Source of the DNA: Carcharhinus longimanus | Taxonomy: Eukaryota | DNA: 64,000 nt | Assembly (NCBI GenBank): GCA_030264375.1 | Contig: JASCQW010000099.1 | Coordinates: 49,225,740-49,289,739 of the forward strand | Reading direction: 5' to 3' | In this document: in pieces, positions 1 through 64,000 of the stretch | Layout of the letters: every line of letters starts with the position of its first letter | How positions within the stretch are numbered: position 1 is the stretch's first letter | Made by a program: the position numbers and the translations under genes | Notes under the pieces: generated by a model | Database searches by the model: none | Told to the model about the DNA's origin: nothing | The model's input: the letters and a program-made list of their open reading frames with translations, nothing else

Positions 1-77
1 TGGGATTGTGTTCGGTGCAGACTCGATGGGCCGAAGGGCCTCTTTCTGCACTGTAGGGTTCTATGATCTATGATCTA
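1..77 (+). mobile_element. 3' tail of HE1-type V-SINE (CR1/HER1-type tail), cut by window edge
   Basis: ggtgcagactcgatgggccgaagggcc...ctgcactgtagggttctatgatctatgatcta matches the tails of the fuller copies at 44899-45211 and 51745-52060. Confidence 0.8.
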
Positions 78-1162
78 AAATAAGGAACTCAGGAGTAACC
101 CTTTTACCCAATGAGTGGTCAGAATGTGGAACTTGAAGTGAATGGCATAAGTGCATTTAAGAGAAAGCTTGTTAAATGCATGAGGAAAAAAGGAATAGAA
201 GATTATACTAAATGGATTAGATGAAGTAGTGTGGAAGGAGGCTGGTGTGGAGCATGAATATTGGCATTGACCCTGGTCAGCTAAATAGCCTGTTTCTGGG
301 CCATAAACTCTGTTTACTTCTATGATCTGTGTCTGACACATATTGAAAAAGTCTGGTTTCTTGTTATGCTTTATTTGCACTATTTTCTTTTTTGGTGTCA
401 GATTACGTTGATCTGTAGACGTTGGTTGTGATTCATAAAGTGTTATTTGTTCTGAATCATTGTACAAATATTGACATTGATAAATTACTCAGTTCTGACT
501 AATGTGAAAAAAATCCTATATAAACTTGAGAATCATTTAATTGTAATACGGGGCAGGATTTTTTAGATTGTGGGGTTTCTCACTCCACCTAAAGAGCGAT
601 AGGAAATGCATGCCCATTGCCTTGCAGCCACTTATTGCTCAGCATAATGTTAATCAGCTAAGGGCAAGATTGCCATCGCATCTGGGAAGGAAGTCCCCTC
701 TTTGAGAGCTCTGTAGTTCAGTAGTCTCAGTAGCTCCAGGTTCAGGTAGTAGTCACTGACTACTATCAGTCCCCAGAGAAGAGGAGCTAACAAGAGGCCA
801 GAAGTCCAGAGTATTGGCAGGGCCTGGCTGGCAGATCCCAGTGAATGGGGGTCTGTGCAGTGAGAGGGCGGGGTTTGAGAGGCTGGAGGAGGAGAGTTAA
901 ATTTGGATATGACTCTGTGGGACAGCTGCCTCTGATAGGCACCTCTTAAGGAGGTCACCTTCTCTTGCTCGACATCAACTTGTCCAGTAAAAGCTGCTGG
1001 GCTATCCACCTGATGTGATCCAGCCTCTGCTTCAAGTAAAATAGTGGCGGGGGCAGGATAAGGCACTTAAGGTACGCCAATGTCTAACATCTCCACCACC
1101 CTCCACCCCAGAAAATGGGAGATAGGTTAGGTGGGTGGATAGATGGTAAACAGGCCTTTTTA

Positions 1163-1461
1163 GGGCAGCACAATGACTCAATGGTTAGCACTGCTGCCTC
1201 ACAGCATCAGGGACCTGGGTTCGATTCCCAGCTTTGGACCACTGTCTGTGTGGAGTTTGCACATTCTCCCCGAGTCTGCGTGGATCCCCTCCAGGTGCTC
1301 TGGTTTCCTCCCACAGTCCAAAGATGTGCAGGTTAGGTGGATTGGCCATGCTAATTTGTCCTCATTGTACCTGGACAGGTGCTGGAATGTGGCGACTAGG
1401 GGATTTTCACAGTAACTTCATTGCGGTGTGAATGTAAACCTACTTACGACTAATAAATAAA
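1163..1461 (+). mobile_element. HE1-like V-SINE, tail type B
   Basis: tRNA-like head (tggttagcactgctgcctcacagc...gggttcgattccc), V-domain (tgtgtggagtttgcacattctcccc...ggtttcctcccacagtccaaaga), tail gtggcgactaggggattttcacagtaacttcattgc...aataaataa. Confidence 0.9.
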
Positions 1462-1729
1462 CAGTTACAGTTTATAAAAGCCCCACCCCCACTTTCAAAC
1501 CTACCAGAAGGGGAACACAAAATACCACCCATAGTTATTTAAGTCTTCCTTTTCCTACTGCAAGGAAATAGGAACCACATTAATTAAAAAAAATTGTGGC
1601 ATCCCAATAGGTCAATGAATTTATCCAATGAGTTACTGAGGTGAATGGAATAGAAGGGTCCCAGTTTCAATCTTTGTGTTGAAGCAGATGACCAAATCTG
1701 TGTCATAATAATGGATCATAGCCCCAAAT

Positions 1730-2706
1730 TACGTACCAGCATATTGACCTTTAAAATAAGATGTCTTTTTTTTTCCCGAAAGGACATATAAACCAAAACT
1801 GGCTGAGTTACTGCTTGCTGGAATTCCCATGTGGCTTATACTCAGTTCTGAGAGAGACAATGAAATATCAGATCTTCTCATAAGGTAGAGACATTTCAAT
1901 GGAAGAGGCAATGCAGAAACTGAACTGTAATCTCCCATGGAGTTAATGGAAGCTGGTGACCATTTCAACAGAAACTACTACCATCCTGTGAGTTTTATCC
2001 AGAGATGTTTATGGTTTTCCCCTTCCAGGAATACATAAGAAAAGGGGCTTAAAGTCAACTGCAACAGTCTGATGTTCTAGTTTCACTATACTAGTGTGTG
2101 CTATGAAGATCACAGCTGAAGGGCATGAACTTGGTACTCCTGCTGCTTTCAGGTAAAGACCCACTCTCTCTCTCTGATGGCAGGAAGCAGGTGAAGTTAG
2201 CAAAGCCACAGGTCAAAACGGAAACAGGACAACGCTCCTCAGCTAACATGTAGAACCAAGACTCTTCAAACCAATTGCTCAACTGCTGAAGTTAGGGCCA
2301 CCGGAATTACTGAATGATTGTAACGTTTCACCAGCTACTCCTCGTGGACAAGTCAAAGACTACTCTGCATATCCTTTTCAAACTTTTATTTTTGCACTTA
2401 CTTCTCATTTCTAATCTGTCCGTTCCATTTTATTATTTTCTTTTTCATTTTAGTAACCAATAAAATAACTCTTTCTTTAACCGATAAAAGCCTAGTTAAA
2501 TTGGCTCTTTTGAAAACATAAATACATTTATAATGGGAAAAGGTATTCACAAGGGAAAAGGTCCTTTTTGAATGAACCTTCTGGTACCAACTGAGGGCTT
2601 TGAATAAAAAATAAAGGAGCGTCAGTTCGTCCCTTCTCATCCAGGAGAATAATCATTTGGGAGTATCCTGTCTGGAGACATAAATTTGGGGACATTTTCC
2701 AGGATC
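1730..2706 (+). mobile_element. Probable LTR remnant followed by degenerate tRNA-Pro primer-binding site
   Basis: ~950 bp non-coding block with AATAAA signals, ending in ttggggacattttccaggat, which resembles PBS-Pro TGGGGGCTCGTCCGGGAT. Boundaries uncertain. Confidence 0.4.
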
Positions 2707-4646
2707 CATTCATATCTGTGATACATGCAATAGAATTGATCTCAGCTTAGCCTGAAGCAATGTAGCAGAGAATTCAGCTAGCTTTCCCTCTTATGAATGC
2801 TTTCTGTCAACTCAGTGGTTATTATGTGTATGATGGGTAAGGACAAGATTGGTTGCTTCTGATATTCAGAGCTGTTGTGTAGCCCACTGAAACACGTTTG
2901 AAGCCTGCATTCTCCATGCACGAGTTTGCCAGAGGGAGCTCAAAATCTGGCAAAAACAGGAAATTACATATCTTGCTGGCGAGATTGCTATTTTCCCCTG
3001 ATTTTAATAGATTTTAATAAATTTAAATATAATTACACACACTCCTCGCCAAATGATCTCCCCTCACTAAATTAAGCGTAAACCTGTCGAGGGGACACCT
3101 TTGGGGGTGCAAAAGGAAGCATAACCCCGCGGGAGAAGAATATGGACAGGCAGCGCCCTGGCAATACCCCCAGGCGCTGCTCCTTGCCACTGAAGTGCCA
3201 ACCCAGCAGTGGCAATCCAGCAGTGGTAAACTGTGCCAGGGGGCAATGGCAGGGGTGGGCCCTGGGGGACCCTCCTGTGCAGGAACTTATTTGTTTGTGG
3301 TGGGGGGAGGGGAGCGGACACCGAGGGTGATGGGGTCGCCGGGATGATGGGAGGGATGGAGATGTTGAGGGTATTCGTAGAGGGAGGCCCCAGGTACCTC
3401 TCTAGTGGCAGGGGTGGGGAGGGGNNNNNNNNNNNNNNNNNNNGTAGTAGGTGGGGGGGGTGCTGGGATGAATCATTTCTTATTTGTGATTGGAATGCCC
3501 TTTAAAAGGAGAGACCCTACCTGCAACAGAGTGATGCTGCATGCCATGCCCACTTGTTTTCTTTTGCTTTCAAAGTGTCACAATCTGGAGAGAAAATGGA
3601 GGGGTGGTGTTGGAGAGCTTCACACCAGCTTTCCCGTCAGAACTGACACTTTAACACATTCTCGTTCAGATTCCGCCCATAGTCGTGGTTCACAAATGAA
3701 TGATGGGAAACATGTGTAAAGTACTTGAGCTGCAAGTGAAATTATACCTGAGATGGTGTTAACTTCTCCTGGAGAGGTAATGAATGTGAGGTAGATAACA
3801 GCAAATGAAAATAAAACATTTGAAAATAATTAATCCTCACACTTTGATTTGCTGAAAGTGAATATCCTCCTACAGAGTCTAGAATTGAGAATCTTGCTCC
3901 CAAAGCAGTGTTACTTTTCCGTTCCTCAGTCCAGTGCCAATAACCTACCATGCAAATAACTGTTCCTCTTAATGTGTTTCCTTCATTTTCAGACCTTTTA
4001 GTCATTAAACGGATGATACAATGCAGGCCCTCGGTGGGGTATTTGGAAAGTCACGGTACAACGTGTTGATGAAAGACACCAAAAATGGTGACTAATAAGT
4101 ATCAGTTTAAGACTATTTTTACAGTTTGATCAAAATATTTTTCATGCGTGAGTCTTGTTGGCATTCGTTTCTTGTGTCTGAATGTGCTGGTGGACGAGTG
4201 CATTGATGTGGTGACCACAAGAACCAATATTAAAGTATTGAACTGTTCCCCTCATCCTTCAGTCATTATATTGGACTTTTCACACAACTCAGTCTGCAAA
4301 CCAACCTCCTACCAACAGCTGATTCATCATAAAAACTTGGTTCCTTTTTTAAAAATTCAGATGGATTTGGTGATTCATTTTCCAAAGTGTCCCACTTCTA
4401 TTAACTCAAAGGAAAGCTATGGGGTGGTTGCAAATGTTTCCTGTTGACTAATTTAATGAAAAAAATAATTATTTTAAAATTCTTATTCCAAGCATCAGAC
4501 TTCAGGGTTTGTTCAGATTCATATGCTCACTTTATTATTTGTAACTCAGTTACATAATTCCATTCCGTAACTAGTAGTAATAACCAGTAAATGAAAAATG
4601 TAGGTAACAGTTAATGTACTTAAAGCTTCCAATATGAATGAGCAGG

Positions 4647-4782
4647 TAAAAAGCAAATTACTGTGGATACTGCAATCTGAAACCAAAAAAGAAAACCAAA
4701 AGAGAAAAGAGCAGGTCTGGCAGCATCTGGAAGGAGAGAAAAGAGCTGACGTTTTGAATCCAGATGACCCTTTGACAAAGCA
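4647..4782 (-). mobile_element. Penelope-like terminal fragment (family 2) with decayed hammerhead motif
   Basis: aaaagcaaattactgtggatactgcaatctgaa...gcaggtctggcagcatctg...gctgacgttttgaatccagatgaccctttgacaaagc; reverse complement resembles 50525-50630. Confidence 0.6.
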
Positions 4783-6979
4783 GGATATGAATAGGTGATA
4801 TCTGTGATACTGAACTGTACAGGTAAGTGTGCCTCTGGTTCAGTCCCTAGTGTTAAACTGAGTTAGTTCAGCTTTGCAGTATGAGGTCTTGGTGTCTGAG
4901 GATAATGAGAATTAAAGTCAGCAGAATTTTCCATTCTGGATCACCATTTCCAAAATGTCTGTTTTAATGTATTGGGCAGAATCTTACCAAAAAATGGCAA
5001 AATGTCAGGATATGATTGAAAAGTGGTATGTTTCTCTCAAGAGAAACAGGCAGCTTTTCTCCCCAGATCTTATGATATTTTGCCAAAAAATGCAGGGAGG
5101 TTTGTTTCAAGCTGTCATTTTGAGGGGCGGGCCCTAAAGATGGCAGTAAAGTTGGCTGGTGCTCTGATCAATATCAACCAATGCTTGTCTCCCTGCAGCA
5201 GTTATCTGACCTGCTGGGTATTTCCAGCAGTATCTGTTTTTATTGCACATTTCCAGGAGGTGTACTATTTTACCCTTGCACTAACAATACAATCCTTTTG
5301 AAGGAGGGAGTTTTACAGTTGTTTTACTGTATATTTTGTAATTGTGCAAGAAATGTAGTTTTGGGGTGTTTTGTAGTTGTGAATGGTACGGAGTTTTAGA
5401 GAGCTTTCTTTTTTTTGCTTGATGTTGGAATTGTTTTGTGGATTACATAATGAACATTTTGAGACATGTTATGACTGTTACTGATTATTGTTTCTGCTAT
5501 GGTGTGTTGTTCTGTATTGGATAACTTACTATTGTTGTGAGCACTAAACATTATGCACATAGTTTGCAATTATAAAAAAAAAGTATTTTAGTAGGTCTTT
5601 ACTGAATGCCAGAAGTGAAACAGCTTGGCACACAAACGCATTTCCTGCCTTAGGAACTTGCAGACAGTGGTGCTGTCTGGAACTCTCTTGCATGCAGAAG
5701 TTCTAATGAAAAAGTAACCATTATTTGCTAAACCAAGATTTAGTGACATGCACTGGATTGTGCGCAATCTCTGACTTGTTTGTTGGTACCTCATACTAAT
5801 TCTCCATGTCTCTCTGTGGTCTCAACAACGATCCAAATTGGAGAATTTATTTCCCCAGTTTCTAACTGTCTCCAGCTGTGCCTGTTTTGTGAAATGTGGA
5901 AGCCTGCATGAAAACAACTTGAAGATGAGATTCTCGTTCCCCGTGTATGACTATGTAATAAAACTGGGGACAACAACTGATTTATGTTGGCTAGGTGTGA
6001 GACTGACCAGGCCTATTTAATATGTCAGATTATCCTGTGTACTAATCCTAAAAGCCCCGAATCTAGTGACTATATATGAAATGCTGGTTTCACAAATGGG
6101 AGTTCTTAGTAAATGATTTTGTTAAAAAATTAGCTCTGCTCAGGCTCAGTTCCATCAATGACACACAAAAGTGGGCTGAGTCTTTTACTCACATGGGAGC
6201 TAACTTACCCTCCCAGATATCGACTTATACAACAGTGAAAACTAAAGGTGTAAAAACGAAACCTGGTCATGATGTGGATTGAATTTTCTTCAATTCCTCT
6301 GGAGGTCGACTGACACAATATTGGATCATTTGAGATTTGGCTCAACTCATTTATCTGCTTTATTGCAGTAAGGCATATGAGCAAATTATCAAATCCACTT
6401 AATTCAAATCAAAGAGGTCAAGCGTTAGATCAAGCCCAGGATGGGGTGCAATGTCTTGTTTTGTCAGCTTGGATCTTGTTTGTCTTTCTTGTGGGGACCA
6501 TGAATTGGATTCAGTGTGGGTTTGTTTTTTGGAGCAGACAAGGAGATGGATTTGGGTCTGCCTCAACCATTCTGCGCATTGGCTTAGTTGCTTTGAGAAT
6601 ACAGTCATTTTTTTTGTAAAAACAACTTTTCTCTGAGTGATCACATGAAAATAATGAACATGCTCCACCACACCGCCTCAGTTGCTTGTCTTAATTAATT
6701 TAAACAAATATCACCTCCAAACCCAGATGCAGAACGTCCTGATCCAGCAGTCGCTTACCTTTTGCAGCTTTTTATTCTCTGACAGCCTGTTTAAGCATTT
6801 TTTGCAAACTTTTTCTTTGCCAAAATATCTGTCTGAATTACCCATGTAAGCTAACACATTCCTTAATGTTTAGACATTGGGAGAAACATTTTCGGATTAT
6901 TATACACCACCTTTCACTTGACTTCTAATTTGTGTCCCATGGATTAATGATGATAAGTGAAGCAGCATCAACGACCAAC

Positions 6980-7840
6980 AACAACATACATTTATATAGC
7001 ACCTTTAAAGTAATGTGGTGCTCCAAGGTACTTCACACTGAGTCATATAAGGAAATATTGGGACACAAACCTTCGCACAAGAAGTAGGTTTTAAAGTCTT
7101 AAAGGAGGAGAGCAACATAGGGAAGCAGAGAAGTGTAGGAGTGGCATTAAAGCTTGGGGTCTTGGTAGCTGAAGGAGTGGCCACTAATGGTAGAATAGTT
7201 AAAACTGGGTTGCGCAAGAGGTTAAAATTAACAGAGTGCAGATATCTTGGATAGCTATAGGGCTGGAGGAGATTACAGAGATAGGGAGGTTATGGAGGGA
7301 TTTTAAAACAAGGATCAGGATTTTAGAATCAGGATGTTCCTTGACCAGGAGCCAACGTAAGTCAGTGAGTGCAGGGCTGGTAGGGAAATGAGACTTCCTG
7401 CAGATTAAAGAACAGATAGCAGAATTTTGGGTGATCTCAGGTTTATGGAGGGCAGAATGTGGGGAACCATCCAGGAGTGCTATGGAATAGTTGAGTCTAG
7501 AGGTAATGAAGATGAGAATGTGCATTTCAGCAGATGAGCTATGGGATGAAATTGGATGATGTTACAGACAGCCTTTGTAGAGGCACAAATATGAGGGCAG
7601 AAATTCATCTTCAGATCAAATGTGACAGCAAGATTGTGAACAGACTGGTTTAATCTCAAACTGTTGGTAAGGAGAGGGCTGGAATCAGTAGCTAGAGAAT
7701 GCAGTTTGAACCAGGGAGCAAAAACAATTGCTTCAGTCTTCCCAATATTTCATTGGAGGAAATTTCTGCTCATCCAGCACTAAATGTCAAAAAAGCAGCT
7801 TGATAATTTAGCACCACAGAAGTAGTCGGGAGAGATGGTG
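6980..7840 (-). mobile_element. L2 LINE 3' fragment
   Basis: ORF 7199-7525 reads FITSRLNYSIALL..QNSA..SPALTDLRWLLV..KILILVLKSLH, typical of the L2 ORF2 C-terminus; L2-type tail (ggtgctatataaatg on the - strand) near 6990. Confidence 0.8.
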
Positions 7841-8586
7841 GACATGACCTTACCTGCTGCTCATACTACACTCCCGCTGCACTGAGGTCGGAGAATTTGG
7901 TGGCCAGCCAAATCTCCATCCAATGCAGTGGGATGGGAAATCCTGCTGGCATGAACAGTGATGAAAATTCAGCCCTTGTGCGGTAGACTGGGTGTGAAAA
8001 TTAACACTTGTGCCTTAAGATAATATTGCTGAGGGACAGCAAGCAGATGAGAAGCAGGAACCTTTTAAAGCACGTCCCAACTTAAAGCAAATTTTAAGAT
8101 ATTTACTGTGCAAAACTGATTAAGCAATCTTGAAATGTAACAACCCTGTTGCCTCATGTAATAGCAACAAACTATTATTAAAATTAATCCAATCGCAGCT
8201 ATTTGTTTACAAACTTGAATTTAGGTGATTGCCATTCCTGCAATCTTGGTGATATAAATAATGAATATCATATGATTATATAGTTTTCGGTTCACAATGT
8301 AATACTACACTGGAGGAAATACAAGTCTTTTTTTGTCAAATCTATTCACAGTTAATCATATTGATAACCTGATCTCTTTATGCCCACTGTAAAACAAATA
8401 CATTATGTTGGGAAGTCCCTCCTTCAGTCAATTTTCATGGAACTTTATTTTTCAAAAAAATCCCACTGGGAAATTTTGCTATTGAAGTTATTAGAAATAT
8501 CTCTGATATATCAGTAGCTCTAATACACTAGGAATAATGCAAAGTATGATGGAAAATATAAATGAAAAAATATATTTAAAAACTCT

Positions 8587-8968
8587 GTGACCAGTCTGAA
8601 CGAGTACATCACTACAGTAACTGACTTCATTAGTAAGTGTGTAGAAGACTGTGTGCCAAAGAAGCAAATCTGTGTGCTCCCCAACTGGAAACCATGGATG
8701 AACAGGGATCACTGCTTGCTGAAGTCTACGTCTGAGGCATTCAAGTCAGGTAACACTGACCTACACAAGAAAGCCAGATATGATCTAAGGAGATCCATCA
8801 ATGATGCCAAAAGACAATACCGGACCAAGCTAGAGTCCCAGGCTAGCCACACTGACCCCCGCCAATGACGGCAAGGTCTGCAAGACATAACAGGCTACAA
8901 GATGAAGGCATGTAAAATTGCTGGCTCCAACGCACCCCTCCCTGATGAGCTCAATGCATTCTACACAT
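8587..8968 (+). mobile_element. Rex1/Babar LINE internal fragment
   Basis: Translates to EYITTVTDFISKCVEDCVPKK..PNWKPWMN..AFKSG..KKARYDLRRSI..AKRQYRTKLE, the Rex1 endonuclease-RT linker; frameshift and stop present. Confidence 0.85.
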
Positions 8969-9659
8969 TTAAAGAAGGTTGGAGACTGTGCTAGATGTAG
9001 CTAGGCAAGATCTCCTGAAAAAAGTGCTCTGTGAATAAGTGAAGTGAGCAGCTTTCGCTCACCCCAGAGAAGTAACTGATTGTTCTGGAAAGCACGATTT
9101 TGTTTCAAAGTCTTGAATTTCCACAGGCAAGTGGATGAGAACCAGAAATCCTTTGAAATACCTCCCCAACAGCAACAGTGGGTTGTGCCTTGTGATAATA
9201 TCACATTAATTTCCATATATTTAGTATCTATAGTACTGTTGTTTACAGGACTGTTTATCTAAAGTAAGAATCATTTGAGGGAACATTCTGTAGGACTAAT
9301 TTTAACTGCATAAATTTAATCTTGTGTGTTTAAGCTTGCTTTTCTTTTGTTAATAAATGTCTTAATTTAATGCTTTCAGACCAATTTTCCAGCATTTTTT
9401 GTTTGTGAGAAAGTTCACTTCATTAACTGATTACCAAGCCCTTACAAATTTGTTTCAAAGAACAGAGTATAAGGGCACATGGGGTAGCATTCATACATCT
9501 GAGCCAGAAGCTCTGGGTTCAAAACCCACTCCAGGTCTAGGTGGCCAAAGAAGGCACAGTCATAATGTGACCAAACAAGTTAAATATCAACTTTTAATTC
9601 CTTTCCAACATAATTCTACGTCAGGCGGTAAGGGGAAAGGGAAACATTCCTGTGATTTT

Positions 9660-9919
9660 AAGTTGATTTATTCGTCACAAGTATGGCTTACATTAACACT
9701 GCAATGAAGTTACTGTGAAATTCCCCTAGTCGCCACACTATGGCACCTGTTCGGGTCAATGCACCTAACCAGCACATTTTTCAGACTGTGGGAGGAAACC
9801 CATGCAGACACAGAGAGAATGTGCAAAATCCACACAGGAAGTGACCAAAGCCTGGAATCGAACCCGAGTCCCTGGCGCTGTGAGGCAGCAATGCTAACCA
9901 CTGTGCTACCGTGCCACCC
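9660..9919 (-). mobile_element. HE1-like V-SINE, tail type B
   Basis: Reverse complement of the 1163-1461 element (cttacattaacactgcaatgaagttactgtgaaattcccctagtcgccac...gctaaccactgtgctaccgtgccaccc). Confidence 0.9.
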
Positions 9920-10515
9920 ATAAGTCGTGTGATGAAAAGAAATTGGAATCTATATCATTACCATCCATAGCTTCAAACTACAACATGCATGTGCAGATGC
10001 ACGTTCCCACAGCAAGCCAAACTTCTTTCGGTAGGGGTGATGGGACTTTGTAAATGTATTCTCTAAAGTCATCCCATACTCATTCATCTTTAGCCACTAA
10101 ATTATCAGTGAATTACACAAATGACATGCCGGTTTCTGCCAGTGAAATTAGTGAAGAAACTCACCAGGATGTGGTGTTCAGTAACATCAATTACATCCTG
10201 AATAGTTGGCCTAAAGAGTGTGAAGATGAGAAATTGTAGGAATATTTCACATGTGGAAATGAACTAAATGTTGATTAAGGCTGTCTCCTATGGAGTTTAG
10301 GAGTCATTGCTATATCATGATTTAGAGAGAAATTGTTCGAGAAATTTTAGAAGATTTCATGGGGCTGGTCTGCATGGAAGCAGAAGTAAGAAGCAATTTT
10401 TGGCATCTAAATGTATATAATAACACTGAAGAGTTGGTGAAGAAATATCAAGTATGTCACGAATGTCAAAGGATCTAACCAAGGTTGCTTTCATTCCATG
10501 GTCAATTACAAGAAA

Positions 10516-10770
10516 GTACAGGAAGAAGTCTCACAACACCAGGTTAAAGTCAAACAGGTTTATTTGGTAACAAGCTTTCAGAGCGCTGCTTCTTTGTCAG
10601 GGAGTTCTAATCACAAACAGAGCATATAAAGGCACACACTCTGATGAAGGAGCAGTGCTCTGAAAGCTAGTGGCATTTGTTACCAAATAAACCTGTTGGA
10701 CTTTAACCTGGTGTTGTGAGACTTCTTAATGTGTTTACCGTAGTCCAACACCGACATCTCCACATCACAG
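10516..10770. mobile_element. Palindromic Penelope-end mini-element (family 1) inserted in the Gypsy integrase
   Basis: Left arm aagaagtctcacaacaccaggttaaagtcaaacaggtttatttggtaaca is the inverse of right arm tgttaccaaataaacctgttggactttaacctggtgttgtgagacttctt; ends atctccacatca; flanking direct repeat ACAAGAAA at 10508-10515 and 10773-10780. Confidence 0.8.
10641..10672 (+). ncRNA. Minimal hammerhead ribozyme-like core (stem I imperfect)
   Basis: CTGATGA-A-GGAGC-AGT-GCTCT-GAA-AGCT-A-GTG: conserved boxes, 5 bp stem II, palindromic AGCT stem III. Confidence 0.55.
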
Positions 10771-11859
10771 TCACAAGAAAACCATGGGAGCAAGCATATG
10801 TTGATTTCTTTGAAGTGGAAAGGAAATAATATTTTGTTTTGGTTGATAGCTATAGTCTATGCCAATACCACAAGTGCCAAAACTATTGAGGTATTGAAAA
10901 GTTGGTTTGCAATTTGAGTCGGCAGAAGTGTTGATGTCAGCTACTGGTTCATAGCTTACATCTGAAGAGTTTGAAATATGTCTGTGTAAGGATGGAGTCA
11001 AATACATTCTAAGACCACCATATCAGGAGCAATGAATGGTGCTGCAGAAAGAACTATACATATTGTGATATCTTCTGCAGACATATGTGCTCAGAGACAA
11101 GCTGGACAGTAACTTCCATGTTTCTCTTTTACACAGGCTGGACAATTGTCTAGTTCTCTTGCAGAAACAGTCCTACAACAGGTTGCTCACCTTATGAGTT
11201 TGGGTTTAAAGGTCCTCCTAGGGCAAGAATTAGTTTGCCAGAGTCTGACATCAATAGTGAAGTAAAAGAAAAGCAAGACAAAGTAAAGACGAGTCATGAT
11301 AAATTAGACTTGAATCTTAGAGTACTGGTCAGAAGATCATAGTTAAAAGCCGCTGAGATCATAAAAAGAAGTATGTGATTGGGTTTGTCGTAAAGAGCCA
11401 CAATGCGTTCACGTATCTAGTGAGAGAGAGAGTGCCACGTTAGTCATTTGCTTGAAAGGGAATGCATGATAAACCTCTGATCCAAATTCCTTCCACAGTC
11501 CCCATTTCCCATATCACACAATTTACTCTATCAATGGATTCTACTAAGACAAATAAATCAAAGTTACAGAACCATTAAGTAGAGTTGGTAGTCAGGATCA
11601 AAGTTTGAGTTTGACACAGGCAGAAGTGTTAACAAAGCAGAGTCAAGCTAATGGATATGGAAGGAGATACCCAGAGGGGAAAAAGCCAGATTGTTTAACT
11701 GTAAGTATGAAGCAGAAAGAAATCACTCTCTTCATTATCTGCTGTCAAATTATGATATTTTTGACTAGCTCATGCCGGGTGAAATTTTTTTACATGTAAA
11801 TTATCCTGGAAAGAATGATCTTACATGTTTTCATTCTGATTATAATGCCTGTTTCTGCT

Positions 11860-13740
11860 TCCCTGACCTAGAATACCTGATGCTAAAATGCCACTCTTAT
11901 TACCTTCCACAGCAGTTTACCTCTGTTATCCTGACAACAATTTACATCCCATCAACCATGCTTCAAGAAGACGATCATTATGCCCGTACCAAGGAAAAGC
12001 CAGGTAGCAGCCTTAATGACTATTGTCTGATGGCCCTGACATCCATCATTATGAAGTGCTTCAAAAGGTTAATCGTGGCATGAATGAATTCTTGCCTCCC
12101 AGATTGCCTGGATCCACTACTATTTGCCTATTGCTGCAACAGGTCCACGGCAGACACCATCTTCCTGGCCCTACGCTCAACCACAGGACATTTGGATAAC
12201 AAAGACACCTATGTCAGACTCTAATTTATTGACTACTGCTCAGCTTTCAACACCATTATTCCTATAAAACTCATCTCCAAACTCTATCCTCTGGGGCTCG
12301 GCTACTCCCTCTGAGACTGGATCCGAGACCATCTAACCCACAGACTGCAATCANNNNNNNNNNNNNNNNNNNNNNNNNNNNNNNNNNNNNNNNNNNNNNN
12401 NNNNNNNNNNNNNNNNNNNNNNNNNNNNNNNNNNNNNNNNNNNNNNNNNNNNNCTACCTAAGAAAAACCAAGCAGCATGCCTTAATGACTATCGGCTGGT
12501 GGCTCTGACATCCATCATTATGAAGTGCTTCAAAAGGCTAGTCATGATATGAATCAATTCCAGCCTCCTGGACTACTTTGATCCAATACAGTTTGCCTAC
12601 TGCCGCAACAGGTCCACAGCCGACACCATCTCCCTGGCCCTGCACTCAATCCTGGAACATCTAGATCACGAGGACACCTATGTCAGACTCCTATTTATTG
12701 ATTACAGCTCAGCCGTTGATACTATTATTCCTATGAAACTCATCTCCAGACTCTGTGGCCTGGGCCTCGGCACCTCCCTCTGTGACTGGATCCTGAACTT
12801 CCTAACTCACAGACGACAGTCAATAAGGATAGGCAACAACACCTCCTCCACAATCATCCTCAACACAATTTGTGTGGCCAAATTCCCCTCCAATTCGATT
12901 TTCAAGTTTGCTGATGACACAACCGTAGTGGGTTAGATTCCAAACAATAATGAGACATAGTACAGGAAGAGCTGGAGAATCTGGTGAACTGGTGCAGCAA
13001 CAATAATTTCTCCCTCAATGTCAACAAAACGAAGGAAATTGTCATTGACTTCAGGAAGCATAAAGGAGAACATGCCCCTGTCTACATCAACGGGAACAAA
13101 GTAGAAAGTGTCAAGAGCTTTTAGGTGGCCAGATCACCAACAACCTGTTTTGGTCCCTCCATGCCGATGTTATATTTAAGAAAGCCATCAACGCCTCTAC
13201 TTTCTCATAAGACTAAGGAAATTTGGCATGTCAGCTACGACTCTCACCAACTTTTACAGATGCAGTATAGAAAGCATTCTTTCTGGTTGTATCACAGCAT
13301 GATATGGCTCCTGCTCTGCCCAAGACTGCAAGAAACTACAAAAGATTGTGAATGTAGCCCAATCCATCACGCAAACTTGCCTCCCGTTCATTGACTCTGT
13401 CTACACTCCCCGCTGCCTCGGTAAAGCAGCCAGCATAATTAAGGACCCCACGCACCGCAGACTTTGTCTCTTCCACCTTCTTCCATCATGAAAAAGATAC
13501 AAAAGTCTGAGGTCATGTACCAACCAATTAAAGAACAACTTCTTCCCTGCTGCTGTCATTAGTTGCATTAAGTTGATCTTTCTCTATACCTTAGCTATGA
13601 CTGTAACACTACATTCTGCACTCTCTCGTTTCTTTCTCTATGAAGAGTATGTTTTGTTTGTATAGCATGCAAGAAACAATACTTTTCATGGTATGTTAAT
13701 ACATGTGACAATAATAAATCAAATCAAATCAAATCAAATA
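11860..13740 (+). mobile_element. Rex1/Babar LINE (two diverged RT segments either side of a gap, plus 3' end)
   Basis: [16 protein letters not shown] occurs twice (~12012 and ~12481); [11 protein letters not shown] motif near 12907; 3' tail aataataaat(caaat)n at 13711-13739. Confidence 0.9.
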
Positions 13741-14339
13741 TGGAAAACCTTGTATATTCCAATTCAGGTGAATGAGAATCAAATCCTGCCATTTAAAGTT
13801 TCTCTTGGATGCCTGGTTAATGCAGTCGGTTGGCACATTGTGCTTTTGTTTTGAACCTGAGATTAAGACTGAGATTGAAAAGTTATGTTGAAAGGCTCCT
13901 CTATTTGCTTGCTGAAATAATTCAAAATAAATCAATAATAGTTGTGATTTGGAAATCATAATAATACTAGGGTGACATTAGGCTTCATGATCTTAATATA
14001 AAATACAAAATCATCAGATTTTCTGCTCTCGCCCCTACAGTGGACGGAAATATACACAATTGTTTATACCATTGGAAAATGAGATCTTAGAAAATTTTGA
14101 TCAGGAAGGTTACATGGAAGGTTAGATGGTGAATAAAGTAAAGATATCACATTCATACAAGTATACTGTGATTTTTATGGGAGAGTAGAATTTCTGAATA
14201 CACACCTCTTGAAAGATACACCACCTATTATCTACATTTATTCGAAAGCTGGGGCTAACATGTCCATGATTTTGTGAGACATACTATATTATTTACACAA
14301 TGGCAAGATGAGGACTCCGAAAATCTAGCCTATGGACGG

Positions 14340-14640
14340 AGATCCCTCTATTCTTTACACCTCTCTAATGCTTTCACATATTTCTTATAGTACAATACTC
14401 AGAACTGGACACAATACTCCAGTTGGGGCTAAACCATCATTTTATACAGGTTTATCATAACTTTCTTATTTTTGTACTCTATGTTCCTGTTTTTAAAGCT
14501 CAGGATTCTATATGCATTATTATTAACTGCCCTCTCAACCTATTCTGATACCTTCAATGACTTGTGTAAATACACACCCAGGTCCCTTTGCTACCGAGCC
14601 CCTTTATAATTGAACTCTTTATTTTATATTATTCCATTAC
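14340..14640 (-). mobile_element. CR1 LINE fragment
   Basis: cagaactggacacaatactccagttgggg = reverse of P.LEYCVQFW. Confidence 0.7.
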
Positions 14641-14889
14641 CATAAAGATATTCAGATGGAACAATGCTGTTCTAAGTTATAATATCCATCGTGCACCAAT
14701 GGGTAGAGCACTTTGCTTACTTAATGACCAGTGGGTCATGTTGGAGATATGAATTGCAAAGATCTCCTAGAGGGTAGCGAAGCTGGATGAATCACCAACC
14801 CATGAGGATATCATGACTACCACAGTGCAATTAACATCACATACACCCCCCAGAATGCATAGCATTCCAGCTAAGGTCTATAAACAGAG

Positions 14890-15040
14890 AAGAGATGCAA
14901 TCCTTGATAGGACACTGGGAGGAAGGGATAGTGCCTCAGAACCTTGGTGATAGACTCACATTATAAAGAAAAGGGAGAGAGGTCAGACTGTTCAAAATAC
15001 AAAAGCAGAACCCTTACTCTCCATTGCAAGTAAGTATCCA
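14890..15040 (+). mobile_element. RTE-type RT fragment
   Basis: tataaagaaaagggagagaggtcagactgttcaaaatac...ttactctccattgcaagtaag reads YKEKGERSDCSKY..LLSIASK, resembling the non-LTR KKGDR.DC.NYR.I.LL motif. Confidence 0.55.
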
Positions 15041-17448
15041 ATAGAGAACTGTTAAACTTTAACCTAGAACTTGACACGGTTTAGTATGAATCTTTTAGCA
15101 GGGTAATTCCCATGGTATAAAACTACCCAATGTAAGATGATAATAGGTACATTCACAAATTGGCTTTTCTAGTAAAAATGGTAAGCAGCTGTATTCATGT
15201 GTAATCACCCAGACGTTCCCTTTAAGTTCACCAATTACACAATATTTTTGTCTGCAGTGAAACCAAACTTGGACTTCTCGCGCATGTACAAACCAAAGTA
15301 AATACACTATACTGTTTCTGGATGTCTTGCTTTTTGGCAAGCACTCAAATTCGAAACGTTTTAGCTATAAAATGTATTTTGCTTCAACACGCTTTAGCTC
15401 CAAAGAAGACAACATTACAGAGTAATACATATTCTGCATTAATATTACATGAATGATTTACTATAAGAAATCATGTCCCTTAGTGAATTTTTAATCAAAT
15501 GACTAGTCTCCACTAAAGAATATCTTAAAAATGACCAATAACCGTGATTTTAAAGTTCTGACAATGTGAGCAAAAGGAATTTTATATATAAATTAAATGG
15601 AACCAACAAGAGTGAGCTCATTAGACACAAACATTTGATTGATAACCCATTGACTTTTAAATAATGTACATGATACCCCACGATATAGGACATAGAATCT
15701 GTCACGTTTGTTTGAAGAAAGAGATTTCTAACAGATGGCGTGGATTCCGTCTTTGGAGTCCTTATGAAATTCTGTCATTTTGACAATGTAAAAGACTCTG
15801 CAACAACAACACATATTTGTATAGCGCCAGTCACATTGTGGAACTTCTTAGAAGTGCTTGGTCGGGAACATTGAAAAATGTACAATCAAAAAGAAAGGTC
15901 TGAAAGAGACTTGTGAAAAGGCAGAGAGGGGAATCATGGCAAAGTAGAACGAATCTTTCAGAAGATCACAAATGTTGTGGCTGAAAACTCGTGTTCTGGT
16001 GGCGGACCTGGAGAAGATAGGGGGCAGGTATAGATCAGAGTCAGTCCGATTGGTGGTTGCGAGAAAATACATATTATGGTTCGATTTGAAAATTAAATTT
16101 GGAGTAAACAGAGAGACTGTGAAAGGGGGTAGAAATAGGGTAGGTCGTGGGCAACAGCTTGTCTAGAAGAGCATTCAAGTCACTGAACCCTGTAACTTTT
16201 GAAGGCTGGGGGACAGTCCTTGTGTTATGAAATCCTCCAATTTTTTTCCCCCGCCTCCCACAAAGTTGCTCTAATTGTGTGTTTTCTTTGCTGTAATAAT
16301 TAAAGTTTTGACAAAGTTCATCTAATACATGTGTCAAAAGATCTCAATGGCTGGACGGCAAGGCCACAGAGATTTAACATATGTATGATGTATCAAGAAC
16401 ACCCGAATCCAATCTGTTCTATAGCAGATAGGTATATTGTTCTATCCTGAGTAGAAATCTCAACTCGGGAACTTCCCTTCAGCTCTGTTCAACCTTTTAT
16501 CCATCAACCAAAACATTACCATTCAATAACCGGGGTGCAAATAAGAATAAATCATTCAAGTTGCGTTAAAATAATTATTTTAAACAGGCTTTAAACAGGA
16601 AACTAATACTTTACACGTGGGGAGCACCAACCCAGCATATGGACGATTCCAAAGCCTTCAACGTTGTTGCCCTATGTGATCTAAAATAAAACCTCTATTT
16701 ATAACCTATGCTGTTTAAAGTCAAATTCACACCAGAAGAAGAATGAAATACAGTTTAAGTATTGTGATCACGCTATTAAAACATATAAATGGACAACACC
16801 GAACAAAATGTACCTCAAGGAAAGATTAGCTAAAGTTCAGAATGATCGATTATCAAGAAGTGAATGTACAATAGACCAGAAAGATGAAGGTTTCTACTTT
16901 CTTTTCCTGAAAAAGCATCCCTTACGCAGCTTCAAGACGTCAATGACCAGTTTCGCTATGTTCCGGTAAATTCCTCAGAGCCGAGATAGGGAACTTCGAA
17001 GTGGGCTGGATACAATAACGAGACATCACCTACCTGTGTCAAAGATTCCCAGATTGTCAAAATACCTTCGCTCTTCCCTGTGGGTAGGTCAAAGGAGAAG
17101 AGCTGAGAGAGTCCTGTTAGTCCCAACCCCAGAGCCTGGTGAATTTATTGTGGAACTCGGATCTTTCGCCGCTGAGTAAATGTACAAAGGGCAGTGATTG
17201 AGCGGACAACACATTCCTTTATTTGTAGTCATGAAAAAAAGGTCAATTCAGTGATCATATAATGCCATTACTGATCATCAAATGCCAGCAATATACAGTC
17301 AGCCGGCGGTTTTAAAATACTTTTCGTGTGTTTTAAGTGCATGAATAAGCCGATAGGGAGGTTCAAACCAGCGTAAAGGTCAAAAGCCGAATGATCAGCG
17401 TTAGAATATTACATGGGTCATGAAGTCTAGTTATACCGAGAGCCCCCA

Positions 17449-17468
17449 AGAAACATCTAGAAAGTTCT
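17449..17468. promoter_or_regulatory. Heat-shock element (4 alternating nGAAn units, one mismatch) upstream of ATF3
   Basis: aGAAacATCtaGAAagTTCt; HSF1 is a known activator of mammalian ATF3. Confidence 0.5.
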
Positions 17469-18262
17469 ATGTTAAAGGTGAATGAAATATTCAATTACAT
17501 TGTCAGCTATTCGGCTTGAGTAAGAATTGTTTCAAAGTTAATTATTGGGAAAAAAAGGAAACATCTTGTGAGGATTATATTGACGTTTTGATTAATGGCG
17601 CGTTTTTCAGTGTAGCCAGGAGTCGAAACTATCTGATGGGAGGTTAGAATGTAATTCAAGGGCTTGTTCTAATAATATTCTAATCATCCTTAAAGTTTTG
17701 CTGGAGTGATGTGTATATGGGAGAGATAGTCGATTGTGGGGTTTATAAAAGGCTGTCCTACACTTTGGGTAACAGGTCGATATTTCTCAAGAATAAACAT
17801 CCCTGAGGCAGACTTTTAGATTCGGGGTTTTTTTTCCCCTCAATTTGCCAGAATGTCCTATTCCAGGAATAAAACAAAACTGCTTTGTCCTGGAGTTTCT
17901 GTCCCTACAGTGGATTGCCAGCTTGGACTTAACTTCAAAAAGAACACCAATGAATGATACGTTTTGTATCTGTGTAATAGAAAAGGAGCGCAGTCAGCAC
18001 GAATGAGTCTATTATTATTTGCGGTTCATAAAATGAGATACATATTTTCGAAAACAATATTGTCCCGAAAGAAAAAAAAGAAACTGCCTGGTCTATTTTG
18101 AGCAAGCTACCTAAACATTCTAGTTCCTTTCCCCTTCAGAGATGCCTGCTATCTTGGGTCATTCCGCTGTTCCGGGGGACATTTCTTCATTAGGATGCCA
18201 TCCCTGAGTTTAATCAAACTGATGTGATCCTCTTATGGTGCGGGCAGCTCAGTTCCTTTTGG

Positions 18263-18390
18263 ATTGGGTCTGGTTGCATCATCACAAAGAAAGCTTCCCC
18301 CCCCCCCTCTATAAATAGAATGACGTCAGTTGCCAGGGCTTGTAAATACCAGAAGCTCACACACTCACTATATAAAGGCAGTGATGCAAC
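18263..18390 (+). promoter_or_regulatory. ATF3: ATF3 proximal promoter: inverted CCAAT, inverted C/EBP-ATF site, MEF2, CRE, forkhead-like site, TATA, C/EBP-ATF (AARE)
   Basis: ATTGG 18263-18267; GTTGCATCA 18273-18281; CTATAAATAG 18309-18318; TGACGTCA 18321-18328; GTAAATA 18342-18348; TATATAAA 18369-18376; TGATGCAAC 18382-18390. CRE-TATA-TGATGCAAC is the order described for the human ATF3 promoter. Confidence 0.9.
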
Positions 18391-18404
18391 CTCCAGCGGT
18401 GTTC

Positions 18405-18544
18405 CGCAACTTTCCCAAAAAGCGGACAGGCCGGGCCGCTGAGCACAGAAAGCGCCGCTTCGTTCGCAGCGAAGGAGCCCTCCTCCTCCTCCTCCTCCTC
18501 CTACACACAAACACACACAGCGGGGCGGCCAGAGCAGCAACAAG
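18405..18544 (+). other. ATF3: ATF3 non-coding exon 1 (start approximate)
   Basis: Begins ~30 bp after TATA, CpG-rich, no ATG, ends at strong donor AAG|GTAAGG (GT at 18545); mammalian ATF3 also has a non-coding first exon. Confidence 0.85.
18479..18502 (+). repeat. (CCT)8 microsatellite in ATF3 5'UTR
   Basis: Direct reading. Confidence 0.95.
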
Positions 18545-20351
18545 GTAAGGTCCAAGCTATTAAACAACAATCCACTCCAGCTTTCTTGCTGTCTGTCCAG
18601 GGTAGTTAGAGAGTTGAGCTGCGGACGGGGAGGGGAGGGAAGCAGGAATTATTATAATGCTGTAGAAGGCGATTGTCACGCTATCCCCCCCCCCCCCCAC
18701 CCCAACCCCACTATTGCTGTCTAATTGGAAAGATCGGCGGGAAGCGGATTGTGCCCGCGGCGCCCATCCCGCTCACTTTCTGGGAACGCGGTTCATTCAT
18801 TCTATCTGTCCCACAGCGGGTTCATTACATGGGATCCGCCACAACTACTCATGGGGTTGTTGTAAGGCCGGGACTTGCGGGGGGGCGAAATCAGGAGAAA
18901 GTTCCTTACAAGCATTCCTGTAATTGACAAGCGAATCGCCACAACTTGTCATTCTGCTGCTGTGGAATTTGATTGAATTGAGCCTTCGCTTTGTGACAGT
19001 TCACCCCAGCGCCAGGATTTCAGCGGGCTTCTTTTTTTAAAGAAAATAGATCTTTCTTCTCCCCGAATAATAAGTGTTGGTCGGTGGAGGTTGTTATTTT
19101 GCTGATGTCGAGCGAGACCCCTCCCCAGTGTAAAGTGAGCAGTGGCCCCCAGATCTGCTTAGTCAGAGCAACAGCGTCACAGGGTCAGATGACACGGAGG
19201 AGGTTTCCTGTTTGAAAAAAAACTGAAGTTTCCCAATCGCTTGCCTTGCTGCAGTTTTCATTCCAAAGTTCAGTAAGTTGCAGTGCCTCTGTCTGTACGC
19301 AGGATGGAAGCAGTGAGGATATCAGATCTGACATTCTCTTCGAGTTAAAAGAACCCGCTCCTTTTTGTTGTCCCAATCGATTGTGATGTTCCATTTTCTT
19401 TCACTTTAAAGTTTACAGTAGCTCTGAGCATATCAGTTTAAAGTTTATTTATTAGGCTTATGTTAACACTGCAATGAGATTTTATATCAGGGCCTTTTCC
19501 ATTAAGCTGCCAGGGCAGAGTTATACTGCAGGTCCCGCACTGTCTTTCTGATGAGCATTTGTCAAAATGAAATATCAGGAAGGAACATTTGTGAACCTCT
19601 GTCCCGGCACTGAAATGGTTAACTCTTGTGAAGCAGCAGTACCATTGTCAGGGGGAGAGCGGCAATATAATCAGGCTGGTCTCCTAAAAGACACCCCCCC
19701 CGCCCCCAGCCTGCCTGTTCTTTTGAACCCACGTAGTCTTCGCCATTTGAAATTAATTCTGAAGACATCTGAAATAAAGGTGCATAGCTTTCAGACTGTG
19801 ATGTAGTGACATATGTAGAAGTGGATATGTTCTATATCCAACGTGGGATTTATTTTCCAGAAAGGTTACAAAGCTTTCTCCCATCACTTGCCTAAATTCA
19901 TAACAAAATCAGAATGGAAACTGCTTTGTATGGATATAATGCATTGCCATTAGTGGACTATCTAGATTTAATTCTGCACATGACAGGACTTGGAATTCTA
20001 CATAAATGCAGAAGTCATATCTTCCATGGAATGCAGAATTGGAATGTACCTATATCAATTTGTCCATGTAACTGAGTCTGGTGGCTGATTAGCTAATGGA
20101 TACTGAATTCTAATTTGATTATCTGAACATTTCCAACACGGGTAATGTTGCTTCTGGACTAATTGAGTTTTCTTTCACATGTTAAGTGGTCCTAGTTACT
20201 GGCATTGGAAACTCCCAGCAATGACACTGTGTTTGTTATGGAGAATTTCCCAGATAGTACACACAAACCTGTGCACTTAGAGCCATAGTGCAACTATAAG
20301 GGAACAACAATTATGTAAAAAGAAGAGACTCCCATTTATAAAGCACCTTTT

Positions 20352-20563
20352 TGTAGTATAAGGGTGTTTGGACAGAGCATGGGTTAATGTGAGACTGGAG
20401 AACTACTGCCCATGATCTGATGTAGATTGTTGCACTGAATCTGGAAGGAACCAGCACCCACATGTGGCTCTACCTTGGAGGTGTATATAATTATGAGTTG
20501 TTAATAAATAGTTTATGTTCAACCATGAAAGTCTTCAGATCTCTTCCAAGTAACCTTACAACA
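20352..20563 (+). mobile_element. Probable short solo LTR inserted into an L2/DeuSINE-type tail
   Basis: Starts TGTAG, ends ACAACA, internal TATATAA and AATAAA; interrupts catttataaagcaccttt|...|ctttcacaac; target duplication imperfect. Confidence 0.5.
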
Positions 20564-20864
20564 ACTTTCACAACATCGGGATATCCCATCGTACTCGCCA
20601 GTCAATGAAGTACTTTGAGTGTAATCACGATCGTACTGTGGGAAATGGCGACAATAGTAATAGTGGTACTGTAATATTAGGTTGAGTAGCAAGTGCATTG
20701 TATACTGCACAAGGCAAAACTGAACTTGTACTCAGTTTGGCATTACTTTCTAGTCTCTAGAGTTAGAAACTGAATGCAATAGCAGTAGTTTTATAATTTT
20801 CTACGTTTCCCACTCAACTCATTTACAGTACTTTGAGAATCACTTTCTATTGTGGTATTGTTTA

Positions 20865-21263
20865 AAAAAACTTGCATTTATATAATGCTTTTCGTGATTT
20901 CAGGACCTTGCAAAATGCTTTAAATTAATCAACAGTAGTCAATGTTGTGATGTAAGAAACATGGCAGCCAACTTGCTCAAACTCTCTCCAAAAGCAGCAT
21001 GATAATGATTAGATAATCTAGTTTTGTGATATTGATTAAGGAATAAATATTGGCAAAAACCAAGGAGAAACCCTGTATAGTTTTTGAAGATAGTGCCAAG
21101 GGATATTTTATGTCCACAGGAGGGCCAGACAGGGAATTGGTTTGAAGTTTCAGCTCCAACAGTGCATTACTCCCTCAGTACTGCAATGGCACATCAGCCT
21201 AAACTAATGTGCTCCAGTCTCTGGAGTGGTTAAGCCCATACCTTTTGACTCTGAGGCAAGAGT
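20865..21263 (-). mobile_element. SacSINE1-like DeuSINE
   Basis: Minus strand: tRNA-like head ctcttgcctcagagtcaaaagg, gcagtactgagggagtaatgcactgttggag, Deu-like taaaatatcccttggcactat, L2-type tail gcattatataaatgcaag. Confidence 0.75.
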
Positions 21264-21780
21264 CATATCAATATCCATGGCTGACGCTGTGGGCAAAATC
21301 TTCCCTGCTGATTTCCAAACCCTTCTGTAAGGCTTAAACATTGGCAGGTAAATGATGGAGAAGGTAGTTCAATCTGGAGGCAACCTCCAACTTTTTCAAA
21401 ATTTAAATAAAAAAAAAAGGCTTCTGCTGCCAGAGCAACAGGTGTAGGGTTAAGGTTGGCTGGAAGGGCAGGGGTGGAACCCCTGTACAAAGGTGGTCTG
21501 CGGCTGCTGAACCCAAGCAAACAGGAAAAGTCTCTTGGCTTGCCTGGAACACCTTTTTCCTCCTTGATGTCAGCAGGCCATCTCTGGGTTCCAACCATAT
21601 CCAGGAACCTGGAGGCTAAGTAGAAAATCCTAGTTGTCTTCTGTTAACAGGCCTTCATGGGTGCCTAATAATAGGTTTGATTGGCTCCCTGCGCATGAAG
21701 GGGGCTTTCTATTACCACCCCCCTACCACAAACCTTCGCAAAATAGCCCAAGGCAGGATGGAGCTGGAGGAACAAGGGGA

Positions 21781-22352
21781 GCCATGATGTGGAGATGCTG
21801 GCTTGGACTGGGGTAAGCACAGTAAGAAATCTCTAAACACAAGGTTAAAATTCAACAGGTTTATTTGGCAGCACAAACTTTCGGAGTCTCGTTCCTTCAT
21901 CAGGTGAATGAGGAGTTGTGCTCACAGGGCGTATACAGACACAAACTCAAATTACAAGATAATGGTTGGAATGTGAGCCTTTACAGGTAATCGAGTCTTA
22001 AAGGTAAATGAATGGTGAGAGGGCCAAGCACAAGTTAAAGAGGTGTGCATTGCTCCAGCCAGGACTATCTGTAACTCCCATAACTTAGTGCAAAATCTCA
22101 CTAACTGTCCTGGTTGGAGACAATACATACCTCTTTAACCTGTGCTTGCTCACGTTGCCTTGATTACCTCTAAGACTTGATTACCTGTAAAGACTTGCAT
22201 TCCAACCATTATCTTATAAATTGAGTTTGTGTCTGTATATGCCCTGTTTGTGAACACAACTCCTCACTCTTTTGATAAAGGAGCAAACTCTGAAAGCTTG
22301 TGCTGCCAAATAAGCCTGTCGGACTTTAACCTGGTGTCGTGAGACTTCTTAC
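21781..22352. mobile_element. Long palindromic Penelope-end element (family 1) with 12 bp target-site duplication
   Basis: Imperfect inverted arms ~21818-22065 and ~22108-22352; GGAACAAGGGGA at 21769-21780 and 22353-22364; hammerhead-like core on - strand at ~21872-21906. Confidence 0.85.
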
Positions 22353-22949
22353 GGAACAAGGGGATACAGGCTAGATGTGCTAATTTAGTGCCCATCCATC
22401 TTCCTCCATTACCAGCTTACACAGGGCCTAAAATTCAAGCCCTGCATGTTAGTAATGTAAATTCCATTCAGAAATATGAAATAATTGTGCGTCATGCAGA
22501 ATGGAAAAGTAAATTAGCAAAGTATTTTAATAACATGGTAGCCCTTCAATTGTGGTTGTGTATTTCCTCACTTGTTGAAGAAAAATAGACCATTAATACT
22601 TGAATGACCACTTGTCTGGACTATGAACAGTCAGAATGGAGAAGCTGCAGTGTCGTAGTTACAGTATTGCAGAATAATTGCATCACATTACAGGAAGTTA
22701 TAAACTAGGAATTAACTTGTGCTGGTTATAGGGGAATTTGGTAAAGTAAACTTCAAGGAAATCAAGAGCCTTATATAATTGTACATAATTCCAGAGAGAT
22801 TCAAAGCTTTTCTAGATTATCAGTTAGAGGTTACAACTTTAAAATATGATACTCCGAGTTAAATACAGAGATTCTCTGGCCTCCTGCTTGTGGGAGGTGG
22901 TGTGTTGTTCGCATTTCAAAAAGTTATGATCAACTCAAAATTAGCTATG

Positions 22950-23390
22950 AAAACAAAGCTGAGAATCCTGGGATACTACATCATACCAATTTTGACATAT
23001 GGAATCTAGTGTTGGACCATTAGTGAAGCAATGCAGGAAAGAATTAAGTTGAAGAGTTGTAGTTTGAGGTATATAATGATATCTTGAACAAGTCCCACAA
23101 CCAATGAAGAGCTGCTAGTAAAATCTGAGACCAAAAAAAACTCTGCTAACCAAGATCAGGAAGAGACATTTGGAATTTATTGGGCACATAATAAGAAATC
23201 ACAATTCTAAAGGTCAGATGTTGATGGAAAAAAATCGATGGGAAAAGAGTTCAAGGTAGACAAAGAATGACCACCTTTAAAGAGCCTCTCAATCTAGATG
23301 AATGTACCACAAAAATGACCCATGTCTCCAGAGCAAGAGTAACACGGAGGTCCATGGTCAATAATACGCTCTCAGAGCATGGTATCTGAA
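22950..23390 (+). mobile_element. RTE-clade LINE 3' fragment
   Basis: Broken reading YIIPILTYG..TNEELL..IRKRHLEFIGHIIR..IDGKRVQGRQR, typical of the RTE C-terminus. Confidence 0.7.
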
Positions 23391-24104
23391 GAGAGGGAGA
23401 ATATAATTAAATGCAAAATACAATGCATCTTGTTTTAAAGATCATCAAAATAGGAAAAAATCATTTACCCATAAAAATCACTGAATACCAGTAAGACATT
23501 TGTTCTACTTTGAATATCCTTTAAGATTTGTATATTAATTGATGAGAAGGGATAAACTAATGCATTGTGTTGTGGATTAACTTTAGTGTGGGACTCTTAA
23601 AGTAGATCTAAGGGTAGATTTCCACTCATTTAAATATGATCTTTAAGGGGATGACTATCAGTATCTTGGCTATTATCAATGTGTTAAATGGCTGATGTGT
23701 TCAGTGGAGGAAATTCCATAAACTGTAGTCATTTATCTTTTTTATGAGTAATAATGGAAGAGGAAAAATACAATTTGAGTCATTGATAATTAGGAACACT
23801 GAGTTTGAAGGCCAAAAATGAACTTTATGACAGTAATTCAAATTAATGAGTTTCAGTGCTTTGTGTTCACTCTTGGGATGTGAATAACTGTTGTATACAC
23901 AACAAAACATGTCCCACAAGCAGAGGAGATTTGATAGAGATTTATAATTTTATGGAAATGCTCAGTAAGATAAAGAGAAGGACTAGTTCATCTAGTTGGG
24001 GAACCACTGACAATGGGCCTTACTTTCTTAAGTCAGTGTGAAGTTATGAGAAATTACTTTTAATCAGATAGTTGTTGGAACATGAATATTTTGTTGCAGG
24101 GAAA

Positions 24105-25340
24105 AACATAGAAAATAGGAGCAGAAGGAGGCCATTTGGCCCTTCAAGCCTGCTTCACCATTTATTATGATCATGGCTTATCATCCAATTCAATAGCCTG
24201 ATTGCCCTCACCCTTGCCCTCTATCTGTGGTAGCAAATTCCACAGGCTGACCACCCTGNNNNNNNNNNNNNNNNNNNNNNNNNNNNNNNNNNNNNNNNNN
24301 NNNNNNNNNNNNNNNNNNNNNNNNNNNNNNNNNNNNNNNNNNNNNNNNNNNNNNNNNNTTATGATCATGGCTTATCATCCAACTCAATAGCCTGATTGCC
24401 CTCACCCTTGCCCTCTATCTGTGGTAGCAAATTCCGCAGGCTGACCACCCTGGGTGAAGAAATTTCTCCTCATCATGTCCCAAACCTCTATCCTGAATCT
24501 TCAGACTGTGACCTCTGGTTCTGGACACCCCCACCATCGAGAACATCCTTCTTGCACCTGCCCTGCTAGACCTATTAGTATTTTTTTAGGTTTCTGAGAT
24601 TCCTCTCCCCACATCACCCCCCCCCCACCCACTTTCATTCTTCTGAACTCCAGCAAATATAACCTTAACTGACTCAATCTCTCCTCATATCTGCCATCCC
24701 AGGAATCAGTCTGATAAATCTCTGCATTCCCTCTATAGCAAGAACATCCTTTCTCAGACAAGGAGTCCAAAACTGCACACAATTTTCCAGGTGTGGCTTT
24801 ACCAAGGCCTTGTAATTGCAGCAAGACATCCCTGCTCCTGCATTCTAATCCTCTCGCTATGAAGGCCAACATTTGGCTTTTTTACTGCCTACTGCACCTA
24901 CATGCTTATCTTCAGTATCTGGTGTATGAGGATACCCAGGTCTTGTTGCACGTTCCCTCTTTTGTAGCAAAAATAGGGCAGAAATTCAAAGTGGATAAGC
25001 TCACATTTATCCACATTATACTGCATCTGCCATTCATTTACCCACTTGCTCAACTTGTCCAAATTACACTGAAGCATCTCTGGATCCTCCTCACAGCTCA
25101 CCCTCTCACCCAGGTTTTGTGGCTTCTGCAAACTTGGAGATATTACATTCAGTTTCCTCACCTAAATCATTAATATGTAGTGAATAGCTGGGATCCCAGC
25201 CATACCCCATTAGTCACTGCAGGCATTTGGAAAAAGACCCCTTTGTTTCCTATCTGCCAACCAGTTTTCTGTCCATCTCAATACACTACCCCCAATCCTT
25301 TAATTTTAGATGCTTATCTCTTATGTGAGATTTTGTTGAA
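24105..25340 (-). mobile_element. CR1 (HER1-like) LINE 3' region spanning a gap
   Basis: ORFs give LQCNLDKLSKWVNEWQMQYNVDKC, MLAFIARGLECRSRDVLLQL, YEERLSQLRLYLLEFRRM, RVVSLWNLLPQ; tail gaagggccaaatggcctccttctgctcctattttctatg on the - strand. Confidence 0.9.
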
Positions 25341-25569
25341 AGTAGCTGAAGCAAAGATTAATATGCAGCTAAGCAACACTTTGGGAACAGATTTGGGGAG
25401 TAGGATTAGCTTTGAATCCAACAAAGAGAAGAAGGGCCTTCACTATTGTTGTAAACCAATATGGTCTAATTGAATTGTGAACAGTACCAACAACAACATT
25501 GTGTTCCATGCACCATATTATAAATTGAACGGTTGAACAACACATAGGAAATTAGATTCTAGGAAAGGA

Positions 25570-25970
25570 CATAATTCTTAGGCCATTCAGCCCTTCAAGC
25601 ACCACCATCCAATAAGATTATGGAAGATCTGACAGTGGCTTAACATATGAATTAGGAATAGGCTACTCAGCCCCTCAAGCCTGCTCTACCATTCCGTAAG
25701 ATTATGGCTGGTCTGATTTCTTCACATTCCTGCCTATCCCCCTATAATCTTTCACCCCTACACCCTACTTAATCTATCTACCCTTGCCTTAAAAATATTC
25801 AAATACTCTGCTTTCGCTGCCTTTTGAGGAAGAGAATTCCAAAGGCCCTCTGAGGGGAAAAATTCTCCTCATCTCCATCTTAAACAGGTGACCGCTTATC
25901 ATTAGACAGTGACCCCCTGGTTCTAGGTTCTCCCACAAGATGAAACAGCCTCTCTGCATCCACCCTTTCA
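25570..25970 (-). mobile_element. CR1 3' end fragments
   Basis: Two CR1 tails (ggccattcagcccttcaagc; ggctactcagcccctcaagcctgct) plus terminal coding remnant (ORF 25789-25971). Confidence 0.75.
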
Positions 25971-28772
25971 ATCAAATTGGTCTCAATTCCAGTAATTTCA
26001 ATACATGGTAACATTACGTAACCCTGTTTAGTAATGCAATGTATTCTTACAAACAAGAAAATGAAAACACAGGAACTTTAAATCCTTGGCCACATAATTA
26101 ACTGACATAAATGCCCAGCAATATGTTGCAGTATTAAAGACCAAATTGAATTTCCTGCAGAGAAACAGGCCATTTGATCCAACCAGGTCTATGCTAACAT
26201 TTGTGCTCCCACTTTACTATTTCTAAACCTACTAATATATCTGTCTATTCTTTTTTTCTTCACAAACTTCCCTATTTGCCCCTTAAATACATCTATGCTA
26301 ATTGCTGAACTACCCTACGGGGTTTCAATCTCACCACTTCCTGTGTTAAGACGTTCCGAATCCTTTCATAATTTTAGAAATCTATCAGGTCACCCTTCAG
26401 TGAGGAGACAAGGGGTTGGTCTGTTTGGTCTTTTCTAATCATTGTGGCCCCTCAGTCCTGGTATCTTCATTGTAAATCTTTTTTTTGCACTTTCTCCATT
26501 GTTTCTATATCCATTGTGTCAGAAGGAGAACAGAAAAGTACAAAACCTTAATGTCCACAGCTGAAGTCAACGTGGCTACTCTCTCAGATGCCAAATCATG
26601 ATAGCAAAAAAATTAACAAACTTCAAAGAATGAGCAGTTAGACTCATAGTCTAGTTAAATACAATGCTAATGTCTGCAGTAGGAAAAGGAATGAATCATG
26701 CCAATTGTCTGTTAAAACTGCTTTTAAGATGTACTTTTCTGTGACCTGGTGAATGTGAATCTAGCAATTTTACAAGCAGAATGGTAACTGCAAACAGACA
26801 CAAATTTGGTGAAAGGGGAGGGAAATTCTTTTTTTAATACTTAATGGATTACATCCTGAGTTTCAGAAAAATATGCTTTATGGCCACAGCTGCCAGGCCA
26901 TCATTTTGGAAAGGGAGCCCCTCCACAGAATGGCCAGAGGCTGCAGCCATGTGATAAAAGGGGAGGGGGAGTATGTATTGGGGGCCACTCAGTCAGCCAC
27001 CTCCAGGCTCCTACTCTGATTTGTCCTCATTCGGAGATCTGTCCAGCGATGGCCCCAATCTGCCCATTGACTTATGCATATGTGCTCTCCCACTGCTGGG
27101 AAGGTAAATCTAACCACATCTCCAATGAGACTAGCCAGACGCAAGACCTTGTCAGCCGGCAGATCTAACTGCTTGCTGNNNNNNNNNNNNNNNNNNNNNN
27201 NNNNNNNNNNNNNNNNNNNNNNNNNNNNNNNNNNNNNNNNNNNNNNNNNNNNNNNNNNNNNNNNNNNNNNNNNNNNNNGAAAAATATCAGCCATGATTGA
27301 ATGGCAGAGCAGACTCGATGGGCCGAGTGGCCTAATTCTGCTCCTATGTCTTATGATCCTGTGGTCTAAGTGAATAGAATCCAGAGTTTTATAAATAGAG
27401 TCTTAGAGTGTCAGAGCAAAGTGATTATTGTAAAATTTCAAATCACCAGTTAGTCCCAAGCTGATCTATTGTGTAGCTCATTGTTAAAAGGAGAGAGGTT
27501 ACAAAGATCGAATAAAACCGTAAGATATAGGAGTAGAATTAGGCCATTTGGCCCATCAAGTCTGAGGGACTTTGTTTCAATGAAAAGAATCTGGGTTTGT
27601 TCTCCTTACAGTAGCGAGAGTTAAGGAAAGCTGGAATACAGATGTTCACTATCCAGATAAGTTTGGATAGGAAAGGAAGTATTTCCAGTAATGGGAGGGT
27701 CAGTAACCAGGGGAAATATCAGAACCATTTCTCTGCAGTTGTTGTGATCTAGAATGTTCTGTCTAAAAGGGTGGAGAATAATCATTTTGAGAAGGGAGTT
27801 GGATAAATACCAGTGAGTTTCCCGATCCACCATGGCAGGAACCAAAGGAAGATCCCGTGGGAAATTCACACAAACACGAAAACAGTTTTTGAACTCCTGC
27901 TGAATTCACCCTGGGATCTTGCTGTGCAAGAACTGGTACCAACGAACCAACAATCACTGTATTTAAGGGTAATTTGTTACCATTAGAGAATTGGGTAAAA
28001 ACGGTTTTAAAGGAGGAAATCTTTCTTTAGTAATGTTTAGAACTGATGCGTTGACTATATTTTAGATAGTTTCATATTTTCCTATAATAGATACCAATCA
28101 GGTCAAGGATCAATTTGCCAGAAAACACTGAGAGTGAAGGTGGCATGTCTGAGGGTAGGTTGCCAGTGTATTCAGTAACCAGAGCACAGTGACCGCTCCA
28201 CACACCTATCTCTCTCTTGCTTATTTCGTTCTGTCCTCGAACCTTCATTAAAAGTGCTGGTCTTGCTCTCCCTGCTGACTTCCTCCTGTTATTTATTTTG
28301 TGCCTGTCAGAAAAAATGTGAAGAAGAGCAAAATTGTACTGTGTTGTTTATTTTACAGACCAGCTCAGACGCCTGCGCTGTTAAACAGCACAATTCACCT
28401 TCAGCTCAACCCTGGCGACTTCCGATTTTTAAACTTAAAATATTCAGTGCATACCACCACAATATTTGCTCCAAGTGAAATATCAGCTTGTGCCATTATT
28501 TATTCCATGCCTAATAATGACCAGTCCTCCTCCCCACCTGTATTTACACTGTCCTTTCTTCTGTTCCATTTTGGTAGTGTCCTACCTAGCCAGTATGAAC
28601 CCATGACCAGAATACCATGCTCTAAAGTTACGCATCCCATTGTACCATTTGACCCCACATGGATCTTGCTCAGAAGTACCCCCTTTTAATACCCAATCTA
28701 CTCTGCTACCTAGGCCAGTTATCTGAGCTCCAGGGAAGAATTACACTGTAGCATGTAAGTCTCCCTGCAAAG

Positions 28773-29048
28773 TTAAAGTTTATTTTTATTAGTCACAAGT
28801 AGGCTTACATTCGCACTACAATGAAGTTGCTGTAAAAATTCCCTAGTCGCCAGATTCCGGTGCCTGTTTGGGTATATTGAGGGAGAATTTAGCATGACCT
28901 GCACATTTTTGGATAAATGTGGGAGGAAACCAGAGCACCCAGAGGAAACCCACTCGGACACAAGGAGAATGTAAACTTCACACAGATAATGACCCAAGTC
29001 GGGAATCGAACCCGGATGAGACAGTAGTGCTAACTGCTGTGCCACCAT
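28773..29048 (-). mobile_element. HE1-like V-SINE, tail type B (ATF3 intron 1)
   Basis: tttattagtcacaagtaggcttacattcgcactacaatgaagttgctg...gctaactgctgtgccacca. Confidence 0.9.
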
Positions 29049-31079
29049 GCAAAAGTTATAAATCAAAAAGGAAGCCCCTGACAAAAAGAGGTGGTTACAT
29101 TTAACCTTTGCATTCTGGGGCTGCCTACTCTTTCACCTACTGTGTATTTGATCTAAATGTGATTATGTTTGAAACTGGAGCCTGCTACTTTGTCTCCTAC
29201 TTCTATCCTTTATTTTTAAACACAGGAAAAAATCCAATTTTGTTTGATGCAGCTATGGTATTTAGTAGCCAATATTTTAACATTAAAATTTCCAACTATT
29301 GAGGACTTGTGTTGCCAATTAAAGTTTTTATAGAGCCAATGATAGCAAGGCTGCCTGTGTGGAGGTGATCAAGAATAGTCCTCTTTGCCCAGCTGCCATG
29401 TTGTTGGCATTTCCTGTGACAATTAGTACTTCCAACGGGCAGTAGAGTACTGTTGCCATCAGAAGCATTGCCAAGATCCATGGCTTGTGGTAAACACCAC
29501 AATAACAGCTACGTTTACACCTGTAGCCAATAACCATAGCAGTGCAGTTGACACACATTCCCAGAATAAATGGGAGCATGATGAGGAAAATCTGCAGACA
29601 TGACATTTCACTGTCTTTCCTATGTGGAGGTGGTGCCCTGCCGGGTTGGATGCCCAGAGGCTGTGTATCCATCATCAGTTTTCACACTGACATGCTGAAG
29701 AGAGATAATAGGCATCAAGTGCCATCAGTTTAAAAAAAATGGCATTAGCTCCAGATTATTTAATAAACTCAGTCTTTAGGGGTATTACAACTTGCAACAA
29801 GACATCTGTTTGAAAAATGTGTTGAGTGGTTATGTTTTATACTGTAGAGTCTTCTAGACTGCTAGAGGGCTCATTTCTATCAATCTTGGTTCTGAATGCC
29901 AAGCGCAATGCGAGGCAGCAGTCATATAAATGAGTGGCTGCTGATTTCACACCAAGTTACTGGCAGAAATCTTAATTAACTGTCACTCACATGTGCATGT
30001 TAAAGATAGTGCCCTTCCTGTTGTTGGATCTTGCCTTGTGCTGCAAGATCTGCTACTGTTGATTTATTGCTGTGTGAGAACTTGCAAGTAAACCTAATAA
30101 CTCTGCAAATTGATTCTTCTAGTAAATGTATCTAGATTGTTTGAAAAGCAATCAGTGTGGTATAATTAGGTCTTCCCCAATCTGTGTTGGGACATGTTGT
30201 ACTCCAGCTGATTAATATCTGGTGCAGTGTTTTATTTATTTTCAGTTTGCTTTCCGGTTTGGCTGAACTGGTTGCGTCAGCAATGTCTTGCAGCATCTAT
30301 TCATCTATCTATAGATCTGTACCCTGCCTGCTGTTCTACAGGATGACAATGCATCTCTTAAACAGGAGTGGGGGTTGCCCAAATCCTCAGATGAGGAGTG
30401 GCCTCCAACTCAATTTACATCACTGGTGGGGCTTCCTGAAGGTACAATGTGGGCACATCCACCATACATAGGCTGGAAGTTTAAACTTCCGATTGCTGGT
30501 TTTACCCCTGCCTGGATTGTTCCGTGATTCCAACAGCAGTGGGATCAGATGGCCAGGACCATGCAACCTCTTCCCCCCAACAATATTCACCACCCTCACC
30601 TGACACCTTGCCCTAACCCTGGCTCCTGTATAGTTGATGTCTAGAAGCGAATATTGTATGTGTATGGCTGTGGGGGGGAGGGGGTGGGGGAGTGAGAGAG
30701 GTGAACTGTCAGGGATGGGAAGGGGTGAATACTATCAGGGAGGGAGTGGGGGCAGATGAACACTAGGGTGAAGATGGAAACAAACAGCGTCAGATGTTGG
30801 GGGGCTGTACATTTCAGGTCTGGGGGAGAAGCAAACATTGAGAGGTGAACATTATCCAAGGTGGGGGCATTGTGCAGTGTTAGTGTTGACGGCTCAATTT
30901 AAAACCGTATAAGTCAATGAACTGAAGTCACAACTTCAGTCTTCAGTTCATGGCAATGAAAAGGGACATGACTGTGCTGGAATTACACTCTCCACTTGGC
31001 CTACCAATTCTGTTTGTCTCTACACNNNNNNNNNNNNNNNNNNNNNNNNNNNNNNNNNNNNNNNNNNNNNNNNNNNNNN

Positions 31080-31980
31080 ACCGGTACCAAAGAAAATCCA
31101 GGCAGTGCCTTAATGACTATAGTCTGGTGGCTCTGACATCCATTATTATGAAGTGCTTCGAAAGGTTTAGTCATGGCACAAATCCATTCCAGATTGCCAG
31201 GATCTACTATAGTTCATCTACCGCTGCAATAGGTTCACAGCAGACACCATCTCCCTGGCCCTGCACTCAATCCTGAGACACCTATGTCAGGCTCCCATTT
31301 ATTGATGACAGCTCTGCCTTTGACACCACTATTCCTACAAAACTCATCTCCAAACTCCGTGGCCTGGGACTCAGCTCCTCCCTCTGCTGGATCCTGAATT
31401 TCCTAACTCACAGACTGCAATCAGTAAGGATAGGCAACAACACCTCCTCTGCAATCATCCTCAACACTGGTGCCCCACCAAGGTTGTGCCCTCAGCCCCT
31501 TACTATACTCCTTATACACCTATGACAGTGTGGCCCAATTCCCTTCCAATTTGATTGTCAAGTTTACTGACAACAGCGCCATAGTGGGTCGGATCTCAAA
31601 AATGAGGAGATAGAGTACAGGAATGAGATACAGAACCTGGTGTGGTGACAATAATCTCTGCCTGGGAAAAGCAGCCAGCATTATTAAGAACCCCATGCAC
31701 CCCAGATGTACTCTCTTCCATCAGGAAAAAGATACAAGTGTCTGAGTACTTGTACCAACTGACTCAAAAACAGCTTCTTCCCTGCTGCCATCAGACTTTT
31801 GAATGGACCTACCTCACACTAAGTTGATCTTTATCTACACCCTAGCTATGACTGTAACATTGCATTCTACACTCTCTCCTTTCCTTCTGTATGTGTGCTT
31901 TGTCTGTATGTTGCACAAGAATCAATACTTTTCACCTTATACTCATACATATGGTGATGATGGATCAAATCATTCAAACC
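31080..31980 (+). mobile_element. Rex1/Babar LINE, internally deleted
   Basis: [20 protein letters not shown]; follows the 12454-13740 copy but jumps from aataatctct to gcctgggaaaagcagccagc; same 3' UTR. Confidence 0.85.
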
Positions 31981-34034
31981 CGTACATGCCTTTGCACCAT
32001 ACAGTCCTAACTTCTAAAAGACATACTTCTAATAGTGGCAACAGTTAGGAATGGAAGTGGAAATGCTATGCTACAGAATGGAACCCTGAGATCTAACCTA
32101 AAAGATTCCCAGTTGCTTATGTAATAGTAATAAATAATTGATCATGGAGGTGATGACAGGGCTACATTGAGCAAATGTTCATGCTGAGCAATGAAGGCAC
32201 AGCTGTCTTCTAATCTCACAACTATATTAGATCTTCACAGAAGCATTATGGTATGACGTTGCATCCATTCATTGACATCTCCCTGCTGCTTGGATATGTG
32301 CAACATTCTTCAAATTAGCCTTGAATTGATTGTGGGTATTTTTACATGGTGCCAATTCTAGATTAATACTTGAATTACAGCACTCTGAGAAGGATGTTCA
32401 TTCACGCGTCAATATAGGGTAGCCAACTGCCTGTGTTTACACAGGGCTTGGTAATGCAGAAGTTTCACAGTCAGGGCAGACTCTATGGAACTGCTCCACA
32501 TAAGGATTAGAACGTTTGCATCATTTCATCTCCAGAAGCTGAGTTTGAATTCAGTCAAGATGCATTGAAAAACTTTTCAGAAAGGGCCTAAAGTGAGGGC
32601 GACTAACAGTATAGGGCCAGATGACAATATGAAAATCATTTATACCTTTTCCCCATCTTTACACCAGTTTCAGTATCTTTGTTTCTAATAAGCAGTTGAC
32701 TCAGACACCAAGATAGATTTTTCTGTTGGTATTGGGTCAGCTGATTTTTGACTATTGCAGTGAATGAAGTGCAGCAATTACAATCAGAGTCCCAACCATG
32801 CAGAAGGAGGCCTTTTGGCCCATCGAGTCTGCACTGACTATTGCCAAGGTTACAAAATCAGCTATGGGGACTTGACATGTTACCTTGCCCTATGTTTGTG
32901 GAGTGATGCCCCTCAAACTATATATAACCAATTGTCTCTCTCTAATGGAGAGAGATGCCTATGGGTTCTTTGTGGGCAATGGCTAATTATTTCTTATTTA
33001 CAAGTGATCTTCATTGTGAAGGCTCACACTTGGTAATGGCCATTTTGGAGTCATAGAAATTGAGAATATTATTTTTAAACAGCCCAGGGCAGATTTTATT
33101 TTTTCTTTTTAATTATGCCTGGCAGATAAATGCCACCAAACAGATCTGTTTCTCTCAACATTTGGATATATTTTAAAATGATTAGGAATATGGATTTAAT
33201 TTTTTTAGGGACAATTTGAGTACGTACTTCTGGTGGACAGCCTTGCTCAATGAATGTACAAATCTGGAAACTGTCTCAACCAAGTTCATTTTAGTGGATG
33301 GCAAGTCACTGATTTACCTAACATGTTCTTTGGTGAATGAGATTCCTGCCAAAATGCATGGGCAGAATTTTATATTCTGAGGGATGAGTTGGCAGGTAGC
33401 TGGTAGATGAAATGCCATGACACCTTTCCCAGTCCTACCCACTCTTCCCACCCCACAGCAATGTGTTGGTGACAGCAGAACCAAGTCTGAAATCTGTTAA
33501 GTCTCTCCTCTTGGGCTGTTGGTGAGAGAGTGGTGGACGATACTCCTCCTAAGATGTGGTTCCCCTATCACCACCCCTTCCAAGGGTTTCCCTTTCTGTT
33601 GACCTGTGCATGCCAGTCCCCCAACATGCCAGGAGTCTCCCTCTACTATACCTCTGTATCTGGCTCCAGCAACGATCTTCTTTGAGGCTTGTTGCAGTCC
33701 CAGCAGTGACCACCACTCCCAGAGGTGCCACTAGGTGCAGAGAGCTGCCAGCGTTTTAATGGGAAGTGGGATTTCTACTGCAGCCTGAGCCTAAATAAAC
33801 TGCCATATGGAGGTATCTGAGGACAGTCATTTGGATATGAAAGCCTCAGAACAAGGATGTATCCTGGGAAGATCAATGAATTAAATATTCCATACACTTG
33901 TGAACTACCAACCACTAGTATATTGGAAATAGAAATGAAAGCTTTAGATACTACTGAGAAATTTTAAAAAATAGTGCCTCACCAAGTGGAATCAAGGTTC
34001 ATGGTCTGGGATCTTGCAATTCAACTGGGTTTTA

Positions 34035-34310
34035 TGGTGGCACAGTGGTTAGCACTGCTCCTTCATAGCACCAGGCACCCAGGTTCAATTCCTAATTTGG
34101 GTCAATCTTGATCCGGAGTCTGCATGTTCTTACTGTGTCTGCATGGGTTTCCTCCCACAGTCCAAAAGACATGCTGGTTAGGTGCATTGCCATGCTAAAT
34201 TCTCCCTTGGTGTATCTGAACAGGTGCCGGAGTGTGGGAACTAGGAGATTTTCACAGTAACTTTGTTGCAGTGTTAATGTAAGCCTACTTGTGACACTAA
34301 TAAATAAAAC
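34035..34310 (+). mobile_element. HE1-like V-SINE, tail type B, ~200 bp before ATF3 exon 2
   Basis: tggtggcacagtggttagcactgct...gtaagcctacttgtgacactaataaataaa. Confidence 0.9.
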
Positions 34311-34531
34311 TATTTTGGGGGTGGAAAATGATGAGCACTAGTCCACAGGGAGGGGGAGAAAGTAAGTCAATTTATGCTACATTTGGATATTTCCCAGCGG
34401 CACATTCTGGATTGTCATTTTGTATGCCAGGGGTATAACTTAAGAAAAATGAGAAACCATTATCTGAAACCTTAATTTTACTACCATTGCCTGAAATTTC
34501 ATGCTCATTGTTCTTCTTAACAGCCAATACC

Positions 34532-34762
34532 ATGATGCTCCAGCACATAGGACAAGTATCTGCGTCAGATGTCAGTACAGCAGCAGTCGTTCCATGTATT
34601 TCACCCTCAATGTCTTTGGTATTTGATGAATTTACAAACATTACCCCTCTGGTCAAAGAAGAGCTGCGATTTGCCATTCAAAGCAAACGGATATCAAATG
34701 GTGCCTCGACCATGGACTATTTCATAGGAACTGAGAGCTCAAACGAAGCAGCAGAAAAAAAG
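34532..34762 (+). CDS. ATF3: Activating transcription factor 3, coding exon 1 (exon 2; exon starts 34524)
   Basis: MMLQHIGQVSASDVSTAAVVPCISPSMSLVFDEFTNITPLVKEELRFAIQSKR... matches human MMLQHPGQVSASEVSASAIVPCLSPPGSLVFEDFANLTPFVKEELRFAIQNK; acceptor ttcttcttaacag, Kozak accATG, donor AAG|GTGCGT; 77 codons. Confidence 0.97.
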
Positions 34763-34939
34763 GTGCGTTACGTAAATGTATACCTTGGGAATACTAAAAT
34801 TTGTATTATAACTTGAACACAGAAGGTAAAACATTACAAAGTAAACTGTGAACTAAAATTAATGGTGATGTTTGATTTTTGAGGTATTGCTACCATCATA
34901 CAATTCCAGGAAAGTGAGTTTGGATATTCATTCTTGCAG

Positions 34940-35047
34940 ATGACACCACAGGAAGATGAGAGGAGAAGACGAAGGAGAGAAAGGAATAAAATAGCCGCAG
35001 CTAAATGTCGAAACAAGAAGAAGGAAAGGACGGACATATTACAAAAA
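34940..35047 (+). CDS. ATF3: ATF3 coding exon 2 (basic DNA-binding region)
   Basis: [36 protein letters not shown]; acceptor ttcttgcag, donor AAA|GTAAGT; 108 nt, phase 0. Missing from the ORF track because it is short. Confidence 0.97.
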
Positions 35048-36257
35048 GTAAGTTGATAAGTCACAATTTCTTTGGCCTGAAGTATGGGTGCTTATGGTAG
35101 CTCCATTGCTCAGATTTCATAGAAAGTCTTGTATTACCTGCATGGCCACTGACAGTCAAAGTTGTTTCCAGCTCTTTACACTTTTTTTTAAGTTTCCAAA
35201 ACAATAGTAATATTTGGTCAGCCAGTTTCAATGTTTGCTATGTCTGGGTGAAGCCTGAAAACTGATCCATAGTTGGAGAAGCGTTATTCCTCACAGTAGA
35301 TTGACCTTGTTCCCACGCTCTGTGTTTCAGCATCAGCCATAGTATGCAGACTATTTGGCATTGAACTTCACACTGTGGTGTCAGGTTCCAACTGACTGAG
35401 GTAGAACTGAGGGAATATGTAAAAAAAAATAGTTACTTGTGGGTAAGCCTGTGAGGAAAATGAAACTGTGAAAAATAAATTTAAAAAGGACCATTTTGGG
35501 AATTATAGGTATTGATATGGAGGATAAATATTCAAATGTGACCCAGTTTGAGGATGCACTTTATCATCGTCATTAGAAGTATAATTTTAAATTGGTTGTC
35601 AGCATAATTCTTAGTACACTGATTATTTACCAAGAGTGTCAGTTAGAGTCACAATATCATGCATTTGCGTGTACTGGAAGATGTATGTATTAACCCAGGG
35701 GCCTGTTCTTTGAAGACGGACAGACAATATACCCACATTGTGCTTGTTTCAACTAACCAAAATAAGTGACAGTCATTTGCTGGTTCTGGCAGTGTCTCGA
35801 CCAATCAAGCTGCTTGGTTTAAATTTCAAATAATGCTTGGCAGTTAACTGTTAGTGAACATCCAATTGGTGTCCTCTCCATGAATTCACTTGCCAGCAAT
35901 CTGCACTCACTCCTCATACAGTATTAATATGTTGTTTCCCTTGACATTGGTATTTTCTTGCAAACTGGCCTGACAAATGCAAGGCAAAAAGCATTGCCAA
36001 ATATCTTTTTTGCATGAATTCTCAAATATTGTGCTACAAAAATATTTAAGAATTATTTCCATAACTTCCAGTTAACTATTTTTGCAGCTGCCAAGAAAAT
36101 GGCACCTCAGTGTAAATATGCAATGAATAATCTAAAACAAAATGCTATTGGATAAGCCGAGTATTTACATGTCAAATAACATTTCCCTCTTTGTGGGTAT
36201 CCCATGAGACAGGCTGAAACATGACCAATTCTTTTTAGTTATCTCCTGCTAAAGAGA

Positions 36258-36555
36258 GAAAGAGACAAGGTTCACTCTTGGAATAGACTGCCCCAGTGGA
36301 CAATAAGGCAAGGGATATTGCGGATCTCCCCTGTTTCAGTCTGAAAGGACTCAGTCATGTAGCATTTAAGGGCCAAAGCTACCTTCTTTGCCACAGAGTG
36401 CTGCCTATGCCCTGCTTTGAGGTTTCAAATGGGGCTGCAGCAAGTGATTAAACTTGGTCACAGCCTCATAGGCAGCTCACCCACATCAGGTTGAAATAAG
36501 AAAACTGTTGTCTAACAAAATGCACATCTCCTTCCTCCTCCCCCCTCTCTAAGCT
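36258..36555 (+). repeat. Left arm of ~300 bp inverted repeat (partner 41529-41831)
   Basis: By-eye alignment to the reverse complement of 41529-41831: about 12 substitutions and 3 small indels. Confidence 0.95.
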
Positions 36556-39015
36556 AATTCAGTTGAGGCATGCTGTCAAATTTATCATGTTCTGGCACAA
36601 TATAATTGATAACTATATTCAACTGTGCCTGACCAATGCACTTGGAGATTTCCCTACTTTTAAGTAAAGGCAAGCTCCCAAAACAATGCAGAATTAAAAC
36701 CAAGGGGAATTGGATATATATGGAGATGGAGCTCAACATGGATATCCATAAATGTGAAAAAAACTATTGTGAATAAAATTACTTACCTGATGCACACTTT
36801 TTTATATCCAAGGGGAAAAAAAAGGAATATTTTCTTAATGGTGAGGAATTAAAATGGTGTGGAGGAAAAAGGGGTTTTGATGAACATGTACATAAATTAC
36901 AAGAAGGTAGAAACAGTATTCTAAAAGACTCAAGGAATGTTGGCCTTTATCTCATGCCACTGGAACACAAAGGAAGGAGTGTGAGGGAGTTATGATTTAG
37001 TTATATATGAAAATGCCATTACATAAAACAGGAAAATGTATTTCAACTTTTATACATACTTAACAAATGACTACCCCCTCCATTCAGTCACCAAGGAAAT
37101 AAGACACTTACAACAGACAAAACACTTGCCTTTAATCTTAATTTTACCAGCAAACACACACAATGTTTGAAGTAGACACGCATATGCAGTGTAAATGAGA
37201 ATTGAAATCACATGCCCAACAACAGTGTCTATTCATTTTTTTTATTTAATAGTAAATTAAATTTACCTTATCTGGATTCTCAGTTAGCCATGTATGACCA
37301 GTGGCTGACCTATTGCACAAACACTGCTGCAATTAAATTTCCAGTTATCCACAAGCTCCAATTTCTTCCCAAAGATTTGCCAAGTAGGATCTTCTCTTGC
37401 ATCTTTAGCATTCCATTAAAACCCATGTTGAACTGTCTTGAACTTTGTTGACGTACTTCATGAGATCTTTTTCAAGAAAACATCAAAGTAATACATCTGG
37501 GACAGATATCTATATGACTGAACTGTGGTTATCACAACTTTTCTCCTTTAAAAATACAGTTATTACAACTCCTAATGATTCTGTAATTAGGAGTTACAAA
37601 ATCCTAATTCAATTTTCTTCTTTTCAACTCCACCTTTTCCTGAAATATTATTATTTGTAAACCATGACTCTGTGAAGATTTATATTCTTTCAGTGCTGGC
37701 TATGCTGCTTTCACTTTCCAGTATGTAATTACCAGCGTCATCTTACAAATTTCCTGGAAAATAAAATCTTTTTTCAGGNNNNNNNNNNCAATGATTCCTT
37801 CTGTAAATTCAGAAATTTTGGCTATCTGTTTTCCAGATAATCTGATTAACATTTTCACAACCCTACAACTCTGACGCTATTTACTCTGCATACACTCATA
37901 GGCCTCTTTGTATTTTCATTCCTTATTTTTGTCTCTTTAGCCAATTTTCTAAGAGACTTCAAACAGTCTTTTTGTCCTGCCTGTGTACCATTTGAGGACT
38001 TCCCTCTTTTTTTACTTTTATTTCTTACATCACTTCCTCATGTCTTTGACATTGGCTGAAATCTTATGGAGATGATGGATTCTGGGCCACCAGCCTGAGC
38101 CAGCATTGACTCCTGTGATGAAGGTCCATTTGTATCATGTGCCACATAGGCACTTAACTGGACAGCAGCACACCTCTTTTCCCCCCGCACAGGATCAAAG
38201 ACCCCAGGTGCAGAAGTCTTCACTGCTGAAAGCTGCTGGTCAATCAGACTGGCAGCTCTATGTTGAATGGCAGTGCCATTGGGAGGCAGTGGTTGCTGTT
38301 GGTATGACTCCACCTGTGGCCGAGATTCATTGCTGAATTCCAGGCAGGGGTGAGTGATGGTGGGAGGGAGGTTCTGAGGGAGGAGGAATCAGCAGCAGGG
38401 ATAGAGGGGTGGGTCTCAGTGTCTCTTCCCCTATCCCCTTCCTGGTGCTGGATCCCTTGATCAAGTAGTGAATGTCTTTAAACAAGAGACACGCCCTGGA
38501 GTTTACAGCAAACCTGCATAGGGTTACCTGTCATGCTTCTCACATGGCTGGACCCCTGTCTGATGCTGGATGAATCCTACTGGCCCTAGGCTAAGATTCT
38601 TGAGTTGGCTTTAGTTGGCCACTTAAAGATCTCAATTGATGGGCCTCCATAGGCCTTCTTGCCTTAGATTTAATTGGAATGGAAGGAGAAAGGAAGCAGG
38701 GTCATCACTTGCATAGTTTAGGGAGTTTTTTGGGGCACATTACCTGGAAAGTTAAAATTTATTAATGGAGAATAACATTCCAATTAAAATCTGAAAATTC
38801 TGAATGTGAAAACTTCAATTTCATGTGCTAGCAGCTTGATATTTTCTGTAAAATCTCAAGGTAAATTCACAATTAAATAGAGAAAAACATAAAAGCAGGG
38901 ATATGTTTTATATTGCTTTGTGTAGTTATTGCACTGAAAATGTATGTTTTTTTTAGTTATAACTGGCCACAGCTAAATAATAGACAAATTGCTAAATGTG
39001 ATATCTTACCCCTAG

Positions 39016-39213
39016 GAGTCAGAAAAACTGGAATCCCTGAACGCGGAGCTGAAAGCACAAATAGAAGAATTGAAAAATGAGAAACAGCAGCTGATTTACA
39101 TGCTGAACTTGCACAGGCCCACATGTATAGTCCGGGCTCAGAATGGAACGACTCCAGAGGAGGAGAAAAACCTTTTCATCCAACAGATCAAGGAAGGAAC
39201 ACTGCAGAACTAA
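39016..39213 (+). CDS. ATF3: ATF3 coding exon 3 (leucine zipper and C-terminus)
   Basis: ESEKLESLNAELKAQIEELKNEKQQLIYMLNLHRPTCIVRAQNGTTPEEEKNLFIQQIKEGTLQN*; acceptor tcttacccctag; TAA 39211-39213; full protein 77+36+65 = 178 aa. Confidence 0.97.
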   Translation, partial: ESEKLESLNAELKAQIEELKNEKQQLIYMLNLHRPTCIVRAQNGTTPEEEKNLFIQQIKEGTLQN

Positions 39214-39805
39214 ATCATAAAGGAAGTGAATCATGGAGCCACAGAGTCCATCTCCCAGGAGGCATCAAGAACGGAAATAGCTCTATGTTAGCATGGTACT
39301 AACTTGCTAGGGGGAAAAAAACTGTTCATCATTCAGAAGAGTTTGCACTTTCAGCATAATGGATACCTTCTGTTTCACTAACTGTTGAACCTCGACAAGT
39401 GCTGCCTTAAAACCGCATACAAACAGGGGGAAAAACACACATACACGTTTGCTCTCTGCCTTGACATTAGGCCGCACATTTTTTTACTATTGACGCCGGC
39501 GTCATGCCTTTTTATTGTCTTTAATTGCTGTTGCTATACCAGCATGCCAGCCGTGTTTATGGTATTGTTACTTTGAGACAGTGTGACACTTATAATTTGT
39601 AGCTTTTTATTCAGGTCTGTAGCGTTTACGCCAACTGTTTAGGATATCGTTGCAAGCGTGTTACATTAGTTTTGGAAGGAAAAGCAATGTTACCACAAAA
39701 TCTAAGCATGTATGTAAAGTACTAAAGAAATTTTAATGGAGTGTTCTAATATAACATTTTTTTTCTACACTGTGATAGTTAAGGTGTGCATTTGATACAT
39801 TTAAT

Positions 39806-39811
39806 AATAAA
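39806..39811 (+). terminator. ATF3: Probable ATF3 polyadenylation signal
   Basis: First AATAAA I found after the stop (~600 nt AU-rich 3'UTR), followed by T/GT-rich sequence. Confidence 0.65.
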
Positions 39812-39891
39812 AATATTGTCATATCTTTGGTCAATTTTTATAGCTGATATTTCTTGATTTGTTATATTTTGAAGGAATAATAGATGTAATT

Positions 39892-40212
39892 ATGATTACA
39901 TGATCTCAGAATCCTTGCAGTGCAGAAAGAGGCCATTCAGCCCATCAAGTCTACACTGACCACAATCTCTCCCAGGCCCTATCCCCATAACCCCATGCAT
40001 TTACCCTAACTAGTCCCCCTGACCTCAAGGGACAATTTAGCATGGCTAACCCGCACATCTTTGGATGGTGGGGGGGAAACCGAAGCACCCAGAGGAAACC
40101 CACACAGACACTGGGAGAATGTGCAGACTCCCACAGTGACCCAAGCCAGGAATCGAACTTGGGTCCCTAGCGCTGAGGCAGCAGTGCTAACCACTCTGGC
40201 ACCATGCCGCCC
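39892..40212 (-). mobile_element. HE1 V-SINE, tail type A
   Basis: agaatccttgcagtgcagaaagaggccattcagccc...gcagtgctaaccactctggcaccatgccgccc. Confidence 0.9.
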
Positions 40213-40394
40213 TTTTTTTTTTGAGTTGTAATCCATTATAACTGTATATAGGTTCTTTTGTCAAATTTATGTACAATTGATTCCACCCAGGTTTTGTCTT
40301 TGAATTTTATTCTTCAGTTATTCCACATTCAATCTTCCATATTTCTAGTAATCCAAAGTGGGAGAATGAACCTCAAACTTTTTCTAAAAATTAT

Positions 40395-40740
40395 TTTTTT
40401 ATGGGATGTGGGCAGTGGGCATCGCTGACTGGGCCAGAATTTATTGCCCATCTTGAACTATCATCCATTTCAGAGGACACTTGAGAATCAATTATGTTGC
40501 AGTGGGTCTGGAGTCACAAGTAGGCCTGACTGGGTAAGGACAGTAAACTTCCCTAACTCTCATTAGTGAGCTGCATGTTGTGACCATCAACAATGGTTTC
40601 GTGCTCATTAGACTTTTAATTCCAATTTTTATTGGATTCAGATTTCACCATTGCCTTGGTGGAATTCAAACCTGGATCCCCAGAGCATAACCTTGGATCT
40701 CTGGAATGCTAATCCAGTGATATTTCCACTGTGCCACTAC
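40395..40740 (-). mobile_element. tRNA-derived SINE of another family (same as 62292-62625)
   Basis: Minus-strand head gtggcacagtggaaatatcactggattagc...gggatccaggtttgaattccacc; tail gatgggcaataaattctggcc...cccacatcccat. Confidence 0.7.
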
Positions 40741-41528
40741 CTGTTCTTGCATAATTCCCAGAAGAACAATACATAATAACTGTTTCAAAGGTTGACCGCC
40801 AGCTCTCGTGCTAATGAACAACGAAGCTGACTACAAATATGTTAGTTTAGTAAGAGGGTCAAAATGGTTGCTCACGTGAAAGAAAAAGACGTTTGATTGA
40901 ATGTAATCATTTGTTACTGAAGGAATGGGATGTGGAAGTGCACAAGGGAGCATATTTCTATGCCAACCTGTTTAACTATTGGCATTACATGTGGTTATAA
41001 TATTTCCCTTTAGGGCCCTCAGCTCCAACCCCTGGTCTGAAAGCACCCAATCGATGGAGGCCTGCCACTTGCATTATTGGGTCAGATGGCCTGCAGCCTT
41101 TCAAGAAGCCTGATGGAAAAGCAATGTGCTTATTATAATATGTAAATAAGCAGCTTAATGTTGATTGTAGGATGCTTTTGTAAAATTGGTATGCTGCAAA
41201 CTTGTTTCAACATCTTGTCTTGCCAGCAAGTTATGACGTTAACCCACAGGGAAGGAGCCTGCAGGAATGCTGTTCAAAGGAACCATGATCGCCATTCAGG
41301 TAAATTGTTGCTTTGTCCTGTTGGATTACAAATGGATTTTTGGGCTTTTTTTTTTGATGACTCTGTCTACCAGAGAATGGACTCCCGGGTTCTCCAAGCA
41401 GCCTTTTGGAAATACAAGAGTGGTTATCTTCCTCATGATATTATGTGCCTCAAGTGCTCTGTTTGTTTGCTCTGAGAGCTGGAGAAGACCAGCAGAGTAG
41501 CACCAAAGAAAACCCCTTGAGCAGGAGC

Positions 41529-41831
41529 AGCATAGAGAAGGGGGAGGAGGAAGGAGATGTGCATTTTGTTAGACACCAGTTTTCTTATTTCAACCTGATG
41601 GGGGTGAGCTGCCTATGAGGCTGTGACCGAGTTTAATCACTTGCTGCAGCCCCATTTGAAACCTCAAAGCAGGGCATAGGCAGCACTCTTTGTGGCTGAG
41701 AAGGTAGCTTTGGCCCTTTAAATGCTACATGACGGAGTCCTTTCAGACTGAAACAGGGGAGATCTGCAATATCCCTTGCTTTGTTGTCCACTGGGACAGT
41801 CTATTCCAAGACAGTGAACCTTGTCTCTTTC
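41529..41831 (-). repeat. Right arm of ~300 bp inverted repeat (partner 36258-36555)
   Basis: See left arm. Confidence 0.95.
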
Positions 41832-41993
41832 CTGAAGGATGAAGTGAAACAGGGTGTGAGCAGCAGGCTTTATACAGATTGCAGTGTTCTCAAGTGGGTG
41901 CAGGTGTTTCCCATGTGGAGGTATCCATGTGAATAGGAAGTAAAATCACTGTTTCAGTGTCCAGGAAATTTGCCACAGCAAATAGCAGATATA

Positions 41994-42245
41994 GGGCGGC
42001 ACAGTGATTAGCGCTGCTGCCTCACAGTGTCAGGCACCCAGGTTCAATTCTGGCCTTGGGTGTCTGTGTGGAGTTTACTCGTGACTGCATGGGTTTCCTC
42101 TAGGTTGATTGGCCATGCTAAGTTAGCCCGGGGGATTAGCAGGGTAAATACATAGGGTTGTGGGAATAGGGCCTGTTGGGGGATTGTAGTTGGTGCAGGT
42201 CTGATGGGCTGAATGGCTTCCTTCTGCACTCTAGGGATTCTGTGA
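41994..42245 (+). mobile_element. HE1 V-SINE, tail type A, internally deleted
   Basis: gggcggcacagtgattagcgctgctgcctcacag...cttctgcactctagggattctgtga. Confidence 0.85.
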
Positions 42246-44175
42246 CGATGCATGCTTATGCCCAGCTTCTTGGCAGCAGCCATCATGCCTCCATCTTGCA
42301 TCAGTCTTCTATTCCAGCTGGCTACTTGACAACATAAGGCCCATGACTAATGTCAGGCTGATCTGGCTTAGACTGAAAACCATGACGCCACAAGGTATGC
42401 TGCATGCTATGTAATCTTTCTCTCTGGAGAGGCCAGTCCATATCACCACAGAGGTAAGATGAAGTGGAGCAGGAGGATCAGCTTTATCCTTCAGTTGTCT
42501 GAAATCAGACAACTAAGAGAAGAACATTTCAATTTAATCATTGCCAATGCACCTACAGTCCCACACTCCTAACAACCACTATTTGAATGCCTGTGTACAA
42601 TCCAATTTCAGGGCTCTTTGGATAACGAAGAATACAAAAAACAAACTCCAATTTCCCCCAACATTGTTTTATACTAATATAATTCACCATTCTTCATTTG
42701 AGAATTAATAATATTGAACATAAACTAAGAATCGCCTTTGTACAAAACTCTAGTACTTATCTTGTGGGTTTCTTTAGCTATTCTATTGCTCATTTGGCAT
42801 AAATCCTCAGTAGCTACAGCCTGGGAATGATAGGTTACTGAACTTTTAGTGAATACATGTGTGTGACCTTGAGCTGTTCTGTCCTTCGTCAGACTGCAGA
42901 ATCTTGGCATGAGATTAACCATTCTGACTCTTCCTAGCAACCTCCTTGACAAGGGTCTCCAATGCTGCATCCAGGAATCTGATAGCCTTTGCTTCTGAAG
43001 TTCACATACATTCCCCATTCTCAAATAGCGAGGCAATCTATGAGCAGCATTGGTAATACTGGTTACATCTCTTGATTTTCTTCCCACTCCTAAAGCCACA
43101 TGAAGCACATGCTTTCATATGTTTTATAGCTCATTGTTTCCCCTGGAAAAGTTATTAACCAGAAACCTGAGGTTGAGGGATCACATCAGGCATAGCTTAC
43201 CAGGATTATCATGTCACCCGGCATTGGCATATCAGAAGGATTTGCAGGTTGATTATTTGGCCATATTACAAATACACCTTCCAGAGTCATCAAGTCCTGA
43301 AGTGGGACTTGAGCCCAAAGCTTCTGGTTCAGAGATAGGGACACTACTCACTGTTCCATAAGGTCTCAGTGCTGGTTATATCACCTGTTTCTATGGGAGT
43401 ACCAATATTTGGTAGCCTATGTGACCATGTGTATGACCATACTGCCCATAACTCTCCCTTTTATTTGGATGTGATCAAATTTATAGGCTCTCCTTCCACT
43501 TCCCCACAGGTATTGGCTGCCACTCAGGAAGTTAATACAGACATGCACGGATTTGTAGGCACAATTTTCCTTTTCAAACTTGCTCAGTCATTTTTACAAA
43601 TATTTCTGATTCTGCAGTTAGCTTACTGCTCTTTTAAACAGAGATCATTATTACAGCAGAGCTGCCATTGGTCGTTTACCTTATCACTCAAGTCAGCAAA
43701 ATTGCACACTTCTAAAATACTTGTAGCCATAATTTTGAGCACTTACACATAATGATGAAAAAAATTTATATAAAGTNNNNNNNNNNTAGATATTGTATTA
43801 AAAATAATGTGAAAGTCAAAAGCAATTGATATTTTACTAGCTACCAGCATTGCATTGCTGATAAAAACTATTTGAAAAAAAATTAAGTTCACATGTAATT
43901 CTTGTTTCTTTTCTTAATGTCCCCCCCATCCTCCTCCCCCTTTTGCAAGCAAAATTTAACTATGGGCTGCAATGTTGTCATTTAAGAAATTCACAGCAGA
44001 CCAAGAAAATCGCTCCTACAATCTCTTGTAAATAGATGGTTCTGAGAGAATGAATTGAGGAAGTACATTCACTAGATGGTGCTATATGTCTGTCTTGGCT
44101 AAACGTGGTGTAGCTTGCATGATAACAATGAGGAAGACACGATATATTATAAGGAAATATTCATAATGCCTACAT

Positions 44176-44334
44176 GATGTGTGGGTTAGGTTGATAGGCC
44201 ATGATAATTTGACCCAAGTGTCAAAGGGATTAGTAGGGTAAATATGTAAGTTGCGGGAGTAGGGCCTGGGTGGGATTGTGGTCAGTGCAGATTCGATGGG
44301 CTGGATGGCCTCCTTCTGCACTGTAGCGATTCTA
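44176..44334 (+). mobile_element. HE1 V-SINE 3' half
   Basis: gatgtgtgggttaggttgataggccatg...ctccttctgcactgtagcgattcta. Confidence 0.8.
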
Positions 44335-44898
44335 CAAGAAAGATCTCCAGAAGAAGAGAGAGGCAACTGTTGAGATTTAAGCACCAACTGGAAAACTTTA
44401 AAACTGTGTGTGCCTTGTATTCAACTTTTCATGGGAAGTTAGATGTTATTGACTCGTGACCAATGCTCACATTTTAGATTGGAGATATGCACTATCATGC
44501 CATTGCTCTGTAAGTTGATTTTGATCTTATAGTTATAGACAGGATAATCAAATTATTCAAAGAACTTAATTTAAGATTGAGAGTCTGTTTTCTAATTGAC
44601 ATATTTATGGGATTCATTCCAATTGATAGCCTGCTGTCCATACAAAACAAATTCTATGAAATTTATGTGATCCAATTTATGTTCTTTTCTTTCTTAAAGA
44701 GCCATTTAAGTAAGTGATCTCACTGGGGTATATTCAGAAAATGTTGTGTCTCACTTGAGTATCATCAAGCAGTATATCTGAGAATTGAATAGAATAACCT
44801 CTCAGGAACGTAAGTCAAGAAGAAAAAAACATAATTCATATCATTTATTTTGCTGTTTGAGTACATGTGCAGGACCTTCTCAGATATTCTCTTTCTCC

Positions 44899-45211
44899 GG
44901 GCAGCACGGTGGTACACTTTGTTGGCATTGCTGCCTCACAGCGCCAGGGACTCGGGTTCAATTCCGGCCTCGGGTCACTGTCTGTGTAGAATTTGTACAT
45001 TCTCCCCATGTCTGGTGTGTTTCCTCCAAGTGCTCTGGCTTCCTCCCACTGTCCAAAGATGTGCGGGTTAGGTTTATTGGTCATGCTAAATTGACCTGAG
45101 TATCGGAGGGATTAGCGGAGTTATGGGAATAGGCCATGTGTGGGATTGTGGTTGGTGCAGACTTGATGGGCTGAATGTCCTCCTTCTGCACTATAAGGAT
45201 TCTATGATTCT
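44899..45211 (+). mobile_element. HE1 V-SINE, tail type A, full length
   Basis: gggcagcacggtggtacac...ctccttctgcactataaggattctatgattct. Confidence 0.9.
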
Positions 45212-45529
45212 CCCACTTATCTTAAATGCCTGAATGGCATTCCTACGTTGTATCTCTGGGTGAAATGTAATGCTTCATCGACCCCCACCCTGGAGGCTAA
45301 TTCGGAGGCAGTGAAAGATGCTGCTGTTTGATCGGACAGGAAGGGTGGGAATCATAAGAACATAACATAAGAACATAAGAAATAGGAGCAGGAGTAGGCC
45401 ATCTAGCCCTTCGAGCCTGCCCCGCCATTNNNNNNNNNNNNNNNNNNNNNNNNNNNNNNNNNNNNNNNNNNNNNNNNNNNNNNNNNNNNNNNNNNNNNNN
45501 NNNNNNNNNNNNNNNNNNNNNNNNNNNNN

Positions 45530-45785
45530 CTGTGTAGAGTTTGTATATTTTCCCCGTGTCTGCATGGGTTTCCTCCGGGTGCTCTGGTTTCTTCCCACAC
45601 TCCAAAAATGTGCAGGTTCGGTGCATTGGCCATCCTAAATTGTCCCTTAATGTCCCAAGATATGTAGGTTAGGTGAATTAGGGATAAATGCGAAACATTA
45701 CGGGGATAGAGTCTGGGTGGAATGCTCTGTTGGAGTGTTGGTACAGACTCGATGGTCTCCTTTTGCACTGTTGGGATTGTACGAT
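45530..45785 (+). mobile_element. HE1 V-SINE, head lost in gap
   Basis: tgtgtagagtttgtatattttccccgtgtctgcatgggtttcctccgggtgc...ttgcactgttgggattgtacgat. Confidence 0.8.
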
Positions 45786-46884
45786 AAATATATTTTTCTA
45801 AACAAACTCTTTAAAAAACGTTACAAATAGTTGTTGTTGAAAGCAACTTCTTGTATTTGCCTTTAACAAAATGTCCCAAGACACTTCACAGAAGCATTAT
45901 AAAACAATATATGAAATCTGGGCCACGTGGAGAGATATTTGGTCAGATGATGCAAAGTTTGGTTTAAGGTATGATTTAGGGAATGGAGTGAGGAAATCTG
46001 ATACTGCTTCCTGATGCTCCAGGTTGTGCTGTGGGAGGACTAAAACCCCCAGTATTCCCGTAGTTCTGGTGCAAGTGCAGAGTGCAGCACAGGGAGAGGC
46101 CATTCATGTTCAATTCCAGGTCCCATTTGATGACTGGGGAAATAGTGTGAAATGTTTGTTCATGTGATCCTCTGTGTGGTGTGAAACGATGACCACGCAA
46201 CCTGTATGTGGCATGAAATGGAGCCCATGTGATAGTTAGTTTGGCGTGGAAGAGGAGGCAGCTTAAGTGATGTTGTTAGCTCTCTGCAACTGGGGCTCAG
46301 AGGAACTTATGGTGGACTCGAGCTCAGAGAGGTCCGGGACCAGGTGATAACTCCGTGCTGCGAGGGATTGGGATTCAGAGGAGCCCAAGGAGAATTGTCA
46401 GCTCCATGAAACTGAAGTGAAATTGTCTCCTCTATGAAGCTGGTGGTTGGGGACCAATAGAAGCAAGTGGTGAGCAATGATGGTCTGGGGTCATTAAGTG
46501 GTTACATGGTCGGGTGCAGGGTGGTCAACCCAACGGGATGCAGTTTTAGATGAAGTGATTTGAGTGGCTGGGAGGTGCGTAATAGTTGGGGCAGTCTGAG
46601 CTGGAATCCAATTGCTGGACAACTTGTTGTAGATAGAGGAAGCAAAAGAGGTTCTAGGCTGTAGTTTGAGCAGTTATTGAGGGAAATTAGGGGCTATATC
46701 CTCAAAAGAGAGGAGCTGAAATCTCCTTTGTGAAGAAGGAGAGTTTCAAAGAGGTCTTGTGGCACACAATGATCACTAACATCTAGATAAGGTGCTGAAA
46801 AAATCATGGGATTTGTTTAGGTTTTGTCTGCCATTTGTGGGTCATGTTTGACAAATGTTAATTTGTCAATTCGTCTTTACTTCA

Positions 46885-47250
46885 TTTTAGTTTTGATTTA
46901 TTAGGATACAGTGAAAAGTATTGTTTCTTGCACACTATACAGACAAAACATACCATTCATAGAGTACATAGGGGAGAAGGGGAAAGGATGTTGAATATAG
47001 TGTTGCAGTTGCAGATAGGATGTGAAGAAAGATCAGCTTAATATATATTAGGTCCATTCAAAAGTCTGATGGCAGCAGGGGGGACACAGTTCTGGAGTTG
47101 ATTGGTATGTGTTCTCAGACTTTTGTATTGTTTTCCTGATGGAAGAAAGTGAGAAAAGTATCTCCGGGATGCATGGGGTCCTTGATTATGCTGGTTGCTT
47201 TTCCAAGATGGTAGTAAGTGTAGATGGAGTCAATGGATGGAATTCTGGAC
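46885..47250 (-). mobile_element. Rex1 3' end fragment
   Basis: Reverse of the 13400-13740 3' region (tacagtgaaaagtattgtttcttgc...ggggtccttgattatgctggttgctttt). Confidence 0.75.
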
Positions 47251-47589
47251 GTTATATTGACTGTTTGCTTTGTTGACTCTTGTTCAGTAAAATTATTCTG
47301 TCCATTTTAAAATGTTGTGTCTTGTGGTTTTATTCTTAGTAAATATCTATGATTTCAAATTCCATCCACTTTATAACAAAATTTACTGATCCCTAATCAG
47401 ATTGTTATAGTGTCTTAAAGGAGGAAAGAGTTTGAGAGGGATAGAGATTGGGGCGAGGTGGGTAATTTTCACATGAATTTTTTTTCACTGTGCAATTTTA
47501 ACATGAGTTGCAATGGAAGGCACAATTTTAACTCCAATCATCTCTACATCGAAACTTTGAACGGTTGTTTGGAAGAGTTTTCATGATCC

Positions 47590-47850
47590 CCGGCTGGGAG
47601 GAGGGGGCGGGGCCAACAGCCTGCTGCACAGAGGGTCCGGAGCCGACTGACTGTCAATCATCGAAGGGGGCGGGATCGGGAGACTGTCAGTCACCAGAGG
47701 GGGCGTGACCTGGTGCCTGTCAATCACCAGCGCGGCAGAGGGAGCGTGGCCGGCTGACCGTTAAACATCAGAAGGGGCGGGGTCGCCTGGCTGTCAATCA
47801 GCGGCTGCAAAGGCTGTCGGGAGACGGGCCTAGTGGGACGCTAGCGCAGC
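47590..47850 (+). promoter_or_regulatory. CpG-rich TATA-less promoter with alternating GC boxes and PBX/MEIS(PREP) decamers
   Basis: CTGTCAATCA at 47651, 47717, 47791 and CTGTCAGTCA at 47684 (reverse TGA[T/C]TGACAG); GGGGCGGG or GGGGCGTG boxes near 47604, 47667, 47700, 47774. Confidence 0.8.
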
Positions 47851-47996
47851 GCACAGACAGAGAGAAGAGAGAAAAAAGTGATTAAAGAGATAGATAGAGA
47901 GAACCGATCGATCGGGTTTGTGAGAGAAAGAGAGCGAAAGAAAAAGAGAGAGACTCCACAGAAAGAGAGCACAGCCTCCCTCGGGGACCCTCCATC

Positions 47997-48112
47997 ATGT
48001 CCACCTCCGTGGTGCAGGTCACTAACATCTCCCCGGTGGCCAGTAGTGAGCAGCTGACCACCCTCTTCAGCTTCCTGGGAGAGATCGACGAATTCCGCGT
48101 CTTCCCTTCCGA
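47997..48112 (+). CDS. First coding exon of an SRSF11/SREK1-family SR splicing factor (start of RRM)
   Basis: MSTSVVQVTNISPVASSEQLTTLFSFLGEIDEFRVFPS(D/E) compares with SRSF11 VIQVTNVSPSASSEQMRTLFGFLGKIDELRLFPPD and SREK1 TSVIQVTNLSSAVTSEQMRTLFSFLGEIEELRLYPPD; ends at phase-2 donor GA|GTAAGT; GC-rich third positions. No exon 2 recognised before 64000. Orthology unresolved, so no symbol. Confidence 0.9.
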
Positions 48113-48236
48113 GTAAGTGATCGGGCTTTCGGCCGGAGGGCCGGCCGAGCGGGCGGGTGGCGGGCTGCGGTTTGGGACCAGAGTGGTGGCCGATGCGCTT
48201 TCTCTCAGCCGCTCCCCCTCCCCCCGTGCCAGCGCT

Positions 48237-48247
48237 GCCGCCATTTT
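48237..48247 (+). promoter_or_regulatory. YY1 site at start of intron 1
   Basis: GCCGCCATTTT matches the CCGCCATNTT consensus inside the CpG island. Confidence 0.6.
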
Positions 48248-48433
48248 ATGCCAAGCGTTGCGCAGCTTCTGCTGTTGGCGCCGAGCGCCCACCCCTGCCA
48301 TCCTCACACCCCTGCCATCCTCACACTCCCAGCAAGCAAAGCCACAGGTCAGGCCGGGAGGCAGTTGTAGTTAGTTCACTGGGCACGGAGGAAAACTGAT
48401 CCACAGGTTCGCCTTGTCCAGCCTATCCCACCT

Positions 48434-48620
48434 TTGATTTGATTTATTATTGTCACATGTGTTAGCATATAGTGAAAAGTATTATTTCTTGTGCACTGTA
48501 CGGACAAAGCATACCGTTCCTAAAGAAGGAAAGGAGAAGGTGCAAAATGTAGTGTAACAGCCATAGCAAGGGTGTAGAGAAAAATCAGCTTAACATGAAG
48601 CAGGTCTGTTCAAAAGTCTG
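48434..48620 (-). mobile_element. Rex1 3' end fragment
   Basis: ttgatttgatttattattgtcacatgtg...ttcaaaagtctg. Confidence 0.8.
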
Positions 48621-48624
48621 GCGC

Positions 48625-48763
48625 ATTTATTTGATAGTATCAAATATTTATTTGATAGTATCATTTATTTGATACTATCAAATAAATCGGTTGGACTAAA
48701 ACCTGGTGTTGTCAGACTTTTTACTGTGTTTACCCCAGTCCAATGCCGGCACTTCCACATCAT
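48625..48763 (+). mobile_element. Truncated Penelope-end (family 1) with fold-back junction repeats
   Basis: caaataaatcggttggactaaaacctggtgttgtcagact...ccccagtccaatgccggcacttccacatca, preceded by inverted 18-mer copies. Confidence 0.8.
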
Positions 48764-48780
48764 CACCTTTCCTCTGATCA

Positions 48781-48873
48781 GCTGGAATTTTACCGGCTCG
48801 CAGAACGGAATTCTCCATTGGCTTTGGGCGGGATTTTACATGCCTCGTCCAAGTGAGATAATAAAATTCCAGC
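48781..48873. mobile_element. Tiny MITE-like element
   Basis: Perfect 12 bp terminal inverted repeats GCTGGAATTTTA (48781-48792) and TAAAATTCCAGC (48862-48873). Confidence 0.55.
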
Positions 48874-49598
48874 CATTGAGTCCAAGGTAGGAAGGCTTGG
48901 TGATGGCCTTCCTACCCAGACTACAACTGAGGTCCTCAAATGGGAGGGATTTCTGCTCTACTGGAGGAAGTCCTGGAATTAAATAGCTCCTGCGGAGATG
49001 GGAAACTCGGCATCAGGATTCTGGCTGCAAATTAGGGACTTAATTTTCTCAGGCTCCCAGAGATCAGGTCAATCTTGGTGATAGGCATCAGGCTACCCTC
49101 CCCCAGCCCCCCTAAACACCGTTATAAATTTCCACACTGTGTTTTTATCTCTTTATCTCCTCTTATTCACAGCTAGAATTGAACCAGAGACTTCATCACA
49201 CTGGGATGAGATATTTATCAATTTTTGATTCTGGCTACCATATTGCCAACAGTGTTTCTGAAAGAAGACGTCAACGATCATTCATTTATATTTTAGCCAC
49301 TTGTTTCCAGATTTTTAATTAAACAATAGATGGTTTTTAAATGCAAAATATAAAAGTATTATTAATTTTTTTCCAAAACTTATTGGGGACTAGTGTTTTT
49401 TTAAAAGTCTTGAAACAGAGACACTGCAATCAATGAATATATGTGACATGGAAATGTCTTTCCCCTTGTCCTCTCTGGTTCAGGGTGCAGCAGGGACAGT
49501 GGACAGTGGTAGTTTTTCAATAACCTTCATTTACTTTTCTCTAGTGGTTCTCCTGGCAGCAGAAGGATCTTGGCAAGAGCATAGATTCATAGAACTGA

Positions 49599-49866
49599 TT
49601 CAGTATTTCTAGTATTTTCTGTTTTGATTTCATATTCACTCTGCTAGATGATATTTCTTTCTTTGAAATAACACATTTAAAAGCTAATAGAATCCTGTCA
49701 ATTCCTTGCTACAAATGATTACTTCTGTTTTCTTTGTGCCATGAGTAATTTATCTATTATCATCATTGTGGGTCTGAGATGGGGCTGTCCATGGTTTGGA
49801 TTTATAGAAACTGCTGGAGGCAAGGCTGCCAGTAAACTTTTATTGAACATCCTATTAACTATGTAC
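49599..49866 (+). repeat. Direct duplicate of ~50595-50841
   Basis: Shared blocks ctacaaatgattacttctg, atcatcattgtgggtctgagatg, ggatttatagaaactgctggaggcaaggctg, tttattgaacatcctattaactatgtaca. Confidence 0.9.
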
Positions 49867-50024
49867 AGTGTAGAAGAGGCCATTTGGCCCAGCGAGTCTG
49901 CAGAAACTCTTTGATAGAGTATCTTGACAAGGCTCTCTCTCTTGCCCTATCCCCATGACCCCACACATCTACTATGGCTAATCCACTGAACCTACATATC
50001 CTTGGATGCACAGCAGGAACATAC

Positions 50025-50352
50025 CAAGGCTCATTGGGCAGCACCTTCCAAACCCAGGACCACCACCATCTAGAAGGATAAGGGCAGCAGTTGCATGGCA
50101 TCAGCATTACCTGCAAGTTCCCCTTCAAGCCACTCACCATCCTGATTTGGAAATACATTGCCGTTCCTTCACAGCCATTCGGTTAATATCCTGGAACTCT
50201 CTCCCTGACAGCATTGTGCTTGTACCTGCATCACAAGGACTGCAGCAATTCAAGAAAGCAGCTCACTACCACATTCTCAAGGATCAATTAGGGATGGGCA
50301 ATCAATCCTGGCTTAGCCACTGATGCCAACATCCCATGAATAAATAAATAAG
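50025..50352 (+). mobile_element. LINE 3' end sharing its tail with the 40395/62292 SINE family
   Basis: cagcaccttccaaaccc...atcctggaactctctccctgacagcattgtg...caattagggatgggcaatcaatcctggcttagcc...catcccatgaataaataaat. Confidence 0.65.
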
Positions 50353-50524
50353 TCATATGTCTGCCAGGCTTATCTTTTATTTTCTTCACTATTTCCATTA
50401 CCACACCTTTAGGTCCCATGAAAACAACCCTTTTCTCATTTGGTGTCACTTCCCTTCTGTCCTATTGTAAACATTCTATTTGTTCTGTTTTATTGTCGCC
50501 CATTTCACCAGCTTGAAACTTCCC

Positions 50525-50630
50525 AGTTCTGACGAAGGGTTGCTGACCTGAAGTGTTCACTCTGTTTATCGTTCCACAGATACTGCCTGACCTATTCAGA
50601 ATTTCCAGTATTTTCTAGTTTTATTTCACA
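50525..50630 (+). mobile_element. Penelope-like end (family 2) with decayed hammerhead core
   Basis: agtt-CTGACGA-agggttgctgacct-GAA-gtgt-t-cact, followed by ctgtttatcgttccacagatactgcctgacctattcagaatttccagtattttc. Confidence 0.6.
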
Positions 50631-51744
50631 TTCACTGTTCTAGGTGATATTTCTTCCCAAGAAATGACACATGTAAAAGCATAAAAGAACCCTGTTAATT
50701 CCTCACTACAAATGATTACTTCTGCTTTCTTTATCATCATTGTGGGTCTGAGATGAGGCTGTCCATGATTTGGATTTATAGAAACTGCTGGAGGCAAGGC
50801 TGTTGGTAAACGTTTATTGAACATCCTATTAACTATGTACAATCAGGCTTAGCATAAAGCTTCACATTTCTGAGCGTACTCTGTTGTCATGTGATCTCAT
50901 TATCACTGATGAGATAGATTATTTATTTACACATTTACCATAAACTCTTTACCCTAGATCTCCCCAAGCCTCTCCCTATTCCCGCCACCCCCCCTGCCCC
51001 GCTCCCCAACCCCACAAAGCCTCTGCCTTCATCTCTGGTTCACAGAGATAAGCATTGCTGTTATTTCATCCCAGATCTGGTTCTTAGCTCTCTCGGAAGT
51101 TGTATAGGACTCGAGTTTTCAAGTTGTCTCTCGAATCGTGTTGAGTGCTGTGTGAATCAGCAGAGACTATTGGTTTTCTGTTCAAGTTGTCTTGCTGATC
51201 ATGTGGGCAGTTAGTCCATTCCATTGATGGTCTTCTTCTTGGAGATATGTGTGAGCATCTGTTTCTTCTCAGAAGATAAGACCGCGGTTTGGCGTTTTTT
51301 CCAGTACTTGGCCTTCACCATTCTGATGATGGATTAAAACTGATTCACCTGCTTCGAGTTCTGGTAAATCACACATTCTATTATATTGATTCTTTGATTT
51401 GCACACTATTCATCCTCCTACTCTCTTTCTCTATGTCCGCTGATTTGAGACATAAGTGTGTGGAAGAACAGGAAGTTAAGTCCATAATCATCTTCCTGTC
51501 AGAAGTTCTGATAGATCCAAACAATTCTGAAGTGGTGTAGAACAGGAGCTAACCAATGCCAAGTTGATATTGTCATTTCTGTTTAACAAATCTTTTACAG
51601 TTGTTCCCCCTTTCTTGACTTCTCAATTGATGCAATATCCCCTCATTTTAATACATACTTCTTCTGATTTTTGTGCTTTTTGAACCTCATTTAGCCTCTA
51701 GTGTTGTTGCTGTTTGTAATGTTGTGGTTAATAAGGAACATGAC

Positions 51745-52061
51745 TCATAGAATCATTACAGCGCAGAAGGAGGCCATTCAGCCCATTGAGTCTGCACCAA
51801 GCACAATCCCACCCAGGCCCTAATCCCCTAACCCTGTGTATTTATCTTAGCTAGTCCCCCTGACACTAAGGGGCAATTTAGCATTGCCAAACCATCTAAC
51901 ACACACATCTTTGGACTTTGGGAGGAAACTGGAGTACCTGGAGGAAACCCACGCAGACACGGGGAGAATGTGCAGACTCCGCACAGACAGTCACCCAAGC
52001 TGGGAATCGAATCCAGGTCCCTGCTGCTATGAGACAGCAGTGCTAACCACAGTGCTACCCT
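51745..52061 (-). mobile_element. HE1 V-SINE, tail type A, nested in the LTR element
   Basis: catagaatcattacagcgcagaaggaggccattcagccc...cagtgctaaccacagtgctaccct. Confidence 0.9.
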
Positions 52062-53702
52062 GGAGTAAGGACTCGGCATCTTCAACAAAATGTATGTCCC
52101 CCTGTTCAGGCTTTCCAACAGGAATGTGTGACAACGCATCATCTGTTGTTCATCCATCCACTTCTTGCTCGACACAACTTATTCTTCCTGGTGATGCTCC
52201 TGTGGTTTCGTCACCTGCTGCTCACAGTAAAATTCTGGCTGGCTTTCTCGACGTTTTTTGTATGCTTCTATTAGCTTTTGGTGCTCTTGCTTCAGGGTGC
52301 CCATTTCTGTCTTTTCAATACCTCTAAATGATTCTGGAAATTCTGGCTTGAATTCTGTCAGATTTTCTTGGCTGCTCAATTCATCTACTTCAAGAATGAG
52401 TTGCAGATCTGTGCAAGCTTTTTAACTTCACAGCGAACGCTCTTGATTTTGGATCACCAGTTTCTTTGATTTCTCTTCCTTTGTGTGAAGCTTAGCGATC
52501 AATCGCCCCTTGACTTTCAGTTGAATGCTTCAATGGAGTCATATGGTCGATGGCGGGAGATGGTCTTGCTTTAGCCACTATTCTGTATCTGAAAGAATGT
52601 AAACTTCTTTCATGTCCATTTTATGTCCTTTGACCACAATATCTGTGCTCCAATAGTTCCTCTTGATTCTGCAATTTCTCCTGAGAATGATGCTTCATTA
52701 TCTTTTTGTCTTCAACTTCTTGAATGTTCCTTTAATTTCTGTGCAATGAGCTTCTTGCTACGCATAGATTTAAAATGTCCTCTCCTCTTACACAAATGGT
52801 AGTCTGCATTTTTGACAGGGCATGCTTCATGTCAATACAGCCCTTTTTCGCCGCAGCTAGAGTAATGAGTAATGGTAGCTATCATATCCACTTCAATCTC
52901 TCCCTGTTTTGGATTAGGAACACTGCTACTTCTGTGTCCTCCAAACTGTGCTGTGTCAGCTATTGTTCTCCATGAGATCTCCTTTCCATTTCCAATAAAT
53001 ATCTGATTTTGCTTTCTCACTTCTGTGTGCCTTGTTAACTGCACAGCCTTTGAGGCAATCTTCCTTTGACTGTGGAAAATCTGATAATGTCTTCCCAAGA
53101 CTCCTATAACAATGCAATGCCAAATTAACTCATCTTCAGAGTTCCATACTCAAAAATTTAATGGAATAAATGAAGGAATCAGTTGCTGTCTCCCTGTCTC
53201 TGGGTACTTCTTTTGAACTTTGCCCTTTCTCTGTGGTGTTCCTTTTAAGACTGAAATAGGTATCAAAGTCCTTAATCACACTTTATATGTCACAGTCTCT
53301 TAGTTTACATCTGCCTGGTCATTATATCATCTGAACTACTGCCTATGGTGTATAGAGGGGTACTGACCTGTTCTGTACAAGTCTTCTCTGCTAGTCCTGA
53401 TGCTGTTTTGCATCTGGCAAACCTGTGACACTAATTCTGCCTCTTCTTGGCTTGATCTGGTCCTTCCAAGTAGTCAAAGCACTCTAGTAAAGGTAGGATT
53501 TTCTCCATGGCTTTGCTTTTCTCTAGCCCTTCTTCAAATTATGTTTTTGATTTTCCTGTGCTGTTTTTGTCCTGCAGTCATTTCTCTTGTAGCTTCTTCT
53601 GGTCACTGGACTCTTGGTGCTTTTTCCATTACCTTTTCCACTTTATCACATAACACCATATGTTATCCACTATTGCCGGTCTTGTGTGAGGCTATCTGTA
53701 TT

Positions 53703-53924
53703 TAGAATCATAGAATCATAGAAACCCTACAGTGCAGAAAGAGGCCATCCAGCCCATCGAGTCTGCACCTACCACAATCTCATCCAGGCCCGACTCCCAT
53801 ATCCCTACACTTTTACCTGCTAATCCCTCTAATTTATGCATCTCAGGACACTAAAGGGCAATTTTAGCATGGCCAATCGACCTAACCCGTACATTTTTGG
53901 ACTGTGGAAGGAAACCGGAGCACC
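53703..53924 (-). mobile_element. 5'-truncated HE1 V-SINE inside the LTR
   Basis: tagaatcatagaatcatagaaaccctacagtgcagaaagaggcc...ggaaaccggagcacc. Confidence 0.9.
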
Positions 53925-56061
53925 TGCAATATCCATAAATCCATGATCTGGATTTATGGATATTGCAGGAGCCCAGTCTGTTGGTAAACTTTACTTTTTA
54001 TTAAACATTCTACTGACTATATAAACACAAGGCTTAGCATGAGGCTCCACATAGGACTATCTCTCAGTATACTCTGTTGTATTATGATCTTACATCACTG
54101 ATGATGGCGTCTACTTATTTACATATTTGGCATTAGCGCTTTTTGCTACTCTTGAAAGACTAACAAATGTAATTATAATACATTGAAGATGGGATAAGAC
54201 ATCGCAAAAGGGTATAGCCAAAGTAAAAGGCAGCTACTTCAGCAAGTCAATAACCTGAATTTTCCAGCCCCATTGGGACAGGACCCATCACGGGGTATTC
54301 GGTAGCCCAGCCAGAAGTCCATTGACCTTTGGCAGGATTGGGAACTCAGTGGAGCCAGAAAATCCCATCCAACAACAGAACAAAATTATCTGGTTGATAG
54401 AAAGAATGATAGCCAGAAATGTGAATCCAGATCGCAGATGCATATGGCAGACATATGGAATAGGATCTTGGATACAGTCAGTTACTACCAGGCTATCAAA
54501 GTGCAGAAATGGCAAAGTATTTAAGATTATGATGGGTTGAGAGAACTAGAGAGGCAGAGTTGATTATCATCAACATACACATGGTAAGCCGAGCCTTTTA
54601 TGTGGATAAAGTCACAATGGAATAGTATAGAAATGAAGGCACAAGAGGAAAAGGCCTGATCCTTGCAAAATTCCAGAAGTGGTAGTGCAGGGTAGAAAAG
54701 AAGCCATTGTCGGAGTTACGCCAGTTGCAATGAAAGCTATTACTGTTGCTGCCTGAAGAATCACATGCCTTACTTCTTTTCATGTACTTAAGTGTGGGAA
54801 ACATTTTCAAACCCCCTGAAGATTCATTCAAAGATTTCAAAAATATCACCCAGGTTCTTTCATTTGCTTATAAAATGATTTTCTCACAGTAGCTGGTTAT
54901 GTGTCAGTGCAACTTGCAAAGCCAACCGCACTCAGGAAGTTAAGCAAAACAAAAAGAAAAAATGGAGAGAAGACCTTGAGGGACTAAAGGGTAGTGCTAG
55001 GGAGTACATTAATCCTGGCAGAAGTGGAAATGATTATTGGATTGAAGGTAGTTAACCTGTTTAGGCAGAAAGCATCCAGTGCAACTTTGATGAAAGACTA
55101 ACTATTTCACTGCATAACATTACAATAACAATGAATGTAAAATGCAAAAAGCAAAACTCCTTGCGGAATAAATTCTATCCACTTTATAAAGATTCTGAGA
55201 GGATACTCATGCACAGTTCACTCTTGCTAAAAACATCACAGTGGTTTAATGCTAAGGATTAAACCTGGAGAAAGGAGATTTAATCAAAGTAGCTTAATCC
55301 AAATGTGCAGGTCATAGAGGGAAAAAAAGTGACATAAATTGAAAGAATTTCCCAAAGTACATTGAATGTAAATGTAACATAACTCATTCAAGCATTCAGT
55401 CAATTTCACTACATTCTGGCTGTTTACCATCTCTTTCCTGCGGAGAAGACAAGCTATGGTTGCTGAAAGCTGCATTGGATTAAAGGGAAAATGGAGAAAG
55501 CAGTGATTTCGTTTTACAGGCTTCCAGCAGTCTTTATCAACCTTCTGTTTCAGTTGTCTTCTTGAAGTTTTATTTTTAACTCATAGACAACCACGTTGCT
55601 AATACCACAAAGCCAACTGTGGTTTCAGTACAGTTTTTAAAATGGAAGAAATTGCACACAGCAAGATCTGACCACTCAGGTTTCTGGGCAGCGTCCTAGA
55701 CAATGTTCAACCATTTTATCAACACAGAACAATATAACTGTCTCCAAATACCCAACAATAGCCTGTTCTTAGAATCTTAATGCTCTCCTTTTATTTTGTT
55801 CTCTTAGTACAGGTAAGAATCTATGTATTACTTTGTGAGTGAAGTCTACAAGCTAAGGGTCATGTCAGAACTGACTTAAATGGGCCTTTCATGATTACGA
55901 TCTTAACTTTGCCCAATTTAGTTTTTGTGCAGGTTAGTTGGCCCTATTACAGCTTGTTTCTGTGCCTTGAACAAGATGCATGGATCAGCCACAATGGGAG
56001 AAGGCAAATCAGTAATAGGATGTACTGTAAATCTTAGAAAAATTTCAAAATTATACTCAGC

Positions 56062-56250
56062 GGAAATTTAGCATGGCCAGTCCACCTAGCCTGATATCTT
56101 TGGGCGGTGGGAGGAAACTGGAGCACCCCGAGGAAACCCACGCAGACAGAGGGAGAACATGCAAACTCTACATGGTCACCCACGACTAGAATCGAACCCG
56201 AGTCCCTGGTGCTGTAGTGCAGCATTGCTAACCACTGTGTCACCGTGCCA
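56062..56250 (-). mobile_element. HE1 V-SINE head and V-domain
   Basis: aatttagcatggccagtccacctagcctg...gctaaccactgtgtcaccgtgcc. Confidence 0.85.
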
Positions 56251-56279
56251 CTCATAGGAATGACAAGCTCTGTCACTGC

Positions 56280-59200
56280 AGGTTAACTTTGTTGAATTGG
56301 AGTTTCTTCTGGCACCTGAATGTCTTTTCATCCTCATTTCCCATTTTTTAGCACTGACTCATTCTTTGTTGATTCTCCAGTTGTAGTGGTGCATGGTGGT
56401 TAGTTCATTCTGCTCTTCACTGGGCTGACAAATTCTAGACACATTCCTACAGTGTTCTTTCTCCTCTTCCTTTCTGCGGCTCACCATGCTGAGAGAAAGA
56501 TGCTTCTTCCTGTTGTGGGGGTATAATTGTGGTAGTAGCTCACTTTTCTGTTTGGCTTTATGATGTGTTGCCATTAATGGAAAGATGCTATTCAGTTCCA
56601 GTACCCTTGGTGGCACTGTCATGCTGCCTGGGATTTGTAGCATTTGTCTGTAGTCTCAGGGTTCATCAATCCAATTGGCATGGGACCTCTCCTCATTGCT
56701 GGTTCTATTTTTGGCTGTCATCTATTTGAGGTGTCATGGTAACCATCTGAGTGGTTAGCTGGTCTGACCAATGAGGGGCTTCAGGCACATGTAACAAAAG
56801 TGGACAAATCTATTTTGCATTGGAGAGAAGACAGTTTGGAGCTGAAATCCCAGTCAAAAGAATCTTCCTTGTTGGAACACTGGAAACTTGCAGTTCTGTA
56901 TAATTTACAACAATGGTCTTGACATCTTCTGTCCTTTGAGGAGAGTCAGGGATACACAGACTACATCATCTTGATAATTTGTTTTTCTGCCATACTTAAT
57001 GGTTCAAGAATTATGCCTATGATTTAGTGTTCCATTGTGTGTCTGTTATTCATAGACGAAGGTCTCTCAATCACACTCCGATAGGATCATAACATTGGCT
57101 TCTGTGTCCAATTTGTGAGATGGCCATTAACTGAGATGTCCACATTCCAGAATGAAAATCTGGAATCTTTGTCCTCACGCAAAGAAGCAAGGTTGTGTAT
57201 CCTCTCAGTGTGCAACCTCAACTGTGTGAATCTTCTTGGGATCTTCCATGTGCTTTGATGTTTTGGCTTCACACAGCTCCCTGAAGTGTCTTGTTCAGTT
57301 ACATTGAAAGCATTTTACTGAAATTGTCAGACATTGATCATGCTTTGCTCCACAGTGCTGGCATAATCACTCTACAGCTTAGTTGGGGTACTGATTCCTA
57401 TAGCCTGAAGTGTCCCTATTTCTTTGCTGTTCAACTAACAGGACAGTAGGCTTTACTTTGTACCACAGTTTGCCTTCTCCACTTAATATGGATCCATGCT
57501 GCAAGTGGATTTCAGCTTGCCTGACCATCTAGGTGGCCTTCTCAACAGGTTAGATTTACCTTCACTTGAAGCATGTCTGAGAGTGTGGTGTTCACCATTC
57601 CCACGATTATTCTATCCCTGATTAGCTCAGATTTCAGGTCACTTTATTTACAGCCTTTAGCCATTCTGTAAAGCTCATTAATGAAGGAACTGACAGTTTG
57701 TCCTGGCTGCTGGGTATATTTATTAACTTTAGCCCTTTCAAGCATTTTGTTATTTCTGAATTTAATATAAGCATTGGATAATTTCAAGTCATCAAATTTA
57801 GCAGATAATTCATTGATTCCTTGCCTAACTATTACATTATTAGCTAATGGACTGACTGAATAAAGCAGTATGTTAACTTATTCAGCTTCTGCCTTTTTAT
57901 CCAGACTGGAAGCAATTATGTGTCTAGGGAATCTCCAGATTCCCCAGTTTTGTAGTTGAGTCTTCAATAAGTCCAAATTGACCTGGAAGCACGGATTTCT
58001 GATCCATGGTTAAAATTTTTGAATTCTGGGTTTAGCTTTCATAGAATCATTGAATCCCTACAGTGCAGAAGGAGGCCAATCAGCTCATCAAGCCTGCACC
58101 ATCAACAATTGCATCCAAGCCCCATCCCTGTAACCCCATGTATTTACCCTGTTAATCCTCCTTTTTGATTTGATTTATTATTGTCACATGTATTAGTAGA
58201 CAGTGAAAAGTACTGTTTCTTGCAGGATTTATAGACAAAACATACCGTTCATAGAGAAGGAAAGGAAAGAGTGCAGAGTGTAGTGTTACAATCATGGCTG
58301 TGGTGCAGAGAAAGATCAACTTAATGTGAGGTAGGTCCATACAAAAGTCTGAAGGCAGCGGGGAAGAAACGGTTTTTGAGTTGGTTGGTAAGTGACCTCA
58401 GACTTTTGTATCTTTCTTCTGACAAGAGAAGGTGGAAGACAGAATGCCCGGGGTGTGCGGAGTTCTTAATTATGCGGGCTGCTTTTTGTGCTGACACTAA
58501 GGGTCAATTTAGCATGGCTAATCAACCTAACCTACACATCTTTGGACTGTGGGAGGAAACCCATGCAGACACGGGGAGAATGTGCAAACTCCACAAGTCA
58601 TTCAAGACTGGAATTGAATCCAAGTCCCTGGCGCTGTAAGGTAGCAGTGCTAAGCATTGTACCATTGTGGCACCCCTTTAAGAGATTTCTGAAGCTCCAA
58701 AATAAATGGTGCCGCCACATGCTCCTCCACAAAGGCTTTCCCCATGCTTGTCAGTTTTGGCTTGGCAGCCTGCTAGAATAAAGGCAATCATAGTCTCAGT
58801 GTTTAAAATGTTTCAACAAAGACTGCCTGGATTGTTTGGCATTCCCTGCTTGAGTGTGATATCCTTGGGTCTTTGAAGTTTCGAATCCTGGCTTTTACTG
58901 TGTTTTTAAAGCTACCTACTCAGTCTTTATTAATTTTTGATTAATTATTCATTTTTTCTTCACTCTCAGTGAGCTACGTGTTCAAGTGCTGACTCAGAGA
59001 TTGTCTTTTTCAGTCTGAGTTTCAACTTTTTGACTACTGGAGTAATACTTGTTTCCAGAACTTGTATTGTCCAGGAATTTAATTATTTTTAGCTTACCCC
59101 TGTTAGATCTGTTGACCCTGTACATTCTGGCTATTGAAACCAGTTTGAGTCTTCTGCTGTAGTGAAATCATTTAATTTCTGCCTTCAGCTTCCAAACCTT

Positions 59201-59600
59201 TCTTTTGAACTCTACTCTGGCAATTTCCTTCTGTGACTTCACTTCTTGAGCTTTTCCTCAGGTCAGAGTGTTTCTTTGATCTTTGTTGTCAGTTTTCCAG
59301 GGTCTTAATTTCCATTTGCGTCTTTATAGGGTTTTGAGTCGCTCCATTCACTGCCACCATGCTGTAAACTGCTGGGTGTCATTCTGTGGGTCTTAGTAAG
59401 GTAGTTATGGTCTTAAGTAGTTTGGTGGTAAGTATTTAACTGCTAGAAATTACATATGCTGGTGCAGCGAATACCTAAGCTGCCGCCATCCTTGTTTCTA
59501 CACATGGCTCTATTCATGACACTGTCCCTAGGCGTGGGCTGTGTATTCTCTTACATCACTGTATGGCCTTCATGTGCCGCAGCATTATACTGCAATAGGC
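56280..59600 (-). mobile_element. Second Gypsy-type element remnant (gag, protease, no RT recognised)
   Basis: Minus strand: PBS-like TGGTGGCAGTG at ~59349-59359; gag IASSLDKKAEAE*VNILLYSV..ERAKVNKYTQQPGQTVSSFINELYRMAKGC..LKSELIRDRIIVG at ~57590-57925; protease-like FWNVDISVNGHLT.LDT near 57100-57150. Outer limits uncertain. Confidence 0.7.
58040..58675 (-). mobile_element. HE1 V-SINE split by a Rex1 3' fragment (~58163-58488)
   Basis: SINE tail 58040-58161 resumes at ctgacactaagggtcaatttagc (58491); intervening block is a Rex1 3' end with tttgatttgatttattattgtcac tail. Confidence 0.85.
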
Positions 59601-60139
59601 AACAGCTAAAGATCACCTCAAATTTATTTAAATTCATATCAACACACATTTTTAGATTGAGGTGTGATGGAGCTTTGTTGTCAACACAAAGATATCCAAC
59701 TCATGAAGTCATATTCCTGTGTTTAGCTGGTGAAAGTGAAGCAGTCAGTGGAAAGTGCGATCTGATCTCTAGCTTCGTACGCAATATCTAATGCCTCATT
59801 TTACCGCCTAGGGTTTGAAACCCCTTTCTAACAATAAGAAAGACAATTCCTGCCTTCTCTTCACTAACAACATTTCAGGGATACGTTACTTTGAAAGGTC
59901 GGGGGTTGTGGGGGGGGGGGGGGCGCGATGTTTGGGGGCGATATTTGGTGGCGGTTCTCCCTGCTCTAGCAGTGCAGCAGGCTGGGAGACATAAGCAGAG
60001 GCCGTTTGGCAGGATCTCCGCTCGGCGCCAGGGCCTCTGTGCCTCTCCAGCCACTGGATTTCCGGCACTGTCAGTTCCCCGTGGAGCTGATTTAAATATT
60101 AAGATCGCAATTTAAATATCATTCGCAGCCCTCGGGCTG

Positions 60140-60615
60140 AAGAGGGTGGTGGGTGCCTGGAACGCGCTGCCGGGCAGGTAATGGAAGCAGATACAGTAGT
60201 GACTTTTAAGGGGCGTCTTGACAAATACATGAATAGGATGGGGATAGAGGGATATGGTCCCTGGAAGAGTCGGGGATTTTAGTAATTTGGGGAGCATGGT
60301 CAGTGCAGACAGTGCAGGCCTGTTCCTGTGCTGTAATTTTCTTTGTCCTTTGTCCAGAGGGGCAATTTTTGCACACAGAGGGTGGTGAGTGTCTGGAACA
60401 AGCTGCCAGAGGTAGTAGTAGAGACAGGTACAATTTTGTCTTTTAAAAAGNNNNNNNNNNNNNNNNNNNNNNNNNNNNNNNNNNNNNNNNNNNNNNNNNN
60501 NNNNNNNNNNNNNNNNNNNNNNNNNNNNNNNNNNNNNNNNNNNNNNNNNNTGATCTTTTTGAATGGCAGAGCAGGCTTGAGGAACCACATGGCCTGCTCC
60601 TGCTCAGTTTTTTCA
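60140..60615 (+). mobile_element. Tandem CR1 3' ends
   Basis: RVVGAWNALP and FCTQRVVSVWNKLPEVVVE motifs, each followed by a CR1-type tail. Confidence 0.8.
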
Positions 60616-61485
60616 TGTCTTTGTGTTCAATTTCCTTTTGAAAGTTATTACTGAATCTGCTTCTACCATCCTTTCAGACAGCGCATTCCAAGTCACAAGC
60701 ACAAGGTTTTACACAGCATAAAAGTCTCCCCTTCAATTGTCTCTTGTCCTTTTGACAATTAATGTGATACTAAGCACTCTCACAAAGCCAGATGGTTCCA
60801 GCTTCAATCCTGAGTCTGTACTGAACCATCTGAGCTAAACTAAGGCAGGACTGGAACATAATCGTTGACCACAACACTACTAGCCTTGGAGGAAAGAAAA
60901 CCTGGCCATCCTGCCTGCTCCTGATCGTGGTCCAATGATTCCTACTTGGATGTGCACAAGCGTGGGAATGATGGGATCAAACTTCATGTGTTGCTCCTAT
61001 CCTATGGACAAAAATCCGATGAACAAACACTGTTAAGCGGGACAAACTGCTGTTAAGCTGAAGTGCTGGTGCTACTTATCATTTACGAAAACTTGTCACA
61101 GCAAGAGTGAACACATTCACAGTGGGTAATGGGAGGAAGTGGTACACATGTTGAAAGACTAGGAAACTCTGTGACATCGAGACAATTTCAATCTCAGTTT
61201 TACTGAGTATTTGCATGCAGAGAGCAGAGCAAGGTTACTATCAAGTGAACACAGAGAGACTCATGGAGTAGAGAAGCAGGATATTGTCAGGAAGAGTTAT
61301 CTACAGAGGCCTAGAGGTGCCCCAGGAGAAAGGGTACCAAGGAGTCTCTTCTCTGGACTGTGTTTCTTTGCCTCCCAGTGACGAATTTGCAGCATGCCGG
61401 CAACATAGGACTAGCCTGCTAACACACACTGTGATTGACCAAAGGTTAGGATCGGCATGAGAAGATTGCAGGGAACATGGAAACA

Positions 61486-61817
61486 ATCTCACAACACCAG
61501 GTTAAAGTCCCACAGGTTTATTTGGTAGCACGAGCTTTCGGAGTGTTGCCCCTTCATCAGGTGACTCTCACGAGGAGAACAATCTTAAAGTTAAAGCTGT
61601 GCTATTTAGGAATGAAATCAGGAAAGAGTTATTTCAAATAATTGGTGGAAATCTATAATTTTTATCCCCACCCACCTCTTTGCGAAAATCCTGAACGTTG
61701 AAGAGGCAACACTCCAAAGGCTCGTGCTACTAAATAAACCTATGGGACTTTAACCTGGTGTTGAGAGACTATTTACTGTGCCTACCCCAGTCCAACGCTG
61801 GCAACTCCACATCATTA
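61486..61817. mobile_element. Palindromic Penelope-end element (family 1) with captured 130 bp insert
   Basis: Arms ~61486-61566 and ~61699-61769 plus end ...caactccacatca; flanking near-duplication GAACATGGAAACA (61473-61485) and GAACATTGAAACA (61818-61830). Confidence 0.85.
61529..61563 (-). ncRNA. Minimal type I hammerhead ribozyme motif
   Basis: Minus strand CAC-CTGATGA-A-GGGG-CAACA-CTCC-GAA-AGCT-C-GTG: stem I CAC/GTG, both conserved boxes, 4 bp stem II, palindromic AGCT stem III, CUC cleavage triplet. Confidence 0.7.
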
Positions 61818-62144
61818 GAACATTGAAACAGGAGGCCATTCAACCCTTTGAGTCTGTCTGCCCTTCAGTAAGATCATTGTTGAATTGTACCTCAAACTCC
61901 ACTTTTCCAACTTTGCCCTTTCATTGATACCTTCACCTAGTTGAAGTATATAAATCTCAGCCTTAAACTTTCAATCAACGTTCAGGCCTTTCGCGAAGAG
62001 GTGGGTGGGGATAAAAATTATAGATTTCCACCACTTGTTTGAAATAACTCTTTCCTGATTTCATTCCTAAATAGCCCAGCTTTAACTTTAAGATTGTTCT
62101 CCTCATTCTGGATTCCCTGACCAGAGGAAAAAATTTCTTTTAAC

Positions 62145-62290
62145 TGTGTCTCAGGTGGGAGCACATTTACCTTTGAGTCAAAAGGTTTCTGGTTCAAATC
62201 TCACTCCAGCAACTTGACCATTAACAAGGTAGACTGATACTCCAGCACAGTACTGAGGGATTGCTGTATTGTTGGGGTTGTCATCTTTAG
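62145..62290 (+). mobile_element. SacSINE1-like DeuSINE head fragment
   Basis: ctttgagtcaaaaggtttctggttcaaatctcactccag...cagtactgagggattgctgtattgttgggg. Confidence 0.65.
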
Positions 62291-62291
62291 G

Positions 62292-62625
62292 CATAGTTGG
62301 AATGTCACTGGGCTAGTAAAGACCCAAGGTAACTAATGTTCTGGGAACACGGGTTCAAATGTCACCATGGCAGCTAATAGAACTTGAATTCAATTAATAA
62401 ATATCTGGAACTGGAAACAAATTCCAGTCATGGTGACATTGAAACTATGATTGGTTATTGTAAATAGCCAGCAGATTCACTAATATCCTTTAGAAAGGAA
62501 ATCTGCCATCCTTACCTGACCTGGCCTCCAGATCCACAGTAATATGAAATAGCCTAAGAAGCCAATTGGCTCAAGGACAAATAGGGATGGGTAACAAATG
62601 GTGGCTTTGAAAGAATAAACAAATA
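62292..62625 (+). mobile_element. tRNA-derived SINE (same family as 40395-40740)
   Basis: ggaatgtcactgggctagtaa...gggttcaaatgtcaccatggcag...agggatgggtaacaaat...aataaa. Confidence 0.7.
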
Positions 62626-62859
62626 AATCTACCCTATCATTTTAAACACTTCAATCACATCCAAGCAAACAACATACACCATACTTACATAAAGGAATAT
62701 GTTATAATCCACATAAGAACTCCAGGAACTCTGGTCTTGAACTCTTGGATCCTGCACTCGCACAGTGATGAATTCCTACCAAACACAACGTTTCATCTTA
62801 AACTCATCAGAAACTGAATGACTTTGCAAAGCTACTTCCCCCTCTGATACATCACCCAT

Positions 62860-63270
62860 TCCTGCCCCAGCCTTAGCTCATCTGCTGTGAAGCCATCTTC
62901 CAAGTCTTTACTAGTTCCAAACTCCCTTATTCCAATGCACCTCTGGCTGGTTTGATGCCCTCTTTAGTCTTGAACTCATCCAAAACTCTGCTGCCTGAAT
63001 CCTAACTCAAACTATCTCAGTCTCCCATTATCCCTGTGCTCACTGACCATTGCTGGCTCAGAGTCGGGCAAAATTCTCATTGTTGTTTTCAAACAGCCCC
63101 TTGGCCTTTAACACCGTATTTCTTTAATTTCCTCCAACTCCCAGCCCCACAGCTCTGATTTCTCAGTCCTCCATCACTCCTGTCTTTTTCTGTATTCTTG
63201 ATTTCCATCACCCAACTACAGGTGGCTGGTCGTTTCTTCAGCTATTTGGGCCAAAGCTCTGTAATTCAAT
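62860..63270 (+). mobile_element. L2 LINE 3' coding fragment
   Basis: YSNAPLAG..LIQNSAA*IL..PIIPVLTDHCWL, the same region as 7199-7525. Confidence 0.7.
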
Positions 63271-63737
63271 CACTAATCCACTAAAACTGCATGCAATTAT
63301 GGAAGGATGCAGACTCTAAGTGCATACAGTTTTAGTTTAGGCAGGCATCATGGCCAGCGCAGGCTTAGAAAGCTGAAGGGATCCTTCCTGTGCTGTACTG
63401 TTGCTCATTCAATATTCTATACCCCACTAATATTTAAATATGCTAATCTTGTTGCAGCCCTCTCTGGATGCACACCAGATAACATCCGTGAGGGGGTTCT
63501 TTCTTACTGGTGCTAAATGGCACCAGAGCAGTTAATACTTAGATTTTTCCCACTCTCCCAATGCACAAATATTTTATTGTCCCTTTCTGGGTCAAACAAG
63601 ATTGGGAATTTGAACCATAGAATATCACAAACACAAACATAGCAAATGCTGTATACATTCTATCAGCTTGCCAGATAAATGCACTCTCACCACAGGTAAG
63701 AGATGATCACTTGCATGGGTGCACAAGTCTTGCTATA

Positions 63738-64000
63738 ATGGCATGGTGGTCCACTGGTTAGCATTGCTGTGTCACAGCGCCAGAAACCTGGGTTCGATTC
63801 CTGGCTTGGCTCACTGTGTGTGAAGTTTGGATGTTCTCCTCATGTCTGCATGGTTTTTTCTGGGTGCTCCAATTTCCTCCCACAGTCTTAAGGACGTGCT
63901 CGTTAGGTACATGGACCCAAACAGGTACCAGAGTGTGGCGACTAGGGGAATTTCACAGCAACTTCATTGCAGTGTTAATGTAAGCCTTACTTGTGACACT
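63738..64000 (+). mobile_element. HE1-like V-SINE, tail type B
   Basis: ggcatggtggtccactggttagcattgctg...gtggcgactaggggaatttcacagcaacttcattgcagtgttaatgtaagccttacttgtgacact. Confidence 0.9.

Follow-up and report, generated by a model that had tools for sequence, protein, structure and literature searches.

Four related insertions with inverted arms in a 64-kb stretch of Carcharhinus longimanus, very probably truncated Penelope-like elements

The four insertions and their surroundings

The window, that is, the whole stretch of 64,000 nucleotides that was analysed, holds four related insertions, here called A to D, with ~1.2 kb of element sequence in total. They lie where a preliminary description had placed them and, as it had claimed, form one family: they cross-match at ~75-88% in BLAST within the 64-kb window, and a profile built from their arms recovers seven arms in it at E<1e-26, with no further copy better than E=0.06. 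Three of them, A (10516-10772), B (21781-22352) and D (61486-61817), are fold-backs of 257, 572 and 332 nt. They had been reported to contain no ORF, and indeed the longest stop-free stretches in the insertions are of 42-60 aa. The fourth, C, consists of a tailed end, has only tiny fold-backs, and lacks a target duplication. The features are listed below, with arm positions numbered from hammerhead C3.

10508-10515 (no strand): left copy of the 8-bp target duplication of A, from the direct-repeat scan
10516-10641 (- strand): tail-less inverted arm of A, ~-44 to +87; core dead (G8 to A), with 8-nt and 9-nt gaps relative to the other arms
10641-10772 (+ strand): tailed arm of A, with hammerhead C3 as its first position; AGCU palindrome and core both intact, stem I of only 1 bp; family end at 10767, then 5 extra nt
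10773-10780 (no strand): right copy of the target duplication of A
21769-21780 (no strand): left copy of the 12-bp target duplication of B
21781-22066 (- strand): tailed arm of B, ~-161 to +123; core intact at 21903, stem I of 3 bp, palindrome broken (AGUU)
22067-22106 (no strand): 40-nt centre of B, parent sequence or junction filler
22107-22352 (+ strand): tail-less arm of B, -161 to +82; core dead (C3 and G8 changed)
22353-22364 (no strand): right copy of the target duplication of B
48625-48674 (- strand): three 12-nt inverted copies of the start of the forward arm of C, an iterated micro fold-back
48675-48763 (+ strand): tailed arm of C from +33 (+30 counting G48671); no core, no target duplication
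61473-61485 (no strand): left copy of the 13-bp target duplication of D (1 mismatch)
61486-61564 (- strand): tail-less inverted arm of D, -4 to +75; the only complete minimal hammerhead
61565-61571 (no strand): 7-nt junction filler of D
61572-61701 (- strand): loop of D, inverted copy of host DNA 61975-62104
61699-61817 (+ strand): tailed arm of D from +5, past the CUGA box; GAAA also mutated
61818-61830 (no strand): right copy of the target duplication of D
61975-62104 (+ strand): host template of the D loop, within an old interspersed repeat

The flanking direct repeats differ in length, as had been observed before: 8 bp in A, 12 bp and exact in B, and 13 bp with one mismatch in D. An alternative duplication of A, of 10 bp with one mismatch, leads to the end at 10770 that was originally given. 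Random position pairs reached the duplication score in 7 of 400 cases for A and in none of 400 for either B or D; around C the scan found background only, since 113 of 400 random pairs reached its best score. One arm per hairpin carries the extra end already described, a tail of ~33 nt in A, ~41 nt in B and ~46 nt in D. The tail of B runs 3-4 nt beyond the other tails and ends in ATG and then GC (21781-21786, - strand). As the pLTR and tail overlap the start of the ORF in other Penelope-like elements (PLEs), this ATG may by analogy be the start codon of the parent ORF.

Read in six frames and judged by eye, A and B gave no frame recognisable as a PLE protein. Visual inspection of the window's 20 frames of 120 aa or longer, one of which was also Pfam-scanned, revealed no PLE ORF either. 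When 185,579 prokaryotic genomes were scanned with an exact 34-nt query for stray copies with a linked ORF, 0 matches resulted. The window contains 593 N bases in short runs (e.g. 37779-37788), none of them within the four insertions.

Around insertion A (~10300-11070, + strand) lies a decayed remnant with multiple stops, which we take to resemble a Gypsy-type integrase; Pfam gave no match on this flank. The duplicated 8-mer of A encodes the same residues on either side. At 12553-12936 (+ strand) there is a 127-codon remnant of a non-LTR reverse transcriptase (RVT_1, E=2e-4), which is unrelated to the Penelope ends. Its best full-length identity (12553-12933) is 67%, at 100% coverage, with a protein of Pristis pectinata (sawfish); the other full-length matches, mostly from teleosts, reach at most 59%, and partial matches up to 70%. 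This is compatible with an elasmobranch host. An open 65-codon terminal exon at 39016-39213 (+ strand), followed by an AU-rich 3' region, presumably resembles the C-terminus of the bZIP factor ATF3, and Pfam gave no supporting bZIP match on it. A coding exon is flanked by a 303-bp segment that occurs as an inverted pair (36258-36555 and 41529-41831), 94% identical and 5 kb apart; there is no third copy in the window, and either a local inverted duplication or two young copies of a repeat could account for the pair. In addition, 61818-62140 and 25649-25953 belong to one interspersed repeat, presumably a CR1-like LINE 3' end, of which they are old copies that have diverged strongly; D is inserted at the end of the first of them.

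Hammerhead motifs in the arms

A minimal type I descriptor, run on both strands of the 64 kb, found three cores, at 10641 (A, + strand), 21903 (B, - strand) and 61560 (D, - strand). Shuffled sequences gave a mean of 0.215 cores, and none of 200 shuffles gave three. The statement that the arms carry a hammerhead core is therefore right in that the core is non-random, but it was too broad: CUGANGA...GAAA is kept in three of the six hairpin arms, the core with the AGCU palindrome in two, and the core with palindrome and a 3-bp stem I in one only, the minus-strand arm of D. Nor does a hairpin present a core on both strands, as had been thought, since each of them has a single one. In the complete hammerhead of D, C3 lies at 61560, stem I has 3 bp and stem II 4 bp, the palindrome is AGCU, and cleavage is predicted after UC. 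In A, the junction lies at C3 and thereby leaves stem I with a single bp. The broken palindrome of B gave a duplex of +2.4 kcal/mol, against -3.9 and -4.5 kcal/mol. As for the second arms, the tailed arm of D begins past the CUGA box and so, as inserted, never had a core, while the comparison of arms indicates that A and B, when new, probably bore one on both.

In predicted folds of the whole elements (-138 kcal/mol for A, -336 for B and -163 for D), stem I and stem II had pair probabilities of 0.000 in all three cases. It should be noted that isolated 100-nt folds also disfavour these stems, with a pair probability of at most 0.014, and therefore folding says little on dimer activity; the full dimer is a pseudoknot for ViennaRNA, so its parts were scored individually. 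If a locus were transcribed, the modelled long stem would bury the hammerhead and suppress ribozyme folding. Rfam at E<=1 gave no hammerhead family match, and its two matches are weak miRNA models on C, far below gathering scores. All six hairpin arms read through the predicted cleavage site (+29/+30), which argues that the template was uncleaved RNA. We propose that the hammerhead came along with the parent pseudo-LTR as a passenger and decays neutrally.

Arms, junctions and the formation of the hairpins

The tailed arms start at +1 (A), -161 (B), +30/+33 (C) and +5 (D). The tail-less arms reach -44 (A), -161 (B) and -4 or -11 (D), and end at +87 (A), +82 (B) and +75 (D), that is, within 12 nt of one another. 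No junction or loop is common to any of the three hairpin pairs. The private bases common to the two arms of one hairpin occupy 3 columns in A, 1 in B and 3 in D; among cross-locus arm pairs, 6 of 18 share one column and none more. From these private bases it follows that the loci stem from different parent variants and, together with the three differing junctions and a D loop made of local host DNA, that the hairpin is not the unit that moves. By the yardstick that the preliminary description itself had set, a shared internal junction, its self-propagating unit thus gives way to independent truncated insertions.

In A and D, each arm carries sequence absent from its partner, the tail on one side and 44 nt (A) or at least 8 nt (D) of 5' sequence on the other. 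Barring a later deletion, therefore, neither arm can have been copied from its partner at the DNA level. As far as the sequences tell, both arms of A and of D were probably copied from element RNA, one per nicked strand. The two arms of A differ, furthermore, by a 9-nt indel. The arms of B are 80.6% identical over the shared core (204 of 238 overall), no closer than arms of different loci among A, B and D (73.5-88.1%), so that a common template for them is only faintly suggested. In the centre of B (22067-22106) there are a 5-bp inverted repeat and short direct repeats, and its portion 22067-22096 has no exact match longer than 8 nt within 1 kb of either flank. Neither a tandem arrangement of units nor two cores on the same strand were found at the four loci, where the sole tandem arrays are a 17-nt doublet in B and a 17-21 nt array in C. 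The direct pLTR-ORF-pLTR arrangement, expected only in longer copies, is absent in these four truncated ones.

Another aspect concerns the place where the tailed arms stop. Three of the four do so within or just past the hammerhead (10641, +1; 61699, +5; 48675, +30/+33), which suggests that ribozyme structure or cleavage may halt reverse transcription.

The origin of the D loop had been overlooked. The loop (61572-61701) matches 61975-62104 in inverted orientation, without gaps, at 124 of 130 positions, and this source sits 145-274 bp beyond the right duplication. Among the window's repeat pairs that span 100 nt or more, 80 in number, this one has the highest identity (median 75.7%, with 2 of 80 at 90% or more); with the other copy of the host repeat in the window (25649-25953), 62 of the 130 positions are common to loop, source and copy. 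By this likeness the loop is a copy of the adjacent host DNA, closer repeat copies elsewhere in the genome being possible, and, the loop being local, D would have been built where it is now located. The junction with the tailed arm has a 3-nt microhomology, and at the other end there are a 6-nt element match and the 7-nt filler. The divergences, 6/70 between the arms and 6/130 between loop and source (Fisher p=0.35, low power), are compatible with one event, a later rearrangement being possible given the low power. The loop has the orientation expected if, in such an event, the 3' end of the tailed cDNA had folded back on its own flank strand, copied 130 nt and annealed to the second cDNA.

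The 5' end of C, also missed at first, consists of three 12-nt inverted copies of its own start, at 48625, 48646 and 48663. These pieces carry the variant bases of C and are clearly self-copied, and the host repeat to the left of C is cut off. To judge from its sequence, C would be a miniature of the process seen in D. Its start falls 0-3 nt after the predicted cleavage site (+29/+30), and C could be the cDNA of the ribozyme's 3' cleavage product. We treat this as a lead only, weakened by its being one case, by a rough chance estimate of ~1 in 8 among four arms for such a start, and by the six hairpin arms that read through the site. On a larger scale, loci of this kind might form a genome-wide fossil record of two-strand priming from the starts that bound the tail and of microhomology joins with local capture, the C-like fraction being cDNAs of cleaved RNA. 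We regard this broader view as speculative and rather unlikely; if it were true, a genome-wide pile-up of tailed arms at +30 would be in vivo evidence of cleavage by the minimal PLE hammerhead.

The explanation that we favour is that A to D go back to four separate insertion events of an endonuclease-bearing elasmobranch Penelope-like family, each copy being heavily 5'-truncated and dead on arrival and the hairpin a by-product of insertion. We consider it very probable, the membership being read from non-coding features at the four loci examined and the independence from the variable lengths of the target duplications and the differing junctions. According to this scheme, the protein of the autonomous element would nick both target strands 8-13 nt apart, and each 3'-OH would prime a short cDNA on uncleaved element RNA. 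A distal start site would yield the tailed arm, and a proximal one, 33-46 nt upstream, the tail-less arm. Both cDNAs would stop early, at the unrelated positions seen in the sequence, and microhomology-mediated end joining by the host would fuse their ends head to head, as the junctions suggest. Sometimes snap-back synthesis would come before joining, on adjacent host DNA in D (130 nt) and repeatedly on the own cDNA end in C. The two-cDNA mechanism is modelled on the work with the Anolis Poseidon enzyme and on the snap-back and two-cDNA junctions of R2 and L1. Some observations do not fit it well: with 46 nt, the tail of D is longer than the 30-40 bp given in the literature, the duplication scan at C did not rise above background, the arms of A differ by the 9-nt indel, and the arms of B are no closer than cross-locus arms.

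The preliminary description had proposed a self-propagating, non-autonomous, ribozyme-bounded and retrozyme-like hairpin family with cores on both strands. It is true that three of the four insertions are hairpins without an ORF, that the core is non-random and that A and B probably had it on both arms when new; moreover, non-LTR retrozymes derived from PLE pLTRs are reported in the one chondrichthyan sampled (10.64898/2026.07.22.740005). However, the unshared junctions and loops, the lack of a conserved monomer between loci, and arms that are inverted and never in tandem units all speak against such a family, as do the local DNA contained in D, the element ends, which are tail boundaries and not cleavage sites, and the intact cores, of which no hairpin has two and C has none. 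Furthermore, cores on opposite strands would be unable to excise a monomer from one transcript, and stems I and II had probabilities of 0.000 in the three predicted whole-element folds. This makes the proposal highly improbable. The very high abundance in this shark that accompanied it is an extrapolation from one window; it may be plausible, given the Penelope-like expansion reported in the whale shark (10.1101/443036).

A different route to the same family's hairpins would be fold-back DNA synthesis on a single cDNA, or cruciform repair after insertion, with the D loop also captured after insertion. Self-copied pieces with C's variant bases and private bases shared by the arms of one hairpin would be expected from it, snap-back on cDNA is the commonest class of R2 snap-back (PMC11371274), and the 8 and 9 nt lost by the tail-less arm of A resemble what unstable palindromes would lose. 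We still think it clearly unlikely: the tail-less arm reaches further 5' than the tailed arm in A and D, which needs later deletion, the ends at +75, +82 and +87 are as close as a defined second start site predicts, and the two divergences of D are compatible with one event. A DNA-transposon MITE, the alternative named at the outset with fixed terminal inverted repeats and target duplications, a fold-back element or a DIRS-type remnant would account for inverted repeats, small size and missing ORFs, but hardly deserves credence, since the inverted repeats are not terminal, one arm having the extra 33-46 nt tail, the duplications (8, 12 and 13 bp) are not fixed, the lengths are not uniform, the inner ends vary, and the hammerhead fits the PLE consensus; DIRS elements, for their part, are described as lacking target duplications (PMC8969392). 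The MITE, DIRS and retrozyme readings were rejected on the one-sided tail, the variable duplications, the absence of tandem units and the unique junctions. Thus, the loci behave as truncated PLE insertions and very probably are such, and not retrozymes or MITEs.

Comparison with known systems

As a system, these loci are ordinary: PLE ends that are truncated, tailed and paired with an inverted copy, and that carry a minimal hammerhead, belong to textbook anatomy and can be explained without a new retrozyme. The value of these loci is modest and mechanistic, and concerns the route by which an inverted pLTR arises and the question whether the hammerhead of PLEs is active in cleavage in vivo (PMC8557442, PMC11167929). 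Loci like A and D provide a logical test, each arm having sequence missing from its partner; D documents that neighbouring DNA was captured where the arms join, and C points to a simple histogram, drawn genome-wide, as a readout of ribozyme cleavage. In addition, annotation tools can mistake such hairpins for MITEs or miRNA precursors, and C did draw two weak miRNA-model matches.

PLEs occur across vertebrates (PMC4350176), and an inverted 5'-truncated copy with a 30-40 bp tail is typical of them (PMC8557442; PMC8969392). The EN+ PLEs (Penelope/Poseidon and Neptune, with Pen2a_Av of Adineta vaga and Poseidon of Anolis) share with A-D the 5' truncation with an adjacent inverted truncated copy, the one-sided tail, duplications near 8-10 bp and the terminal-repeat hammerhead (PMC3846280, PMC8557442, PMC11167929). 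In our loci this corresponds to a minimal type I hammerhead with palindromic helix III (three cores, complete on the minus strand of D), an inverted truncated copy with long arms at three of the four loci and a micro fold-back at the fourth, a tail at one end, the longest slightly over the published range, and a short variable target duplication at three of the four. The Penelope-like character of the ends, already recognised in the preliminary description, is therefore in agreement with the published anatomy and consensus. EN+ PLEs are defined by a single ORF for a telomerase-like RT with a GIY-YIG endonuclease, whereas A-D are too short to keep any ORF. In Adineta, pLTRs in inverted orientation are known that come with a tail and with duplications of 9-10 bp, and host DNA has been described as captured between pLTRs (PMC3846280). 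That capture lies between direct pLTRs or solo pLTRs and is not described as local in the covered sections of the source, whereas D contains an inverted copy of immediately adjacent DNA. The enzyme of Anolis Poseidon nicks and extends both strands. Its two start sites lie at the borders of the tail, and insertion is no less efficient when the ribozyme is dead; RNA-seq of Anolis failed to show PLE hammerhead cleavage in vivo (PMC11167929).

Regarding the ribozyme, our motif fits the consensus of the metazoan PLE minimal type I hammerheads (Cervera and de la Pena 2014, PMC4209133), NNN CUGANGAH G..C GAAAN-palindrome-NU H NNN, and also shares its bulge after A9. In the supplement of that paper, helix III of the Chrysemys (turtle) row is likewise GC/U, and an AT-rich CCAAAUAAA follows downstream. 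Compared with those hammerheads, stem II has 3-5 bp here and stem I 3 bp, and most copies are decayed. Dual hammerhead motifs on opposite strands, 100-700 bp apart, and a second opposite-strand motif at the 5' end of a truncated PLE had already been reported (PMC4209133). According to a review, the PLE hammerhead cleaves as a dimer (PMC6765202). Shark terms are absent from the searched supplement files of PMC4209133 (file 1 excluded) and of PMC8557442, and a literature search with Repbase and Dfam outside its scope found, in the portions of the sources covered, no report of this shark family or of local capture inside an inverted pLTR pair.

The metazoan non-LTR retrozymes are, like A-D, non-coding, PLE-related and of similar size, with a type I hammerhead (PMC7229834; 10.64898/2026.07.22.740005). 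They are built, however, as head-to-tail tandem units with a ribozyme in each and form circular RNA, whereas A-D lie dispersed, as pairs in head-to-head orientation, and keep one intact core at most; no head-to-tail tandem, no same-strand hammerhead per unit and no conserved monomer were found in them.

Finally, R2 can snap back onto its cDNA or onto nearby target DNA (PMC11371274), and L1 insertions of two oppositely oriented RT products have been interpreted as joined end to end (PMC11702581). These systems resemble our loci in the second cDNA from the other target end, in the microhomology joins and in the snap-back on nearby target. In L1 twin priming, the inverted part mostly does not overlap with the first cDNA (1-10 bp deletion or duplication; PMC11702581), whereas here both arms copy the same 70-240 nt, and a long hairpin results.

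Follow-up and report, generated by a model that had tools for sequence, protein, structure and literature searches.

Layout of the Locus

The window, that is, the whole stretch of 64,000 nt of Carcharhinus longimanus DNA that was analysed, carries near its end a hairpin-like insertion, the features of which are collected in Table 1. It is bounded by a 13-nt target-site duplication, and inside this duplication follow a short inverted arm, 7 nt of filler, a 130-nt patch and a long arm. The arms measure 79 nt (left) and 117 nt (right), lie on opposite strands and are able to form a stem of 66 pairs. The left arm is alignable with five other arms in the window. Between the end of the long arm and the right copy of the duplication there are two unassigned nucleotides. 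An earlier note on this DNA described the structure under the positions 61473-62104; it is real, but the first 13 of these nucleotides are the left target-site duplication, and the left arm begins at 61486.

The score of the target-site duplication is reached by 2 of 3000 random zone pairs. LINE tails consist of short repeats, and a pre-existing second unit could imitate a target-site duplication here. Such mimicry by a LINE tail repeat is made less likely by the duplications of 12 to 13 nt at both sister hairpins in the window.

Table 1. Features of the hairpin locus and its right flank (positions in the window)
Feature	Positions	Strand	Remarks
Target-site duplication, left copy	61473..61485	+	12/13 identical to 61818-61830
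Short inverted arm, probable Penelope-like terminal repeat	61486..61564	-	without tail; 64/70 identical to right arm
Putative minimal hammerhead motif	61529..61563	-	descriptor scan; 3-bp stem I, complete core, 4-bp stem II
Junction filler, 7 nt	61565..61571	.	small palindrome with arm end
Templated patch, 130 nt	61572..61701	+	inverted copy of 61975-62104; 124/130 identical
Long arm, element sense	61699..61815	+	5'-truncated inside putative hammerhead core; G12 -> A
Tail, 46 nt, right arm only	61770..61815	+	no partner in short arm
Target-site duplication, right copy	61818..61830	+	
Putative decayed LINE 3' fragment adjoining the insertion site	61828..62134	-	nhmmer E 6e-7 to 25641-25989
Patch source	61975..62104	-	145-274 nt beyond right target-site duplication

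Local Origin of the Patch

The patch is the reverse complement of adjoining DNA over 130 nt without gaps (6 mismatches, E about 1e-56), just as had been counted by eye, and its source lies 158-287 bp past position 61817, where it was first placed. The last three nucleotides of the patch (TGA, 61699-61701) are common to the patch and the right arm, in agreement with the same reading. Elsewhere in the 64 kb the loop has no match except one chance word of 13 nt. Identity of the patch to its neighbour is 95.4%, as against 56%, 54% and 43% to three other LINE copies. Furthermore, patch and neighbour have in common a private 13-nt insertion that is missing in four other aligned LINE pieces. Because this insertion is shared and the other LINE copies are at most 56% identical, the source is local, and the adjoining flank can be accepted, as proposed, as the template of the loop. 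The contrary case, in which many CR1 copies would match equally well after an independent insertion, is excluded within the window. The patch is therefore a local copy, inverted with respect to its source, and a single duplication encloses both arms and the patch. The 7-nt filler that precedes it does not match the patch source; its match to family sequence is ambiguous, and there are several possible local sources of 6-7 nt.

Patch and source form a second inverted repeat (61572-62104), for which a single-strand DNA stem of 126 pairs is predicted that outcompetes the 66-pair stem between the arms.

A decayed LINE 3' end is the probable identity of the source, indirectly, through a chain of matches. 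The source matches 25641-25989 (E 6e-7), and 25641-25989 in turn matches 24418-24579 (E 1.7e-6), which is part of a continuous RT-bearing fragment at 24360-25200. Relatives of that fragment carry RT domains, and one of the five relatives scanned also carries an APE endonuclease. Direct protein searches with the source gave no homologue and no Pfam family. Of the proteins related to the RT piece at 24.9 kb, the 47 out of 150 that have 150 aa or more were compared with the source by tblastn, and 0/47 matched at E<1. A search with the frame 24504-24881 returned nothing. We assume the CR1 clade name for the source LINE as a label.

An independent LINE fragment in the loop, or a mobile cargo unit arriving from or spreading to other loci, is extremely unlikely. 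The patch does appear to be LINE-derived, and for a rotifer it is known that host genes were mobilised in trans by PLE repeats (PMC3846280). However, the other LINE copies are too divergent and lack the private insertion, while the window contains neither a second copy of the patch nor a direct pLTR pair, there is no ORF, and one hammerhead core is broken. The features of pLTR-mediated transduction are absent as well: the source is adjacent rather than unlinked, and the arms are inverted rather than direct. What had been called host cargo is probably a decayed LINE fragment. That it could be remobilised as a unit, as had also been proposed, finds no support, because there is only one intact hammerhead core, the LINE cargo is dead, and the window holds no second copy. 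The locus is inert and fixed, a defunct terminal repeat with a defunct, probably LINE-derived piece inside it, and no function is evident.

It is also highly unlikely that a short-read misjoin placed a duplicate of the flank into the hairpin. Inverted structures of PLEs trouble short-read assemblies (PMC8557442), and the window has 9 N gaps, one of them 0.9 kb upstream of the locus. A 97.9% identical duplicate that flanks an N gap (24165-24258 and 24359-24452) is itself likely to be an assembly artefact. A misjoined piece should, however, nearly equal its source, whereas six substitutions, including CpG decay, are found here; moreover, the bounding duplication is present and no gap lies inside the locus.

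A Probable Penelope-Type Repeat Family

The family to which the arms belong occurs at four loci in the window, always as short terminal pieces, and at three of the four these are hairpins with an inverted, 5'-truncated repeat beside a direct copy. The two sister hairpins (10503-10780 and 21769-22364) have target-site duplications of 13 nt with 2 mismatches (10503/10768) and of 12 exact nt (21769/22353), respectively. All three hairpins have a one-sided tail, of 33 and 41 nt in the sisters and 46 nt at the locus studied here. Penelope-like insertions are described (PMC3846280, PMC4209133, PMC8557442) as marked by a minimal hammerhead, a truncated copy in inverted orientation, a short duplication of the target site and a tail at one end only, and the hairpin is likely to be such an insertion. 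This assignment is structural, since no RT or GIY-YIG ORF of the family was identified at the four terminal pieces in the window.

Each sister hairpin has an unpaired centre of about 40 nt. That of the 10-kb hairpin is family sequence (83% identity over 41 nt), while about 40 nt of the 22-kb centre have no match elsewhere in the window; compared with their own flanks, neither of the two centres gave a match. When hairpin centres are checked against flanks, as the earlier note had suggested, one of three is thus flank-derived: local capture occurs, but infrequently among these few hairpins. The fourth member, a single-arm copy at 48670-48764, is preceded by two exact 18-nt inverted copies (48625 and 48646) of its own truncated 5' end (48670-48687). 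As judged from this arrangement, it is an iterated fold-back junction, independent of that in the hairpin and in the same family. A target-site duplication was not found at 48625-48764.

Hammerhead Motifs

A descriptor scan of both strands of the window yields two minimal-hammerhead matches, the one in the left arm and another at 21872-21906(-), whereas 50 shuffles gave 0.02 on average. The left arm was said to hold the best-preserved motif of the window; its coordinates are exact, and with 4 bp, against 3 bp at 21872-21906(-), it has the longer stem II of the two. The motif has an extra base before stem II, and a palindromic stub replaces helix III. It fits the minimal hammerhead of PLEs in its complete core, the extra base between 9 and 10.1, the G10.1-C11.1 pair, the palindromic 15.2-16.2 and the short stem I, so that the features of this putative ribozyme are those described in PMC4209133. 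The right arm starts inside the hammerhead core, without the first half of the core, and has G12 changed to A. The notion of ribozyme-containing ends consequently applies to the left arm alone.

At the gathering threshold, Rfam gave 0 matches in the whole window. Four sub-threshold Rfam matches at the locus, none of them a hammerhead, were taken as chance. Single-strand MFE folding of six arm segments gave a hammerhead fold in none (z 0.02 for the monomer). Such an outcome is expected for a motif without helix III, and the absent monomer fold is uninformative. Minimal hammerheads are reported to need a dimer (PMC4209133), and hammerhead cleavage was dispensable for insertion in vitro (PMC11167929).

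A Proposed Fold-Back Model of Integration

The patch is probably a one-off snap-back join of two new DNA ends during a Penelope-type insertion; we give this reading a probability of roughly 0.6. Staggered nicks 13 nt apart would each prime a cDNA, that of the right arm beginning at the end of the tail and that of the left arm about 45 nt further in. The right-arm cDNA would stop inside the hammerhead core. Its 3' end would then anneal over 3 nt to a site some 275 nt back on its own flank strand, provided that resection or displacement had exposed this strand. After the copying of about 130 nt of flank, the extended end would be joined to the left-arm cDNA. The polymerase that made the patch could be a host repair polymerase or the element's RT. 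We infer the two-strand priming, the resection, the fold-back and the timing; the local origin, the orientation and the bounding duplication are observed.

Read along the bottom strand, the right arm (cDNA of the sense RNA) is followed by the top-strand sequence of the source and then by element-sense sequence. For the middle part the template must have been the right flank's bottom strand, which had also served as primer for the cDNA, and the fold-back would therefore be in cis. By strand logic, a cis fold-back of the right-arm cDNA is expected to give an inverted patch from the right flank, and this is what is found. The left arm has 8 nt (61557-61564) that are missing from the right arm, and thus it is not a copy of the latter. 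As it is element-sense, and hence uncopyable from the same sense RNA, and has these 8 extra nt, a second cDNA that was primed from the opposite target strand is its best interpretation. Both arms come from one template lineage, because two variants are common to them and absent from every other family copy. The earlier note envisaged a polymerase that moved during integration from element RNA to flanking DNA and back. The passage from element sequence to flanking DNA survives, most likely at integration, but the return to element RNA does not, given the element-sense left arm with its 8 extra nt.

A PLE protein in purified form is able to cut both strands of the target and to extend them, starting at two sites the spacing of which defines the tail (PMC11167929). 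At the cDNA ends of R2, snap-back synthesis starts on cDNA or, in fewer cases, on target DNA in the vicinity (PMC11371274, PMC11331408). Among the routes of end joining, one has been described in which snap-back synthesis precedes annealing at microhomologies (PMC5728401).

Several observations weigh against a snap-back join. A 3-nt microhomology such as that at the right junction is expected by chance in about 6% of joins. The left junction, where a 6-nt family match at the patch start is interrupted by 7 unassigned nucleotides, is suggestive at best. Only one of three hairpins has a flank patch, and both the fold-back distance and the patch length exceed the end-joining examples in the available part of PMC5728401, where primer repeats lie about 10-30 nt from the break.

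The main rival, possible though clearly less probable, is a later repair: the hairpin would have inserted with a plain centre, and a break at the palindrome centre would have been repaired afterwards by a deletion and a flank-templated patch. Palindrome centres are known to break and to rearrange, and the 66-pair stem would provide such a palindrome. The divergence between patch and source, 4.7% (6/127 differences), is nominally below that between the arms, 8.6% (6/70), so that the point estimate leans slightly to a later patch; the difference is not significant (Fisher p 0.35). Arms of 79 and 117 nt are similar to those of the patch-free hairpin 10516-10767, so an extra central loss is unneeded. 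A fold-back junction is, furthermore, also present at the single-arm copy.

A very unlikely alternative is that the element's RT jumped to a minus-strand RNA of the locus and used 130 nt of this RNA as template. Jumps of this kind, to other RNAs, have been described for R2 (PMC11371274, PMC11331408) and proposed for PLEs (PMC3846280), and the orientation of the patch is compatible with one. Such a jump requires a local minus-strand transcript at that very moment, whereas a DNA fold-back explains the proximity to the nick more simply.

Substitution Asymmetry

The substitutions at the locus are unevenly distributed. When polarised against other family arms, all six differences between the arms are derived in the right arm. 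Between patch and source, 5/6 differences appear to be derived in the patch; this polarity is weak, being based on inspection of distant LINE outgroups by eye and on one CpG decay, although at all six sites the patch has A/T where the source has G/C. Together, 11/11 polarisable substitutions lie in the patch and the right arm (61572-61774) and none in the left arm or the source (p 0.001-0.002 under equal rates, post hoc). A single nascent strand would have produced just this block, but the spectrum is mixed and a level of 5-9% is high for polymerase error.

It could be imagined, as a rather improbable extension of the snap-back join, that Penelope hairpins are joined by two-strand priming and fold-back synthesis and that the folded-back strand is hypermutated while single-stranded. 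If this were true and general, common insertions would record an unseen last step of PLE integration and would systematically create local inverted duplications of host DNA. Hypermutability of the spacer was considered as another cause of the asymmetry and discarded as too weak, the described effects being about 1.35-fold and concerning loops of 4-5 nt (PMC5737083).

Relation to Known Systems

The locus provides a genuine, clear-cut instance of a junction type already known, in a family for which such junctions seem little documented. Penelope-like elements with inverted pLTRs (PMC3846280, PMC8557442, PMC11167929) have the same inverted 5'-truncated copy, one-sided tail, short duplication and minimal hammerhead. 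Their tails measure 30-40 nt (PMC8557442, PMC11167929), as against 46 nt here, and the duplication is 13 nt here but 8-10 nt in the rotifer examples; no ORF was identified at the present locus. The steps of PLE integration that follow priming are described as not yet validated (PMC11167929).

Captured DNA is also on record. In a rotifer, a few unrelated non-coding sequences have been captured between solo pLTRs with target-site duplications (PMC3846280); here the captured DNA goes back to the flank next to it and is inverted, an origin not reported in the accessible text of that paper. In the NRPS case of Adineta vaga (PMC3846280), DNA foreign to the element likewise lies between pLTRs inside a target-site duplication. 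This case concerns, however, a gene from another locus between two direct pLTRs, while the shark locus has inverted arms, one of them broken, and DNA from 145 nt away.

Junctions made by fold-back are known from other contexts. The snap-back 5' junctions of R2 (PMC11371274, PMC11331408) belong to engineered insertions in human cells that are joined to upstream rDNA, whereas the patch described here lies between two element arms at a natural locus. In snap-back end joining (PMC5728401), too, a short inverted repeat primes by folding back, a limited stretch is synthesised and then annealed to the other end, and the product is a new inverted repeat that includes the insert. In the examples available from that source the primer repeats lie within about 30 nt of the break, while here the patch measures 130 nt and begins 145 nt past the duplication. 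A literature search, with most subscription papers and supplements outside its scope, returned no report of a flank-templated inverted patch at the centre of a PLE hairpin. A patch of traceable source reveals from which side and in which orientation it was copied, so that a survey of many hairpins could test two-strand priming with fold-back from sequence alone.

Other Features of the Window

The window also contains exon-like frames, of which those at 34520-34750 and 39016-39210 presumably resemble ATF3 and that at 47901-48080 presumably resembles an SR-type splicing factor; Pfam and PDB searches with the three frames did not confirm either likeness. An inverted pair of 300 nt, with no further copy in the window, is formed by 36258-36555 and 41529-41831, which lie 5 kb apart and are 94% identical.
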